In this document: one piece after another, positions 1 through 64,000 of the stretch
Numbering within the stretch: position 1 is the stretch's first letter
Layout: each line of letters opens with the position of its first letter
From: Candidatus Multivoradales bacterium
Lineage (GTDB): Bacteria; Acidobacteriota; Thermoanaerobaculia; Multivoradales; JAHEKO01
DNA: 64,000 nucleotides
Assembly: GCA_965223855.1 (NCBI GenBank)
Contig: CBDCXM010000009.1
Span: 2,816,001 to 2,880,000, forward strand
Direction: 5' to 3'
Program-made: the position numbers and the translations under genes
Notes under the pieces: generated by a model
What the model saw: the letters and a program-made list of their open reading frames with translations, nothing else
What the model was told of the DNA's origin: nothing
Databases searched by the model: none

Positions 1-50
1 TGTAGCTATGGGACTTTGCCACCGAATCGTCAAAGGTCGGCGGGGTCCCC

Positions 51-59
51 TGCTACAGT
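51..59 (+). promoter_or_regulatory. Putative extended -10 promoter (TGcTACAGT) for the 107-3445 operon
   Basis: TGnTAnnnT at 51-59; SD-like GGAGGA about 8 nt before ATG 107. Confidence 0.35.
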
Positions 60-106
60 AGCGAGTTCAGGCTCAACGACCGACTTGGACCCTGGAGGAC
101 CCGCCG

Positions 107-1006
107 ATGGCATCTCGCGCGAAGTTTCTGGAAGCGTTGACGATCGCGACACTGGTCGCCTTCGTGGGCGCCGCCGCCGCGTGGGGGCAGAGTTCCCCAC
201 CGCCCAAACCGAAGACGAAGTCGACGACCCAGACTCAGTCCAAGGCGCCCCCGCCGAAGCCGAAGCGGGTCGGTCCGACGCCGGTCTACGTGCCTCCTGC
301 GGTACTCATCCTGTCCGCCGACATGGACTGCGCGGTCGAACTCGACGGCGAGGAGCTGCTGCTGCTGCGCAAAGACGACGTTCAGGAGGTACCGAAGCTC
401 CCGTCGGGCGAGCACCTGTTGCAGGCCTACCCGCTCGGCATCGAGGACGGACCCACCTGGAAGCAGTCGATCAAGATCCCCGAGACCGGAACCGTCGTGG
501 CGACGATCGAGCTCAAGGAGCTGGTCGCCGAATGGGAGGAGGAGACCGAGAACGTCGATCGCTTCCAGGAGCGCGACAAGACGGTGTACGACAAGGACAC
601 CGGCTTCATCTGGACCCGCTCGGTGTCGCCCGAGATGCGCTGGACCGACGCGGTCGGCTACTGCCAGCGCCAGCAGCCCGACGGCGTAGGGGGCTGGACG
701 CTGCCGTCGCTCGACGACCTGTCGAAGCTCCACTATCCGGACCATCCCTCTCCAAGGCAGGAGACGGCACGTTCCGAGGGGGGCCGCAGTCTGCTCGGGA
801 TCAAGCGTCGCGGAGAGATGCAGGTCCTCCCGAGGCTCATCTTCGAGGTCTTCGACCACAACTCCGTCTCCTCGCTCTGGGTGAAGGGGTCGGACGATCG
901 TGTGAGTTGCAGCTTCCTCGGTGAGTTCAACTGCCGCATCGAATCGAAGAAGCACACCGGGTCGGTGTTCTGCGTGCGGCCCGCACAGGAAGGACTGGAC
1001 TTTTGA
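107..1006 (+). CDS. Secreted protein with Pro/Lys linker, PEGA-like beta domain and C-terminal DUF1566 (Lcl C-terminal)-like domain
   Basis: Signal peptide (..AAAAWG/Q). DUF1566-like pattern 'RF..DKTVYDKDTGFIWTR...MRWTDAVGYC...GGWTLPSLDDL...VFCVR'. Confidence 0.75.
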   Translation: MASRAKFLEALTIATLVAFVGAAAAWGQSSPPPKPKTKSTTQTQSKAPPPKPKRVGPTPVYVPPAVLILSADMDCAVELDGEELLLLRKDDVQEVPKLPSGEHLLQAYPLGIEDGPTWKQSIKIPETGTVVATIELKELVAEWEEETENVDRFQERDKTVYDKDTGFIWTRSVSPEMRWTDAVGYCQRQQPDGVGGWTLPSLDDLSKLHYPDHPSPRQETARSEGGRSLLGIKRRGEMQVLPRLIFEVFDHNSVSSLWVKGSDDRVSCSFLGEFNCRIESKKHTGSVFCVRPAQEGLDF

Positions 1007-1536
1007 GCGACGCCGGACTCCCGAAGATCACCATGATGATCTCGTTCGTCGCGATCCTGTTCGCCGGCGCTCTGGCGTACGTGATCATGACCTGGGCGGA
1101 CGCCAACGCCGCGAAGGCGGAGGCACAGCTGATCATCGACGACGAGGTGCTGGTCCAGGAGGAACAGGTCGCCGGCGAACTGAAGGTGTTCGAGGACCAG
1201 CTCGCGGCGCTCAAGGAGCGGGCCGGCGTGCTGGTGCGCGGCAAGATGGCGGTCTGCAACAACTCGACGGGGACGATCACCGTGTCGCTGCTGGCCGCGA
1301 CCTACCTCAACGATGCCGGCGAGTTCGAAACCTTCAACAGTGAGGGGTTCGGCCGCCAGTTGTGGCGCATCCCCGCCGGCGAGAAGCAGCTCCTGACCTA
1401 CTCTCAGGGCTCCACGAACTGGGACGGCGACGTCGGGTACTACTCGATGTGGCTGGAAGCAGGCGGGCAGGAGTACCCGTTCGCCGGCACCTGGCCCTCC
1501 GATTCCGAGTACTGCGTGCGCTGGACGGGTGCCTGA
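1003..1536 (+). CDS. Bitopic membrane protein: TM, coiled coil, and an unnamed Cys-bracketed C-terminal domain paralogous to the C-terminus of the next gene
   Basis: TTG start overlapping the upstream stop; hydrophobic N-terminus; C-terminal ~95 aa align by eye with the 3143-3445 domain. Confidence 0.75.
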   Translation: MSDAGLPKITMMISFVAILFAGALAYVIMTWADANAAKAEAQLIIDDEVLVQEEQVAGELKVFEDQLAALKERAGVLVRGKMAVCNNSTGTITVSLLAATYLNDAGEFETFNSEGFGRQLWRIPAGEKQLLTYSQGSTNWDGDVGYYSMWLEAGGQEYPFAGTWPSDSEYCVRWTGA

Positions 1537-3445
1537 GGTGGCGGCTTTCAAGTACGCCTTCGACCGTGGTGGCACTCCGGTCGAGCTCAAGCCGGGCGAG
1601 ACGCTGATCGGTAGCGATCAGGACTGCGCGATTCGCATCGAGGGGACCGAGGCCGTGCAGGCTTCCGTCCGGATCGAGGGCGACGAGGTTTCGATCGAGA
1701 GCCGAGGCACCCAGGAGGACATCCGCATCAACGATCTCCCGGCGCGTGTCGCCGAGCTGTCGCCCGGCGACGACGTTCGCTTCGGAGAAGCCCGCCTGAC
1801 GCTCGAGAAGGGAGATTCGGGGCTCACGCTCAGCGGACCGGCGGGGAGCTTCCCACTCTCCGACGGGGAGAATCCGGTCGGACGCTCGCCCGAGGGCAAG
1901 GTCGTGCTCAACGACGGCTCGGTCAGCCGCGATCACGCGATCATCGTGGTGCTTCCGGGCCTGCGGGTGCTGATGCGGGATCTGAGGTCCTCGAACGGCA
2001 CCTTCGTCGGGGACCGCCGGTTGGGCGAGGCTCAGCTCAAGACCGGAGACACGGTGGAAATCGGCAAGGAGAAGCTGACCTTCGTCGCGACCCAGTTGCC
2101 GGGGGCCGCCGCCCAGCCGGCCGCGTCCTCGGGACCGAAGGAGTTCAAGCTCCTCGTCGGTACGGAGCTCAGGCCGCTGTCGCCCGGCCGCTACTCGATC
2201 GGCCGCTCGGCCGACCGGGACATCACGGTTGAGGACAACGAGGTCAGCGGCAATCATGCCGAGATCGTCGTCACCGCCGATGCCGCTCGCCTGCGCGACG
2301 TCGGGTCGAGCAACGGCACCCGTGTCAACGGACAGCAGATCTCGGGCGAAGTCGTCCTCAAGGACGGGGACACGATCTCGATGGGCCGCTCGGACCTCAT
2401 GTTCACGGCGCCGGTGGGCGACGCCGGTCTCGACAAGACGGTGCTCTCCGGCTCCCTGCCCGACCTCGGCAAGACGGTGGTCTCGGGAGGGGCGGGAGCC
2501 CCCGCGATGCCGCCGCCGCCGGCGAAGGCGACGCCGGATTCGCCGCTCGCGCTTCTCGATCTTCAGCCGGGAGCGTCGCAGGAGGCGATTCAGAAGAAGT
2601 TCCAGGAGCTCTACTCCGAGTACCAGATCCGGCTGACCAACGCCCCGACTCCTGATCTCAAGAACAAGTTCCAGCAGAAGCTCGAGGAGCTCCAGGCGGC
2701 CAGGGACAAGCTGATCGCGCCGGCCGCCGCAGGCGGCCTCGACCTGCCGGCGGCCGAGCCCGTTCACGGTAGCGCGGCTCCAGAGCCGCCGCCGGCGCCC
2801 GAGCCGGCTCCTGAGCCGGCGCCGCCGGCCGCGTCGAAGGGGCGCAAGAAGAAGGCGAAGCCGAAGAAGGCGGCAGCCGCCAAGGCGCCGAAGCAGGCCC
2901 CTGCCGAGCCCGGAGAGCGTTTCCCGGCTTCGGCGAAGGTCATGGCGGTGATCAGCCTGGTCGCCATTCTCGCGACGGCGGGACTGTGGGTCTTCAGTCG
3001 CTCGGCGATCACCGCCTCCGCCGACAAGGTGCAGGAGCTGGCGGATCTCCAGGCCAGTATCGTCGCCATGCAGGAGCGCATCCCGCAGGCCGAGCAGGAG
3101 ATCCTCGAGCTCCAGGAAGGGAAGATGTCGCTGCTCGAGAACAGCGAGTTCAAGATCTGCAACCTGTCGTCGGCGAGCGTGTGGGTCGTCTGGCTGCATT
3201 CGACCTATGTCAGCGACGACGGCAAGTTCCAGAGCTTCGACAGCGCCTTCTTCGACTATGAGACGTGGGAAGTGCCGGCCGGCGGCACGGTGAAGTTCGG
3301 CTACGTCAAGGACGACCAGGTCGTGTGGGACGGTTCGACCGTCTTCTTCACGGTCCTGATGCAGTACCGGGGCAAAGAGATCTTCCGCTCAGGAGCCTGG
3401 AGCGGGATCGGTAGCGACTGCTACAACCTCGCGCTCGACAACTGA
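1529..3445 (+). CDS. Triple-FHA protein with J-domain-like helical hairpin, Pro/Ala/Lys linker, TM, coiled coil and periplasmic C-terminal domain
   Basis: FHA motifs 'VGRSPE..VSRDHA..DLRSSNGTFV' and 'IGRSAD..VSGNHA..DVGSSNGTRVNG'; first FHA degenerate (IGSDQDC); TM 'VMAVISLVAILATAGLWVF'. Confidence 0.85.
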   Translation: MPEVAAFKYAFDRGGTPVELKPGETLIGSDQDCAIRIEGTEAVQASVRIEGDEVSIESRGTQEDIRINDLPARVAELSPGDDVRFGEARLTLEKGDSGLTLSGPAGSFPLSDGENPVGRSPEGKVVLNDGSVSRDHAIIVVLPGLRVLMRDLRSSNGTFVGDRRLGEAQLKTGDTVEIGKEKLTFVATQLPGAAAQPAASSGPKEFKLLVGTELRPLSPGRYSIGRSADRDITVEDNEVSGNHAEIVVTADAARLRDVGSSNGTRVNGQQISGEVVLKDGDTISMGRSDLMFTAPVGDAGLDKTVLSGSLPDLGKTVVSGGAGAPAMPPPPAKATPDSPLALLDLQPGASQEAIQKKFQELYSEYQIRLTNAPTPDLKNKFQQKLEELQAARDKLIAPAAAGGLDLPAAEPVHGSAAPEPPPAPEPAPEPAPPAASKGRKKKAKPKKAAAAKAPKQAPAEPGERFPASAKVMAVISLVAILATAGLWVFSRSAITASADKVQELADLQASIVAMQERIPQAEQEILELQEGKMSLLENSEFKICNLSSASVWVVWLHSTYVSDDGKFQSFDSAFFDYETWEVPAGGTVKFGYVKDDQVVWDGSTVFFTVLMQYRGKEIFRSGAWSGIGSDCYNLALDN

Positions 3446-3554
3446 TCGAGCGCGAAGCACGGTGACGGCGGGCGGAAGCTCGCACAACCGCAGATGCGCC
3501 ACAGTGGATGTAACGGGCGCCCATTCCGGGCGCCGGTATCGGCGTGGGGGAATC

Positions 3555-6500
3555 ATGAGGAACCTGTTTTCGTGCTCTGCAAGCGTGGGTTTGTGGACGT
3601 GTTCGTTCCTGGCACTGCTGCTGGTCGGTAGTGCACCGGCGGCTGCGGGTGAGTTCTTCTTCGTGTCGAACCCGAGCGTCGCCGAGGGCGACAGCGGCTC
3701 GGTCGATGCCGTCTTCACCGTGTCTCTCCTTCCACCCCGGCTCGAGGGGTGCGGGATCGAGAGCTTCCGCTACGCGACGGTGGACGTGACGGCCACGGCC
3801 GGCATCGACTACGGCGCGACGTCGGGCGCATTCACTCTCGACGGCTGTGATCCGGACACGCCGATCGACATTCCGGTGCCGGTCTTCGGAGACGTCGTCG
3901 ACGAGGGGGTGAGCGAGACCTTCCTCTTCAGGGTCACGTACGTCGAGACAGGGACCGAATTCGACGGTACGGGGACGATCGTCGACGACGATGCCGCAAC
4001 GATCTCGATCGCGGACAGCTTTCTCACCGAGGGAGACAACGGCACGCGGGACATGGTCTTCACGGTGTCGATGACCTCACCGTTCGATCTCGATGTCCCC
4101 ATCGATTTCGCGACCGCGGACGGAACGGCGACGGCGCCGGCGGACTACCGCGCAACCTCGGGTCGAATCATTCTGGCGTCGGGAGCGACGAGCGTCGACA
4201 TCGTGATTCCGGTCGAGGGAGAGCTGTTGGTCGAGGCTGACGAAACCTTCGCCGTCGACATCGCCCTCGGCCCGGGCGGTCCATTCCCACCGATCGTCGA
4301 TGCCCAGGGGATCGGGACGATCGTCGACGACGATTCGGTCGAGGTCTCGATCGCCGACACCACTGTGGTGGAGGGGGACAGTGGAACGACCGACGCCCTC
4401 TTCACGGTCTCCCTCTCGGGCCTGTCGGCGGAGTCGGTCTTCGTCGACTATCGGACCTCGAACGGTACCGGAAAGGCCGCCAGCGACTACCGCGCCACCT
4501 CGGGACGGATCTCGATCGCCCCCGGCGACTCGTCGGCGACGATCTCGGTGCCGGTCTTCGGCGATCTCGAGCCGGAGGGGGACGAGAGCTTCTTCGTCGA
4601 TCTGAGCGGCGCCGTCGGTGCATCGCTCGCCCGGACGAGGGGGGTAGCGACGATCGTCGATGATGACGGCGGCTCCATTCTCTCGCTGCTCGCCCCCGGG
4701 ACCGTTTCCGAGGGTGGCGGAGCGGCGACTCTCGTCGTCGAGCGGACGGGAGATCTCACTCAGGCCGCTTCGGTGGTCGTCGATGCGGCCGCCGGAACGG
4801 CCACCGCCGGCCAGGACTTCACGGCCACGACCGAGACGCTCGTCTGGGGAGCCGGGGTTGGAGGGACCCGAACGCTCGAGTTGCCGATTCTCGACGACAA
4901 CGAGATCGAGGGGAGCGAGTCCGTGGTGGTCACGCTCTCACAGCCGGCCGGAGCGGCCCTCGGAACCTCGACGGGCGAGCTGACGATCAACGACGACGAC
5001 GAGCCGCAGCAGGTCCAGATCGTCGGCGATCCGGTGCAGGTGACGACGGTGGAGGAGACGGCCGAGCTCACGGTCCGGGTTCTCGATACGGCCGGCGAGC
5101 CGATCCAGGGAGCGACGGTGGAATGGTCGGTCGATGGCGACGCGAGGCTCCTGGGCGAGCCGGTCGATGCGACCGACTCCCAGGGGGAGAGTCGCCAGTC
5201 GGTCGAGCTCGGAGAGGTCCCGGGCCGGGTCGTGGTGACCGCCACTCTGACCTCGACCGGACAGTCGATCCAGTTCGATCTGACGGCCGAGGGAAACCTC
5301 AGAAGGCTCTTTCCGTCGAGCGGCCTTCCGACCGGCGAAGCGTCGGTGGCAGGAGTTCTCGATCTGGCCTGTATCGATGCGACCGGGCAGTTCGGCAGCT
5401 TCTGCGACTACCTCTTCACGTTGCCGGGCCCGGGCGACCAGCTGGCGGTACTCGGTGAGGTGACACCCGAAGAGACGCCGGCGCAGGCGACGATCAGCAT
5501 GGAGTCGGCACAGACTCAGCTCGGCAACATCACCGCGCGCCTCAAGGCCCTTCACGGCGCGGGCACGCGGCAGGCGATCGACCAGTTGGCGCTGACGATC
5601 AACGGCCGTTCGGTGCCGTGGCAGGCGATCGTCGCGGCGATGGCTCCGGCGAAGGAGTTCGAGCTTCCGGACTTTGCGGCCGAGCTGGCGCCGCAGGACG
5701 ATGCCGGGGACTCCGGAGCGGCCACGGGGCCGATCGACGTCGATGCCGACGCCGCGCCCAGGCTCGGGTTCTTCGTCAACGGCAGGATCTCCATGGGCTC
5801 GCGCGACGAGACGTCCTCGGAAGAAGGCTTCGACGTGGACTCGAGCGGGATCACCACGGGGATCGACTATCGGGTCAGCGATCGGTTCATCGTCGGCGGA
5901 GCGCTCGGCTTCCTGGACACCGACCTCGAACTGGTTCGCGACGGCGGAGCGCTCGACGCCGAGGGGTACTCGCTGGCGGTCTACTCGACCTACTTCCGCG
6001 ACCGCTTCTACCTCGACACGATCGCCGCCATCGGGCGCAACGACTACGAGATCTCACGCCATGTCGACCTCGGGATCCCCTTCCAGGGGAGGAATCGCTG
6101 GATCTCCCGGGCCACTCCTTCGAGCGATCAGCTTTCGCTCGCTCTGTCGAGCGGTTTCGACCGCGTCGTCGGAGCGAGCACCGTCTCGCTGTTCGCCGGC
6201 GCTTCGTACGTCGAGGCGCAGATCGACGAGTACCGCGAGTCCGGCGGCGGGCCGTTCGACCTCATCCTTCGGCAGCAGGACGTGACTTCGCTTCTTTCCT
6301 CCGGGGGCCTCGAGTGGAACTACGCCTCGAGCCGCGACTGGGGGATCCTGCAGCCGACGGTACGGGCAACCTACCTCCACGAGTTCGATGACGACTCACG
6401 GCTGATTCGTGGCCGCTTCGTCGGCGACGTGACCGCCGGTGAGTTCGTGCTGGCGACCGACACCCCGGACAGGGACTACTTCAACCTCGGCGCTGGACTC

Positions 6501-6611
6501 ACGTTCGTGCTGCCGAAAGGACGCTCGATCTTCGTCTACTATGACGCCGATCTGGAGCGCTCGGACCTCGACCTCTACACGCTCTCATTCGGCGCGCGGT
6601 GGGAGTTCTGA
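3555..6611 (+). CDS. Autotransporter adhesin: four Calx-beta repeats, an Ig-like (Big_1-like) domain and a C-terminal autotransporter beta-barrel
   Basis: Repeated 'EGDSG..F.VSL....V.Y.T.DGTA....DY...SG......I.VPV.GD...E.DE.F....G.GTIVDDD'; barrel ending 'FGARWEF'; ATG 3555 preferred because a signal peptide follows (ORF opens at 3462). Confidence 0.88.
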   Translation: MRNLFSCSASVGLWTCSFLALLLVGSAPAAAGEFFFVSNPSVAEGDSGSVDAVFTVSLLPPRLEGCGIESFRYATVDVTATAGIDYGATSGAFTLDGCDPDTPIDIPVPVFGDVVDEGVSETFLFRVTYVETGTEFDGTGTIVDDDAATISIADSFLTEGDNGTRDMVFTVSMTSPFDLDVPIDFATADGTATAPADYRATSGRIILASGATSVDIVIPVEGELLVEADETFAVDIALGPGGPFPPIVDAQGIGTIVDDDSVEVSIADTTVVEGDSGTTDALFTVSLSGLSAESVFVDYRTSNGTGKAASDYRATSGRISIAPGDSSATISVPVFGDLEPEGDESFFVDLSGAVGASLARTRGVATIVDDDGGSILSLLAPGTVSEGGGAATLVVERTGDLTQAASVVVDAAAGTATAGQDFTATTETLVWGAGVGGTRTLELPILDDNEIEGSESVVVTLSQPAGAALGTSTGELTINDDDEPQQVQIVGDPVQVTTVEETAELTVRVLDTAGEPIQGATVEWSVDGDARLLGEPVDATDSQGESRQSVELGEVPGRVVVTATLTSTGQSIQFDLTAEGNLRRLFPSSGLPTGEASVAGVLDLACIDATGQFGSFCDYLFTLPGPGDQLAVLGEVTPEETPAQATISMESAQTQLGNITARLKALHGAGTRQAIDQLALTINGRSVPWQAIVAAMAPAKEFELPDFAAELAPQDDAGDSGAATGPIDVDADAAPRLGFFVNGRISMGSRDETSSEEGFDVDSSGITTGIDYRVSDRFIVGGALGFLDTDLELVRDGGALDAEGYSLAVYSTYFRDRFYLDTIAAIGRNDYEISRHVDLGIPFQGRNRWISRATPSSDQLSLALSSGFDRVVGASTVSLFAGASYVEAQIDEYRESGGGPFDLILRQQDVTSLLSSGGLEWNYASSRDWGILQPTVRATYLHEFDDDSRLIRGRFVGDVTAGEFVLATDTPDRDYFNLGAGLTFVLPKGRSIFVYYDADLERSDLDLYTLSFGARWEF

Positions 6612-6643
6612 CGCAGCGGATCGACGGAGCGAGCGGGCCGGCT

Positions 6644-8353
6644 TCAGCCGGTCTCGCGCTTGAGCATCACCAGCGTCCGATCGTCGTGAAACGGCGTGCC
6701 GTCGGCGAAAGCGAGGAGCGCCTGGTCGACCGCATCCGAAATCTCGTCGAGAGGGCGATGAGCGTTCTCCTTCAGCAGGGCGATGAAGCGCTCGTCCTGG
6801 AACTGCTCGCCCGACGGGTTCTCCGCTTCGACGACGCCGTCGGTGAACATCGCGAGCAGATCGCCGGGCTCGAGCGTGACTTCACCGATCTCGTACTCGG
6901 CCCCGGGCACCATTCCGAGAGGGAACCCGGTCGCCTCGAGCTCCTCGACTTCGCCCGAAGTCCTGATGACGAGCGGCGGATTGTGTCCGCCGTTGACGAA
7001 GCGCACCGTGTTTTCGTTGGCGTTCGCCGCTACCATGAAGGCGGTCGCGAAGCGGTCGGGCGGCGTTCGCTGGTAGAGCGCCTGGTTCGCGCCCGCCATG
7101 ACGTCGGCGGGCGAAGTGATGCCGGCTTCGATCAGCGCCGAGCAGGTTGCCTCGAGAGAAGCTGCCAGAAGCGAGGCACCCATTCCCTTGCCACAGACGT
7201 CCACGATGAGCACCAGCGCTTCGTCCTCGAGCCCGGAGGCCTGGTAGTAGTCGCCGGAGACACCGCGCGACGCGTCGTTCTGCGCGGCGATCGAGAAGCC
7301 GTCGAGCTCGGGCAGCGACTTTGGAAGCAGCGACACCTGGAGCTTGCGGGCGAAGGCGAGCTCAGACTCGAGCTTTTCGCGCTCGGCGGCACTCTCCGCG
7401 AGGATCAGGTTGTGGAGACGCAGCGCCGTCACCGAGGCGAGCGCGGCGAGCAGTTCGAGATCCTCCTCGTCGAAGCTCTTGTGCTGGAGGCCGGAGCTGA
7501 GCGAGATCATGCCGAAGCACTCTTCCTCGTAGAGGAGGGGGGCAGCGCAGAGACTCTTCGCGCCGGAAGCGAGCAGACTCTTGGAATCGGCAAAGCGCTC
7601 GTCCGACTGAAGGTCGAAGGCGAGGGCCGCCTGGCCGCGCTCTACGACCTCGCGGACGAGCGTCTCCGACACCTTGTCGGGAGCGTCGTCGTCGGCGACC
7701 GAACGCCAGGCGCGAACTTCGAGGCCGTCGTCGCTGGACAGAAGCACCGTAGCCTCTTCCGGCTGCAGGTGCTCGAACGCTCCGTCGAGGACGAGCTCGA
7801 GCAGCTCGTCGACGGCGATCGACTCGCCGAGGGCGCGATGCAGCTCGGTGAGGAGCTTCAGGCGGTCGGCGTAGCGTTGCAGTGCGTCGTCGCCGGCGGC
7901 AGCGGGCGCCGGCTCGGCCGGCAGCAGCTCGGTCATCGGGCGAAGCATCGTGACGCCGTCTCCGCCAGCCGATGCCGGGTTCGCAGAGGGAGGTTGTGCC
8001 GCAGGAGGCTGAGCAGGAGGAGGGTCGGCCGGTTCCGCTTCGGGCTCTGCTGCGGGCTTCGGTACCGGCGGATGGATGCCGACTTCGGTTTGCGAGGCGC
8101 GGACGACGTCACCCGTCGTCACGGCGGTCGGGGCCTCGAGGCGCCGTCCGTTGAGGTACGTGCCGTTGCTGGAGCCGAGGTCCTCGACGAAGAGCGCGCC
8201 CTCGCTTTCGAAGAATCTCAGATGACGCCGGGAGAGGACGGCGTCGTTGATGACCAGATCACAATCCGGGGCTCGACCGAGTACGAGAGAGCCCCCCTCG
8301 AACGAGACGTCGCGTTCCGGCGCCTCGGCGGAAACCACCTTGAGCTGATACAT
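6644..8353 (-). CDS. FHA-GAF-SpoIIE/PP2C Ser/Thr phosphatase (RsbU-like)
   Basis: FHA 'LGRAPDCD..LSRRH..DLGSSNGTYLNG'; GAF; PP2C motifs 'VSGDYY','DVCGKG','FTDGVVEA','DDRT'; alternative ATG at 8362. Confidence 0.9.
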   Translation of the reverse strand: MYQLKVVSAEAPERDVSFEGGSLVLGRAPDCDLVINDAVLSRRHLRFFESEGALFVEDLGSSNGTYLNGRRLEAPTAVTTGDVVRASQTEVGIHPPVPKPAAEPEAEPADPPPAQPPAAQPPSANPASAGGDGVTMLRPMTELLPAEPAPAAAGDDALQRYADRLKLLTELHRALGESIAVDELLELVLDGAFEHLQPEEATVLLSSDDGLEVRAWRSVADDDAPDKVSETLVREVVERGQAALAFDLQSDERFADSKSLLASGAKSLCAAPLLYEEECFGMISLSSGLQHKSFDEEDLELLAALASVTALRLHNLILAESAAEREKLESELAFARKLQVSLLPKSLPELDGFSIAAQNDASRGVSGDYYQASGLEDEALVLIVDVCGKGMGASLLAASLEATCSALIEAGITSPADVMAGANQALYQRTPPDRFATAFMVAANANENTVRFVNGGHNPPLVIRTSGEVEELEATGFPLGMVPGAEYEIGEVTLEPGDLLAMFTDGVVEAENPSGEQFQDERFIALLKENAHRPLDEISDAVDQALLAFADGTPFHDDRTLVMLKRETG

Positions 8354-8474
8354 ATCGGCCATTCTAACGGCAGGAACTCCGCGTCACCTTCGGCGGCGCG
8401 GCCCAACGGTGTACGCTTTTTCTCGAATCTGCGCACACTTGGAATGCGGCATGGCGCCGCCTGAGGAGGGAACC

Positions 8475-9590
8475 ATGAGAGAACGCTCGCACACTTCGTA
8501 TCTTCTCGGTCTGTCGCTGCTGGTCTGCCTCGCGGCTTCGACCGGCTTCGCGCAGGAAGGCGATTCCGGCACTTTCGTCGTCGGTACCAAGGAGGCTCCG
8601 CCCTTCGCGATGAAGGACGCGGACGGCAACTGGAGCGGGATGAGCATCGAGCTGTGGGACCACATCGCGGGAGAGCTCGGCCTCGAGTACGAGCTGCGCG
8701 AGTACGACCTCGAAGGACTCCTGGAGGCCGTGCGGACCGGCGAGGTCGACGCCGGCGTCGCCGCACTCACCGCCACGGGGAAGCGCGAACTGGTGATGGA
8801 CTTCACTCACCCGTTCTACAACACCGGCCTCGGCATCGCGGTTGCGCCGCTCGAGCGGGAGAGCGCCCTGTGGTCGGGCATCAAGCGCTTCTTCTCGAGC
8901 CAGTTTCTCGGAGCGCTCGGCCTGCTGGCGGCGACCCTCCTGGTCGTCGGCTTTCTCGTGTGGGTCGTGGAGCGCAAGGCGAGCCCCGAGCAGTTCGGCG
9001 GCAGTCCGTTCAAGGGGATCTGGTCGGGATTCTGGTGGGCGGCGGTGACGATGACGACGGTCGGCTACGGCGACAAGGCGCCACGGACCGTCGCCGGTCG
9101 CATCCTCGCCCTCATCTGGATGTTCACCGCCATCGTCCTCATCGGCTCGTTCATCGCTGCCATGTCTTCGGCACTGACGGTCGGGCAGCTCGAGTCGCCG
9201 ATCCGCGGCCCGGAAGATCTGGTTCGCGCTCGCGTGGCGACCGTCTCCGGCTCGACCAGCGAGATCTACCTGCGCGATTCCCGCATCCCCTTCCGGCGCT
9301 ACGACTCCCTGCGCGACGCGCTCGACGCGGTGCGCGGCGGCAAGGAGGACGCGGCCGTCTATGACGCACCGCTGCTGCAGTTCGAGGTCAGCCGGCTGTC
9401 GGGCGTCCTCGAGGTGCTGCCCGGTACGTTCGACCGCCAGGACTACTGCATCGCCCTGCCCACCGGAAGCGAGCTGAGGGAGCCGATGAACCGCATTCTG
9501 CTGGCGGACTCGACCCGCTCGCTGTGGCGGGACATCGTCTTCCGGGTTCTGGAAGAGGCACCGGCACCGCCCCCGCGGCCCCAGAGCTAG
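8475..9590 (+). CDS. Prokaryotic ligand-gated K+ channel of GluR0 type (split periplasmic binding domain around a 2-TM K+ pore)
   Basis: Signal peptide; SBP_bac_3 S1 ('APPF..G.SIELW..T..RE..MDFTHPF'); M1; 'WWAAVTMTTVGYGD' filter; M2; S2 ('GSTSE','DAPLL'); SD GAGGAGG before ATG 8475. Confidence 0.9.
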   Translation: MRERSHTSYLLGLSLLVCLAASTGFAQEGDSGTFVVGTKEAPPFAMKDADGNWSGMSIELWDHIAGELGLEYELREYDLEGLLEAVRTGEVDAGVAALTATGKRELVMDFTHPFYNTGLGIAVAPLERESALWSGIKRFFSSQFLGALGLLAATLLVVGFLVWVVERKASPEQFGGSPFKGIWSGFWWAAVTMTTVGYGDKAPRTVAGRILALIWMFTAIVLIGSFIAAMSSALTVGQLESPIRGPEDLVRARVATVSGSTSEIYLRDSRIPFRRYDSLRDALDAVRGGKEDAAVYDAPLLQFEVSRLSGVLEVLPGTFDRQDYCIALPTGSELREPMNRILLADSTRSLWRDIVFRVLEEAPAPPPRPQS

Positions 9591-9687
9591 GGGCTTCCTC
9601 GACAGCCCGCGTGGGTCGCGCGGGCGCGATCGGGCCGTCGGATCCTCTCGATTCGACGGCCCGAATCCGCGTGGTAGGTTCCGCCGC

Positions 9688-10189
9688 ATGGAAAACGCGC
9701 TTGTTGGTGTCGTCATGGGATCGCGCTCCGATTGGAGCGGGGTCATGGAGCATGCGGTGGCCACCCTCGAGAGTCTCGGAGTGCCTCACGACGTGAGGGT
9801 TCTCTCCGCCCACAGGACTCCAGAGGCCCCTCTTTCAGTGGCTCGCCGAGAAGGAGGAAGAGGGGGTTCAGGTGTTCATCGCGGCGGCCGGTGGTGCGGC
9901 GCATCTGGCCGGCGTCGTCGCGTCGAAGACGCTCAAGCCGGTGCTGGCGGTGCCGATGCCGTCGAAGCTCGACGGGCTCGACTCCCTGCTGTCGATGGTG
10001 CAGATGCCGGCGGGAATCCCGGTGCCGACCCTGGCGATCGGCAAGGCGGGAGCGGTGAATGCCGCCCTCGCAGCCGGGCAGATCGTCGGCCTCGGCAACG
10101 AGGCGGTCGCAGAGGCGGTCGCCGCCGACCGCAAGCGGCGTGCCGATGCCGTGCTGGCCGATCCCGACCCGCGCCTGCCGGCGCCGTGA
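9688..10189 (+). pseudogene. purE: N5-CAIR mutase PurE split by a +1 frameshift (probably a sequencing error)
   Basis: 'VGVVMGSRSD..SAHRTPE' in one frame and 'VFIAAAGGAAHLAGVVA..PVLAVP..GLDSLLSMVQMPAGIPV' in another; removing one C from CCCC 9827-9830 gives the continuous HRTPEALFQWLAEKEEEGVQVFI. Confidence 0.9.
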
Positions 10190-10398
10190 CGGTCGGCGAA
10201 GAGGGCAGAGACGCAGCAGGGGAGGATCGTCGGACGGATCGCTCCCCGGAGTCGGGTATCGCCTGGCTATGGGGAGCCGTGCTCCTCGAGCTGATCTCGC
10301 CCATTCCGGCGCTGCTGACGTTCGGAGCCGTCTACGTGCTGCTGGCGAAGCCGCCCTGGTTCCGTGCCGTCGTCGATGAGCTGTACGCCGGGCGATAG
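10186..10398 (+). CDS. Small membrane protein (70 aa)
   Basis: GTG overlaps the purE stop (GTGA); hydrophobic 'WLWGAVLLELISPIPALLTFGAVYVLLAKPPWF'. Confidence 0.6.
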   Translation: MTVGEEGRDAAGEDRRTDRSPESGIAWLWGAVLLELISPIPALLTFGAVYVLLAKPPWFRAVVDELYAGR

Positions 10399-10524
10399 GT
10401 CGGAGGAGTCAGGGCCGACTTCGGAGGGTGCTGCCGAGCCGGCCACGACGAGGTGCATGGCGCTCGCGGTGAAGGGCTTCGGGTAGGGAGAAGGCCGGCG
10501 ACGAGCTGGTGCTCGCGCGGTAGG

Positions 10525-12141
<1,617 letters not shown>

Positions 12142-12229
12142 CGGTGGTCTCTCCGTGAGTGCGGCGCGAGCGTAGCAGTTCGCCGGCCGGCGACGGTTCG
12201 GCCGCGGTGTCCGGCATTACAATGCGGCG

Positions 12230-13984
12230 ATGGCCGCTCTCGCCACGGCGCTATGCCTCGTCGCCTACGTCCTCGGATACAGGTTCTACTCGAAGTACCT
12301 GGCCACGAAGGTGTTCGGTCTCGACGACTCGAGGACGACGCCCGCCCATGTGCTCGAGGACGGCGTCGACTACGTCCCGACCCGGCGCTTCGTCCTCTTC
12401 GGACACCACTGGGCGTCGATCACCGGGCTGTCGCCGATGCTCGGCCCCGCGGTGGCGGTCATCTGGGGGTGGGCGCCGGCGATGGCGTGGGTGGTCCTCG
12501 GGGCGCTCCTCGTCGGCTGCGTCCACGACTTCGGCGCCCTCGTCGTGAGCATGCGCGCCGAGGGGAAGTCGATCGGCAAGGTTGCGGAGAGCATCGTCGG
12601 CGCGCGAGCGAAGACGCTGTTCCATCTCATCATCTTCTTCGGCATCGCTCTCGCGATGGGCGTGTTCGTCTACATCATCGCCGTGATGTTCTCGATCACC
12701 GAGGCGTGGGACCCCGGCCAGCCGCTGGCCGACCCGTCGTCGTTTCCCACGGCCGTCCTGCCGTCTACGGTGTTGATCCTGGTGGCGCTGGTGATGGGGC
12801 ATCTGCTCTACCGGCGGGGTGCTTCGCTGGCGCCGTTGACGGCGGCGGGCTTCGTGCTCGTCCTCGTCGGCGTCTGGGCGGGCATCGAATGGCCGCTGCT
12901 GGGGCTGGAGCGCGGTGACTGGCCGTCCCACGGCTCGTGGGTCGTGATCCTGCTCGGATACTCGTTCGTCGCCTCCGTGCTGCCGGTCTGGAGCCTCCTC
13001 CAGGCTCGAGACTTCCTCAACTCGCTGCTGCTCTATCTGGGGCTGGCGCTGTGCTACCTCGGCATCTTCGTCGGCTCGCCGGAGTTCGCGGCGCCCGCCT
13101 TCCGCCCGCAGCCCGAGGGGGCGCCGAGCTTCTATCCGTTCGTCTTCATCGTCATCGCCTGCGGCGCTGCGAGCGGCTTCCACTCGCTGGTCTCGTCGGG
13201 CACGACCGCCAAGCAGCTCGACCGCGAGAGCGATGCCAGGCCGATCGGCTACGGAGGCATGGTCGGAGAGTCGCTGCTGGCCCTGCTGGCGGTCGTCGCG
13301 TGCACCGCCGGCTTCGCCGGGCGCGAAGGGCTGGCGCCGTCCGCGGTGTGGCACGACACCTACGCCAACTGGGGCGCCATGCAGGCACTGGGGCAGAAGA
13401 TCGGCATCTTCATCACCGGCTCGGCGCACTTCATCGAGGAGCTCGGGGTGGCGGACCATCGCACCGCGACCGCCTTCATCGCCGTCGTCGTCGTCTCCTT
13501 CGCCCTCACCACCCTCGACTCGGCAACGAGGCTGCTGCGTTTCAACATCTCGGAGATGGGGGAGACCCTTCGCTGGCGGTGGCTGGGAGATCGATACGTC
13601 GCCTCCGGTCTGGCGGTGCTGGTGATCGCCGGTTTCGCCTTCTACGAGATCGGCGGGCGGCCGGCGGGGCTGGCGCTCTGGCAGCTCTTCGGCACCGTCA
13701 ACCAGCTGCTCGCCGGGCTGGCGCTGCTGGTGGTGACGCTCTATCTCCACCAGCGCGGCAGGAACGCCTGGGTGACCGCGGTGCCGATGTTCTTCATGCT
13801 CGGGTCGACCCTGGTGGCGATGATCGTCAATCTCCGTGCCTTCCACGCGGTGTGGGACGAAGGGGGAGCGATCCTCTTCGTCGTCGGGTCGATCCTGCTC
13901 GTCCTGGCGCTGTGGCTGTCGTTCGAGGCGGTCGCGGCTCTGCGTCGCAACCGCGGCCGCCGGATCGACTCGCTGACCTGCTAA
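12230..13984 (+). CDS. cstA: Carbon starvation protein A (peptide/pyruvate transporter)
   Basis: 'TPAH..DGVDYVPT..VLFGHHWASITG..P..GP', 'IACGA.SGFHSL.SSGTT.KQL', 'TTLDSATRL'. Confidence 0.93.
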   Translation: MAALATALCLVAYVLGYRFYSKYLATKVFGLDDSRTTPAHVLEDGVDYVPTRRFVLFGHHWASITGLSPMLGPAVAVIWGWAPAMAWVVLGALLVGCVHDFGALVVSMRAEGKSIGKVAESIVGARAKTLFHLIIFFGIALAMGVFVYIIAVMFSITEAWDPGQPLADPSSFPTAVLPSTVLILVALVMGHLLYRRGASLAPLTAAGFVLVLVGVWAGIEWPLLGLERGDWPSHGSWVVILLGYSFVASVLPVWSLLQARDFLNSLLLYLGLALCYLGIFVGSPEFAAPAFRPQPEGAPSFYPFVFIVIACGAASGFHSLVSSGTTAKQLDRESDARPIGYGGMVGESLLALLAVVACTAGFAGREGLAPSAVWHDTYANWGAMQALGQKIGIFITGSAHFIEELGVADHRTATAFIAVVVVSFALTTLDSATRLLRFNISEMGETLRWRWLGDRYVASGLAVLVIAGFAFYEIGGRPAGLALWQLFGTVNQLLAGLALLVVTLYLHQRGRNAWVTAVPMFFMLGSTLVAMIVNLRAFHAVWDEGGAILFVVGSILLVLALWLSFEAVAALRRNRGRRIDSLTC

Positions 13985-13996
13985 GTTTCCGCGTTC

Positions 13997-15298
13997 ATGA
14001 GCTGGGAGAAGGTAGCGGCCGCGGGGCTGCTGAGCGGGTTCGTCGCCCTCGCCGCAGACGCGGCGCCCGACGTTCTGTTGGTGACCGTCGACACCCTGAG
14101 GGCCGATCGGTTGGGCGCCTACGGGTACGAGCGCGACACCTCGCCCCATCTCGACCGTCTGATGGCGCGCGGGGTGAGGTTCACCCAGGCGCGCACCCCC
14201 GAGCCGCTGACCGCCCCGGCGCTGGCGTCGATGCTGACCGGGCTCGAGCCGCACGAGCACGCGGCGAGCCGCAACGGCCTGCGGGTGCGGGGGGACCTGC
14301 CTTCGTTTCCACGCGTGCTCAAGCGGCGCGGCTACGACACCGCGGCCTTCGTCGGCAACTGGACGCTGCGGGACGAGCTTTCGGGCCTCGGCGAGCACTT
14401 CGAGGAGTACACGGAGGTCCTCAACAAGGCCCGCTGGTTCGGCTTTCTCAAGGGCGAGGCGACCGCGGAGGACCTGACCGACCGCGCGCTCGAGTGGCTG
14501 CAGGAGCGGGACGCCGAGCGCCCCTACCTGCTCTGGGTTCACTACGTCGAGCCGCACGCTCCCTACGTGCTGCAGGAGGCGTTCACCGACCAGGTAGGCC
14601 GCGGTGAAGCCGGTTCGAAGAGTTACCGCTACGACACGGAGATCGCGTTCGTCGATCACCACATCGCTCGCCTCCTGGAGGCGACCGACGACGAGGACAT
14701 CGTCGTCTTCACCGCCGATCACGGCGAGAGCCTCGGCGAGCACGACTACTGGGGACACGGGCGCCACCTCTACGAGCCGACGCTTCACATACCGATGAGC
14801 GTCACCTGGCCGGCGGGCCTCGAGACCGGGACCGTCGAGGCACCGGCGATGCTCCACGACCTCGGCGCGACGCTGCTGGCGCTGACCGGCCACGAGGTGC
14901 CGGAGTTCCTGGGGGGGTACGACTGGTCCGGGGTCCTGAGGGGTGAGCAGGAGGCCGACGTGACACGGGTGACGCGCTATCAGGCGCACAAGGGTGCGGT
15001 GCAGCGACGCGATGCTCCCCAGCGCGTCAGGCAGCAGGGGCTGCTCGAGGTCGCCCGGCTGGAGGCGGGAGTCAAGGAGATCCTGCGGGTCACCAATCTC
15101 CACCGGTGGACCTTCGATCTGACCGCGGACCCGGCGGAGCTGCGCTCGAGCGTGCCGCTCGCCTCCGCCGCGACCGACCCCCTCAATCGCTGGTGGAACG
15201 AGGTTCACGCCGGTCTGGAGCTCTCCGACGAGCTGCCGCCGCCGTCGCTCGACGACGAAGACCTCGAAGCGCTGCGAGCGCTCGGCTACATCGACTGA
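13997..15298 (+). CDS. Exported sulfatase-like (alkaline phosphatase superfamily) enzyme with Thr at the nucleophile position
   Basis: 'VLLVTVDTLRADRLG.YG', 'PLTAPALASMLTG', 'WVHYVEPHAPY', 'TADHGE', C-terminal 'LRALGYID'. Confidence 0.88.
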   Translation: MSWEKVAAAGLLSGFVALAADAAPDVLLVTVDTLRADRLGAYGYERDTSPHLDRLMARGVRFTQARTPEPLTAPALASMLTGLEPHEHAASRNGLRVRGDLPSFPRVLKRRGYDTAAFVGNWTLRDELSGLGEHFEEYTEVLNKARWFGFLKGEATAEDLTDRALEWLQERDAERPYLLWVHYVEPHAPYVLQEAFTDQVGRGEAGSKSYRYDTEIAFVDHHIARLLEATDDEDIVVFTADHGESLGEHDYWGHGRHLYEPTLHIPMSVTWPAGLETGTVEAPAMLHDLGATLLALTGHEVPEFLGGYDWSGVLRGEQEADVTRVTRYQAHKGAVQRRDAPQRVRQQGLLEVARLEAGVKEILRVTNLHRWTFDLTADPAELRSSVPLASAATDPLNRWWNEVHAGLELSDELPPPSLDDEDLEALRALGYID

Positions 15299-15315
15299 GC
15301 GGAGGGGCCGCCCGC

Positions 15316-17211
15316 GTGGAGCAGATCGCGAAGTCGCGGCCGAGGTCGGAGCACCCCGGATCGGAGCCAGCCCTGTCGGGGCCGCCCGGTTCGCAACGGT
15401 CCGACAGGCGGCTCGCCCTGGCGCTCTTCGCCGTCACCGCTGCCATCTACGGCCTCGGCGCCTGCCCGACGATCTACGTCGGGGACAGCGGTGAGCTGGT
15501 GGCGGCGGCCTACACCCTCGGTGTGCCGCACCCGTCGGGCTATCCCCTCTATGTCCTCCTCGGCAAGTTGTGGACGCTGATCGTCCCGCTGGGCTCGATC
15601 GCCTTCAGGATGAGTCTCTTCAGCGTCTTCACCGGTGCCGCGGCAGTGGCGGTGCTGTTCCGACTGGCCCGGTCGTGGAACGCCGGGCAGGCCGCCTCCG
15701 CAGTCGCCGCCCTGTCGTTCGGGTTGCTGCCCGGCTTCTGGTCGCAGGCCAACGTGCAGCGGGTCTACACCCTCAACGCGTTGATGATGGCGCTGGCGCT
15801 GTGGGCGCTGTCGAAGTGGCTACGCGAGGGCTCGCGGCCGGCGCTGCTCGGGGCGATGTTCGTGGCGGGCCTCGGCGCGGCCAACCACCTGTACATGGGA
15901 CTGGCAGGGGGAGTAATGCTCGCCTACGGGTGGTGGAAACGGCCTGAAAGCCGACTCCGCCCGGGTTTGTGGTCGGCAGCAGCCGGGGCGTTCGTCGCCG
16001 GCCTTGCGCCCTACGTCTGGCAGATGCTGCGTTCTCGCGCCGATCCTCGTCTCGACTGGGGCGACCCGGAGACGCCGGCCGCACTGTGGGCCCACATGAC
16101 GCGCAGCACGCACTGGTCACGGGCGTGGTGGGAGGGGTGGCACGACCTGCCCACGATCGCCGGAGACTATCTGGAGAGCATCGGCGGCGAGTTCCTCTGG
16201 GTGGGCGCGGCCCTCGCCGTGTTCGGGATCGCGGCGGCGTGGCGTCGCGGCTGGCCGGTCGGCCTGCTGCTCGCGGCGGCGGGGGCGAACTTCGCCTCGA
16301 TGGCGGCTCACGGCTCCCACGCCGACCTCTTCATCTGGCACCGCTACTACGTGCCGACCTATCTGTGCGTCGCTCTCTTCCTGGCCGCCGGCCTCGAGTC
16401 CGTTCGCCGGCGCCTGCCCGGCAAGCTGTTCTGGCTGTCGCTTCTGCTGCCGTCGGCGCTCCTCGTCAGCGGCTGGCGGCAGCACGACCGCAGCGACTTC
16501 GGGATCGCGGAGGCGTTCAGCCGCGAGCTGCTCGCCGGATTGCCTCCCGGCTCCCATCTGGCGGCGTCGGACGACAACATCCTGTTCGTTCTCATCTACC
16601 TCGACCTCGTCGAAGGCGTACGGCCCGACGTCAACCTCATCTATCAGGGTGTCGGCGGCAGCGAGCTGCCGCCGCTGCGCTTCGAGCCGGGCTCCGAGGA
16701 GCTCTACTTCACCCACCATCCCAACTGGCAGCTCGATGCGGTCGAGTTGGTGCCCCGCGGACCGGTGTTCCAGGTCGCGCGTGCCGGCAGTGGTGTCGAG
16801 CCGAGTGTCTATGGTCCAGAGTGGTTGCCAGGGGAGCGGGACCCCGGAGTACCGAAGGACTACCTGACGCGAAACCTGCTCGGGCAGTGGCACTACATGA
16901 GGGCGCTCGCCTTCGAGCACAGCGACTGGGAGCGCTCGTTGCAGGAGTTTCAGCGGGCTGTCGAAGTGGCGACGACGAACGACGTCCTCTTCTATAACCT
17001 CGGGCTCGTGATGCGACGCCAGCAACGCCATCGCCTCGCCCTCGAGGCGTTCGCTCGCGCCGACCGGATCAACCCGCGCGGTATCCCGAGCAATCGCAAG
17101 GCTCTGGCGTCGGACCGCGCAAGCGAGACCCGGCCGCTGGCGAACGCGGAGACCGGCGCGTTCTCGCCGGCGGAGCGACTCCTGCTCGCCGCCGTGAGGA
17201 GCGACCTGTGA
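15316..17211 (+). CDS. DUF2723/TMEM260-family GT-C membrane glycosyltransferase (protein O-mannosyltransferase-like) with C-terminal TPR
   Basis: 'PTIYVGDSGEL..A..LGVPHPSGYPLYVLLG', multiple TMs, 'FWSQA....VY.LN', TPR-like 'FYNLGLV....ALEAF'; start uncertain (GTG 15316). Confidence 0.85.
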   Translation: MEQIAKSRPRSEHPGSEPALSGPPGSQRSDRRLALALFAVTAAIYGLGACPTIYVGDSGELVAAAYTLGVPHPSGYPLYVLLGKLWTLIVPLGSIAFRMSLFSVFTGAAAVAVLFRLARSWNAGQAASAVAALSFGLLPGFWSQANVQRVYTLNALMMALALWALSKWLREGSRPALLGAMFVAGLGAANHLYMGLAGGVMLAYGWWKRPESRLRPGLWSAAAGAFVAGLAPYVWQMLRSRADPRLDWGDPETPAALWAHMTRSTHWSRAWWEGWHDLPTIAGDYLESIGGEFLWVGAALAVFGIAAAWRRGWPVGLLLAAAGANFASMAAHGSHADLFIWHRYYVPTYLCVALFLAAGLESVRRRLPGKLFWLSLLLPSALLVSGWRQHDRSDFGIAEAFSRELLAGLPPGSHLAASDDNILFVLIYLDLVEGVRPDVNLIYQGVGGSELPPLRFEPGSEELYFTHHPNWQLDAVELVPRGPVFQVARAGSGVEPSVYGPEWLPGERDPGVPKDYLTRNLLGQWHYMRALAFEHSDWERSLQEFQRAVEVATTNDVLFYNLGLVMRRQQRHRLALEAFARADRINPRGIPSNRKALASDRASETRPLANAETGAFSPAERLLLAAVRSDL

Positions 17212-19262
17212 GGATGCGACCACGGGTTCCCTTGCTGGTGCTGGCGGCGTCGCTGGCGCTCACGGCCATCGGGTGCGGCGAGGGTGGCCCCAACTCGGGC
17301 GGGGACGGTGGACGGGTCCTCGTGCTCGCCATGGACGGTCTCGATCCGGCGACCCTCGATCTGTTGCTCGCGGAGGGGGAGTTGCCGAACTTCGCGCGCC
17401 TGCGGCGTCACGGAGCGTACGGTCGGCTGCAGAGCCAGCGCCCCCTGTTGAGCCCGATCGTCTGGACCACGGTCGCGACCGGCAAGACGCCCGACGTTCA
17501 CGGGATCTCCCACTTCGTCGCCACCGACCCCGCCACCGGAGAGCGGATCCCGGTCACCCGCGAGATGCGCCGGGTCAAGGCGGTGTGGAATCACGTCTCC
17601 GAGGCGGGGCACCAGGTGTTGGTGGTCGGCTGGTGGGCGACCTGGCCGCCGGAGGAGGTTCGCGGTTCGATCGTGAGCGACCACACCGCCTACCACTTCC
17701 TGTTCGAGGAAGGGCTTGCCGGCAAGCTGCAAGGCGACGAGACCTATCCACCCGCGTTGCTCGACGAGGTGCGACCGCTGCTGACCGCTCCGGACGAGCT
17801 CGATCCCGACTGGCTGGCCCGGTTCGTCGACGGCTCGGCGACGACCGACGGCGACGACGGGACGATGCGATTCGACGAGGATCTCTCTCACTTGCGGTGG
17901 GCGCTGGCGGCGGCGCGCAGCTACAGCCGCATCGGGCTCGAACTGTGGCGCGAAGAGGATCCAAGGCTGGGGATGGTCTACGTCGAAGCGACCGACTCGG
18001 TGGCGCATCTGTTCGGGCATCTGTTCCGGCGTGACGATCTCGTCGGCGAACTGGCGGAGCAGCAGAGCCGGTTTGGAGACACGGTCGAGGAGGTGTACCG
18101 GTACGCGGACGAGATCCTCGGCGAGTACCTCGAGGCGGTCGATTCGGACACCACCCTCGTGGTCCTCTCCGATCACGGCTTCGAACTCGGAGCTCTGCAC
18201 GACGATCCGAGCCGGGCTCGGGACCTGCGTCGGGTCAGCGAGCGCTTCCACCGGGAACACGGGGTGCTCTACCTCTACGGCAACCGGGTCCACACCGGGC
18301 GCCGCCTCGAGGGGGCGAGCATCCTCGATGTCGCCCCGACGCTTCTGGCGCTGGCCGGACTGCCCGCGGGGCGCGACATGCCCGGCCGGGTACTGAGCGA
18401 GGCGCTGCGGTTCGAAGCTCCGGAGCGGATCGCGAGTTGGGAAGGGGACGCGCCGCTCGAGGCGCCGAAGCTGTCGCGTGACCGCGACGTGGAGCAGGCG
18501 ACCCTGGAGCGGCTGCGGAGCCTCGGCTATCTCTCCGGTTCGGACGAGGCGGAGCCGTCGCCGGCCGGCCCGGAGGCGGGACGGTCGGACGCAAGCAGCC
18601 CCGGCTCCGTAGCCGTACCGAGCGACGCCGGATTGCGAAACATGGCGGCGATCCAGTTCGAGGCGGGCAACCTCGAGGAGGCTCTGGAGCTCTACGGCCG
18701 CCTGGTCGCCGCCGACCCTGCCGACGCCGGCCTCAGGACCTCGCTCGCCGGGGTGCTGGGAGCTCTCGGCCGGCTGCCGGAGGCGCGCGCCGAGATCGAT
18801 CGGGCGCTGGAGCTGGATCCCCTCAACGTCGAGGCGTACCACAATCGCGGTGTCGTCGAGGAACGGCTCGGCAACCGGGACCGGGCGATCGCCGACTACC
18901 GCACCGCGTTGCGCTACGCGCCGGACTACGAGCCGTCCGGCCGCGCGCTGTTACGCCTCGGGGCGGAGCGGACCGAGCGGGAGCTGACTGCGGCCGAGCT
19001 CGAGGCGGCGGCACTGTGTGAAGAGGCTGCCGACCTCGCCCGACGCGGTGACTACGACTCGGCCCTCGAGCGCCTCGACCGGGCGGCCGGGATCGCGCCT
19101 CGACTGGCGACCGTCTACCAGTACCGGTCCAACGTCGCCTACCTCGCCGGCGACCTCGAGGGGGCGATCGCGGCGCTCGAGGAAGGGCTGGCCCTCGAGC
19201 CGGACAACGCGCTCTTCGCCCGCAACCTGGCGGGGCTGCGACAGCAGCTCGGCGAGCGCTGA
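17208..19262 (+). CDS. Lipoprotein: alkaline-phosphatase-superfamily phosphodiesterase (NPP-like) with C-terminal TPR repeats
   Basis: Lipobox-like 'TAIGC'; 'VLVLAMDGLD', 'LSPIVWTTVATGK', 'LSDHGF', 'DVAPTLL', 'LRSLGYL'; several TPRs. Confidence 0.87.
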   Translation: MRMRPRVPLLVLAASLALTAIGCGEGGPNSGGDGGRVLVLAMDGLDPATLDLLLAEGELPNFARLRRHGAYGRLQSQRPLLSPIVWTTVATGKTPDVHGISHFVATDPATGERIPVTREMRRVKAVWNHVSEAGHQVLVVGWWATWPPEEVRGSIVSDHTAYHFLFEEGLAGKLQGDETYPPALLDEVRPLLTAPDELDPDWLARFVDGSATTDGDDGTMRFDEDLSHLRWALAAARSYSRIGLELWREEDPRLGMVYVEATDSVAHLFGHLFRRDDLVGELAEQQSRFGDTVEEVYRYADEILGEYLEAVDSDTTLVVLSDHGFELGALHDDPSRARDLRRVSERFHREHGVLYLYGNRVHTGRRLEGASILDVAPTLLALAGLPAGRDMPGRVLSEALRFEAPERIASWEGDAPLEAPKLSRDRDVEQATLERLRSLGYLSGSDEAEPSPAGPEAGRSDASSPGSVAVPSDAGLRNMAAIQFEAGNLEEALELYGRLVAADPADAGLRTSLAGVLGALGRLPEARAEIDRALELDPLNVEAYHNRGVVEERLGNRDRAIADYRTALRYAPDYEPSGRALLRLGAERTERELTAAELEAAALCEEAADLARRGDYDSALERLDRAAGIAPRLATVYQYRSNVAYLAGDLEGAIAALEEGLALEPDNALFARNLAGLRQQLGER

Positions 19263-19293
19263 GAGCCAGCCGGTCGCCGGAGAAGTCCTCCGA

Positions 19294-20382
19294 TCAGCGG
19301 GCGCGGTGGATCTTCCAGCTCCCGACGACTTCGTCCCCTCGCACCACGGTGAAGGCGTCGAACTGTGCGACCGTGAGGCACGAGTGGTTCGGCAGGATTC
19401 GCACCCTGGTGCCGACCGGGAGAGCCGTCGAGAGCTTGCCGTGCTCCTGGCTGAGACCGGTCAGGCGCAGCTCGCGATGCAGTCGCGCCCCGGCGTAGTC
19501 GGAATAGATCTCGCCCCACGTGTCGCCGGCTCCGCGCTCGAGGCCCCGGTCTTTCGACAGCGCCAGCGCACCGGCATCGACGACCGCGCCGCCGCGAGCG
19601 TCGGAGACGACGGTCGCCAGCACGCTCGCCGCACAGTCGCGGACCCGGCACGATCCGAGCCGCACCTGCGTGTAGTCGTAGAGGGCGTAGTTGCCCGGGC
19701 GGGCCTCGTCGATCCCCGGAAGCTCGCGTACCGCGGCCATCGCCGGAGTGGAGCCGAGGGAGAGTCTGGGGCGCGCGATGCCGGCCGCTTCGATCCGATC
19801 GGCGGCACGCCGGAGTGCGGCCGCCTCTTCATCGGCGATGCGGGCGATGACCTCGGGGCTCGAGGCGGCATAGGCGTGCCCGGAGTGTGTCACCAGCCCC
19901 CCGAACTCGAGTCGAGCACTGTCGTCGATGCGCCTGACGAGCCGCAGCAGCTCCTGCGCCTCGGGCTCGACCCCGGCGCGGTGGTACCCGCAGTCGATCT
20001 TGACGTGGACGATCGCCCGGGCACCGGTTGCGAGGAGCGCCTCGAGCGCGACCTCGCTGTCGAGCAGCAGCCCGAGACGCACGCGGCTTGCGATCTCGAG
20101 CGCCTCGGCGAGACGGCCCGGGATGAGAGGGAAGGCCCACAGGAGATCGTCGATACCGGCCTCGGCGAACGCCTTCGCTTCCTCCAGGGTGGAGACGGTG
20201 CCACCCGCTCCGGAGCGCTCGACCTGACGGCGCGCGATCTCGACGCACTTGTGGGTCTTGAAGTGCGGCCTCAGCGCCACGCCGAGGCGTTCCGCCCTGG
20301 CCGCCATCGCCTCGAGGTTCCGTTCCAGGACCTCGAGGTCGAGGAGGAGCGCGGGGGTCGCTACCTCCGCGAACATCGGCAT
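19294..20382 (-). CDS. PLP-dependent fold-III enzyme of the D-serine dehydratase / D-threonine aldolase (DSD1) family
   Basis: 'TPALLLD...N', 'LRPHFKTHK', 'HSGHAY', 'GSTP', 'RPGNY..YD', 'LSQEHG', 'PNHSC'. Confidence 0.9.
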   Translation of the reverse strand: MPMFAEVATPALLLDLEVLERNLEAMAARAERLGVALRPHFKTHKCVEIARRQVERSGAGGTVSTLEEAKAFAEAGIDDLLWAFPLIPGRLAEALEIASRVRLGLLLDSEVALEALLATGARAIVHVKIDCGYHRAGVEPEAQELLRLVRRIDDSARLEFGGLVTHSGHAYAASSPEVIARIADEEAAALRRAADRIEAAGIARPRLSLGSTPAMAAVRELPGIDEARPGNYALYDYTQVRLGSCRVRDCAASVLATVVSDARGGAVVDAGALALSKDRGLERGAGDTWGEIYSDYAGARLHRELRLTGLSQEHGKLSTALPVGTRVRILPNHSCLTVAQFDAFTVVRGDEVVGSWKIHRAR

Positions 20383-20399
20383 ACCGACCGCTCGGCTGC

Positions 20400-21161
20400 T
20401 CAGAGCCGCAACGCCACGCCGAAGAAGGCGGCGTCGAGCTCGAAGTCGATGAAGTCGTCGCCGTCCTCGAACTGGATCTCCATCGTGCGCACGCCTGCGA
20501 AGGCGTAGAGCGCCTCCCAGATCCGCACCTGCACGCCCACCTCGAAATCGCTCTGATCGCCTTCGTCGGAAGCGACGAGGGCGGTGTACTCACCGAAGAC
20601 GTGCACCCGGTCGGTCGGCTCGAGGTCGACGGCGATGCCCGCCGAGCCGAACGCAGCCTCGAAGGTCTCGCTCACGGTGATCGGGATGAGCAGGTCGGGC
20701 GCCGTCAGGCTCGCCGAGCCGTCGAACGCCTTGACCTCGACCAGCGGTCCGGCGCGGAATCTGCCGTCGCCGCTCGAGAGGAACTGCCAGGCAAAGCCGG
20801 CCCGCAGATAGTCGAGGTCGAGCGCGGAGACGATGCGTTCGCTGATCTCGAACGTCTGACCGCCGAAGGTGATCGTCTGGTTGGCCACCAGATCGCCCGA
20901 GAACGAGATCGGCAGCAGGCCGAAGCGCACCTCGGTGCGCTGTGAAGGGAAGAGGCTCAGGCGGATGCCGGTCACCGAGTCGCTGGTGATTCCGAGGTCG
21001 CGCTCCAGGTCGATGTCGGAGCCGATTCCCGCCTCGAGCACCTGAACGAAGCCGGTCGCGTCGGGCTCCCACTGGAAGACCTCCAGCTGAAAGCGGTCGC
21101 GCTCCTGGGCGGCCACCGTCGAAGCACAAAGCAGGAGAGGGAGGATGAGACGGAATTTCAT
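20400..21161 (-). CDS. Outer-membrane beta-barrel protein
   Basis: ATG 21161 with SD (AAAGGAG) and signal peptide MKFRLILPLLLCASTVAA; 'IDLERDLG'; amphipathic strands ending 'FFGVALRL'. Confidence 0.75.
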   Translation of the reverse strand: MKFRLILPLLLCASTVAAQERDRFQLEVFQWEPDATGFVQVLEAGIGSDIDLERDLGITSDSVTGIRLSLFPSQRTEVRFGLLPISFSGDLVANQTITFGGQTFEISERIVSALDLDYLRAGFAWQFLSSGDGRFRAGPLVEVKAFDGSASLTAPDLLIPITVSETFEAAFGSAGIAVDLEPTDRVHVFGEYTALVASDEGDQSDFEVGVQVRIWEALYAFAGVRTMEIQFEDGDDFIDFELDAAFFGVALRL

Positions 21162-21219
21162 GACGGTCGGACTCCTTTCGATTGGCGGATCAGAGCGTTC
21201 TCGATGGTGCCGGTGCGTC

Positions 21220-24200
21220 CTATGGACTGCGCCACACGACCCCTGGCCAGAGGAACCATAGCTCGGCGATGGGTCTGGTTTCGAGCCCGAGTGCCTGCTG
21301 GACGGCGTACAGGTAGGCCTCTTCCTGCGCGTGATAGATGCTGGCCCGAGAAGCGATCTCGTCGCCCTCGACGACATCGGTCTTGAAGTCGACGACCGTC
21401 CAGCTGTCGGCCGAGGCGTCGTGCAGAAGCAGATCGATCGAGCCGACAAGGGCGTGGAGCGACTCCTCGAGGCCGTCGCGATCTTCCCGCCCACCCGCGG
21501 CGGCGGGGGACTCGCTCTCGAGGGCGGGTGGCAGCAGGACGGGCACCTCGCGCCCCACGACGGCCGCCCGGCTCTCGATCCAGCGCGGCCACAGATCGCC
21601 TGCCCGGAAGCGATCGACCAGCTCGTCGAAGCGCCGGGTCGCGTCACCGAGCGTCGTTCCTTCGAGCCCTCGGGCGAGATGCTCCCGCTCCTCTCCTCGG
21701 AGCCGTTCCAGCTCGTCTTCCGGATCCCGATCGAGGCGCCAATGCTCGAAGAGACGATGAACCGCCGTGCCGACGACCAGGGCCACGTCGCGGTCGCCCC
21801 CGCCCGGAACCGAGTCGGCCGGAACCGAGCCGGCCGCCTCCTCGTCGGCTGCCAGCGCTTCGAGCTTCTCGCCGGCCGCAGCCGAGGCGGCACGCGACCG
21901 CGGGCGGGCGGCGCGCCGGCGCGCGCCCTCGCGCTCGTCCTCGAGTGCGGCTGCGGTGCGCGCCATGGCGTCGAGCTCGGGAAGTTCGATGGACCGACCC
22001 CGGGCCGCCGCCGCGGACGGCTCAGCGGAGAGCAATGCAGGGAATCGCCAGCGAACCCCGTCGTGATCGAGCCAACTGCGATCCTCGACGCGACACCTCT
22101 CGGCGAGCTCGGCCACGAGAGTCGGACTCTCCAGGCGCGCATGGAGCAGGTCGAGCAGACTGCCTGCGTCGTCGGCGTCCACCGGCGATGCTTCTGCGGG
22201 CCAACCCCCGAGCGCCACCAGTCGGTGCCGCGCCCGGGTCATGGCGACGTAGAGCAACCGGACACTCTCCGCCGCCTCGGTGGTCGAGGTGCGAGCCTCG
22301 ACGTCGAGCCACCCGAGGGTTGGAGCACCGAGAAGCGCGTACTCGGGCGCATCCGTAGCTCGCCAGCGACGATCGAACTCCGCATCGCCGAGCTCGCGGC
22401 GCTGCTGGCGCGTACGGGCATGGAGCTGGGGGAGGTAGACGTGGTCGAACTCGAGTCCCTTCGCCTTGTGGATCGAAAGCACCTGGACCGTCTCCTCCCC
22501 CGAGTCCTTGGGAGGAGCCTCCTGCGCGTCGGGCGTTTCCTCGAGAGAGCGTCGCAGGGTGCGGACGATCGCTTGCATGTCGTTGCCGCGCTCGGTCATC
22601 GCCGACTCGAGGCGGCGGAAGAACTTGTCGAGATTGGCGAGCCGGTACTTGCCCTGATAGCGGGCTCCCTCGGAGACCTCGAGGAGGGTGAGCCGCCTGA
22701 GGTTGTCGAGGAAGGTGTCGGCGCTCTCCTCTCGGAACTGGCGCCGCAGTTCGGCCAGTGCCGTGACGGCGGAGTCGAGGGCGACCGGCCAGTCGGCAAG
22801 ACCCTCGAGCCCGGGGAGATCCTCGGGAAGCTCGGCGGCAGCCCCGGCGATCGTCTCTCTGAGCCGCTGGAGCGCAGGCGCGTCCGGGCCGTGCAGATCG
22901 GTGAGATCCCCTGGAAAACCGGAGCGCCACAGCGGCAACCAGGCGGCATCCGGCACACCGACGCTCGCCGAGCGCAGCCAGGCGACGAGAGAGAGATGAT
23001 CGAGCGGATCGACCACCGAGCGGACGAGAGCCGCCGCGTCGATCACCTCGCGGCGGCGGAAGTACTGACGATCGCGAGCGACGAGGAACGGGATGTCGAG
23101 AGCGCGGAGCGCGTCGAGATACGGCTCGACCCGCGTCATCGAGCGAAACAGCAGGGCGATCTCGTTCCAGGGGACGCCGGCTTCATGATGAAGGTCGAGG
23201 ATGTCGCGGGCGATCGCGGTCGCCTCGATCTCGAGCGACTCGTCGACCGAGGACGTCGGGTGGAGGTCGTTGCGGCCGTTCGCCCAACTGACCCAGAACT
23301 CGACCGGCGCCCATCGGGGGGCGTCGAGGCGGCTGCCGTCCTGGTCGGGATCGAGTGGGTGAAACGGCGGCTGCACTCCGGTGCGCTCGACCATCGACGG
23401 GGCGACCGCGGCTTCGACCTCCTGCAGGATCGGGGCGTCGGACCGGAAGTTGCGGGTCAGCGGCAGCCGCCGCACGGCGTCGTCACCGGAGTCGGCGAGC
23501 GCAGCGGTGACGAAACCGTCGTAGATGGCGAGGTCGGCGTCCCGCCAGCCGTAGATCGACTGTTTCGGGTCGCCGACGAGGAAGAGGCCGGGGCGAGTCT
23601 CCGCCGGGGCGGCGAGGGCGAGCAGCCGGACGATCTCGCACTGCAGTGGGTCGGTGTCCTGGAACTCGTCCACCAGCAGCTGCCGGATCCGCCGCTGCTC
23701 CCTTCGCAGCAGAGCTTTGTGGGAAGACAGCAGCGCGGCCGCGTGGCGGAGCAGGTCGGCGAAGGTGGCCACACCTCGGGAGGCGGCGAGCCGCTCGCAC
23801 TCGGCCAGCATCGGTCCCAGCGCCCGTCGCGCGAGGTCGAGCCTCGCCGGATCGAGACGGCCGGCATGCGTGAGCAGTCCTCGGAGCTCGCCGATCGCGG
23901 CGGGGAACTCCGGAACCTCGCCGAGTTCGGCCGTTTCCGCCTGGGTCAGCGTGCCGCGACGCCAGGACCTGAGCTTCGAGAAGTGCGGTGCCCAGATCCG
24001 TTCGAGCGCCCGAGCGAGTTCGGTGAGCCCCGCAGCTGTCGCCTCGGCGGCCGCGACCACCGGCAGGCTCTCGTCGAGGGCGGCGGCGATCTCCGGCGCC
24101 TTGCCGCTCCTGACCTGGCGCATCGCGTGCGAGGCCATGTCGTGAACCCGCCGCAAGGCGCCGCCGAGTCGGTCCGTGAACGACTCGATGCGTGGTGGGG

Positions 24201-24906
24201 ACAGCGGGTCGGCTTCGAGCGCTCCCGACTCGACTCCCTCGGAACGCAGAGTCAGGAGCACGGCGGCAAGAGTCTCGGGGCCGACCGCCCGCTCCGAAAG
24301 GAGCGCGAGCGGATTGCCGCGTGGCCGCGCGTAGGCGCCGCGCAGCGCGCGGTCGACGACCTCGTGAACGATTTCTTCCGTCAGACGCAGATCGGCATCG
24401 ACTCGCAGCTCCGGGTGGAGCCCGGCCTCGAGCGGTGCGGCCGCCAGCAGTCCTCGGCAGAAGGCGTGAATCGTCTCGACGGTGAGGTGATCGAGGGCCC
24501 CCAGCAGGTGATGGGCTCGTTCCTGAAGCGCACCGTTCGCCTCCGCGGAGAGGAGTCGCGGGTCGAAACCGACCGGGGGATCGGACGGATCGGCGGCCAG
24601 TCGTGCATAGGCCGAGGCGACTCGGCTCGCCATCTCCGCCGCGCCCGCCTCGGTAAAGGTGATGGCGACGATTCCGTCGAGTACGTCGGCGGCGATCCGT
24701 TCCGGCCTCGCATCGGCATCGGCCTGGTGAGCGGCGTCCCAACCGCGGTCGAGCGACCAGGCGAGGATGCGGGCGACGAGGGTGGTGGTCTTCCCGGTGC
24801 CGGCACCCGCTTCGAGCACCAGCGTCCCGTCGAACTGCGTCTGGGCCGCCTCGCGGCCGGCTGCGTCGGCGCCGGAAGAGAGGCGGGCAGTCGTCGACCT
24901 CGTCAC
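21220..24906 (-). CDS. addA: AddA/RecB-like UvrD helicase with C-terminal PD-(D/E)XK nuclease
   Basis: 'EAGAGTGKT','ITFTEAGA.EM','VDEFQDTD','VGDPKQSIY','NFRS','SIHKAKGLEF','LYVAMTRAR', nuclease 'GSIDLL..VDFKTD'; GTG 24906 overlaps the addB stop. Confidence 0.9.
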   Translation of the reverse strand: MTRSTTARLSSGADAAGREAAQTQFDGTLVLEAGAGTGKTTTLVARILAWSLDRGWDAAHQADADARPERIAADVLDGIVAITFTEAGAAEMASRVASAYARLAADPSDPPVGFDPRLLSAEANGALQERAHHLLGALDHLTVETIHAFCRGLLAAAPLEAGLHPELRVDADLRLTEEIVHEVVDRALRGAYARPRGNPLALLSERAVGPETLAAVLLTLRSEGVESGALEADPLSPPRIESFTDRLGGALRRVHDMASHAMRQVRSGKAPEIAAALDESLPVVAAAEATAAGLTELARALERIWAPHFSKLRSWRRGTLTQAETAELGEVPEFPAAIGELRGLLTHAGRLDPARLDLARRALGPMLAECERLAASRGVATFADLLRHAAALLSSHKALLRREQRRIRQLLVDEFQDTDPLQCEIVRLLALAAPAETRPGLFLVGDPKQSIYGWRDADLAIYDGFVTAALADSGDDAVRRLPLTRNFRSDAPILQEVEAAVAPSMVERTGVQPPFHPLDPDQDGSRLDAPRWAPVEFWVSWANGRNDLHPTSSVDESLEIEATAIARDILDLHHEAGVPWNEIALLFRSMTRVEPYLDALRALDIPFLVARDRQYFRRREVIDAAALVRSVVDPLDHLSLVAWLRSASVGVPDAAWLPLWRSGFPGDLTDLHGPDAPALQRLRETIAGAAAELPEDLPGLEGLADWPVALDSAVTALAELRRQFREESADTFLDNLRRLTLLEVSEGARYQGKYRLANLDKFFRRLESAMTERGNDMQAIVRTLRRSLEETPDAQEAPPKDSGEETVQVLSIHKAKGLEFDHVYLPQLHARTRQQRRELGDAEFDRRWRATDAPEYALLGAPTLGWLDVEARTSTTEAAESVRLLYVAMTRARHRLVALGGWPAEASPVDADDAGSLLDLLHARLESPTLVAELAERCRVEDRSWLDHDGVRWRFPALLSAEPSAAAARGRSIELPELDAMARTAAALEDEREGARRRAARPRSRAASAAAGEKLEALAADEEAAGSVPADSVPGGGDRDVALVVGTAVHRLFEHWRLDRDPEDELERLRGEEREHLARGLEGTTLGDATRRFDELVDRFRAGDLWPRWIESRAAVVGREVPVLLPPALESESPAAAGGREDRDGLEESLHALVGSIDLLLHDASADSWTVVDFKTDVVEGDEIASRASIYHAQEEAYLYAVQQALGLETRPIAELWFLWPGVVWRSP

Positions 24907-27900
24907 GATCCGAGCCGCCAGGACAGCGCGAACGCCGCTTCGAGAGGGGAGAGCGTCGTGACCTGACGAGCGCCGTCGCGCGCCCCCATCCACTCCTTCA
25001 AGCGGCGTCGGGATCCGGAATCACCTCGCAGGCAGGCGTCCCGGACTTCGCATACCCGGCAGCGGAACGGTTCCCGTTCGCCATCGGGCTCCACCATTCG
25101 AGGGTAGAAGGCGCCGAAGTCCCAGGTGGCGAGGCCGGCGGCGACGGCGGCGCCGAAGGCCACTTCGATCTCGTCGTCGTCCCCATCCACCGAGACCTCC
25201 CTCACCGAGCGACCGCCCGCGATCTCCGGATGGAGGAACAGGTAGCGCCCGCGATCGCTCGGCTCACCGCCGGCGAGCGCGTAGGCCGGAGCCTGCAGGC
25301 GATCGCCGCGCCGCACGCCGTCGAGAAGGGCCTTTCGACGACCGGCGGCGGTCTTCGCCTCGGAGACCGGCCGTCGGCCGGTCTTGAGATCGGTGGCGAC
25401 GAAGGAGCGGCCGTGCAGGTCGAGCCGATCCGCCCTGAAGTGCAGCCGTCTGGCCCTGCCGGCGTAGTCCTCGACCTCGAGGACCCCCTCGAGCTCGGCG
25501 CCGAGGACGTGAGGGGGCTCCCTGCCCTCGAGCTCCCTGGCGTGCTCCAGATGGGCTGCGGCGGCACGGGCCAGCAGCTCGGGGAACCCGCGAACCGTGA
25601 GGCCCTCCGCGCGGCACAGCCGCCGCGCGGCTGCGACCACCATCTTCTCCAGATCCCGCTCTTCGGGCCAGGGGATCGGCACCGGCAAACGCGCCCGCGC
25701 CAGCTCGAAGCTCCTGACCTCCTCGCCCAGGCCCCGATGGACGATCTCTTCGGCCACCTGGTGGACCAGAGAGCCGAGCAGCCGCGGCGTGACACCGGGC
25801 AGTGTCGAGAGAGGATCCGGCACCGGGCGCAGCCGCAGAAGCCGCTCCAGGAAGGCCTGCCACGGGCAGCCGGTGAGCCGCTCGAGCGTCGTGATCCAGA
25901 GCTTCTGAAGCCGGCGGGGGTCGTCCTCGGTCGCCCTGCCGACGAGTCCCAGATAGGGCCCTAGATCGCGGCGTGCCGCCCTCCCTGCCTCGGTCGAGAG
26001 ATCGGGGTCCAGGGCGTCGAGAACCTGGACGCGCGCCCGCGCCAGGGCTTCGCGATGGTCGAGATCTTCGGGCAGCAGGCGGCCGAGTGCGTCCCGCAAG
26101 GTCGAGCGGTCACGGCGAATCGCCGTCGCCACCAGCACCTCGTCGGCCGACCGCGGCATCGGATCCGTGCGGGCGAGGGGAGCGCGCGCCAGCGGGGGGC
26201 GTTCCCAGTCGGTATCGTCGCGGCTCCAGCGCAATCGCTCCAGCAGGGGCGAAGGGGCCACGGGGGCCTGATCGTCGTCCGTGTCCTGCCACGAGAGCGT
26301 GACGTGCGGGGCGGAAGCGAGGAGCTGGTCGAAGAGGAAGCGCTCCTCGTCGTGGCCGAGCCGCTTCGGCAGCAGGTCAGGGAGCACCGAATGCCCGAGC
26401 CGTCCGAGAAGGTGCCGCAGCGGATCCGGCAGCAGAGGGTCCTCGCGGACCACGCGGGGGAAGGTGCCGCGGTTGAGACCGATCAGGAAGAGGTGCTCGC
26501 TGGTACGCCCTCGTGCCTCGGTGACGTCGAGAACCTGGATCCCACCGCCACGTCCCCCGAGGGGCACTCGGCCCGAGTCGAGCAACGGGACCGCCAGCAG
26601 CTCGACGAACTCGTCCAGCGTGACGGTGCCGCCGTCGAGCGCCTCGAGCGCGTGCAGGGTCGAAGGGGGCGGAAGGTCTTCTTCCCTCCAATCGAGCGAG
26701 CCCAGCAGGGCCTCGAGGTGCGCGAGATGCTCCGGGACCGTCGTCGCCGACTCCCAGGTGGTGAACCGTTCGACCAGATCGCGGCCGAGCTCGGCTGCGG
26801 CGCGCAGAGTCGCTGCCGGTACCCTCCGCCTTCTCAGGCGGCCGGAACTCTGATCGGCGGACTCGAAGCCGAGGCGGGTGTCGAGGGGCAGATCGTGCGC
26901 CAGCCGGGCTTCGTCCTGAGCGAGCGCCTCGACGTCCTCCAGCCGCGCGATGCCGAGGGCGGCGAGAGCGGTTCTGACCTCGGAGATCGGCCGTCCACCT
27001 ACGGTCGCCGGCAACGAGTCGAGCCATCGTTCGACCGGCACCCGGGAGCGGCGTCGAAGCAGGTCGACGAGGGCGTCCCGACGACGCCCTCCAGCGGTAC
27101 GCGCCGCTCGTGTCGCGTACCCGGAGTAGGGGAGTGCCAGAGCTCTGAACTGCTGTCGCAACGCCCGCTCGTACGGCTGTAACCGTCGGGCGACGACAGA
27201 GATCGTCTCGGGCTGCGCCCCTGCGTCCAGGAGCTGGCGGATTCGCAACGCCACCTCCCGCAGCTCACCGTCGCTGCCGAGAGCGCGGAAGATCTCGAGC
27301 CGTGGTGCATCGGTGCGTGATTCGTCGATCGTTGTCGTGAGATCGCCGAAGCGCTCGCGGAAGTGACGGGTGAACGGGTTGTCGGGAGTTCGATCAGGAT
27401 CGGCGCCCGCGCCCGTGACGGCAGCATCCTGTGCCGCGGCAGCGAGGACCGGATCCGGCGGACGATCGAGGTAGATTCGGCCGCCGCACCTAGCCAGCAG
27501 AGCGCGAAGAAAGTCGATCGCCACGCCGCTCGCGTCGGCGAAACCGTAGACCCAGCAGCTCGATCGGGCGACGAGCGGCGCTTCCGCGAAGAGCGTCTCG
27601 GTCGCACGTTGCAGCACCGTGGAGCGGCGCCCGGTCGACGTGGCCTCGAGTGCGGCATGAGCGGCACCCGCGACCGCCAGCAGGGACCGGGCACGCTCCA
27701 GCTCGCGTTTCGACGCCAGCGTGCCTCCCTCGGCATCGAGGGCCTCCATTGCCGCCTCGCCGAGGGCGGGCTCGAAGCCGGCATCGAGAAGGTCCCGGAC
27801 GCCGGAGAGAAGGGCCGAGTAGCCGTCCTGGAGGTGCTGCAGCTCGCGGCGAAGAACCCGGTCGGCTTCGGCCGCCCGGCGCACCAGCAGCGGGAACAGG

Positions 27901-28223
27901 TCGCGCCCCGCAAGAGCCCTGCCGGCGGCGTCGTCGACCGCCTCGAGGGCGGCACCGAAAAGTGTCGTGATCCGCACTCCGATGACGGCGCCCCTGAGGG
28001 CGACGATCCTCGCGTGAAGGTGATCGCGCAGCGCCTGTGAGGGCACGACGATGAGCAGCGCTCGGTAGTCCGGGTCGCCCGGCTGCGGTCGCGCCGCGAG
28101 GTCGGACAGCAGCCTGTGCTCGGCTGCAAGAGGGCCGGCGGTGAGAACGAGCCTGCGTTCGCTGCCCGAGGTCGAGCCGGGACCGGGGCTCGGTGTCGGT
28201 CCGGAGTCCGGGTCGCGCGTCAC
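24903..28223 (-). CDS. addB: AddB-like helicase-fold/PD-(D/E)XK nuclease subunit with Fe-S 'iron staple' cysteines
   Basis: Directly upstream of addA; 'TTLERLTGCPWQAFLERLL', 'RADRLD..DLKTG', 'LQAPAYA', 'CRVCEVRDAC'; start uncertain. Confidence 0.83.
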   Translation of the reverse strand: MTRDPDSGPTPSPGPGSTSGSERRLVLTAGPLAAEHRLLSDLAARPQPGDPDYRALLIVVPSQALRDHLHARIVALRGAVIGVRITTLFGAALEAVDDAAGRALAGRDLFPLLVRRAAEADRVLRRELQHLQDGYSALLSGVRDLLDAGFEPALGEAAMEALDAEGGTLASKRELERARSLLAVAGAAHAALEATSTGRRSTVLQRATETLFAEAPLVARSSCWVYGFADASGVAIDFLRALLARCGGRIYLDRPPDPVLAAAAQDAAVTGAGADPDRTPDNPFTRHFRERFGDLTTTIDESRTDAPRLEIFRALGSDGELREVALRIRQLLDAGAQPETISVVARRLQPYERALRQQFRALALPYSGYATRAARTAGGRRRDALVDLLRRRSRVPVERWLDSLPATVGGRPISEVRTALAALGIARLEDVEALAQDEARLAHDLPLDTRLGFESADQSSGRLRRRRVPAATLRAAAELGRDLVERFTTWESATTVPEHLAHLEALLGSLDWREEDLPPPSTLHALEALDGGTVTLDEFVELLAVPLLDSGRVPLGGRGGGIQVLDVTEARGRTSEHLFLIGLNRGTFPRVVREDPLLPDPLRHLLGRLGHSVLPDLLPKRLGHDEERFLFDQLLASAPHVTLSWQDTDDDQAPVAPSPLLERLRWSRDDTDWERPPLARAPLARTDPMPRSADEVLVATAIRRDRSTLRDALGRLLPEDLDHREALARARVQVLDALDPDLSTEAGRAARRDLGPYLGLVGRATEDDPRRLQKLWITTLERLTGCPWQAFLERLLRLRPVPDPLSTLPGVTPRLLGSLVHQVAEEIVHRGLGEEVRSFELARARLPVPIPWPEERDLEKMVVAAARRLCRAEGLTVRGFPELLARAAAAHLEHARELEGREPPHVLGAELEGVLEVEDYAGRARRLHFRADRLDLHGRSFVATDLKTGRRPVSEAKTAAGRRKALLDGVRRGDRLQAPAYALAGGEPSDRGRYLFLHPEIAGGRSVREVSVDGDDDEIEVAFGAAVAAGLATWDFGAFYPRMVEPDGEREPFRCRVCEVRDACLRGDSGSRRRLKEWMGARDGARQVTTLSPLEAAFALSWRLGS

Positions 28224-28296
28224 CGTCCGATGGCAGCATGCCCCCCTCCCCGCTGTCAACCATGCGGCGACCGCGTGGGATACTCCCGCCTCGGGC

Positions 28297-28971
28297 ATGC
28301 AGATCACCGAACCGACGACGCTCCTCACCGACTACCTGCTCGCTGCGGTAGGCATCTTCTTCGCCGCCAGGCTCGGGCGAGCGTTGAAGGGCAGTCTCGC
28401 TCGGTCGGCCGGGAGCGACTCGGCGGCGGATCCTCGGTCGGTGACGATCTGGTGGCGGCGGGCGCTTCTCGGCATGAGTGCCGGCGCCCTGCTGGGAGGA
28501 ACGTTTCACGGCTTCACGCTGCTGTTGCCCCAGTGGGCCCTGACCGCTCTGTGGAAGGGGACGATGCTCTCCATCGGCGCCGCCAGCGCGGCGCTTCTCC
28601 TCGCCTCGGTGGCGGCCTTCGGCATGCGCCCCTCCGCGCGCGGCTGGGTCTGGCTGGCCGGCGTCAAGTGGGTACTCTTCGCCGCCTGGGTGCTGTTCGT
28701 CGATGACCGGTTCCTCGTCGCCATCCTCGACTACGGCAGCGTGATGATCGCCAGTGTCGCGATTCACGGGGTGGCCGTGCTCTCGTCTCGTCGCTGGGCA
28801 CGGTGGATCCTGGCCGGTCTGGCGACCTCCCTGCTCGCCTCCGTCGTGCAGCAGTTCGGTCCGAGTCTCCACCGGCACTTCAACCACAACGACCTCTACC
28901 ACCTGATTCAGATGGTGGCGTTGTGGCTGCTCTATCGGGGTGCGTTGGCGGCTGTCGACTCCGACGGCTGA
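28297..28971 (+). CDS. Integral membrane protein (DUF6962-like, ~7 TM)
   Basis: 'EPTTLLTDYLLA', 'GGTFHGF', 'FNHNDLYHLIQM' His-containing conserved motifs. Confidence 0.75.
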   Translation: MQITEPTTLLTDYLLAAVGIFFAARLGRALKGSLARSAGSDSAADPRSVTIWWRRALLGMSAGALLGGTFHGFTLLLPQWALTALWKGTMLSIGAASAALLLASVAAFGMRPSARGWVWLAGVKWVLFAAWVLFVDDRFLVAILDYGSVMIASVAIHGVAVLSSRRWARWILAGLATSLLASVVQQFGPSLHRHFNHNDLYHLIQMVALWLLYRGALAAVDSDG

Positions 28972-29504
28972 ACCTCCAGGGAAGAGGACGCGGGAAGAGC
29001 CTTGCCGGCGGCGCGTTGGGCAGGCGGTTGGCCGGGAGGGGGTGCGGAATCGGTTCATGAAGGCTCAGGCCAAGGAGGGCCGTGGCGGCTTTGCCCTGGG
29101 GCATCGCGAGGGGCGCCGGGTAGGGCGAAGTGATGGGGCGGTCGGTCGTCAATCCGCCCCTTCAGCCGGCGCAGCAGGCGCGGAGGAAACTCGCCGGCGG
29201 GAGGCGTGTGCTGCAGTCCGGGCGCGCGGAGACCCGGAAGTGCGCTACCGGTAGGGTCCTGTGCAGTCGCAGGCAACCTAGGTTCACGCTGCCTGCCTGG
29301 ACGAGCGTCGATGGCTCGCGCGAAGGACGGCCCTGAGAATCGACCTCGGAGCGGAGTCGCGGGGGAGCCGCGACGGTCGGCACTCGAGCGCCGACTCGTC
29401 GCCTTCGAGGTCTCCTGGAGACCGTCCGCAGGAGTCCTTCGACCTTCGAGCGCGGCGGTGGCGCCGCTGACCGGAGGCGGAGTCGCTGCCGTGGTTGTTG
29501 TCGC

Positions 29505-29532
29505 TACAATGCCGACTCGGCCTGAGGCCGAG
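29505..29532 (+). promoter_or_regulatory. -10 box TACAAT followed by a hairpin (CTCGGCC-TGA-GGCCGAG) overlapping the SD of the ABC exporter operon
   Basis: TACAAT 29505-29510; stem 29516-29522/29526-29532; SD GAGGGGA then GTG 29545. Confidence 0.4.
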
Positions 29533-29544
29533 GGGAGACGACGC

Positions 29545-30768
29545 GTGGCCGACCAGAGACTCGACAAGTTGAAGATCGATCGAGGTGCGCCGCCGAGCGA
29601 GAGCGGGCTGGACCGACGGTGGATCGCCGTGTCCGTCGGCGCCCTGCTGGTGATGGTCGCGGCGATCTGGTGGTGGACCCGGCCCGAAGTACCGACCGTC
29701 CGCACCGCGCCGGCGCGCGAGGTGAGCGCCGGTGGAGGGGGGCGCGGGGCGACGATCCTCAACGCCTCCGGCTACGTCACCGCCCGGCTGCAGGCGACGG
29801 TGTCGTCGAAGGTCACGGCGCGGGTGGTCGAGGTGCTGATCGAGGAGGGGATGGAGGTCGCCGAGGGGCAGCTGATGGCGCGCCTCGACGACTCGAACAC
29901 GCGGGTCGGTCTGCGGCTGGCGCGGGCGCAGGAAACGGCCGCGCGCGCACAGCTCCAGGAGACCCGTGTCCGACTCGCCGAGGCCGACCTCGAACTCGGC
30001 AGGGTCAGAGAGCTGGTTGCGGCTCAGATCGGCTCCACGGCCGATCTCGATGCGGCCGCCGCGGCCCGTGATTCGCTGGCGGCGCGGCTCGAGCAGCAAC
30101 GCGAGCAGGCGGAGGTGGCGCGGCGCCAGGTGGGTGTCTGGGAGCAGGAGCTCGCCGATACCGAAATCCGCGCTCCCTTTGCCGGCGTCGTGGTGTCGAA
30201 GAACGCGCAGCCGGGAGAGATGATCTCGCCCGCGGCGGCGGGCGGCGGCTTTACCCGCACCGGGATCGGCACGGTGGTCGACATGGCCTCGCTCGAAATC
30301 GAGGTCGACGTCAACGAGAGCTATATCAACCGGGTCTATCCCGGTCAGGTGGTCGAGGCGACGCTCGACGCCTACAGCGACTGGCAGATCCCCGCGCGGG
30401 TGATCGCCATCGTCCCGACCGCCGACCGCCAGCGTGCCACGGTCAAGGTGCGAATCGGCTTCGACGAACTCGACCCGCGCATCCTCCCTGACATGGGAGT
30501 GAAGGTCGCGTTCCGTGAGGCCGAGACAGGGGGCGACGAGCAGAGGACTTCGATCGTCGTTCCTCGGGCAGCCGTCTCGCGCGACGGAGGGCGTGAGGTG
30601 GTGTGGCTGGTGAAGGACGGCTTCGTCGAAAGGCGAGCCGTCGCGGTAGGCGGGGACTCGCCCGACGGAACGCTGGTGCTCTCCGGGGTCGGCCCGGGAG
30701 ACCAGGTCGTGGTCGAGAGTTCACTGCCGCTCGAGGATGGACAGAAGGTTCGGGAGGAGTCGCCATGA
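29545..30768 (+). CDS. Membrane fusion (periplasmic adaptor) subunit of a MacAB-type ABC exporter
   Basis: TM then 'LNASGYVTA....VSSKV', 'IRAPFAGVV..K..QPGE', 'EVDVNE', 'PTADRQRATV.V','PDMGVKV.F'. Confidence 0.9.
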   Translation: MADQRLDKLKIDRGAPPSESGLDRRWIAVSVGALLVMVAAIWWWTRPEVPTVRTAPAREVSAGGGGRGATILNASGYVTARLQATVSSKVTARVVEVLIEEGMEVAEGQLMARLDDSNTRVGLRLARAQETAARAQLQETRVRLAEADLELGRVRELVAAQIGSTADLDAAAAARDSLAARLEQQREQAEVARRQVGVWEQELADTEIRAPFAGVVVSKNAQPGEMISPAAAGGGFTRTGIGTVVDMASLEIEVDVNESYINRVYPGQVVEATLDAYSDWQIPARVIAIVPTADRQRATVKVRIGFDELDPRILPDMGVKVAFREAETGGDEQRTSIVVPRAAVSRDGGREVVWLVKDGFVERRAVAVGGDSPDGTLVLSGVGPGDQVVVESSLPLEDGQKVREESP

Positions 30769-31461
30769 GTGCTCTGGTCGAGGTCGCAGGAGTCGACAAG
30801 TCGTTTCCGCCGCGGTGCGGAGGTGATCCAGGTTCTCGAGAAGCTCGATCTTGCGGTCGGAGAGGGGGAGTTCCTCGCCCTCATGGGGCCGTCGGGATCG
30901 GGCAAGTCGACGCTGCTCAACCTGATCGGCGGGTTGGACCGGCCGACCTCGGGAACGGTGACGGTGGGTGGCGCTCGGATCGACGCTCTGAGCGATCGCA
31001 AGCTCGCCGGCTGGCGCTCGCGGCATGTCGGTTTCGTCTTCCAGTTCTACAACCTGATGCCGATGCTCTCCGCCGCGCGCAACGTCGAGTTGCCGCTCCT
31101 GCTGGCGCCGCTGTCGAAGAGGGAACGACGCGAGCAGGTGGCGACGGCACTCGACATCGTCGGTCTGTCCCACCGGACCGGCCACTATCCGCGTCAGCTC
31201 TCCGGCGGCGAACAGCAGCGTGTCGGGATCGCGCGGGCGATCGCCACCGACCCGACCCTGATCCTCGCGGATGAGCCGACGGGCGACCTCGATCGCGAGT
31301 CGGGAGACGAGGTGCTCGAGATCCTGAAGGCGCTGTCGGGCGAGCAGGGCAAGACGATCGTCATGGTGACGCACGACCCGCTCGCGGCTCAGCGGGCCGA
31401 TCGCACCCTCCATCTGGACAAGGGGCGGCTCGTCGAGAGGGCGCAGCAGGGGGTGGCATGA
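30765..31461 (+). CDS. ABC exporter ATP-binding subunit (LolD/MacB-type); +1 frameshift near codon 14
   Basis: 'GPSGSGKST','[13 protein letters not shown]','ILADEPTG','VTHD'; ATG 30765 ([14 protein letters not shown]) joins the main frame only if one base is removed at about 30804-30808. Confidence 0.88.
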
Positions 31462-32615
31462 AGTTCCTGCCGATCCTGTGGAGCAACCTGCGGCGCAAGA
31501 AGACGCGCACGATCCTCACGATGCTGTCGATCCTCATCGCGTTCCTTCTGTTCGGCTACCTGGTGACGATCGATCAGGCGCTGGCGATGGGGGTGAGCCT
31601 GGTGGGGGAGGACCGTCTCGTGACGCGGCACAAGGTCTCTCTCATTCAGCTCCTTCCCGCCAGCTACGAACAACGCATGGAGTCGATCGACGGCGTCGCT
31701 CAGGCGACCCATGCGACCTGGTTCGGCGGCGTCTACCAGGATCCCAAGAACATCTTCCAGCAGTCGCCCGTGAAGCCCGAGGAGTACCTCGAGATGTATC
31801 CGGAGTTCCTGCTGCCCGAAGAACAGCTGGAGGCGTGGAAGAGCACCCGCACGGGTGCCGTGGTCGGGCGCACGATCGCCGACAAGTACGGCTGGGAGAT
31901 CGGTGACAAGGTGCCGATTCAGGCGACGATCTGGCGCCAGAAGGGGGGCGGTGCCACCTGGACGTTCGACATCGTCGGCATCTACGACGGCGCCGACGAC
32001 GGCACCGACACCACGCAGTTCCTCTTCCAGTACGACTACTTCCACGAGGCTCGCGCCATGGGTGACGGGCTCGTGGGCTGGTACATCCTGCGGGTCGAGG
32101 ACCCGGAACGCGCCGTCGAGGTCGCCAACGCCATCGACCAGGAGTTCGCGAACTCTCCCGCCGAGACGCGGACCGAAACCGAGATGGCGTTTCTCCAGGG
32201 GTTCGCCAACCAGGTCGGCAACGTCGGGAAGATCCTGATGGCGGTGCTCGCCGCCGTCTTCTTCACGATCCTGCTGGTGGCGGGCAACACGATGGCTCAG
32301 GCGGTGCGCGAGCGCACCGAAGAGATCGGGGTGCTCAAGGCGATGGGCTATCGCAACGGCCAGGTGCTCGGCCTGGTGCTCGGCGAATCCCTGCTGCTGG
32401 CTCTGCTCGGCGGAGGGCTCGGTCTGGTGCTGGCCTGGTTCTTCATCACCACGGGTGGAGATCCGACCGGTGGTGCGCTGCCGATCTTCTACCTGCCGCG
32501 AGGGAAGGTGATCGTCGGGCTCTGCCTGATCCTCGGGCTGGGGGTGGTGACCGGACTGCTGCCGGCGCTCCAGGCGATGCGTCTCAACGTCTCCGACGCG
32601 CTGAGGAGGGGGTAA
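31458..32615 (+). CDS. ABC exporter permease (FtsX/MacB family)
   Basis: 'NLRRKKTRT', periplasmic domain, '[22 protein letters not shown]'. Confidence 0.92.
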
Positions 32616-32618
32616 CCG

Positions 32619-33815
32619 ATGGCGATCCTGCGCTGGCTGCGACAGGTTCTGTCGGTGACGCGGTACAGCTTCACCACCATCCCTCAGCGCTGGGGCTCGT
32701 CGCTCTCTTCGGCGTTCGGCATCGCCGGTGTGGTCGCGGTCCTCGTCGGGGTGCTGTCGATCGCTCAGGGGGTGCGTTCGACGATGCAGCAGTCGGCGTC
32801 GCAGGACACCGCGATCGTGCTGCGCGACGGTTCCAACTCGGAGATGATGAGCATTCTCGGTCGCGACGGCGCGCGGGCGATTGCCGATACCGCGGGCGTG
32901 CGGCACGACGGTGACGGACCCATGTCGTCCGCCGAGCTGTTCGTCATCATCGACCTCCCGAAGCGCTCGACCGGCACGGACGCCAACGTGCCGCTGCGGG
33001 GCGTCGAGGCTGCGGCCTTCAAGGTGCGCGACAACCTGAGGATCGTCGAGGGGCGGAGTTTCGAGTGGGGGCGCAACGAGGTCATCGTCGGCGTCGGCGC
33101 GGCCCGCGAGTTCGCCGGTCTCGACCTGGGGGGAGAGCTCCCGGTCGGCGGTGACGGCTGGAAGATCGTCGGCCTGTTCGAGGCCGGCGGAGGCATCGCC
33201 GAGTCGGAGGTGTGGACGGATGCCAGCATCCTGCAGGCCGCCTATCAGCGTGGCGAGTCGTTTCAGGCGGTCTACACCCGCCTCGAGAGCCCGGAGGCGT
33301 TCGCGGCCTTCAAGGATGCGCTTCAGAGCGACCCACGGGTCAGCGTCGATGTCTTCCGCCAGGAGGAGTACTACGAGGAGCAGTCGGCGATCCTCACCGG
33401 GTTGATCACAGGCCTCGGTCTTCTGATCACGTTGCTGATGGCGATCGGAGCGGTGTTCGGCGCGCTCAACACGATGTACACCGCCGTCTCCGCACGCACC
33501 CGGGAGATCGCGACCTTGCGGGCCGTGGGTTTTCGCAGCGGGCCCGTGGTGCTGTCGGTTCTGGCCGAGTCGCTGCTGCTGGCGCTCGCCGGTGGGACGG
33601 TGGGCGGCCTCGCCGCCTACTTCGCCTTCGACGGCTTTCGTGCGGCGACGATCAACTGGCAGTCGTTCAGCCAGGTCGCCTTCAGCTTCGACGTCACGCC
33701 GGGGTTGGTGATCGCCGGGATCGTCTGCGCCGGCGTGATCGGCTTCTTCGGCGGCCTGTTCCCGGCGGTTCGCGCGGCTCGCATGCCGATCGCGACCGCG
33801 CTGCGCGAGAGCTGA
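32619..33815 (+). CDS. ABC exporter permease (FtsX/MacB family)
   Basis: 'NTMYTAVSARTREIATLRAVGF', 'PAVRAARMPIATALR'. Confidence 0.92.
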   Translation: MAILRWLRQVLSVTRYSFTTIPQRWGSSLSSAFGIAGVVAVLVGVLSIAQGVRSTMQQSASQDTAIVLRDGSNSEMMSILGRDGARAIADTAGVRHDGDGPMSSAELFVIIDLPKRSTGTDANVPLRGVEAAAFKVRDNLRIVEGRSFEWGRNEVIVGVGAAREFAGLDLGGELPVGGDGWKIVGLFEAGGGIAESEVWTDASILQAAYQRGESFQAVYTRLESPEAFAAFKDALQSDPRVSVDVFRQEEYYEEQSAILTGLITGLGLLITLLMAIGAVFGALNTMYTAVSARTREIATLRAVGFRSGPVVLSVLAESLLLALAGGTVGGLAAYFAFDGFRAATINWQSFSQVAFSFDVTPGLVIAGIVCAGVIGFFGGLFPAVRAARMPIATALRES

Positions 33816-33835
33816 AGGAAGGGCCGAGCGGGATC

Positions 33836-34906
33836 GTGCAGGGGAGAGCCATCGACTGGGGACGGCACTTCCTGATCGGCCTGCAGAAGTCGCCGACTCT
33901 CACCGAGCACGACCGCAGGCTTCTGGCCGAGCTCCGGCCGGCGGGAGTGGTGCTGTTCCGTGACAACTTCGATCACGAACCGCCGTATCCGGACTGGCTC
34001 GATCCGCTGAGGGCGCTGCTCGACCAGGCGCGCGAGGCGATCGGTCGCGACCGCATCGTTGTCGCCGTCGATCACGAAGGCGGGCAGGTGATCCGTACCC
34101 CGGCTCCGGTGACCGACTTCGGCGAGGCGGCGTCGTGGGCCTCGCAGGCCGCGCAGGTGGGGAGCGGGATGGGTCGCGAGCTGGCCTCCCTCGGCATCAA
34201 CGTCAACTTCGCGCCCGTCGTCGACGTGCACTCGAACCCGGCGAATCCGGTGATCGGCAGCCGCGCGCTGGGAACGGATCCGCGCTCGGTGATCCGCGCC
34301 GCCCGGAGTTTCCTGCGGGCGCAGCAGGCGGAGGGGGTTCTCGGCTGCCTCAAGCACTATCCCGGGCACGGCGACACCGCGGTCGATTCGCACGAGGCTC
34401 TGCCGGTAGTCGATCGCTCGCTCGAGAGCCTTCGTCGTCGGGAACTGGCGCCGTTCCTCGAGCTTCTCGACGAGACCGTCGAGCTGGTGATGACGGCCCA
34501 CGTCCACTATCCGCAGTGGGATCCGGAGTGGCCGGCGACCCTGTCACGACGCATCGTCGAGGAGACGCTGCGCCATCGGGCGGGCTACGAAGGAGTCGTC
34601 ACGACGGACGACCTCGGGATGCGCGCCATTTCGGAGCGGTTCGACGAACCGGGGATCCCCGCGCGCGCTCTGACCGCGGGGTGCGACTGGCTCACCGTCT
34701 GCGCTCACCTCACCGACACCGGACGGGCCCTCGGAATGGCACGATCCCTGGCGCGCAGCCACGCGGAGGGCGAACTTGCGGACGAAGTCGTCCGCCGCTC
34801 CAGGCGTCGCATCGAGCGCCTCCTCGCCTCCTTGCCGCAGCACCCGGTGAGAGAGCTGCCGCCGGAGACCTTCGCCGAGCACCGGCTCGGCGCCCAGGCA
34901 GGCTAG
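33836..34906 (+). CDS. nagZ: Beta-N-acetylhexosaminidase (GH3, NagZ)
   Basis: 'AVDHEGG', 'NFAPVVD', '[14 protein letters not shown]', 'VMTAH', 'TDDLGM'. Confidence 0.9.
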
Positions 34907-35424
34907 CTCAGCTCGCCGCTGTCTTCGATCACCACGGCACTGGACGTGGCGCCGCTCGGACTGCCGGCCGCTTCCATCGCCGCCAGCACGTCCTCTCCCT
35001 CGACGAGTCGGCCGAAGACCACATGCTTGCCGTCGAGCCACGACGTCTGAGCCGTACAGATGAAGAACTGGCTGCCGTTGGTGTTCGGGCCGGCGTTGGC
35101 CATCGACAGCGTGCCGCTGCCCTCGTGACGCAGTTCGAAGTTCTCGTCGTCGAAGCGGCCGCCGTAGATCGACTCCCCGCCGGTGCCGTTGCCGGCCGTG
35201 AAATCGCCCCCCTGGCACATGAAGCCGGGGATGATGCGGTGGAAGGCGCTCCCCTTGAAATGAAGCGCCTTGCCCGACCCTCCGGTTCCCTTCTCACCGG
35301 TGCACAGGGCACGGAAGTTCTCGGCTGTGCGGGGGACGACATCGGCGGCGAGCTCGAACGTAAGGCGACCGCGCGGGGCGCCGCCGATCGAGATGTCGAA
35401 GTAGACGCGGGGATTGGAAGACAT
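34903..35424 (-). CDS. Cyclophilin-type peptidyl-prolyl cis-trans isomerase
   Basis: '[17 protein letters not shown]','[16 protein letters not shown]','[17 protein letters not shown]','[10 protein letters not shown]'. Confidence 0.96.
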
Positions 35425-35587
35425 GAGGGTTCCTTTCTCGATCGGGAGATCGTCGGGGGTGTAGGCCGGCCATACGGCGTCGCGCCCCGGGGTGCTTCCC
35501 GGCTCGGTCGCCGACGGCCGCCGATGGTGACAGATTCGCCGGCGAGTTGCTCGGCCGCCTCCCGTTTGCGGTCGGGAGAGGCCGTCC

Positions 35588-35613
35588 TATACTGCCCACT
35601 CCTCCCGGAGGAG
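35588..35613 (+). promoter_or_regulatory. -10 box TATACT plus an anti-SD/SD hairpin upstream of REC-lpxC
   Basis: TATACT 35588-35593; CTCCTCC 35599-35605 is the reverse complement of SD GGAGGAG 35607-35613. Confidence 0.45.
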
Positions 35614-35622
35614 ACCCCCGCG

Positions 35623-36936
35623 ATGACCGCTGCCTCGCTGACCACGACCGTTCTGATCGTCGACGACGAACCCGGCATTCTCGCCACCTTGTCCGGCGTC
35701 CTCGCCGACGAGGGCTACGCGACGCTGACCGCCGAGAGCGGGGAGCGCGCGATCGAGCTGTACGCTCGGGAGTCGCCCGATGTTGTCTTCCTCGACGTCT
35801 GGTTGCCCGACAAGGACGGTCTCGAGATCCTGCAGGCGCTGCGCGAGCAGGATCCGGCGGCGGCGGTGATCATGATGTCGGGGCACGGCACCGCCTCGAC
35901 GGCGGTCAAGGCGATCAAGATGGGGGCGTTCGAGTACGTCGAGAAGCCGCTGTCCTACAACGAGGCTGTCGATGCCGTCGCAGGCGCCCTCCAGTATCGG
36001 GAGTCGGTGAGCCGCGACAGCGACCTGCTTTCGACGCTCGAGAAGACCAAGACCCGCCTCGAGGAGAGTCCGCGGCTGCAGCCGCCGCCGCCACTGCCGC
36101 TCCTCCAGGTGACCGACGAGCCGCAGCGCACGCTCGCTGCCGGGACGGTCCTCTACGGTCTCGGTCTCCACTCCGGCAACCGGACCGGCATGACGCTCCA
36201 GCCGCTGCCGGTCGACACCGGGATTCACTTCGTCTCGCTACCGACGAATACGGTGCTGCCGGCTCACATCTCGTCGGTGGCCGAGACCGACTACGCGACG
36301 ACCCTGTCGCGCGACGGCCAGGACATCAAGACGGTCGAACACCTCCTCTCTGCCTTGCGTGCAGCGGGAGTGACGAACCTGCTCATCAAGGTGCACGGCG
36401 AGATTCCGGTGCTCGACGGTTCCGCGCTCGAGTTCTGCGAGGCGCTCGAGCGGGTCGGCGTCGTCGAGCAGTCGGCGCCGCGCCGGGAGATCGTCATCGA
36501 CCGTCGCTACGAGGTGAGCGGCGAAGGGGGCAAGCAGCTCAGCATCGAGCCTGCTGAGACCTTCTCGGCACGCTACGAGCTCAGCTACCCGCCGCCGGTC
36601 GGGGATCAGGTGTGTGAGTTCGAACTCACCGACTACGACTCCTATCGCGATGCGATCGCGCCCGCCCGGACATTCGGTTTCATGAAGGACCTCGGCATGA
36701 TGCAGGAACTCGGGCTCGGCACCGGCGGCCGGCTCGACAACTGCATCCTCGTCGGCGAAGACAACGTCATCAACACCCGCCTGCGCTTCTCTGACGAGTT
36801 TGCCCGTCACAAGGTGCTCGACATCATCGGCGACCTCTACCTTCTCGGCTACCCGATTCGTGGGCGGGTCGTCGGCCGTCTGACCGGTCACAAGATGAAC
36901 ATCGCCCTGCTGCGCGAGATCGCGGCGACGGCCTGA
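35623..36936 (+). CDS. lpxC: Receiver (REC) domain fused to UDP-3-O-acyl-GlcNAc deacetylase LpxC
   Basis: REC 'VLIVDDE..FLDVWLPDKDG..MMSGHG..AVKAIKMGAFEYVEKP'; LpxC 'QRTL..G.GLHSG','TVEHLLSAL','EIPVLDGSA','ARTFGF','EFARHKVLDIIGDL','GHKMN'; single frame, no stop between the domains. Confidence 0.92.
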   Translation: MTAASLTTTVLIVDDEPGILATLSGVLADEGYATLTAESGERAIELYARESPDVVFLDVWLPDKDGLEILQALREQDPAAAVIMMSGHGTASTAVKAIKMGAFEYVEKPLSYNEAVDAVAGALQYRESVSRDSDLLSTLEKTKTRLEESPRLQPPPPLPLLQVTDEPQRTLAAGTVLYGLGLHSGNRTGMTLQPLPVDTGIHFVSLPTNTVLPAHISSVAETDYATTLSRDGQDIKTVEHLLSALRAAGVTNLLIKVHGEIPVLDGSALEFCEALERVGVVEQSAPRREIVIDRRYEVSGEGGKQLSIEPAETFSARYELSYPPPVGDQVCEFELTDYDSYRDAIAPARTFGFMKDLGMMQELGLGTGGRLDNCILVGEDNVINTRLRFSDEFARHKVLDIIGDLYLLGYPIRGRVVGRLTGHKMNIALLREIAATA

Positions 36937-36941
36937 ATTCC

Positions 36942-37895
36942 TTGTTTCGCGCCTTCACCAGCGAGCGGTGCCAGCTCCACAGGCCCCCGGCCGGCGCACC
37001 CGAGCGGCCGGAGCGGCTCGAGGCCGTGCGGCAGGGGGTCGTCGATGCGGGCTGGGACCTCGAAGACGTGAACGAGGGGAGATACCGGGAGGAAGAGGTT
37101 CGCGAGGCGATCCACGCTTCGCACAGCGCGGCCTATGTCGAGCGCTTCGAGCGTGCCGTCCGGCGGGGTGACGGGCTGATCGACTCGGCCGACAACCCTT
37201 TGTCTCCGGGGACGTTCGCGGGCTCGCTGGCCGCGGTCGAGGTGGCGCTGGCAGCGACCGACGCGGTCGGCTCGGGCGAACTGAGGCAGTCCTTCGCTGC
37301 GGTGCGGCCTCCCGGGCACCACGCCGAGCGCGACGAGGCGATGGGGTTCTGCTACTTCGCCAACGCCGCGATCGCCGCCGAGCGGCTGCTCGGCCGCCAC
37401 GACCTCGAGAAGGTCGCGGTGGTCGACTTCGACGTCCACCATGGCAACGGCACGCAGCATCTGTTCGAGGAACGGGCCGACGTCTTCTTCGCCAGCCTCC
37501 ATCAGCACCCGTTCTATCCCGGCACCGGGCTCGCCTCGGAGCAGGGGCGGGGCGAGGGCCTCGGAGCCACCCTCAACCTCCCGCTCCCGGCAGGTCTTTC
37601 GAGTGCCGAGTTCGAGAGCGTGATCGACGAGCGGCTGCTGCCGGCGTTGAGGGAGTTCGCGCCGCAGGCGATCGTCGTCTCGGCGGGCTTCGACGGCTGG
37701 GTCGATGACCCGCTGGGGGGATGGCGGGTCGAAACCGAGAGCTACCGGTGGGTGGGGGAGCGCCTGGTCGCGGCGGCGGAGGCGAGCTCGAAAGGCCGGC
37801 TGGTGGCCCTCCTCGAGGGTGGGTACAGCCTCGAGGGGTTGCGCCATGCGACTGCGGCCTTCCTCTCCGGAGTGGCGCGCCGGCCGCCGGTATAA
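36942..37895 (+). CDS. Histone deacetylase family (class II-like) amidohydrolase
   Basis: 'PERPERL','RPPGHHA','MGFCYF.N','DFDVHHGNGTQ','SAGFD','LEGGY'. Confidence 0.93.
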   Translation: MFRAFTSERCQLHRPPAGAPERPERLEAVRQGVVDAGWDLEDVNEGRYREEEVREAIHASHSAAYVERFERAVRRGDGLIDSADNPLSPGTFAGSLAAVEVALAATDAVGSGELRQSFAAVRPPGHHAERDEAMGFCYFANAAIAAERLLGRHDLEKVAVVDFDVHHGNGTQHLFEERADVFFASLHQHPFYPGTGLASEQGRGEGLGATLNLPLPAGLSSAEFESVIDERLLPALREFAPQAIVVSAGFDGWVDDPLGGWRVETESYRWVGERLVAAAEASSKGRLVALLEGGYSLEGLRHATAAFLSGVARRPPV

Positions 37896-37896
37896 T
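37891..37896 (+). promoter_or_regulatory. Consensus -10 box TATAAT upstream of the E1 dehydrogenase gene
   Basis: Perfect TATAAT overlapping the HDAC stop codon, rare in this GC background; hairpin GGCTCGCC/GGCGAGCC at 37940-37960 in the leader. Confidence 0.45.
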
Positions 37897-37969
37897 GCCG
37901 CCACCGGAAGGCCCGCCTCCGGCATCCGATGCTCCCGCCGGCTCGCCCTCGAGGCGAGCCGTTTCGACC

Positions 37970-40429
37970 ATGGCAATCGACACTCCGCCCCAGCAAGGCT
38001 CCGCCGAACCCCGACCCCAGCGTGCAGGCTCGGGTCGCGTCGGACTGACGAAAGACGGCGTTCTCGCCGACTATCGAATCGGCTACGAGAGCCGCCAGGC
38101 GAGCCTGATCGGGAGGCGCGAAGTGCTGACCGGCAAGGGCAAGTTCGGCATCTTCGGTGACGGCAAGGAGGTCGCCCAACTGGCCATGGCGCGCGCCTTT
38201 TCTCCGGGCGACGTGCGCGCCGGCTACTACCGCGACCAGACCGTGATGCTCGCCCTCGGCCTGACGACCGTCGAGGAGCTCTTCAGTCAGCTCTACGCCG
38301 ATCCCGATCCGGCTCACGAGGTCTCTTCGGCCGGTCGCCAGATGAACGCCCACTTCGCCACCCGCTTCCTGGCGGAGGACGGCTCGTGGCTCCCGATCGC
38401 CGAGCTATACAACAGCTCGGCGGATCTGTCGCCGACCGGTTCCCAGATGCCCCGACTCGCCGGCCTGGCCCAGGCCTCGAAGCTCTATCGCGAACTCGAG
38501 ATTCCGGGCGCCGAGCGCTTCTCGACGAACGGCAACGAGATCGCCTGGGGGACGATCGGCAACGCGAGTAGTGCCGAGGGGCTGTTCTGGGAAACGGTCA
38601 ACGCCGTGGGGGTCCTCAAGGCGCCGATGCTGCTGTCGATCTGGGATGACGGCTACGGAATCTCGGTGCCGAACGAGTACCAGGTCACCAAGGGCGACCT
38701 GTCGAAGATCCTCGCCGGCTTCGGGCGCGCGGAAGGTAGCGATGCCGGCTACGATCTCTATCGTGTCCGCGGCTGGGACTACCCGGCGCTGTGCGAAACC
38801 TACGCCGAGGCGGCGGAGCGGGTCCGAGAGACTCATGTGCCCGCGATCGTCCACGTCGTCGAGCTCACCCAGCCGCAGGGGCACTCGACCTCCGGGAGCC
38901 ACGAGCGCTACAAGAGCCCGGAGCGGCTTCAGTTCGAAAGCGATTTCGACGGTCTCGTTCGAATGCGGCGGTGGATGCTCGATGAGGGTGTCGCCTCCGA
39001 GGAGCTTCTCGACGAGCTCGAGAGCAAGTCGCTCGACAGGGTGCGCCGGCAGCAGCGCTCGGCATGGGAGCGCTTCCGCAACCCGATCGAGGTCGCCCGT
39101 CTCGAGCTCTCGGGGCTGTTGGCCGATCTGCTGGCCGAGACGGACGACGAGGAGACCTCCAGAGAATTGGCGTCCCAGGCGCAGCGCCTGGAGCGGATGC
39201 CGACGCCAGGGCGGCGCGATCTGGTGGCGACGGCCCACGACGCGCGCCTCGCTTCGGCGGCGATGTCGGGAACGGCGCGACAGAAGCTCCTGAGCTGGCT
39301 TGAGAGGGAGCGCGAGGCGCTGGCATCGACCTACAGCTCGCACCTGACGAGCGATGGCCCGAAGGCGGCTTCGGCCGTGCCGGAGGTCGCCGCTGTCTAC
39401 GCCGACGAGCCGGAGATGCTGCGGGGCTTCGAGATCCTCAACGCCGGCTTCGATGCCGCGCTGGCTCGTGATCCGAGGGTGCTCGCCTTCGGCGAGGATC
39501 TCGGGTATCTCGGCGACGTCAATCAGGGATTCTCCGGGCTGCAGGCGAAGTACGGCCCGATCCGCGTTTCCGACACCGGGATCCGCGAGGCGACCATCGT
39601 CGGGCAGGCGATCGGCCTTGCTCTACGCGGGCTGAGGCCGATTGCGGAGATCCAGTACCTCGACTACCTGCTCTACGCCCTGCAGATCATCTCCGACGAC
39701 CTCGCGACCCTGCGCTGGCGCAGCGCCGGAGGTCAGAAGGCTCCCGTCATCCTGCGTACCCGCGGCCACCGGCTCGAAGGGGTGTGGCACTCCGGCTCGC
39801 CGATGGCGGGTCTCATCCATCTTGTGCGCGGGGTTCACGTCTGCGTGCCGCGTGACATGACGCAGGCGGTCGGCTTCTACAACACGCTGCTCCAGTCCGA
39901 CGATCCGGGCCTGGTGATCGAGGTGCTCAACGGCTACCGGCTCAAGGAGCCGAAGCCGGACAATCTCGAAGCGTTCACCGTGCCGCTCGGCGTTCCTGAG
40001 GTGATTCGGCAGGGCGAGGACGTCACGCTCGTGACCTACGGCGCTCTGTGCCGCATCGCGCTCGAAGCGTGCGAGCAGCTCGAGCGGGTGGGAGTGGACG
40101 TCGAGGTGATCGACGTCCGCACCCTGCTGCCGTTCGATCGCCACGCTCTGATCCGCAACTCCCTCGAGAAGACCAACCGGATCGTCTTCCTCGACGAGGA
40201 CGTGCCGGGAGGCGGCACCGCCTACATGATGCAGCAGGTGCTCGACGCCCAGGGGGGCTACGAGTGGCTCGACGCCGAACCGGTGACGCTGTGCGCGGCG
40301 CCGCATCGCCCCGCCTACGGGTCCGACGGCGACTACGCCTCGAAGCCGAACCGGGAGTCGATCTTCGACACCGTCTACGCTCTGATGAGGCGCTGCGACC
40401 CCGCTCGCTACCCGTCGCTCGACGGCTGA
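37970..40429 (+). CDS. 2-oxoacid (probably branched-chain) dehydrogenase E1, fused alpha+beta subunits
   Basis: 'GKGKFGIFGDGKE','GYYRD','TIGNASSAEG','WDDGYGISVP','GHSTSGSHE','FGEDLG..GDVNQG','DTGIRE','AEIQYLDY'. Confidence 0.92.
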   Translation: MAIDTPPQQGSAEPRPQRAGSGRVGLTKDGVLADYRIGYESRQASLIGRREVLTGKGKFGIFGDGKEVAQLAMARAFSPGDVRAGYYRDQTVMLALGLTTVEELFSQLYADPDPAHEVSSAGRQMNAHFATRFLAEDGSWLPIAELYNSSADLSPTGSQMPRLAGLAQASKLYRELEIPGAERFSTNGNEIAWGTIGNASSAEGLFWETVNAVGVLKAPMLLSIWDDGYGISVPNEYQVTKGDLSKILAGFGRAEGSDAGYDLYRVRGWDYPALCETYAEAAERVRETHVPAIVHVVELTQPQGHSTSGSHERYKSPERLQFESDFDGLVRMRRWMLDEGVASEELLDELESKSLDRVRRQQRSAWERFRNPIEVARLELSGLLADLLAETDDEETSRELASQAQRLERMPTPGRRDLVATAHDARLASAAMSGTARQKLLSWLEREREALASTYSSHLTSDGPKAASAVPEVAAVYADEPEMLRGFEILNAGFDAALARDPRVLAFGEDLGYLGDVNQGFSGLQAKYGPIRVSDTGIREATIVGQAIGLALRGLRPIAEIQYLDYLLYALQIISDDLATLRWRSAGGQKAPVILRTRGHRLEGVWHSGSPMAGLIHLVRGVHVCVPRDMTQAVGFYNTLLQSDDPGLVIEVLNGYRLKEPKPDNLEAFTVPLGVPEVIRQGEDVTLVTYGALCRIALEACEQLERVGVDVEVIDVRTLLPFDRHALIRNSLEKTNRIVFLDEDVPGGGTAYMMQQVLDAQGGYEWLDAEPVTLCAAPHRPAYGSDGDYASKPNRESIFDTVYALMRRCDPARYPSLDG

Positions 40430-40462
40430 GACGGCGGGACGCGGGGCCTTGCGAAGTTCAGC

Positions 40463-40996
40463 CTAGAGAAACCCGAGCTGGAGCCGTGCGGCCTCCGACA
40501 TCATGTTCTGATTCCAGGGCGGATCGAAGACGACGTCGACCCGAGCGTCCTTGACGCCGGCGAGGCCCTCGACTCGCCGCTTCACGTCCTCGGCGAGCAC
40601 CGGACCCATGCCGCAGCCGGGGGCGGTGAGGGTCATCGTGATGTCGATCACCGCCTCGCCTTCGCCTTCCTCGATCTCGCAGTTGTAGACCAACCCGAGG
40701 TCGACGATGTTGACCGGGATCTCGGGGTCGTAGCACTTCTTCATCTGGTCCCAGACCCGTTCCTCGAGAGAGCCGGAACCTTCGTCGCTCTCGGCGACCA
40801 CTTCCTTGCCGAGGGCGTCTGCATTGCGCTCGTCGATCCGGTACATGGCGCCGCGATCGGTCATCACGGTGAAGCTGCCACCGAGCTGCTGTGTGATGAG
40901 GAGCGGAGTGCCCTCCTCGAGCATCACGGAGACGCCGTCGGGGATCATGATGGCGCCGACGTCGCGCGCGAGCTGGACCTCTTCTCGTTCGTACAT
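40463..40996 (-). CDS. sufT: Fe-S cluster assembly protein SufT (DUF59)
   Basis: 'ITQQLGGSFTV','YDPEIPVNIVDLGLVY','MTLTAPGCGMG','FDPPW..MMSEAARL.LG'. Confidence 0.93.
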   Translation of the reverse strand: MYEREEVQLARDVGAIMIPDGVSVMLEEGTPLLITQQLGGSFTVMTDRGAMYRIDERNADALGKEVVAESDEGSGSLEERVWDQMKKCYDPEIPVNIVDLGLVYNCEIEEGEGEAVIDITMTLTAPGCGMGPVLAEDVKRRVEGLAGVKDARVDVVFDPPWNQNMMSEAARLQLGFL

Positions 40997-41072
40997 GGTG
41001 AGAGTCTAACCTCTCACCAGCTTCCCGTTGCAGGACCGTATCGCGCTGATCCAGCCCGAGAGGGAAGTTGTT

Positions 41073-42284
41073 TCAGCTCTCGGCGAGCCGTTCGACCCCT
41101 GCGTAGCCACCCTCTTCGAGTGACGCAAGCAGGCGTTCACCGTGCTCCGGATCCCGGGTCTCGAGGGTGAGGTCGACCGATGCGGACCAGAAGTCGGCTC
41201 CGGCGAAGTTGCGATCGTGCTCGACCCTGCGGACGTTGGCCCCCTCGCGCGCGACGGCGTCGAGCAGGCCTGCGAGCGCACCCGGGCGATCGCTGAGTCG
41301 GACCCGCAGGCGGATGAGGCGCCGCCGACGCACGAGCGATCGCTCGACCACCCGCGCGAGGACGCCGGGGTCGATGTTGCCGCCACTGATCACCACGACG
41401 ACCTTGCGGCCGGCGAACCGTCTATCCGGGGCGAGAAGCGGGGCGCATGCAGCGGCACCGGCCCCCTCGACGACGAGCTTCGAGCCGTCGAGCAGCTCGT
41501 AGATCGCCTCTTCGATCTCGCGCTCCGAAACGGTCCGGATCGCCTCTACAGTGCTGCTGACGATCGAGAACGTGAGCTCACCCGGCAGGCGCACGCTCAG
41601 CCCTTCCGCGAGAGTGGGCCCGACGAGGTGGCTACTGCGCTCGCCGCTGTCGAAGCTGAGTTTCATCGCCGGCGCGGCCTCGCTCTGAACTCCGAGCACC
41701 CGCGTCGGTGCCGTCGCCAGCGCCGACCCGATGCCGGAGATCAGGCCGCCGCCGCCGATGCCGACGAGCACATCGTCGGCGTCGGGGACCTGCTCGGCGA
41801 TCTCGAGTCCGACCGTCCCCTGGCCCGCGATCACGTCGGGGTGATCGAACGGAGGGACGAGGGTGCGCCCCTCCCTCCCGGCGATCTCGATCGCATGCTC
41901 CTGAGCCTCGTCGAAGACGCTGCCCGCCAGAACGACCTCCGCCCCCAATGCGCGGGTCCGCTCGATCTTCACCAGCGGTGTCGGTTCCGGCATGACGATG
42001 AGGGCGGAGACCCCCAGATGGCGGGCACCGAAGGCGACTCCCTGCGCGTGATTGCCCGCCGATGCGGCGACGACGCCGCGAGCGCGCTCGTCCTCCGGGA
42101 GACGAAGCATCCGATGAGTGGCGCCACGAACCTTGAAGGAGCCGGTGTGCTGGAGACTCTCCAGCTTGAGCCAGACCTCGGCTCCCGACGTCTCGCAAAG
42201 ACGCGCGTCCCGGATCACCGGCGTCACCGGCAGATAGGGCGCGAGGCGTTCGCGGGCGGCCTCAATTGCGGAAAGGTCGATCAT
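41073..42284 (-). CDS. ilvA: Threonine ammonia-lyase with C-terminal ACT domain
   Basis: 'KLESLQHTGSFKVRGA','ASAGNHAQGVA','GQGTVGLEI','GGGGLISG','SGGNID', ACT 'DRPGAL'; start at 42284 or 42314. Confidence 0.9.
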   Translation of the reverse strand: MIDLSAIEAARERLAPYLPVTPVIRDARLCETSGAEVWLKLESLQHTGSFKVRGATHRMLRLPEDERARGVVAASAGNHAQGVAFGARHLGVSALIVMPEPTPLVKIERTRALGAEVVLAGSVFDEAQEHAIEIAGREGRTLVPPFDHPDVIAGQGTVGLEIAEQVPDADDVLVGIGGGGLISGIGSALATAPTRVLGVQSEAAPAMKLSFDSGERSSHLVGPTLAEGLSVRLPGELTFSIVSSTVEAIRTVSEREIEEAIYELLDGSKLVVEGAGAAACAPLLAPDRRFAGRKVVVVISGGNIDPGVLARVVERSLVRRRRLIRLRVRLSDRPGALAGLLDAVAREGANVRRVEHDRNFAGADFWSASVDLTLETRDPEHGERLLASLEEGGYAGVERLAES

Positions 42285-42388
42285 CGACTGCGCACGCGGC
42301 GACGGCTCGGTCAAGATATCAGAGGGTCGGGGGCTTCCGGCCCGACACTCGACCGCCGGGAGGGATTCGACTAGGCTCCCGTTTTCAC

Positions 42389-43603
42389 ATGCTCGATCTG
42401 CTCAGCCCCCTCGCTTTCGTCGCGGCCGGCCTTCTGGTGCTCGTGCTGCTTCTGACCTGGTTGCTCTACCGGGTCTCGAGGCGGGTGCGGGCCTTCGAGC
42501 GCGACGTCGCGACCCTGAGGTCGGCGGCAAACCAGGCGAGTCGCGCCGAGGCGCAGGAGGCCTCGCTCGATCGGCTGCTGGTCGATCTGACACGTCTGAC
42601 GGAGCGTCTGCGCGATGCTCGCGACGCCCGCGAGATTCCGCAACTCGTCGTCCACATCGTTCAGCGCACCTTCGATGCGGATCAGGTCGTGGTCCTCTTT
42701 GCACGACGCCCGGCGGAGACGCAGGGCAAGTCGCCGACCCTGGTGGTGGCCGCATCGTCGTCCGGCTCGCTCGAGCGGGCGCTCAACCGCGAGATCGGCT
42801 TCGGCGAGGGAGAGCTGGGGCTGGTCGCCGATCTGCAGGAGGCCGTCGACCGCCAGGATCTCGACGGCCGCCGCATCCCGGGGCACACGACGGTGCCGGG
42901 ACTGCGATCGTTCCGCACCGACCTCGCCGTGCCGATGGTGGTCGCAGGGCAGACCTTCGGGGTCGTCGCCGTGTCGGGCCTCGGACGGCACTACCGGCGC
43001 GAGAAGACGATGCTGTCGCTGATCGCCCAGACCGCCGGCTTCGGCCTGCAGAGCGCGGCGTCCTATTCCGCGCTCAAGGCGAAGGCCGATCTCGACGGGC
43101 TGACCCGCATTCTCAACCGGCGCGCCGTCGACTACCGCCTCGGTGAACTGGTCTTCGAGGCAGAGCGGTCCGGGCGTGAGGTCGGAGTCGTGCTGCTCGA
43201 CGTCGATCACTTCAAGCCCTACAACGACAACAACGGACATGCGGCCGGCGATCGGGCGCTCCAGGATCTGGCGGCTCTCGTCAACGAGTCCCTGCGCGCG
43301 GAGGATGTCTTCGGCCGCTTCGGTGGAGAGGAGTTCGTCGTCGTCGCGCCGAATCAGTCGGTGGCCTCGACCTACGGCCTGGCGGAGAAGCTGCGGTCGA
43401 AGATCGAGGCTCACGACTTCGAGTACGCGGTCGACCAGCCGCTGGGTCGGGTCACCGTGAGCGGCGGCATCGCCGTCTTCCCGCACCACGGCCGCGACAG
43501 CACGGACCTGCTGCAGAGCGCGGACCAGGCGCTCTACAAGGCGAAGCAGGCAGGGCGGAACCGGATCGAGATCAGCCCGGCTCAGGCGGCGGGGGGATCG
43601 TGA
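42389..43603 (+). CDS. Membrane-anchored GAF-GGDEF diguanylate cyclase
   Basis: N-terminal TM; GAF; 'DGLTRILNRR','DVDHFKPYND..GHAAGD', I-site RAED, 'RFGGEEF','ADQALYKAKQAGRN'. Confidence 0.92.
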   Translation: MLDLLSPLAFVAAGLLVLVLLLTWLLYRVSRRVRAFERDVATLRSAANQASRAEAQEASLDRLLVDLTRLTERLRDARDAREIPQLVVHIVQRTFDADQVVVLFARRPAETQGKSPTLVVAASSSGSLERALNREIGFGEGELGLVADLQEAVDRQDLDGRRIPGHTTVPGLRSFRTDLAVPMVVAGQTFGVVAVSGLGRHYRREKTMLSLIAQTAGFGLQSAASYSALKAKADLDGLTRILNRRAVDYRLGELVFEAERSGREVGVVLLDVDHFKPYNDNNGHAAGDRALQDLAALVNESLRAEDVFGRFGGEEFVVVAPNQSVASTYGLAEKLRSKIEAHDFEYAVDQPLGRVTVSGGIAVFPHHGRDSTDLLQSADQALYKAKQAGRNRIEISPAQAAGGS

Positions 43604-44634
43604 CCGCGGCCGGGCCGCCGCTCGACGTGCTGGTCGTTGGGTCGGGACCGACCGGGGTCGCGGTCGGCGCCGAGGCGAAGCAGGCCGGGCTCTCCGTGGC
43701 TCTCTTCGACGCGGGCCCCTTGCAGGCGAACCTGCTCGGGTTCCCGACCTACATGACCTGGTTCACCACCCGGGATCGGATGGAGATCGGCGGTGTGCCC
43801 TTTTCGATTCCCGAGGACAAGGCCGATCGGCGTCAGGCGCTCGCGTACTACCGCTCGGTGGTGGCCCACCACGATCTCGAAGTACGGACGCACTCGAAAG
43901 TGGTTCGGATCCGGCCCTCGCAGCAAGGTCTCCTCGCGGAGATCGCTCCGCGAGAGGGGGGGAGCTACTTGCAGCCTGCCCGCACGGTGGTGGTCGCGAC
44001 CGGTTACTTCGGTGCGCCCCGTCGGCTTGCGGTGCCGGGGGCCGATCTCCCCTGGGTGCACACCCGCTACCTCGAACCGTATCGCCACTACGGTGAGCAC
44101 GTCGTGCTCGTAGGCGCGGGCAACTCGGCGGCGGAGGCCGCGCTCGAGATATGGCGTGCCGGCATCGAGGTCAGCCTCGTCCACCGCGGTCGGGAGATCA
44201 AGCCGACCGTCAAGTATTGGGTGCGACCCGATGTCGAGAACCGCATCGCCGAGGGCTCGATCGGTGCTCACTTCGAGCGCACGGTGGAGGCCTTTGAAGT
44301 GCGTGACGGCCGTCGGGGTCTGGTTCTTGCCGGTGGGGAGGATCATGAGTTCCTGCCGGCCGATGCCGTGTACGTACTGATCGGCTACGACATCGACGCC
44401 TCGCTGCTGGAGGCTTCGGGGGTCGTCGTCGATGCGGTCGAGAAGATCCCGGCGTTCGACGAGGAAAGCGGCGAGACCGATGTCCCCGGACTCTACGTTG
44501 CGGGAGCGGTGCGTTCGGGCATCCACACGAACCGGATCTTCATCGACAACTCGCGCGACCACGCGAGCCGAATCGTGGAGCACATCGCCGGTCGTCTTCG
44601 TGGCCGCGCCGTCGCGGCGGGCGGCAGCGCTTAG
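43600..44634 (+). CDS. ypdA: YpdA-family FAD/NADPH (bacillithiol) disulfide reductase
   Basis: 'VVGSGPTG','FPTYMTWFTT...EIGGVPF','AL.YYR.V','VKYWVRPDVENRI.EGSI','IFIDNSRDHA'. Confidence 0.88.
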   Translation: MTAAGPPLDVLVVGSGPTGVAVGAEAKQAGLSVALFDAGPLQANLLGFPTYMTWFTTRDRMEIGGVPFSIPEDKADRRQALAYYRSVVAHHDLEVRTHSKVVRIRPSQQGLLAEIAPREGGSYLQPARTVVVATGYFGAPRRLAVPGADLPWVHTRYLEPYRHYGEHVVLVGAGNSAAEAALEIWRAGIEVSLVHRGREIKPTVKYWVRPDVENRIAEGSIGAHFERTVEAFEVRDGRRGLVLAGGEDHEFLPADAVYVLIGYDIDASLLEASGVVVDAVEKIPAFDEESGETDVPGLYVAGAVRSGIHTNRIFIDNSRDHASRIVEHIAGRLRGRAVAAGGSA

Positions 44635-44954
44635 CCGGCGGCGATCAGGGCGGTCACCGAGTCGAGATCCAGGCCGACGACCAGCGTGTCGCCGAGGTGC
44701 ACCAGCGGCGCTCGTACGTTGCCGGTCGGCCCCAGCAGGTCCTTCGGCTCGACCTCCGACGCTTTCAGCTCACCGCGGTTGCGCCCCCGGGCGATGACGA
44801 CGCGCTCGACCTTCCCGAGGAGGTCGCGAACCTCCTGCTCGCCAAGCGGCTCCTTGCCGGTCGATCGCTCGGGAACCTCGACCCCGGCCTGCTCGAGCAC
44901 CTCACGGGTGCGCTTGCAGCTCGTTCAGCCGGGGCGGAAGTAGAAGAGGCTCAT
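44631..44954 (-). CDS. ArsC/Spx-family (thioredoxin-fold) selenoprotein with UxxC motif (in-frame TGA at 44925-44927)
   Basis: ATG 44954 overlaps the DinB stop; reads MSLFYFRPG-U-TSCKRTREVLEQAG...'LLGPTGNVRAPLV..GDTLVVG'; hairpin GCACC-CGTGA-GGTGC starts 14 nt after the TGA. Confidence 0.82.
44897..44911 (-). promoter_or_regulatory. Putative bacterial SECIS hairpin
   Basis: Minus strand GCACC CGTGA GGTGC; apical loop 19-23 nt after the UGA, with G at loop position 2. Confidence 0.55.
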
Positions 44955-45478
44955 CCCGACTCCGGAACCGGCAGATAGCGTTCTTCGAGGATCGCTCGGT
45001 GGTGGAGCTCGTGACCGGCGACGATGTGGACCAGCGCCCGCACCGTGAACTCGAAGCCGCTGGCAGTGCCGCGACGCTCGAGCGCGTCTTCGTCGAACGA
45101 CCGGAAGAGGGCTACGTTCCCCGATCGCAGAGTGCGGAACTCCTCGAGCAGTGCCGAGAGTGGCCGGGTGCCGGCATTCGAAGAGGCGCTCCAGACGTCC
45201 TGGTCCATTCCCGGCAGCGCCGCTGCGTCGCCGCGTGCCATGTGGAGGGCACGAAAGGCGAACACCCTCTCGGTGTCGAGAATGTGGCCGAGAACCTCGC
45301 GGATCGTCCACTTGCCGTCGGCATAGCGATAGCTCTCCTCCTCCGCACCGAGCCCCGAGAGCAGCGCCTCGAGCGCCGTCGGCGCCCCCGCCAGCTCGTC
45401 CCACACCGCTCCCGGCGTGACCCGGTCGATGTAGGTGGAGTAGTAGGCGTCGTGCTCGTCCTTGCCCGGGAATCGCAC
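44951..45478 (-). CDS. DinB/YfiT-family protein (putative thiol S-transferase)
   Basis: 'YRYADGKWTIREVLGHILDTERVFAFRAL..ARGD...LPGMDQD','AGHELHH..IL.ERY'. Confidence 0.9.
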   Translation of the reverse strand: MRFPGKDEHDAYYSTYIDRVTPGAVWDELAGAPTALEALLSGLGAEEESYRYADGKWTIREVLGHILDTERVFAFRALHMARGDAAALPGMDQDVWSASSNAGTRPLSALLEEFRTLRSGNVALFRSFDEDALERRGTASGFEFTVRALVHIVAGHELHHRAILEERYLPVPESG

Positions 45479-45481
45479 GCT

Positions 45482-45958
45482 CTACATCTCCAGCTGTCGG
45501 TCGAGGTGGGCCTTGGCCTGGAAGAGGAGCTCGTCGATCCGATCGCTCCTGCGGTTGAAGGCACTCGCGTAGTCCCTGCCGCTGGTCACCGCGCGTTCGA
45601 TGCTGGCAACCAGCGCTGCCATCTCCTCCAGGGCGGTGGAGGACGTCTCGCAGACCGGATTCGTGCAACCGCAGGTCGCGCGCGCGTCCTCGATCATCGC
45701 GCCGATCTCGTGCTCGGCGTCGCCCCATTCCTCGGCCTGCTCGGCGGGGGAGATCGTACCCAACTCGCTGCGAATGAAGCGGAAGGTGTCGTCCGCCGCT
45801 CCCAGGCACTGTCCCACCCGTCCGGCGCCCCGGTGCTCGGTACCGACGAGCTTGTCCTCGGAGATGCCTTCGACTCTCTCGATCACCCAGGGAAACCCCT
45901 TGGAGACGGCGAAGTAGCCGAGTGCGAGGACGATCAGTAGCTGAAGGGGGCGCTTCAC
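45482..45958 (-). CDS. Hypothetical membrane-anchored helical protein
   Basis: N-terminal hydrophobic segment; helical body with four Cys; co-oriented with and 3 nt from dinB. Confidence 0.65.
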   Translation of the reverse strand: MKRPLQLLIVLALGYFAVSKGFPWVIERVEGISEDKLVGTEHRGAGRVGQCLGAADDTFRFIRSELGTISPAEQAEEWGDAEHEIGAMIEDARATCGCTNPVCETSSTALEEMAALVASIERAVTSGRDYASAFNRRSDRIDELLFQAKAHLDRQLEM

Positions 45959-45985
45959 GCGGGGAGTCTACCAGCGCTTCGGACG

Positions 45986-46017
45986 AAAAACGCCGGTGCC
46001 CGAGGGGGCACCGGCGT
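45986..46017 (-). terminator. Rho-independent terminator after ahcY
   Basis: Minus strand ACGCCGGTGCCC-CCTC-GGGCACCGGCGT followed by a T-run. Confidence 0.85.
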
Positions 46018-46055
46018 GAGAAGTTCAGGCTGGTGAGCCTGCCTCGTCGGGGAGA

Positions 46056-47534
46056 TCAATACCGGTAGTGGTCGGGCTTGTAGGGACCCTCGACCGGCAC
46101 GCCGATGTAGGCGGCCTGCTTCTCGGTCAGCGTGGTCAGCTGGACCCCGAGCTGCTCGAGGTGAAGCCTGGCGACCTCTTCGTCGAGCTTCTTGGGCAGC
46201 ATCGTGACCGTCTTCTCGTAGGAGCCGCGGTGAGCCCACAGATCCATCTGGGCGAGCACCTGATTCGTGAAGGAGGCGGACATCACGAAGCTCGGGTGGC
46301 CGGTCGCGCAACCGAGATTCATCAGGCGCCCTTCGGCGAGGATCAGCACGCTGCGGCCGGTCGGGAAGCGCCACTCGTCGTACTGCGGCTTGATGTTGAC
46401 GCACTCGACGCCGTCCATCCGCTTGAGGCCGGCGATGTCGATCTCGTTGTCGAAATGGCCGATGTTGGCGACGATCGCTTTGTCCTTCATGCGCGCCATG
46501 TCCTCAGCCTTGAGGATGTCGAAGTTGCCGGTCGTGGTGATGAAGATGTCGGCGGTCTCGACGACCTCCTCGAGGGTCGTCACCTCGTAGCCCTCCATCG
46601 CCGCCTGCAGCGCGCAGATCGGGTCGATCTCGGTGACGATCACCCGCGCCCCCTGGCCGCGGAGCGCCTGGGCACATCCCTTGCCGACTTCGCCGAAGCC
46701 GAAAACCACCGCGACCTTGCCGCCGATCATGACGTCGGTGGCGCGGTTGAGCCCGTCGAGCACCGAGTGGCGGCAACCGTAGACGTTGTCGAACTTCGAC
46801 TTGGTCACCGAGTCGTTGACGTTGATGGCGGGGAAGAGGAGCGTTCCGGCACGCTCCATCTCGTAGAGGCGGTGCACTCCGGTCGTGGTCTCCTCGGAGA
46901 CGCCCTGGATCGCCTCGGCGATCTTCGTCCAGCGACCGGGATGCTCGGCGAGCTCGGTGCGGATGGTCTCGAGGATGACGCTCCATTCCTCGGGATCCTC
47001 GTCCGTGGCAGTCGGCACTTCACCGGCGAGCTCGAACTCGCGCGCCTTGTGGACCAGCAGCGTGGCGTCGCCACCGTCATCGACGATCAGGTCGGGACCC
47101 GAGCCGTCGGGCCAGACCAGCGCCTCGCGGGTGCACCACCAGTACTCCTCGAGAGTCTCGCCCTTCCAGGCGAAGACTGCGATCCCCTGCGGGTTCTCGA
47201 CGGTGCCCTCGCGACCGACCGCAACCGCGGCGGCGGCGGAGTCCTGGGTCGAGAAGATGTTGCACGACACCCAGCGGACGTCGGCGCCGAGGTCGACGAG
47301 GGTTTCGATCAGCACGGCGGTCTGCACCGTCATGTGCAGGCTGCCCATGATCTTGGCGCCGGCGAGCGGCTTGGTCTCGGCGTAGCGTGCCCGCAGCGCC
47401 ATGAGGCCGGGCATCTCGTGCTCGGCGAGGTTGATCTCGCGACGGCCGAGGTCGGCCAGCGAGAGGTCGGCGACCTTGTACGGCAGCCGTGTGGTGGCGG
47501 CTCCGGTCGAATGAGAGTCGGTGAGAACGGTCAT
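46056..47534 (-). CDS. ahcY: S-adenosylhomocysteine hydrolase
   Basis: 'EHEMPGLM','[16 protein letters not shown]','SCNIFSTQD','DDGGDAT','[11 protein letters not shown]','[10 protein letters not shown]','GHPSFVMS','[10 protein letters not shown]'. Confidence 0.98.
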
Positions 47535-47582
47535 GGGGATCTCCGTAGGTGGGTCGGCGGGCGTGCCGCCGGGGGTTTCGAG

Positions 47583-48638
47583 TCAGGCTTGGTGTCGAGG
47601 GGAGGGAAGTGGGTTCGAAGGCGGCTCGGTCGGCGTCGTCGACGCAGGTGGTGCCGGGTCGGACGGTACTTCCGGTCGGGTGAAACGAACCACATAGAGG
47701 CCGGGGCCCTTGGCGGCGGGATCCGGAGAGAGCGAGACGGCAGGCTCCGCTCGGAGCCCGGCGCGGGTTGCCCACTGAGCGAGCTGATCGGGCTCGAAGC
47801 CGAGCCAGACGTGGCCCATCGCCTGCCGGTAGTCGTCGCGCTCGTGCTGGTGCATCTCGAGGACGACGAGACGGCCACCGGGAGCGAGCGCCCGGGCCGC
47901 CTCGGCGATCACCGCTTCGGGCTCGGCGAGATGGTGGAGGACGAGGCCGAGGAAGGCGACGTCGAGGGAACGGTCGGGGATCGGCAACTGCTCGAGCCGG
48001 CCGCGGCGCAGTTCCACATTGTCGAACCCGGAGAGCCGCTCGGCCGCCGTCTCGAGCATCGCCTCGGAGGCGTCGACGGCGATCACTCTGTGGACGAACG
48101 GTGCGAGCGTGGCGGCGATCTCGCCGCTACCGGTGCCGAGGTCGCCGACCACGAGGTCGGGAGAGAGCAGGGCGACCAGCGCTTCGAGATCGAAACGGCC
48201 GCCGAAGAGCTCGCGGCGCATCTGGGACCACTCGCCGGCGGACGAGGAGAAGAACTCCTCCGACCCGCTGCGACGCTCGGCCAGCACCGCTTCCAGCCTG
48301 CGAGCGTCATCGACCGCCGCCGGGCTCGCGACGACCTCGGGACGCAGCAGAGACCACAACCCGGCCGTGCGCTCCGCCTCCACCGCCGACCCCGCCGAGT
48401 AGAGCCGCCGCGTCCCTTCCGGCCGCACCCGCACCCAGCCATCCTCCGCCAGCGCCTTGAGATGCCGGCTGGCGGTCGACTGCGGCAACTGGAGGACGTC
48501 GCAAAGCTCCGAAACCGTCAGTTCCGCCCCTTCCAGCACGAGCAACGCCCGACACCGCACCGGCTCACCCAGAACCGCGAGGCTGTCGAACAAAGAGATC
48601 GGCGGAAGGCCCGCCGCGAACTGATTCAATCCGTCCAT
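47583..48638 (-). CDS. ArsR-family HTH plus SAM-methyltransferase-domain regulator (SahR-like)
   Basis: 'ELTVSELCDVLQLPQSTASRHLKAL..GWV'; MTase 'VVGDLGTGSG','AVDASEAML','LVLHH','GHVWLGF'; directly upstream of ahcY. Confidence 0.88.
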   Translation of the reverse strand: MDGLNQFAAGLPPISLFDSLAVLGEPVRCRALLVLEGAELTVSELCDVLQLPQSTASRHLKALAEDGWVRVRPEGTRRLYSAGSAVEAERTAGLWSLLRPEVVASPAAVDDARRLEAVLAERRSGSEEFFSSSAGEWSQMRRELFGGRFDLEALVALLSPDLVVGDLGTGSGEIAATLAPFVHRVIAVDASEAMLETAAERLSGFDNVELRRGRLEQLPIPDRSLDVAFLGLVLHHLAEPEAVIAEAARALAPGGRLVVLEMHQHERDDYRQAMGHVWLGFEPDQLAQWATRAGLRAEPAVSLSPDPAAKGPGLYVVRFTRPEVPSDPAPPASTTPTEPPSNPLPSPRHQA

Positions 48639-48644
48639 CCGGAT
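48629..48644 (-). promoter_or_regulatory. Putative autoregulatory operator ATCCG-N6-CGGAT over the start of the SahR-like gene
   Basis: Inverted repeat spanning ATG 48638, next to -10-like TACGAT/TATCCT. Confidence 0.4.
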
Positions 48645-48751
48645 CGTAGGATACATCCTCCCCCTACCAACCGCAACCCCTACCTGCCGATCCACCGAGG
48701 AGCCAGTCACCCATTGACCTCTTCCCCCATCAACCACTCTCCGCCTTCCAT

Positions 48752-48894
48752 CAGGTGCCAGGTGAATGTCCAAGATCTCATCCAGGGGCCAGGCGAATGG
48801 AGGCGAAGTGATCTCATCCAGGTGCCAGGTGAATGGTGGTGGATCCAAGTGCCAGGTGAGTGGTGGTGGGGTTCTGACGAGGTGCCAGGTATTT
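48752..48894 (+). repeat. Five degenerate direct repeats of ~17 bp (consensus CAGGTGCCAGGTGAATG)
   Basis: Copies start at 48752, 48783, 48819, 48846 and 48879 (periods 31, 36, 27, 33); copies 2 and 3 are both preceded by GATCTCATC. Confidence 0.85.
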
Positions 48895-48964
48895 GGAGCC
48901 GGGCGGGTGGGTGGGGGCGTAGTAGTCTCCGCATTCGCCTTCGGGCGATGGAAAGAGGACTCTG

Positions 48965-50674
<1,710 letters not shown>

Positions 50675-50695
50675 GCGGCAGCGATCGTAGGGGCG

Positions 50696-52294
50696 TCAGG
50701 GCACGGTTGCCGACCACGCCGCAGTGTCGCCGCTCTCGAAACCGTCGGCGAACACCAGCGGATCGCCGCCGATCTCGACGCATTCGCTCGCCGGCCCGAA
50801 GCACGACGGTCCGGAAGCCCCGATCGGAATCACGACGTACCCGTACCGTCGCCCTTCGAGGACCTCGGGATCGCTGAAGGCGGTGGCGCTCGTCGCACCG
50901 ATGAGGATCCTGCCGAGGTCGCACCCGAGAGGCCCGTCGGTGCGGTAGACCGAGTACGAGGCGGCTCCCGCGACGCCGGTCCAGGCGAGGTCGATGGCCC
51001 CCGCATTCGTGGAGGCCGTCAGGGCCGGAGCCTCGGCGGGTCCGCCGAGGCAGCCGCCGTCGATGACCACCGGCCCGCCGTTCGCCGGCGTACAGCCGAT
51101 CTCGTGGCGGTCGAAAGCGGCGGCGATGGCGCTCATGTTGGGAGTGCCGTTGGCGAGGTTGCCGTCGTCGTCGTCAGCCGCCAGCAACTGAAGATACGCC
51201 TGGCCGGCGCCGCAGCCGGCCGCCCCGGGCGGAGGACCGGCGAGATCGAACCAGCCGGAAGCGTTGCCGCCGCCGACATAGGTGAGGCGCGTCGTGACTT
51301 CCTGCGCGGTCCCCGAGTCGAAGCCACGCTCCGCACCAAGATCGCGAACGTAGAGGTCCCAGATCGCCTCGGAGTAGGCGGCGCCGACGCACTGCACGGT
51401 GCCGCCGCAGTTCGCGCGCACCCAGGTCAACGTGTGCGGCGAACCGGAGACCCGGTCCTCCCAGTCGATCGTCCGAATCCCGTCGCAGGTGACGCACGGA
51501 TCCCCGTAGCCGCTGCAGGTCGAGCCGGACAGCAGGAGCCCGCGGCCGATGCAGGCGTCGGCCAACCGCAGGGCGGAGTAGACGTCGGCGATCCCTTCAC
51601 CGCCCCCCTGGCCCGAAGTCACGATCGCACCGCTGGCGTCGTTCTGGTCCATCCCGTGGCCCCACTCGTGGTCGAGCACGCTCGCGATCTGCCCGGGGTT
51701 GGCACACGGCCCCATCTCCTGTGAGGTGCGCACCCGGGTACCGTCCCAGAAGGCGAAGCAGCTCGCGATGTCGAGATTGACCTCGGCCTCCACCTGCCCG
51801 CCGAGCCAGCCGTTCGCGGGCAGGTAGCCCCGCGCCTGCTGAGCGATCCTGTTGAGCTCGTAGAAGGCGGTTCGGGAGGCCGCGGTGTTCCCCGGCGAGG
51901 CCCCGGCCGGGATGTCGCAATCGACGTCTCCGTCGCTGCCGCCCAGAGCAATGTCGCCGTCACCTCCCTCGCTCAGGGCGCCGCACTGGTCCGTGATCGT
52001 CACATGGCGACCGGAGAGCGTCGTCGTCCTCGTGCCGGTCGCGGTGAAGCCGCCGCTGCTGTCGGTGAAGCTGCCGTCGCCGAGGTCCGCGTACGGCATC
52101 GGCGCCTCGAGATCCATGACCCCGCCGGGAGCGGCTCCGCCGTAGGTCAGCGGGTAGACCCCCCCGGTGAGGCTGCGAGCCATCCCCTCGCCCTGCGCAC
52201 CGCCTCCCGCGGGCGCGCTCGCTCGCGCCCCGCTGTCCGGCATTGCAGCGAGGGCGTACAGCAGGCCCGCCAGCAGCGCTCCCGCGGGCATCAC
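50696..52294 (-). CDS. Secreted gluzincin-type metallopeptidase (M4/M36-like) with FnIII-like domain and C-terminal FADGFESGD motif
   Basis: Signal peptide; 'CFAFWDG','DHEWGHGMD','GEGIADVY'; FnIII-like 'IDLAWTGVAGAASYSVYR'; ends 'VFADGFESGDTAAWSATVP'. Confidence 0.78.
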   Translation of the reverse strand: MMPAGALLAGLLYALAAMPDSGARASAPAGGGAQGEGMARSLTGGVYPLTYGGAAPGGVMDLEAPMPYADLGDGSFTDSSGGFTATGTRTTTLSGRHVTITDQCGALSEGGDGDIALGGSDGDVDCDIPAGASPGNTAASRTAFYELNRIAQQARGYLPANGWLGGQVEAEVNLDIASCFAFWDGTRVRTSQEMGPCANPGQIASVLDHEWGHGMDQNDASGAIVTSGQGGGEGIADVYSALRLADACIGRGLLLSGSTCSGYGDPCVTCDGIRTIDWEDRVSGSPHTLTWVRANCGGTVQCVGAAYSEAIWDLYVRDLGAERGFDSGTAQEVTTRLTYVGGGNASGWFDLAGPPPGAAGCGAGQAYLQLLAADDDDGNLANGTPNMSAIAAAFDRHEIGCTPANGGPVVIDGGCLGGPAEAPALTASTNAGAIDLAWTGVAGAASYSVYRTDGPLGCDLGRILIGATSATAFSDPEVLEGRRYGYVVIPIGASGPSCFGPASECVEIGGDPLVFADGFESGDTAAWSATVP

Positions 52295-52298
52295 GCCA

Positions 52299-52736
52299 TC
52301 AGCCGGAGTGCGAGATCAGGGCGCCGAGAATCGCTCCACCGATCGCCCCGTTGATCATCGCCGCACCGCCCTGGCACCACGCCAGGTAGTACGGGAAGTC
52401 GGCGATCACGATCGGGTCGTAGAGATTGCCGAATGTGGCGACCAGCCCCATCAGTACACCGAAGACGATGCCGCCGACCGGCCCGGCCGCCCACGCGCCA
52501 CGGGTGCGATGAAACAGGTAGGCGAGCAGCAGGTAGGTCGCGAGCGAGATGGCGAGAAACGAAAACGGGCTCGACTGGGTCTGAGAGAAGACCGTGTCCA
52601 GCCGGGCGTAGGTATCTCCGAGCATCATGCCGTGGAGCACGAAGTCGACGAGCCAGCCGACGATACCGGCGACGATGCCGGCGATCGCCCAGCGCCCGGT
52701 CGAGGCACTACTGTTGACGGGAGTGGGGAAGGGCAT
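52299..52736 (-). CDS. Small 4-TM membrane protein
   Basis: Four hydrophobic segments; SD GAAAGGAG; TAGACT -10-like box upstream at about 52816-52821. Confidence 0.75.
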   Translation of the reverse strand: MPFPTPVNSSASTGRWAIAGIVAGIVGWLVDFVLHGMMLGDTYARLDTVFSQTQSSPFSFLAISLATYLLLAYLFHRTRGAWAAGPVGGIVFGVLMGLVATFGNLYDPIVIADFPYYLAWCQGGAAMINGAIGGAILGALISHSG

Positions 52737-52871
52737 TGAGCGTCTCCTTTCCGAGCGCCACGGACAGGCCCCCTGCCGGGCAGCTTCGAGGATGGGAAGG
52801 ATTGTGAGTGACCGGAGTCTAGCGCGTGGAGACCCTGTCGCCGGGTCATCGTTCCTCGCCCGTCCGCCCGG

Positions 52872-53575
52872 TCAGGGCAGCGCCAGCCCCGAGAGCTTGA
52901 ACCATCGCCCCTCACGGAACGCCGGTCCCAACTCCCCCTGGGCCGACAGCGCACTGTGGAAGGAGATTCCGGCCACCCCCTCGCTCTGCACCCAGCGGGT
53001 CAGCCCCTGATAGAAGCTCACCGGATAGGTCCAGTCGTCGGAGAAGTAGAACGACACCAGTGGAGCCGAGCCCGTGAGGGCAGTGGCGTCCTGAATTGCC
53101 TGGACCCAGTACGGGCTCGTGCTGGGGACCCAGTAGTCCCCGAGCATGACCAGCAGCAGGTGATCCGACAGCGCCGCCAGATCTGCGAGATTCTGGTGCC
53201 CGAGCTCGCCGGACGCGAGGTTGACCGGTGTACTTGTTCTCGCGTGCCGAGCGGAGAGACGGCCGACCGACTGTGGTGATCCCCGGTCTTTCCTGCCTGG
53301 CCTCGGTGAAGAGAGTCTGCGCAAGCTGGGTGATCTGAGCTTCCGGCCAATCCTGGGGTGACGTCGGGCAGCTCGAGTGGCCCACGGTGTCGTCCGACGG
53401 ATAGGACGGAAGCTGTGAAAAGTAGTGATGCGTCAGGAGGATCCCGTCGATCGGATGGGAAGCGGCCAACTCGGTCATTCGTGCGGAGATCTCGGAGCGG
53501 TACTGCGGGACGCACGGCGAGATGAAGAGATTGGGATGGGAGCTGCCTCCGTTAGTCGGTCTTGCCCATGCAACC
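52872..53575 (-). pseudogene. Frameshifted C-terminal part of the GHL10-like glycosidase domain of the 55538 gene
   Basis: 'NLFISPCVPQYRSEISARMTELAASHPIDGILL' in one frame, then 'SAVSPLGT' and 'GHQNLADLAALSDHLLLVML..GVAGISFH' in others; indels near 53550-53570 and 53225-53275. Confidence 0.65.
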
Positions 53576-55538
53576 GCTGCGTCCACTCGGGGTGCTCGGA
53601 ACCGGTCTGACGGTCTGCAAGGGTCGAGAAGGCCGCCCATACCTCCAGCCCGGAGTTGTGTGCCGCGGCGACCAGCGGCCCGAGAGCGTCGCCACGGAAG
53701 CGGGAAGCCTCCGCGGTCGGGTAGTAGAGGAAGCCCCGAGCCGACTTGACGGTCAGAATCAGCGTGTCGAACCCGGCCTCCAGCGAGCGCTCGACCACGA
53801 AGTCCGCCCCGTGCTCGAGGACGTCCGATGGGTTGAGAAAGACCGCCTTGGTCCCCATCAGCGCCGCCCCTCCCTGCTGCCGGATGGCCTGCACTCGGGG
53901 GTGGACGTCGTGCGCGAACGAGGGCGGCGGAGCGTTGTTCGTGGGCGGCTGCGTGGGGCTGTCGTAGTAGAAGGGGTTCTGCGTGAGGTCGCTGCCGAAG
54001 CCCCGGTGGTTCTCCATGTTGACCCAGCCGGAGCCGGCGAACCAGACCGCCCCCGACGGTGACGAGGGAATGCCGAGCGCGCGCAGATAGAGACTCATGG
54101 GCCAGCGGGGGAAGCCGCTGGTGAACCCGAAGTGCTGCGCCAGCTCGGCGATGTTGCCTCCCCCGAATCCCTCGAACTGGGACTGTCCGCTGGTGTAGAG
54201 GACGTCGTTCTGCCATCGATCGATCACCCAGGTGAAGATCGACTGTGCCGCGGCCTGCCGATCCGTCGCGCCACCTACGATCTCTCTCGCCTGGAGGAAC
54301 GCCTCGGGGCGATGCGCCGGCATGGCGTAGTAGGAGCGAGAGCGGTTGGCCTGCTGGAGGCTGGCGGAGGTAGAGGTCAGCACCGACGTGTACTCGGAGA
54401 GTGCATCGGGCGCCGTCCAGCCTCCCAGGCCCTGAGGGGCGATGATCGACTTGTCGAGTCTCTCCGGCCACTCGTCGAAGAACTCCAGAGCCCGCACCAG
54501 GGAAGCCGCGTAGTAGAGCGCTTCGGGGAAGCGAACGGCGTGTCCGTCCACCTGGAAGGTGTCGGGAGCGGCGCCGCTATCCGGCAGCTGCGCGGCCAGC
54601 TCGCCGAGGACCGAGGGGTACTGGTCGCTGGTCCATGGAGTGAGCTGAAACTCGGGGACGAGCGTGATCGTCGGGTAGGGCGAAGCCGGGTCCGCAGCCG
54701 AACCTGCTCGCACCGTCGCCGTCGTGCCGGCCGGTGTTCGAAGGTGCTCGATCGCTGCGAACAGAAACTGTGCCGAGCTCAGCGAGAATCCGCCGACCTC
54801 CACCTCGGACGGCAGCCGCCGATGCGTTTCCAGGAAGGCCGCCAGATCTGCCGCTGCCGCCATCAGCTCCCCGCGCTCGAGGCGGATTTCGGGTCGCCGG
54901 ATGGGAACCACCGGCGAGCTGCCGTTGGTGACCCCCAGCGCCGCCTCGCCCTCGCTGGCGCCGCCCTCGGAGGCGAGGCCGAGGAAGAAGGTGCTCTGGC
55001 CCGGACACAACGCCGGCCGGAAGCCGACGACGAGATGGGCCCCGGCTCGCAGTGCACCCCCCAGGCCGACGGTCCCGATCCCTCCGCCGGTCACGACGAA
55101 GAGATCCTCCTTCGCTCCGTCGCCGTCGAAGTCGAGAGGGACGTGCGGCCCGACGTTGCGCAGGACGAGGTTGTTGATGCAGGCGGGGGCTTCGAGCGGA
55201 TCCTGATCGAGGCCGCTCAGATCCACCCGGTACAGGTAGGCGGTGAGGCCCTGGCCCGTCGTCCCCCGCTGACCGGGCGGCCAGACTCTGCTCTGCACGA
55301 ATCCCTGTCCCGACGTCCCCATCAGCGCGAGCGGCGAGGTCGAATCGGAGACGGTGACCCGGCAGTCCACATCGAAGACGCAATTGATCGCCGGCGCCGA
55401 TACCTCGACGATGTCGAGACCCGCGAGAGGCAGGGCGGCCAGGACACCGGCGACGACCCAGAGTGCGGCCGGACGCCCCGTGCCGGGGAGGCTCTTTGTG
55501 TCTGCCGCCGGTGTGCGCAAGGGTGCGAATCCGAACAT
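53475..55538 (-). CDS. Secreted multidomain protein: Cys-containing N-domain, two pseudomurein-binding-repeat-like units, a transglutaminase-like fold and a GHL10-like glycosyl hydrolase (frameshifted; true end probably 52872)
   Basis: SD GAGGAG and ATG 55538; signal-like segment; 'AAADLAAFLETHRRLPSEVEVGGFSLSSAQFLF', 'GAAPDTFQVDGHAVRFPEALYYAASLV'; 'AAAQSIFTWV...LRALGIPS'; 'AGFDTLILTVK..GFLYYP..DALGPLVAAAHNSGLEVWAAF'. Confidence 0.72.
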   Translation of the reverse strand: MFGFAPLRTPAADTKSLPGTGRPAALWVVAGVLAALPLAGLDIVEVSAPAINCVFDVDCRVTVSDSTSPLALMGTSGQGFVQSRVWPPGQRGTTGQGLTAYLYRVDLSGLDQDPLEAPACINNLVLRNVGPHVPLDFDGDGAKEDLFVVTGGGIGTVGLGGALRAGAHLVVGFRPALCPGQSTFFLGLASEGGASEGEAALGVTNGSSPVVPIRRPEIRLERGELMAAAADLAAFLETHRRLPSEVEVGGFSLSSAQFLFAAIEHLRTPAGTTATVRAGSAADPASPYPTITLVPEFQLTPWTSDQYPSVLGELAAQLPDSGAAPDTFQVDGHAVRFPEALYYAASLVRALEFFDEWPERLDKSIIAPQGLGGWTAPDALSEYTSVLTSTSASLQQANRSRSYYAMPAHRPEAFLQAREIVGGATDRQAAAQSIFTWVIDRWQNDVLYTSGQSQFEGFGGGNIAELAQHFGFTSGFPRWPMSLYLRALGIPSSPSGAVWFAGSGWVNMENHRGFGSDLTQNPFYYDSPTQPPTNNAPPPSFAHDVHPRVQAIRQQGGAALMGTKAVFLNPSDVLEHGADFVVERSLEAGFDTLILTVKSARGFLYYPTAEASRFRGDALGPLVAAAHNSGLEVWAAFSTLADRQTGSEHPEWTQRLHGQDRLTEAAPIPISSSRRASRSTAPRSPHE

Positions 55539-55639
55539 GGTGTCTTCTCCTCTCGGGTAGGTGTTCCTGCTCGCCGCGCGAGCCCACACTCGCGCGGCAG
55601 AGGGCCTCGGACCAGGTTCAGGGCCAGGACGTTGCGTCT

Positions 55640-56212
55640 CTAGGCCGAACTCTCGAACCGCAGAATCTCGATCTCGTAGAGGCTCCAGTCGGGGCACTCG
55701 ATCCGCAGCAGGCCGAGACCGCCGTCGCCCGAGTCGAAGTCGAGGAAGAGCTCGTCGAAGCCGCCCGAGATCTGGAAGTCCTGGTGTGCCAGGCCGGTAC
55801 CGAGGGTGACCGCGCGGACGTCGAAGGTGACGGAACTCGGCGCGCCGACGGAGATGCGCGCCAGGTAGCTGCTGTCGGGCTCCAGACCATGGAGCCAGGC
55901 ATCGGCGCGACCGGTAGGCTGCCCGGCCTCCGGCACGAAGCCGATGTTCGGGCCGTCCGGAAACACGCTGCGTGGATTGAGCAGATCGAGGTAGCCCCGG
56001 TCCTCGACCCAGGGCACCTGAGCCGAGAGGACGACGTGCGTCGTCAGTTCGATGTGGTGGTTGGTCGGCACGATCCGGGCGTCGACCAGAGCCGACAGGA
56101 ATGCCGCTTTGTCCAGTCTGGTGAACGTCCGGGGTTCGATCCGTTGCGCGTTCCCCTTGCGATCGAGAACGCCGGCGATTCGGGACGGCCTGCTGCCCTT
56201 CCTGCTCATCAC
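55640..56212 (-). CDS. Hypothetical protein (beta-rich, ~190 aa)
   Basis: Fills the gap between RND and the 55538 gene with SD GAAGGGAG; protein-like composition. Confidence 0.6.
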   Translation of the reverse strand: MMSRKGSRPSRIAGVLDRKGNAQRIEPRTFTRLDKAAFLSALVDARIVPTNHHIELTTHVVLSAQVPWVEDRGYLDLLNPRSVFPDGPNIGFVPEAGQPTGRADAWLHGLEPDSSYLARISVGAPSSVTFDVRAVTLGTGLAHQDFQISGGFDELFLDFDSGDGGLGLLRIECPDWSLYEIEILRFESSA

Positions 56213-56345
56213 TCACTCCCTTCTGGGAGCGATCGGCTCCCGGCTGGACCACGTCTTCACGGGCGCGCGAGCGCGCCACCTCGTTACCGAGCTGCCGACG
56301 GTGTCCTCGCGGATCCTACGTCGATCCGGGAGTCGGGGGGGAGTT

Positions 56346-59300
56346 CTAGGCGGTGGCGCGCCGGTCGGGCTCACCCTCGGACCACTGCCGGCGGGACGCC
56401 TTGTAGCGCGCGATCCACGACGAGAGCGTCGTGTACGTCGTCGGAATCAGCAGCAGGGTCACCAGGGTCGAGGCCAGCAGGCCGCCGATCACCACCCGCG
56501 CCAGCGCCGCCTGGATCTCGCCGCCGACGCCGAAGCCGATCGCCAGCGGGCACAGCCCCAGCACGGTGGTGGCGGTCGTCATGAGAATCGGCCGCAAACG
56601 CAGGCGGCACGCCTCGATCACCGCATCGACCGCCCCCATCCGCTTCTCGCGCCGCAGCAGGTTGATGGCATCGACCAGCACGATCGCGTTGTTGACGACG
56701 ATGCCGATCAGCATCACCAGCCCCATGACGCTCTGGATGTTGAGGGTCGTGCCGGTGAGGAGGAGCGTCGGCACGACGCCGATGAGCGCCACCGGCACCG
56801 CGAGCATCACGATCAGCGGGTCAAGGAAGCGCTCGAACTGCGCCGCCATCACCATGTACACCAGCACCAGTGCCATGAGGATGGCGATCGCGAAGTCGCG
56901 CTGCGCCTTGAGCTGCTCTTCGTACTGGCCGCCGTAGAGCACCGTGAAGCCGCCCGGCAGCTCGAGATCAGCGAGCGCGCTCTGGACGTCGACCACCGCG
57001 TCTCCCAGCGCTACGCCGCTCTCGAGATTGGCGGTGATGTAGGTCACCCGCTGGCCGTTGACGCGGTTGATCTCGACCGGCCCGCGGCCGCGCTCACGCA
57101 GGACCAGGTTCGACAGCGCGATCGGCTCGCCGCCCGCCGAGCGCACGGTGACTCCGTCGAGATCACTCGCGGTCAGCCGGTGGTCGCGCTGGAGGCGCAC
57201 CGTGATCGGGTATTCGTAGCCGCCCTCGCGGAACCGCCCCGCCTCGAGACCGGCGACGTTGGCCAGAAGCGTGCGCCCGACTTCGCGCACCGAGAGCCCC
57301 ACTTCGGCGATCCGCTCACGGTCGAGCAGCAGTCGCTCCTCCGGACGTCCCTCACGGCGGCTCGATCGCACGTCGGTGACGCCCGGCACCGCCTGCATCC
57401 GCCGCCGCGCCTCCTCGACGATCGCATCGGCGCGTTCGAGGTCGTAGCCGCGCAGCTCGATCTCGATCGCATCGCTACCGCCGCCCGAGCTGAACACCCG
57501 GTTGAGCATCCACAGGCCCTGCTGCGCCTCGACGTCGAGCACCCCACCCGGAACCCGCCCGTCGACCTCGGAGCGCACCAGGTCGGCGAGCTCGGCGGCG
57601 CGCATCGTCCGCTCCTGCTGCGGCGCGAGCTTCAACTCGACCGCGGCGTTGTCGCCCCGGATCTCGGTGGAGAAGAGGCGCACGTCCGCGGCCGGCACGA
57701 CCGCTCGCACCCGGTCCTCGAGCTCGTCGGTGTAGGCACGCGCCACGGCGATGTTGGTGCCGCGCGCCAGCTCCAGCTGGATGTCGATCTCGTCGGCGTC
57801 GGTCTGCGGGGCGAGCTCGACGGGAATCAGCGGCCACGCCAGCAGCGAGAAGGCGAGCATCAGCCCCGTGACACCGAAGACCAGCTTGCGCCGCTGGATC
57901 GCGGTGCGCAGCCGCGCCGTGTACCAAGCCTCGACGCGGCGCTGGATCTTCCACTGTGCCGTCGCTTCGAGCTCCTTGCGGCTCGGCAGCCGCAGGAAGC
58001 GCGACGCCAGCATCGGCACCAGGGTCAGCGCGACGAACAGTGCGCACAGAAGGGCGAACACGACCACCAGGGCGAGCGCCTGGAAGAGCGCACCGGTAGT
58101 GGTGCGGACGAACACCACCGGCAGGAAGATGACGCAGGTGGTCAGCGTCGAAGCGACGATCGCTCCCGCGACGTCACGGGTGCCGAGTCGCGCCGCCTCG
58201 TGGGCCGACAGGTCCTCCTCCTCGCGCTTGCGCACGATGCTCTCGAGCACCACGATGGCGCTGTCGACGATCAGTCCGACGCCCAGCGCGAGGCCACCGA
58301 AGGTCATCTGATTGAGCGTCATGCCGCCGAAGTAGAGGAGGGCGAAGGTCGCGATCACCGAGATCGGGATCGCCATCGTGATGATGGAGGTGCTCGAGCG
58401 ATTGCGCAGGAACAGATAGAGCACCACCACCGCGAGCAGCGAGCCCCACAGCGCGGAGTTCTGGACGTTCGAGATCGACTGCTGGATGAACTCGCTCTGA
58501 TCGACGACGACCGTCAGCTCGATGTCGTCGCGCTCGGCGTTGATGCGCTCCGCTTCGCGCCGCACGGCGCGGGCCACCTCCACGGTGTTGCCGCCGCTCT
58601 GTTTCTGGATGCCGAGGCTGATCGCCGGCACGCCGTTCATCTCGACGAGATAGCGAGCGTCCTCGAAGCCGTCGCGCACCGCTCCCAGGTCGCCGACCCG
58701 GATCGGCCTTCCGCCGGGCGTCGCGACGACGGTGCGCTCGATCTCCGAGAGCGTCCGGTACTCGCCGAGACTGCGCACATACAGGTCGTCGAGACCGTTC
58801 TTGACCGTGCCGGTGGGTAGGGTGACGTTCTCGCTGCGCAGCGCCGCCTCGACGTCGAGCGCGGTCAGGCCGGCGGCCCGCAGTCGCTCGCGATCGAGCT
58901 CGACTCGGACCTCGCGGTAGACGCCGCCTCGCAGGTCGATGGCGCCGACGCCGGGGATCTGCTCGAAGCGCTGCGCCAGATCGTCCTCGAGCAGCCGGGT
59001 CGCCTCTTCGAGCTCGAGCGTCGAGGTGACGGCCAGACTCACGACCTCGATGCGGTCGAGGTCGAGCTTGAAGACCCGCGGCGTGTCGGCCTCGAGCGGC
59101 AGCTCGTCGCGGATCTGGTCGAGCGCCGAGCGCAGATCGTTGGCCGCTTCGTCGATGTCGGTACCGCGCGCGAACTCGAGGCGCACCCGCGACTCACCCT
59201 CCTCGGAGCGCGAGGTCACCCGCTCGAGGTTGGGGAGGCCGGCGACCGCGTTCTCGACCGGGTCGGTGATGATCTGCTCGATCTCCTCGGGTCCGACGTT

Positions 59301-59456
59301 GGGATAGTTCACCCGCACCGTGAGCTGGGTGAACTCGACCTGCGGCAGCAGATCGATCGGCAGGCTGCGGAACGAGACGATCCCGAGGATGAGCAGGATC
59401 AGGTACACCATCGTCGTGGCGACGGGGCGGCGGATCGAGACTTCGGTCAGCGGCAT
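56346..59456 (-). CDS. RND efflux permease (AcrB/AcrD/AcrF family)
   Basis: 'SIRRPV','LPIDLLP','GLIVDSAIVVLE','ASTLTT..IFLP','GIVVNNAIVLVD','RLRPILMTT'. Confidence 0.95.
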   Translation of the reverse strand: MPLTEVSIRRPVATTMVYLILLILGIVSFRSLPIDLLPQVEFTQLTVRVNYPNVGPEEIEQIITDPVENAVAGLPNLERVTSRSEEGESRVRLEFARGTDIDEAANDLRSALDQIRDELPLEADTPRVFKLDLDRIEVVSLAVTSTLELEEATRLLEDDLAQRFEQIPGVGAIDLRGGVYREVRVELDRERLRAAGLTALDVEAALRSENVTLPTGTVKNGLDDLYVRSLGEYRTLSEIERTVVATPGGRPIRVGDLGAVRDGFEDARYLVEMNGVPAISLGIQKQSGGNTVEVARAVRREAERINAERDDIELTVVVDQSEFIQQSISNVQNSALWGSLLAVVVLYLFLRNRSSTSIITMAIPISVIATFALLYFGGMTLNQMTFGGLALGVGLIVDSAIVVLESIVRKREEEDLSAHEAARLGTRDVAGAIVASTLTTCVIFLPVVFVRTTTGALFQALALVVVFALLCALFVALTLVPMLASRFLRLPSRKELEATAQWKIQRRVEAWYTARLRTAIQRRKLVFGVTGLMLAFSLLAWPLIPVELAPQTDADEIDIQLELARGTNIAVARAYTDELEDRVRAVVPAADVRLFSTEIRGDNAAVELKLAPQQERTMRAAELADLVRSEVDGRVPGGVLDVEAQQGLWMLNRVFSSGGGSDAIEIELRGYDLERADAIVEEARRRMQAVPGVTDVRSSRREGRPEERLLLDRERIAEVGLSVREVGRTLLANVAGLEAGRFREGGYEYPITVRLQRDHRLTASDLDGVTVRSAGGEPIALSNLVLRERGRGPVEINRVNGQRVTYITANLESGVALGDAVVDVQSALADLELPGGFTVLYGGQYEEQLKAQRDFAIAILMALVLVYMVMAAQFERFLDPLIVMLAVPVALIGVVPTLLLTGTTLNIQSVMGLVMLIGIVVNNAIVLVDAINLLRREKRMGAVDAVIEACRLRLRPILMTTATTVLGLCPLAIGFGVGGEIQAALARVVIGGLLASTLVTLLLIPTTYTTLSSWIARYKASRRQWSEGEPDRRATA

Positions 59457-59457
59457 G

Positions 59458-60816
59458 TCACTCGCCTCCGGGCGTGTCGTCGCCGGCCGCGGCCTGCATC
59501 ACCCGGTCGACCTCGTCTTCGCTCGCGGGGATCTCGGCGCCGAGCGCCGCCGCCACCTTGCGCTGCTTGTCGAGGAATCCTTCGAGCAGGTCCTCGTCCT
59601 GCAGCGACTGGAGGGCGGTGACGCGACTCCAGGCGACCGGCCGCACCCGGGCACCCGAGCCCTCCGCGGACTCGACGTCGAGCAGGTGCTGGCCGATCGT
59701 CACAACCCAGGATCCTTCCTCGATGCCGCGCACCCCGGCGGCCCCGGAGCCGTCCGCGACGACGTCGACAGGCCGGAACTCGATCCTGCGCACGGTCTCG
59801 TCGGCCTCGCCGGTGGTGCCCTCCGGGGTCTCGAGGTCGGAGGCCTCGGTGACCAGAAACACCCCCTGTGCGTCGGAGGAGTCGTCGTTCCACACGGCCG
59901 CCAGCGGCACCAGCACCGCCTCACTGCTCTCACCGACCAGGATGCGTACGTTGACGAACATCCCGGGTCGCAAACCCGTCGCTCCCTCGTCGAGCTCGAT
60001 CTCGGCGGAAGAGGTGAAACTGCGCTCGTCGAGGAAGGGCGAGATGCGCGTCAGAGCGGCGCGTACCGGCTCGGCACTGCCGCTGCGCGGCTCGATCAGC
60101 ACCGTCATCCCCTCGGCGACCGCGGCGAGCATCGACTCGGGCAGGGTCACCTCCACCAGCAGTCGATCGAGATCCCCGGCGACGAAGAGCGGCGTCGAAG
60201 GATCGACCAGCATCCCCTCTTCGACCCGCCGATCGCCGATCCGGCCGGCGACGGGGGAGCGCACCACCGTCTTGGCGAGCTCCGAGCGTCGCTCTTCCGC
60301 GGTCGCCCGTGCCTGCTCGACGCCAGCCGCTTCCTCGGCGGCGCCCGCCTCGAGCGCGCGCAGCTGCGCCTCGAGCACTTCGAGCTCCTGCTCGCTGATC
60401 AGCTCCTCGCCGGCGAGCGCGCGGCTGCGCACCACGCGCGCCTCGTGCTCCGCCACCCGGGCGCGGGCGGCAGCCTCCGCCGCTTCCGCCAGCCGGACGT
60501 TCGCCTCCGCCTGCCGCAATCGCTCCTGCGGCTCCGTCGCTTCGAGGCGCACGAGTTCCTGCCCCTGCCGGACCGTCTCGCCTCCTCGCACCAGGACCCT
60601 CTCGACACGGGCGCTGATCTGCGGCCGGATTGTCACCTGGTTGCGCGCCCGAACCACGCCCGCCACCGTCTCGGCCCGCGGCAGAGCGCCGAAACGCGCC
60701 TGCACCGCTTCGACTAGGGGCGGCGGCGGTCCGGTCGCGGCGGGCTCCGAGCCGCCACAGGCCGCGAGCAGGCCGCCGAGGGCAGCGGTCAGAAAGAGCG
60801 AGCTGGGAAGGCGCAT
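59458..60816 (-). CDS. RND efflux periplasmic adaptor (MFP) lipoprotein
   Basis: Lipobox 'LLAAC'; 'VRSPVAGRIG', 'LRPGMFVNVRI'; directly upstream of the RND permease. Confidence 0.92.
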   Translation of the reverse strand: MRLPSSLFLTAALGGLLAACGGSEPAATGPPPPLVEAVQARFGALPRAETVAGVVRARNQVTIRPQISARVERVLVRGGETVRQGQELVRLEATEPQERLRQAEANVRLAEAAEAAARARVAEHEARVVRSRALAGEELISEQELEVLEAQLRALEAGAAEEAAGVEQARATAEERRSELAKTVVRSPVAGRIGDRRVEEGMLVDPSTPLFVAGDLDRLLVEVTLPESMLAAVAEGMTVLIEPRSGSAEPVRAALTRISPFLDERSFTSSAEIELDEGATGLRPGMFVNVRILVGESSEAVLVPLAAVWNDDSSDAQGVFLVTEASDLETPEGTTGEADETVRRIEFRPVDVVADGSGAAGVRGIEEGSWVVTIGQHLLDVESAEGSGARVRPVAWSRVTALQSLQDEDLLEGFLDKQRKVAAALGAEIPASEDEVDRVMQAAAGDDTPGGE

Positions 60817-61001
60817 TGGCGGTGTTCCTCCTCCGCCGCGACCGACGGTCTCGACGGGGTCAGAGTCTAGCGAATCGCGATGACGAGACCGTGGCGCTGC
60901 GCGCGGGTCGGTCCGATCGACCGGCTATGCAAACTTCTTCGCGGAAGCTCGGCGAACGGTTGCAGGGAAGTGAGGCGATCAGGAGGGGCTAGGATTCCGC
61001 C

Positions 61002-61523
61002 ATGGAGATCCACGCCATCGAGCCCTTCCTCGCCTACGCGGCGAGCGTGCGGCGCCGCACCCTGACCGTCGCCGACTGCATCCCGGCAGAGGCGATCGAA
61101 TGGACCTATCGCGACGGCAAGTTCACCTTCGGCGACATCCTGAGACACCTCGGCGCCCTCGAGCGCTACATGTTCGCCGAGAACGCGCTGGGCCGCCCCA
61201 GCAGCTACCCCGGCCACGGCGAAGAGCTGGCGAGCGGCTACGAGGAGGTCCGCGCCTACCTCGACCGCATGCGCGCAGAGACCGTCGAGCTCCTCGCCAC
61301 GCTGATGGCTGACGACCTCCGGCGCAGGTGCCGCACCCCGGCCGGCGCCGAGATCACCGTCTGGAAGTGGCTCCGCGCGATGATCGAGCACGAGGTGCAC
61401 CACCGCGGCCAGCTCTTCCTGTACCTCGCTTTGCTGGGGGAGTCGGCACCCCCGCTCTATGGGCTGACGGAGGAGGAGGTGGCGGCTAGAAGTTCACCTC
61501 CACGAGAGCCGAGAGGCCGATGA
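61002..61523 (+). CDS. DinB-family protein
   Basis: 'GKFTFGDILRHL..LERYMF','WKWLRAMIEHEVHHRGQ','PPLYGLT.EEV'. Confidence 0.9.
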   Translation: MEIHAIEPFLAYAASVRRRTLTVADCIPAEAIEWTYRDGKFTFGDILRHLGALERYMFAENALGRPSSYPGHGEELASGYEEVRAYLDRMRAETVELLATLMADDLRRRCRTPAGAEITVWKWLRAMIEHEVHHRGQLFLYLALLGESAPPLYGLTEEEVAARSSPPREPRGR

Positions 61524-62499
61524 AGGTGATCGAGCTCTCGTAGACGGCGTCGATGTCCGCGCTCGGGCGCACGCCGGGCGGCACCGAGACCCCGGCCCAG
61601 TGCGAGGCCGCGGCACCCAGCCCGAGCGACAGGCTGCGGCTTGCCTCGACCACCCACCGCAGCCGCAGGTCGGTGATCGGGATCGACACCGTCTCGCTGC
61701 GGGAGAAGGTCCTCTGAGTGAGGAAGTTCTGGTTCTCGTCGATGAACTCGCCCTCGAAGCCGGACTGGACCATCAGCAGGTCGGCATCGCCGAAGACGAT
61801 CGACTGGGCGATCTGCCCCTCGAAGCGCTGTCTGCCGCGAGTGGTCTCGACGGTTAGGCCGACCAGCGGCCCGTGCATCCGGCCGTAGTTGGAGAAGGCG
61901 TCGAAGAAGGTGCCGCCGACACCCTGGACTCCCACCGCCGCGTGGTAGTCGCTGTCGAAGTCGGCGCTGCGCACACCGAGCAGCCAGTGGCCCTTGCGGT
62001 CGCCGCTCGCGAATGCATCCCGCAGCGCGTAGAAGTCGAGCACCCAGGCGTTCATGTCGGTGTCGGGCTGCCGCTCGTAGTAGAGAACTTCGCCCGGGCC
62101 GGTCGAGCTGAACTCCGCTCCGGGCACGCGGTAGGTCACGACGTCCCCAGCGCCGGTCGCCACGTCGGTCCGAGCCCGGTTCTGCGCCCCCGTGAACCAG
62201 AAGAAGTCGACACCCCAGCCCCAGCGGCTGGAGCTGCGGTTGCGGCGGAAGTGCGCCTGATGTCCGACCCCGGAGTCGGTCTCGAGCGACACGGCGGTGG
62301 TGCCGCCGCTACCCGTGACGTCCAGCACGTGCGGGTCGTGCCCTCCGGCATCGATGAAGGTCGGCTCGATGCGGATGCGCCACGCTCGGTCCTCGGACGA
62401 GGTCTCGTCGTCCGAAGACACCACGAGGGGCGAGGCAAAGAGAATCACGAACAGGAAGGCGGTGCGGGTACCGGAACCGGGGCGGAACGGCGGGCGCAT
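61486..62499 (-). CDS. Outer-membrane beta-barrel (Lpg1974/BBP7-like porin)
   Basis: SD GAAAGGAG; signal peptide; amphipathic strands 'HWLLGVR','GPLVGL','LSLGLG'; terminal Phe 'VEVNF'. Confidence 0.7.
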   Translation of the reverse strand: MRPPFRPGSGTRTAFLFVILFASPLVVSSDDETSSEDRAWRIRIEPTFIDAGGHDPHVLDVTGSGGTTAVSLETDSGVGHQAHFRRNRSSSRWGWGVDFFWFTGAQNRARTDVATGAGDVVTYRVPGAEFSSTGPGEVLYYERQPDTDMNAWVLDFYALRDAFASGDRKGHWLLGVRSADFDSDYHAAVGVQGVGGTFFDAFSNYGRMHGPLVGLTVETTRGRQRFEGQIAQSIVFGDADLLMVQSGFEGEFIDENQNFLTQRTFSRSETVSIPITDLRLRWVVEASRSLSLGLGAAASHWAGVSVPPGVRPSADIDAVYESSITFIGLSALVEVNF

Positions 62500-62630
62500 G
62501 GAAATCTCCTTTCGAGAGTTGGATCTTTGGGAGGAGCCGTCCCGCAGATCGCGGGACGAGCGACCCTCTAAAGGAGTAGATGGCGCAGCAGGGTGAATCC
62601 TTCGCGCAAGGAATCGCTGCCGACCGCCGT

Positions 62631-63251
62631 TCAGGAGAGCAGCAGGTCGTTCCAGTCGCCGGCGCTGCCGGCGAAGAAGTCGAGATCGACGTCACCGGAG
62701 ACGCCGTCCACCCGACCCGACTGCGAGTGCTGCCAGAACGTCCACCGCTCCCACTCGCCCGGCGCCGAGGGCTCCGCATCCGTGTACTCGGCCAGCCACA
62801 GCGGATAGCGCGCGAGCCCGGTCGGCAGGTCGGCGGTGACGAATGCCTTGCCGCTGTAGAGGATCGGGGCTGCCCCGACCGCCTTCTCGACCGCGTCGAG
62901 CCACACCTGGACGTCACCTGTCAACGCCGCCGGGTCGACCCCCTCGGCGATCTCGACATCGAGCACCGGGGGAAGGTCGCCTGCCCCGGGCGTGACCACC
63001 GAAAGGAAGTGAGCCGCCTGGGCCGCGGCGTCCTCGTCCGGATGAAAGAAGTGATAGGCGCCCCGCACCACTCCCGCCGCCTTCATCTGCTGCCAGTTGG
63101 TGGCGAACTGTGTATCGACCGTGCGCAGTCCTTCAGTCGCCTTGGCGAACGCGAAGGTCACGCCGCTCGCCTTCACCTTCGGCCAATCCACCACGCCCTG
63201 GAAGTGGGAGACGTCGATACCGGAGAGGCGGGAGTCGTTGCTCGTCATCAT
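62631..63251 (-). CDS. GH25 muramidase (lysozyme M1)
   Basis: 'GIDVSHFQG','FAKATEG','GAYHFF','LPPVLDVE','LWLAEY','WTFWQHS..G.VDGVSGDVDLD.F'. Confidence 0.94.
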   Translation of the reverse strand: MMTSNDSRLSGIDVSHFQGVVDWPKVKASGVTFAFAKATEGLRTVDTQFATNWQQMKAAGVVRGAYHFFHPDEDAAAQAAHFLSVVTPGAGDLPPVLDVEIAEGVDPAALTGDVQVWLDAVEKAVGAAPILYSGKAFVTADLPTGLARYPLWLAEYTDAEPSAPGEWERWTFWQHSQSGRVDGVSGDVDLDFFAGSAGDWNDLLLS

Positions 63252-63301
63252 GATTCTCCAGCGAGGTAGGAACCAGGGGAGTGGAGGTCTGAGGGTTGAG
63301 A

Positions 63302-64000
63302 CTACCGTTGCGGAGCGGAGCCATGGCTCCAGGAGTCTCCTGTGCCGGCGATCCGCCGTTCGTTGCCTCCAAGGTCGTGCACCGCCAGATAGGGCACCGC
63401 ACCGAGCGCCTGCTCGAGTGCCTCGATGAAGCCCTCGAGATCGATGGCGAAGCGCCGGGCGGTTTCGCCCGGCTCTCCCGAGAGGTCGACCACCAGCGAC
63501 TCACCCAATCGCATCCGATCGACCACCTCCGAGCAACCCCAGCGCCCCGGACCCGCGAGCTCGAGCGGCGGCAGCGCATCGACCCGCACGGTCAGGGCCC
63601 GCTGCTGCACGTCGGCCAGAGACCGGCCGTCCCAGTAGACGACCAGGTTGCAGCCGCCCGGATCGAAGATCAGCGAGAAGGAGACGAGATCGGCGGCGAC
63701 CTGGCCATCGATGATCTCGGCAGCCGGCCCCACGATGCTGACCCGAAGCGAGCCGGAGGTCTCATCGATCATCGAACGCACCGCCCACGCCCCGATCGCG
63801 CTCTCAGCCGCCTGGATCAGCTGGTCGAGGGCGGCTTCCATGCCGCCGGCACGCACCGCGGCACGATCGATCGTCGAAAGGAGCGCCAGCGCCTCGTCCC
63901 TCTGCCCGGCGTTGAGCAGCAGCACCCCCAGCAGCAGCGCAGAGGAAGACGACTCGGGAGCGAGCTCGTGAGCCCTCCTGGCGTGTACCAGCGCCTCGTC
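63302..64000 (-). CDS. TPR-containing protein, 5' end outside the window
   Basis: Frame open to the window edge: DEALVHARRAHELAPESSSSALLLGVLLLNAGQRDEALALL (TPR-like). Confidence 0.65.
   Translation of the reverse strand, partial: DEALVHARRAHELAPESSSSALLLGVLLLNAGQRDEALALLSTIDRAAVRAGGMEAALDQLIQAAESAIGAWAVRSMIDETSGSLRVSIVGPAAEIIDGQVAADLVSFSLIFDPGGCNLVVYWDGRSLADVQQRALTVRVDALPPLELAGPGRWGCSEVVDRMRLGESLVVDLSGEPGETARRFAIDLEGFIEALEQALGAVPYLAVHDLGGNERRIAGTGDSWSHGSAPQR

Follow-up and report, generated by a model that had tools for sequence, protein, structure and literature searches.

A receiver domain fused to the sole LpxC of an Acidobacteriota genome suggests direct control of this outer-membrane lipid enzyme by a sensor kinase

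LpxC, the point at which outer-membrane lipid synthesis is controlled, is also an antibiotic target. Most of what is understood of its regulation comes from enterobacteria, where proteolysis does the work (the canonical LpxC of E. coli is controlled by FtsH/LapB/YejM proteolysis); for most other diderm phyla the question is still open. Elsewhere in bacterial signaling, CheB, a receiver joined to a methylesterase, is the model for gating of an active site by an unphosphorylated receiver. Two-component control of lpxC has been described in Desulfovibrio, where lpxC is reported as the single target of DVU2934 (PMC3333781) and Dde_3000 and Dde_3003 are reported to act on lpxC (PMC4045070), and in R. 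sphaeroides and C. crescentus, where, according to a review (PMC12444477), NtrYX represses lpxC transcription. The published circuits differ in sign, the Desulfovibrio regulator activating and alphaproteobacterial NtrYX repressing.

Here, we describe a gene that joins a receiver (REC) domain to LpxC in a stretch of 64,000 nucleotides (the window) from a Candidatus Multivoradales bacterium of the phylum Acidobacteriota (assembly GCA_965223855.1, contig CBDCXM010000009.1). The host is a soil-type bacterium. The product, P0001, consists of a complete REC, a linker of 48 aa between the Pfam boundaries, for which about 35 aa had first been estimated, and a complete LpxC, all in a single frame with no internal stop (Table 1), and the N-termini of 26 relatives line up with its start. 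An initial annotation, made from the letters of the sequence, had described an uninterrupted frame with a strong Shine-Dalgarno sequence and full sets of REC and LpxC motifs, and this description holds throughout: D14-D15, D58 within FLDVWLP, S86-G-H-G89, and K108-P109 are present in REC, while E239-H240, H396-K397-x-x-D400, and G422-H423 are present in LpxC and align with the motifs of P. aeruginosa LpxC (PDB 5u39; alignment E 1.6e-51). Contigs built from the short reads of runs X1, X2, and X3 cross the domain junction unchanged, with 0 differences and 0 gaps; the three runs represent a single sample, from which the assembly itself may have been made. An apparent joint at 35672/36270 is treated as noise, having sides of 20 letters in contigs otherwise unlike the stretch. 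We conclude that the REC-LpxC fusion in the window is confirmed as real.

Table 1. Positions of the REC-LpxC gene and its parts in the window
Feature	Position	Strand	Details and basis
REC-LpxC gene (P0001)	35623..36936	+	437 aa + stop; ATG start
Shine-Dalgarno-like GGAGGAG	35607..35613	+	9 nt 5' of ATG; direct sequence reading
REC domain, NtrC/NtrX type, residues 10-119	35650..35979	+	Pfam PF00072
D58 codon, predicted phospho-acceptor aspartate	35794..35796	+	invariant in 65/65 fused proteins
Linker, residues 120-167	35980..36123	+	between Pfam boundaries; AF2 model
LpxC deacetylase domain, residues 168-434	36124..36924	+	Pfam PF03331, TIGR00325, PDB 5u39
E239-H240 codons, general base and first zinc ligand	36337..36342	+	alignment to P. 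aeruginosa LpxC
H396-K397-V-L-D400 codons, HKxxD zinc-binding motif	36808..36822	+	alignment, conservation
H423 codon, catalytic His of GH motif	36889..36891	+	alignment, conservation

Both domains match their family profiles nearly end to end. Response_reg (PF00072) scores 101.9 bits (E 2.9e-29; cut-off 30.2) and is covered at positions 1-110 of 111, and LpxC (PF03331) scores 283.5 bits (E 2.3e-84; cut-off 27) and is covered at positions 1-267 of 268; the NCBIfam lpxC model TIGR00325 is also passed (236.4 bits; cut-off 187.25). P0001 thus belongs to the LpxC enzymes by a full-length profile match, the zinc ligands, and the catalytic Glu and His, and to the receivers by a profile match, the acidic pair, the phospho-Asp, the Ser/Thr, the aromatic switch residue, and the Lys. 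REC has its best NCBIfam match in NtrX, which bears out the label “NtrX-like” given at first to this domain but not as family membership: the NtrX equivalog NF051870 reaches 106 bits over REC only, against a cut-off of 600, so that P0001 is not an NtrX member while its REC is NtrX-like. A Pfam search of P0001 found neither an AAA+ nor a Fis-type HTH domain. Nor is P0001 a member of LpxC-FabZ (NF009667): its 199.6 bits come from the LpxC portion alone and fall short of the cut-off of 465.

No LpxC match other than P0001 turned up in the window's genome (G000; about 92-92.5% complete), which settles whether the cell has a second lpxC as far as this assembly reaches. The genome also has lpxA, lpxB, and lpxK, with lpxA about 96 kb from the fusion at G000:C9:2948052. 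As the sole LpxC of the cell, P0001 must therefore catalyze the committed step of lipid A synthesis. The LapB zinc ribbon (PF18073) gives a sub-threshold match only in this genome, and the profile is unspecific, matching 10 of 14 control genomes, some of them Gram-positive. Judged from its sequence, P0001 is a response regulator with the enzyme LpxC as its output domain.

Our preferred reading, to which we give a probability of about 0.62, is that an orphan NtrY-type kinase signals to D58 of this sole-LpxC response regulator and thereby alters deacetylase activity. An NtrY-type membrane histidine kinase, for which the orphan at G000:C8:564140-566323 is the candidate in the window's genome, would phosphorylate D58, and the phosphorylation state of REC, which is compact against LpxC in the predicted structure, would change the activity of the enzyme. 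By analogy with CheB, we weakly prefer that unphosphorylated REC would restrain LpxC and phosphorylation would release it. The earlier proposal that a two-component system governs lipid A flux directly, with an enzyme as its output domain, is supported, and its regulatory part, namely phosphotransfer from the NtrY-type kinase, an effect on LpxC activity, and the sign of that effect, is what we infer. Together, these observations suggest that outer-membrane lipid synthesis is switched by a sensor kinase at the enzyme itself and not via gene expression.

Structure models bear on how REC might act on LpxC. The AF2 model of whole P0001 has a pLDDT of 91.8 and a pTM of 0.91, and that of a fused member from Binatia has a pTM of 0.81 with a disordered linker; both pTM values appear to lie above expectation for two freely tethered domains, and the high full-length pTM suggests a fixed REC-LpxC contact. 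In the P0001 model, a helix spanning residues 112-142 continues helix 5 of REC and gives way, near residue 142, to a Pro-rich stretch, with a pLDDT of 76-92 over residues 131-160; the linker sequence is variable among relatives (alignment A1). A complex prediction of REC (1-145) with LpxC (160-437) scored 0.00, was run without controls, and has no bearing either way. Phosphorylated REC could instead set the amount or location of LpxC, for instance by delivering it to an AAA+ protease or to the membrane, rather than its catalysis. Such a role would fit with the mainly proteolytic control of enterobacterial LpxC, as given in PMC12444477, and with a ClpB-like protein of about 1000 aa (AAA, AAA_2, ClpB_D2-small) encoded directly upstream on the same strand at three fused loci (L035, L037, and L109, in the deep Acidobacteriota branch f49). 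However, this neighbor is limited to one sub-clade and is not found beside the window's gene, and the fixed contact suggested by the pTM fits direct gating equally well. We regard control of amount or location as unlikely.

Sequence conservation argues for a working phospho-site. Across 65 aligned fused proteins, which span six phylum labels, REC residues D14, D15, D58, S86, K108, and P109 and LpxC residues E239, H240, H396, K397, D400, D404, and H423 are invariant in 65/65, and REC position 105 is Y or F in 27/27. Catalytic and zinc residues are at least 95% conserved in fused and unfused LpxC sets alike, and the fused LpxCs carry ten signature positions (188, 189, 195, 246, 256, 272, 309, 322, 385, and 406). 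P0001 has no C-terminal tail, since the protein stops 3 residues past the Pfam LpxC domain. Pseudo-receivers usually lose their phospho-site residues, and the invariance of five such residues plus the K-P motif under six phylum labels makes it very unlikely that REC is a structural or dimerization pseudo-receiver used by no kinase, with LpxC constitutive or otherwise regulated. Receivers that work without phosphorylation do exist, and at none of 36 fused loci surveyed in Acidobacteriota does a kinase gene adjoin the fusion; the window's gene likewise has none beside it, as had been seen from the start. Yet 7 of the 51 fused loci examined, all outside Acidobacteriota, have a kinase gene of the architecture NtrY_N-HAMP-PAS-HisKA-HATPase directly upstream on the same strand, forming kinase and fused-gene operons, and a kinase of the same type is retained as an orphan in genomes whose only lpxC is fused.

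The candidate kinase of the window's genome is its one full-length homolog of these operon kinases (33% identity over residues 22-738 of 761). It was found by protein query, a six-frame genome search with Pfam NtrY_N (PF19312) giving no match, and it lies on contig C8 while the fused gene lies on C9, so that the two are unlinked. No REC is encoded within about 8 kb of it; an orphan NtrY-like kinase, as sought in the initial annotation, is thus present, full-length, and without an adjoining response regulator. In the REC tree, the fused REC falls in a clade (SH-aLRT 98) with regulators adjoining an NtrY-type kinase, and it is separable neither from these nor from an orphan NtrC-type regulator at G000:C9:3217976-3219298; the tree does not settle the kinase pairing. 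The orphan regulator scores 115.9 bits against the fused-REC profile, the genome's highest after the fused protein's own REC. The genome's orphans comprise 4-5 kinase-like ORFs, others being located at C8:371467, C9:1387915, and C9:3027335, and 13 REC ORFs. Another kinase might accordingly regulate REC-LpxC while the NtrY-type kinase serves the orphan regulator, an arrangement favored by the affinity of the two RECs and by these further kinase-like ORFs. We give it little credence: many unfused genomes have, in addition to their kinase-adjacent regulator, a match of the same score tier, and therefore the orphan regulator probably belongs to an orthologous group of its own that answers to a different partner; moreover, in other phyla the gene for the NtrY-type kinase accompanies the fused one.

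Comparison of kinase loci shows what surrounds the NtrY-type kinase with and without the fusion. Genomes exist with a fused lpxC only, a canonical lpxC only, or both. Unfused genomes of the window's class have a cluster of smpB / lpxC-DUF4390-kinase-sigma54 regulator, and where a canonical lpxC adjoins the kinase gene, the next gene after the kinase encodes a GAFTGA-bearing REC-sigma54 regulator in 12/12 genomes. The corresponding count in fused-only genomes is 0/8, while smpB / DUF4390-kinase is kept in 8/8 (the DUF4390 gene, hidden by a composition filter at these loci, was seen by tblastn) and no LpxC match lies between smpB and DUF4390 in any of the eight. The window's genome is among the fused-only genomes that have lost both lpxC and the regulator at this locus; DUF4390 and the kinase remain, and the DUF4390 protein is periplasmic. 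Class-wide, the regulator's best match has an E-value of 6.6e-133 or better in 82/87 unfused genomes and is weaker (2.9e-109 to 4.6e-131) in 25/25 fused-only genomes, a gap that is narrow class-wide (4.6e-131 to 6.6e-133), clear within families only, and drawn from related and hence non-independent genomes. In two-copy genomes and in two remnant genomes, the kinase's own regulator persists although the fused gene is present. The NtrY-type kinase is also found in most unfused genomes, and its retention does not require the fusion. A sigma54-like promoter (TGGCAC-N5-TTGC, score of at least 9/10) lies upstream of 36/92 unfused lpxC genes and 2/72 fused genes, with means of 0.8 and 0.5, respectively, in shuffle controls; the window's own gene scores 6/10. 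This pattern is consistent with an older circuit in unfused relatives, in which a similar kinase would act on a sigma54-dependent regulator and the latter on the sigma54 promoter of lpxC, and which the fusion would replace.

An origin of the single frame from two genes joined by an assembly error or a frameshift is refuted, since the same one-frame architecture recurs in 47 other genomes of the phylum, in 24 of 80 named-record loci, and in all of the best 120 database matches, and independent contigs span the junction without change. As for whether homologs are fused, the fusion occurs in 27/401 sampled genomes of Acidobacteriota and in 34/121 genomes of the window's class, and it is found under five other phylum labels as well. 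The LpxC-domain tree of 48 fused and 37 unfused proteins splits the two sets at one branch (SH-aLRT 100), and one fully supported branch likewise separates 49 fused proteins from 78 ordinary LpxCs of many phyla. A single origin of the fusion is shown by these phylogenies, and the REC-LpxC family is old. Six relatives have a long form, REC-Sigma54_activat-AAA_lid-LpxC, with Walker A in 6/6 and GAFTGA in 0/6; of their N-terminal parts, 4/4 tested match NtrX best among the NCBIfam models (244-363 bits). Because these six keep a sigma54-type AAA+ between REC and LpxC, the family seems to descend from an NtrX/NtrC-type regulator (REC-AAA+-HTH) that became joined to LpxC, and the short form in the window may have been derived by loss of the AAA+ part. 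The window's HDAC-like, cyclophilin, and NagZ-like neighbors are found beside the fused gene in none of the relatives examined; an E1 dehydrogenase is the only recurring window neighbor, at 5 loci.

A broader reading, which we advance tentatively and at slightly less than even odds, is that DUF4390, the NtrY-type kinase, and REC-LpxC form an ancient post-translational phospho-switch on the committed lipid A step, spread over at least six phylum labels, that replaced the canonical lpxC and its regulator and includes the long forms tied to AAA+. In several lineages, a sigma54-transcribed canonical lpxC and its transcription factor would both have been replaced, the sensor being kept and the whole output swapped. 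In the long forms, LpxC activity might depend on which nucleotide the AAA+ module holds or on its assembly into a ring; we know of no lipid A enzyme for which such an arrangement has been described.

A literature search among the titles and abstracts of the top-ranked records found no paper describing a REC-LpxC fusion, and a search of the response-regulator census literature found nothing on LpxC; the words “receiver,” “fusion,” and “fused” are absent from the 2025 review PMC12444477. Through a receiver within the sole LpxC, a kinase that senses the envelope would act directly on lipid A flux, bypassing both transcription and proteolysis. The comparative pattern joins NtrYX acting on lpxC in alphaproteobacteria with a dedicated sigma54 regulator acting on lpxC in Desulfovibrio, and the fusion suggests that LpxC has long been under the control of kinases in a wide range of bacteria. 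With fused-only, canonical-only, and two-copy genomes and a named candidate kinase, LpxC regulation outside enterobacteria becomes testable.

Among known systems, REC-LpxC shares its catalytic domain and residues with the canonical LpxC of E. coli and P. aeruginosa, but the fused LpxCs form a separate clade with ten signature positions, no C-terminal tail, and an N-terminal REC. Like REC-LpxC, LpxC-FabZ places LpxC within a fusion protein; its partner, however, is a second enzyme at the C-terminus and not a signaling domain. CheB has the same order of N-terminal REC, linker, and hydrolase, whereas its output fold, pathway, and kinase type are all other than those of REC-LpxC. The likeness to NtrY-NtrX lies in the NtrX matches of REC and the long forms, in the NtrY_N domain of the operon kinases, and in the missing GAFTGA of the long forms, a motif that NtrX also lacks; P0001 differs in having no AAA+ or HTH, in scoring everywhere far below the NtrX cut-off, and in having an enzyme as its output. 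In layout, a close parallel to the circuit of the window's unfused relatives is the LpxC-dedicated two-component system of Desulfovibrio with its NtrC-type regulator (DVU2931/DVU2934 with lpxC DVU2917; Dde_3000/Dde_3003 with lpxC), the two matching in an lpxC with a sigma54-like promoter, a kinase, and a GAFTGA regulator. Unlike this system, the fused circuit has neither the DNA-binding regulator nor the sigma54-like promoter: the Desulfovibrio circuit acts on transcription, whereas the fused protein bears its receiver on the enzyme.

The sole LpxC of the window's genome carries an intact NtrX-type receiver (REC) domain, the two parts sharing one real open frame (REC-LpxC) with GGAGGAG 9 nt 5' of its ATG. 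The claim of the initial annotation that neither stop nor frameshift separates them was borne out by the Pfam matches and by independently assembled contigs (three runs of one sample, possibly the source of the assembly itself), which cross the domain junction with 0 differences and 0 gaps. Both domains are complete, as had been proposed. The receiver has its acidic pair (D14-D15), phospho-Asp (D58), S86 and K108-P109, its closest named NCBIfam families being NtrX, AtoC and NtrC, and the LpxC part, scoring 236.4 bits against the NCBIfam lpxC model (cut-off 187.25), aligns to the solved LpxC 5u39 (E 1.6e-51) with the zinc and catalytic motifs EH, HKxxD and GH in register. Across 65/65 fused proteins under six phylum labels, D14, D15, D58, S86, K108 and P109 of REC and E239, H240, H396, K397, D400, D404 and H423 of LpxC are invariant. 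Ten positions set fused apart from unfused LpxCs, and 0 of them are among the listed conserved catalytic and zinc-binding positions.

Coordinates of REC-LpxC and the other features discussed
Feature	Location	Strand	Details
REC-LpxC ORF	window 35623-36936	+	ATG start, 437 codons, single open frame
Receiver domain	REC-LpxC residues 10-119		Pfam, E 2.9e-29
LpxC domain	REC-LpxC residues 168-434		Pfam, E 2.3e-84, profile positions 1-267 of 268
AddAB-like pair	window 21220-28328	-	
DUF6962	window 28141-28971		
HDAC-family gene	window 36942-37895	+	PF00850, E 2.2e-84
GAF-GGDEF diguanylate cyclase	window 42266-43603	+	
NtrY-type kinase homologue	G000 (window's genome):C8:564140-566323		728 aa, single full-length one in this genome
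DUF4390 gene	L186:7561-8109		G000 contig C8
DUF4390 gene	L075:3146-3757		
DUF4390 gene	L077:3106-3738		
LpxC-like remnant	G256:C35:13454-14002		locus L069
LpxC-like remnant	G460:C194:6497-7042		locus L065
Regulator with in-frame TAG	G373:C36:9358-10695		in locus L189
REC and LpxC match	L139:10001-11742		Acidobacteriaceae record
ClpB-like gene, f49	L035:10322-13288	-	
ClpB-like gene, f49	L037:10278-13304	-	
ClpB-like gene, f49	L109:7008-9998	+	
Long-form gene	L112:3813-6014		
Long-form gene	L115:8717-10825		
Long-form gene	L116:354-2543		
Long-form gene	L118:8861-10945		
Long-form gene	L119:9992-11968		
Long-form gene	L120:8768-10822		

REC-LpxC is also the only lpxC of its genome, being the single LpxC match in a family search of the 4.52-Mb, 92.5% complete assembly, whose organism the labels of the nearest database proteins and records assign to Thermoanaerobaculia (Acidobacteriota). 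It lies outside lpx clusters, with lpxA, lpxB and lpxK all elsewhere in the genome, and no kinase is found among its flanking genes, both as the initial annotation had stated. These neighbors encode a MacB-type exporter, a GH3 hydrolase, a cyclophilin, an HDAC-family deacetylase and an E1 dehydrogenase, and only the E1 gene (5 loci) is conserved beside the fused gene in relatives. The HDAC-family gene starts 6 nt past the REC-LpxC stop, and the two may be co-transcribed, although relatives lack such a gene next to theirs. A diguanylate cyclase gene lies 5 kb downstream, and upstream is an AddAB-like pair of a UvrD-type helicase (1257 aa) and a PD-(D/E)XK nuclease (1141 aa), along with DUF6962.

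Homologues are fused as well. All 120 best matches listed from a large protein collection (66-100% identity, 429-462 aa) contain both Pfam domains, and where the source gives a name it is plain LpxC. A full-length single-frame match occurs in 27/401 genomes of the phylum sample, the window's own included, and the remainder match the LpxC part or the REC part only. Every one of the 121 genomes in the class sample has LpxC, the fused form occurring in 34; custom profiles confirmed REC and LpxC in one frame in 33 of these, the 34th being the window's gene, and such counts over related genomes overstate independence. Tallies on both samples, and the class-wide kinase and regulator counts below, include four unpublished genomes (G024, G049, G152 and G466), all unfused, on which no further claim depends. 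The fused gene stands alone in 25 of the 34, accompanies a full-length canonical lpxC in 7 (G459, G433, G406, G418, G421, G444 and G448), and accompanies a partial LpxC-like remnant in 2. The remnants (Pfam positions 1-181, 83-90 bits), one of which, in G256, lies just upstream of an NtrY-type kinase at the expected canonical lpxC site, look like decaying canonical copies. Among the best 80 of 586 confirmed stretches in named genome records, 24 are fused, and 15 of these carry labels other than Acidobacteriota: 'Deltaproteobacteria' MAGs, Syntrophobacteraceae, Desulfomonile, Thermodesulfobacteriota, Binatia, Nitrospinota, Nitrospirota and one uncultured bacterium. In one Acidobacteriaceae record (L139), an unfused lpxC seems to be immediately preceded by a REC-bearing gene, since the tblastn match covers both domains over 1742 nt and LpxC occupies a separate 312-aa frame.

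Relatives encode an NtrY-type kinase together with REC-LpxC. The kinase gene (734-778 aa; NtrY_N, HAMP, PAS, HisKA and HATPase_c) is directly upstream on the same strand in 7/51 fused loci examined (L108, L110, L112, L113, L114, L117 and L123, 0 from Acidobacteriota), at a gap of -4 to +57 nt, or 358 nt in L110. In f49, a deep Acidobacteriota branch, a ClpB-like protein of about 1000 aa (AAA, AAA_2 and ClpB_D2-small, with no domain assigned to the N-terminal 400 aa) is encoded by the co-directional gene that immediately precedes the fused gene, overlapping it or ending at most 24 nt from it. The orphan NtrY-like kinase anticipated for the window's genome is present as one full-length homologue (33% identity over residues 22-738 of 761; HAMP, PAS, HisKA and HATPase_c) with no REC within ~8 kb. 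NtrY-type kinases occur in 120/121 genomes of the class. Other orphan kinases also occur in the window's genome, as do 13 orphan REC ORFs, among them an NtrC-type regulator that shares a REC clade with the fused receiver.

In unfused genomes, smpB (-) is followed by lpxC, DUF4390, the kinase and a regulator (REC, Sigma54_activat, lid and HTH_8). The regulator follows the kinase in 12/12 genomes with canonical lpxC beside the kinase (10 unfused, 2 two-copy), always with G[AS]FTGA, and NtrX is the top NCBIfam match of the 4 scanned (460-483 bits, below the cut-off of 600). All 8 fused-only genomes examined have smpB (-), DUF4390 and the kinase, with no LpxC match between smpB and DUF4390 (64 nt apart in the window's genome) and no sigma54-type regulator beside the kinase. 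Class-wide, the best regulator match reaches E 6.6e-133 or better in 82/87 unfused genomes, the 5 exceptions (E ~1e-124) belonging to one genus also without a close kinase match, and is weaker in 25/25 fused-only genomes (E 2.9e-109 to 4.6e-131), a gap that is wide inside families, narrow over the class and drawn from kin that are non-independent observations. Where listed, this fused-only match is not beside the kinase, and it falls in the score tier of a second match also listed in many unfused genomes. The window's lineage has kept the kinase and the gene for its putative periplasmic partner, and has lost both the sigma54-driven lpxC and the transcription factor that goes with the kinase. 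That partner would be the DUF4390 protein (PF14334), whose N-terminus resembles a signal peptide by eye in the copies inspected and whose gene always directly precedes the kinase in the class, fused and unfused alike. Both remnant genomes retain the regulator beside the kinase, which shows that lpxC can start to decay before the regulator is lost. Among unfused genomes, the regulator sits away from the kinase in G107, and in G373 the kinase-adjacent regulator has one in-frame TAG, which may reflect either a sequencing error or incipient decay. Some lineages can do without the circuit, since the five unfused genomes of genus g23 of f7 (G286, G389, G423, G446 and G454) keep canonical lpxC without a close match to the kinase (E ~1e-50 or none) or the regulator (E ~1e-124).

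A scan for sigma54-like promoters (TGGCAC-N5-TTGC, requiring GG and GC) in the 400 nt ahead of the first domain gave scores of at least 9 of 10 at 36/92 unfused lpxC loci (shuffle mean 0.8, maximum 3) and 2/72 fused loci (shuffle mean 0.5, maximum 2), with 0 on the reverse strand for each; the window's gene scores 6. Of the 24 canonical lpxC loci of the class, counting those in two-copy genomes, 16 reach at least 9, 7 reach 8 and 1 reaches 7; most sites lie 36-108 nt before the domain.

Six proteins from Desulfomonile, Thermodesulfobacteriota and Nitrospinota (659-734 aa) have a longer single-frame form, REC-Sigma54_activat-AAA_lid_14-LpxC, and about 23 two-domain clusters of short-form length and 15 of long-form length are among the best 150 representatives at 50% identity. 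NtrX is the top NCBIfam match of 4/4 long-form N-terminal parts scanned (244-363 bits, cut-off 600), Walker A is kept in 6/6, and GAFTGA is found in 0/6; by eye, L112 and L116 seemingly keep a Fis-type HTH stretch ahead of LpxC. In quick, outgroup-free LpxC-domain trees, a single branch (SH-aLRT 100) separates 48 fused from 37 unfused sequences of the phylum and, over many phyla, 43 short and 6 long forms from 78 unfused ones; the latter tree keeps 25 of the 48 and 24 of the 37, and excludes LpxC pieces below ~240 aa. The root is most likely on the unfused side, where Pseudomonadota, Cyanobacteriota, Gemmatimonadota and others fall. On the fused side, long forms branch at weakly supported, scattered positions among basal short ones, so either form could be ancestral; we infer that an NtrX-like REC-AAA+ ancestor lost its AAA+ part repeatedly. 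Each copy of a two-copy genome clusters with the same-kind copy of its own family, an indication that the two kinds co-existed for long before being lost differentially, and the nesting of f19 and f22 fused copies within f12 suggests transfer.

The NtrY-type kinase would now phosphorylate the receiver on the LpxC enzyme itself, and phosphorylation might relieve LpxC inhibition as in CheB, an analogy favored only weakly. The confidence of AF2 models of the window's protein (pLDDT 91.8, pTM 0.91, with helix 112-142 prolonging REC helix 5) and a Binatia one (pTM 0.81, linker disordered) hints at a fixed REC-LpxC contact. The words 'receiver', 'fusion', 'fused' and 'Acidobacteri' have 0 occurrences in a 2025 review of lipid A regulation (PMC12444477). 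In layout, the class circuit resembles those described for Desulfovibrio. The sigma54 regulator DVU2934 of D. vulgaris binds a single target, lpxC, and has orthologues noted in Acidobacterium capsulatum, and in S. fumaroxidans the regulator operon has lpxC immediately before it (PMC3333781). In D. alaskensis, where lpxC has a sigma54 site, mutation of kinase Dde_3000 raises lpxC alone (PMC4045070). DUF4390 may act much as NtrZ does in Caulobacter. The phosphorylated Desulfovibrio regulator is an activator, in contrast to the alphaproteobacterial NtrYX, which in R. sphaeroides and C. crescentus represses transcription of lpxC, according to the same 2025 review (PMC12444477).
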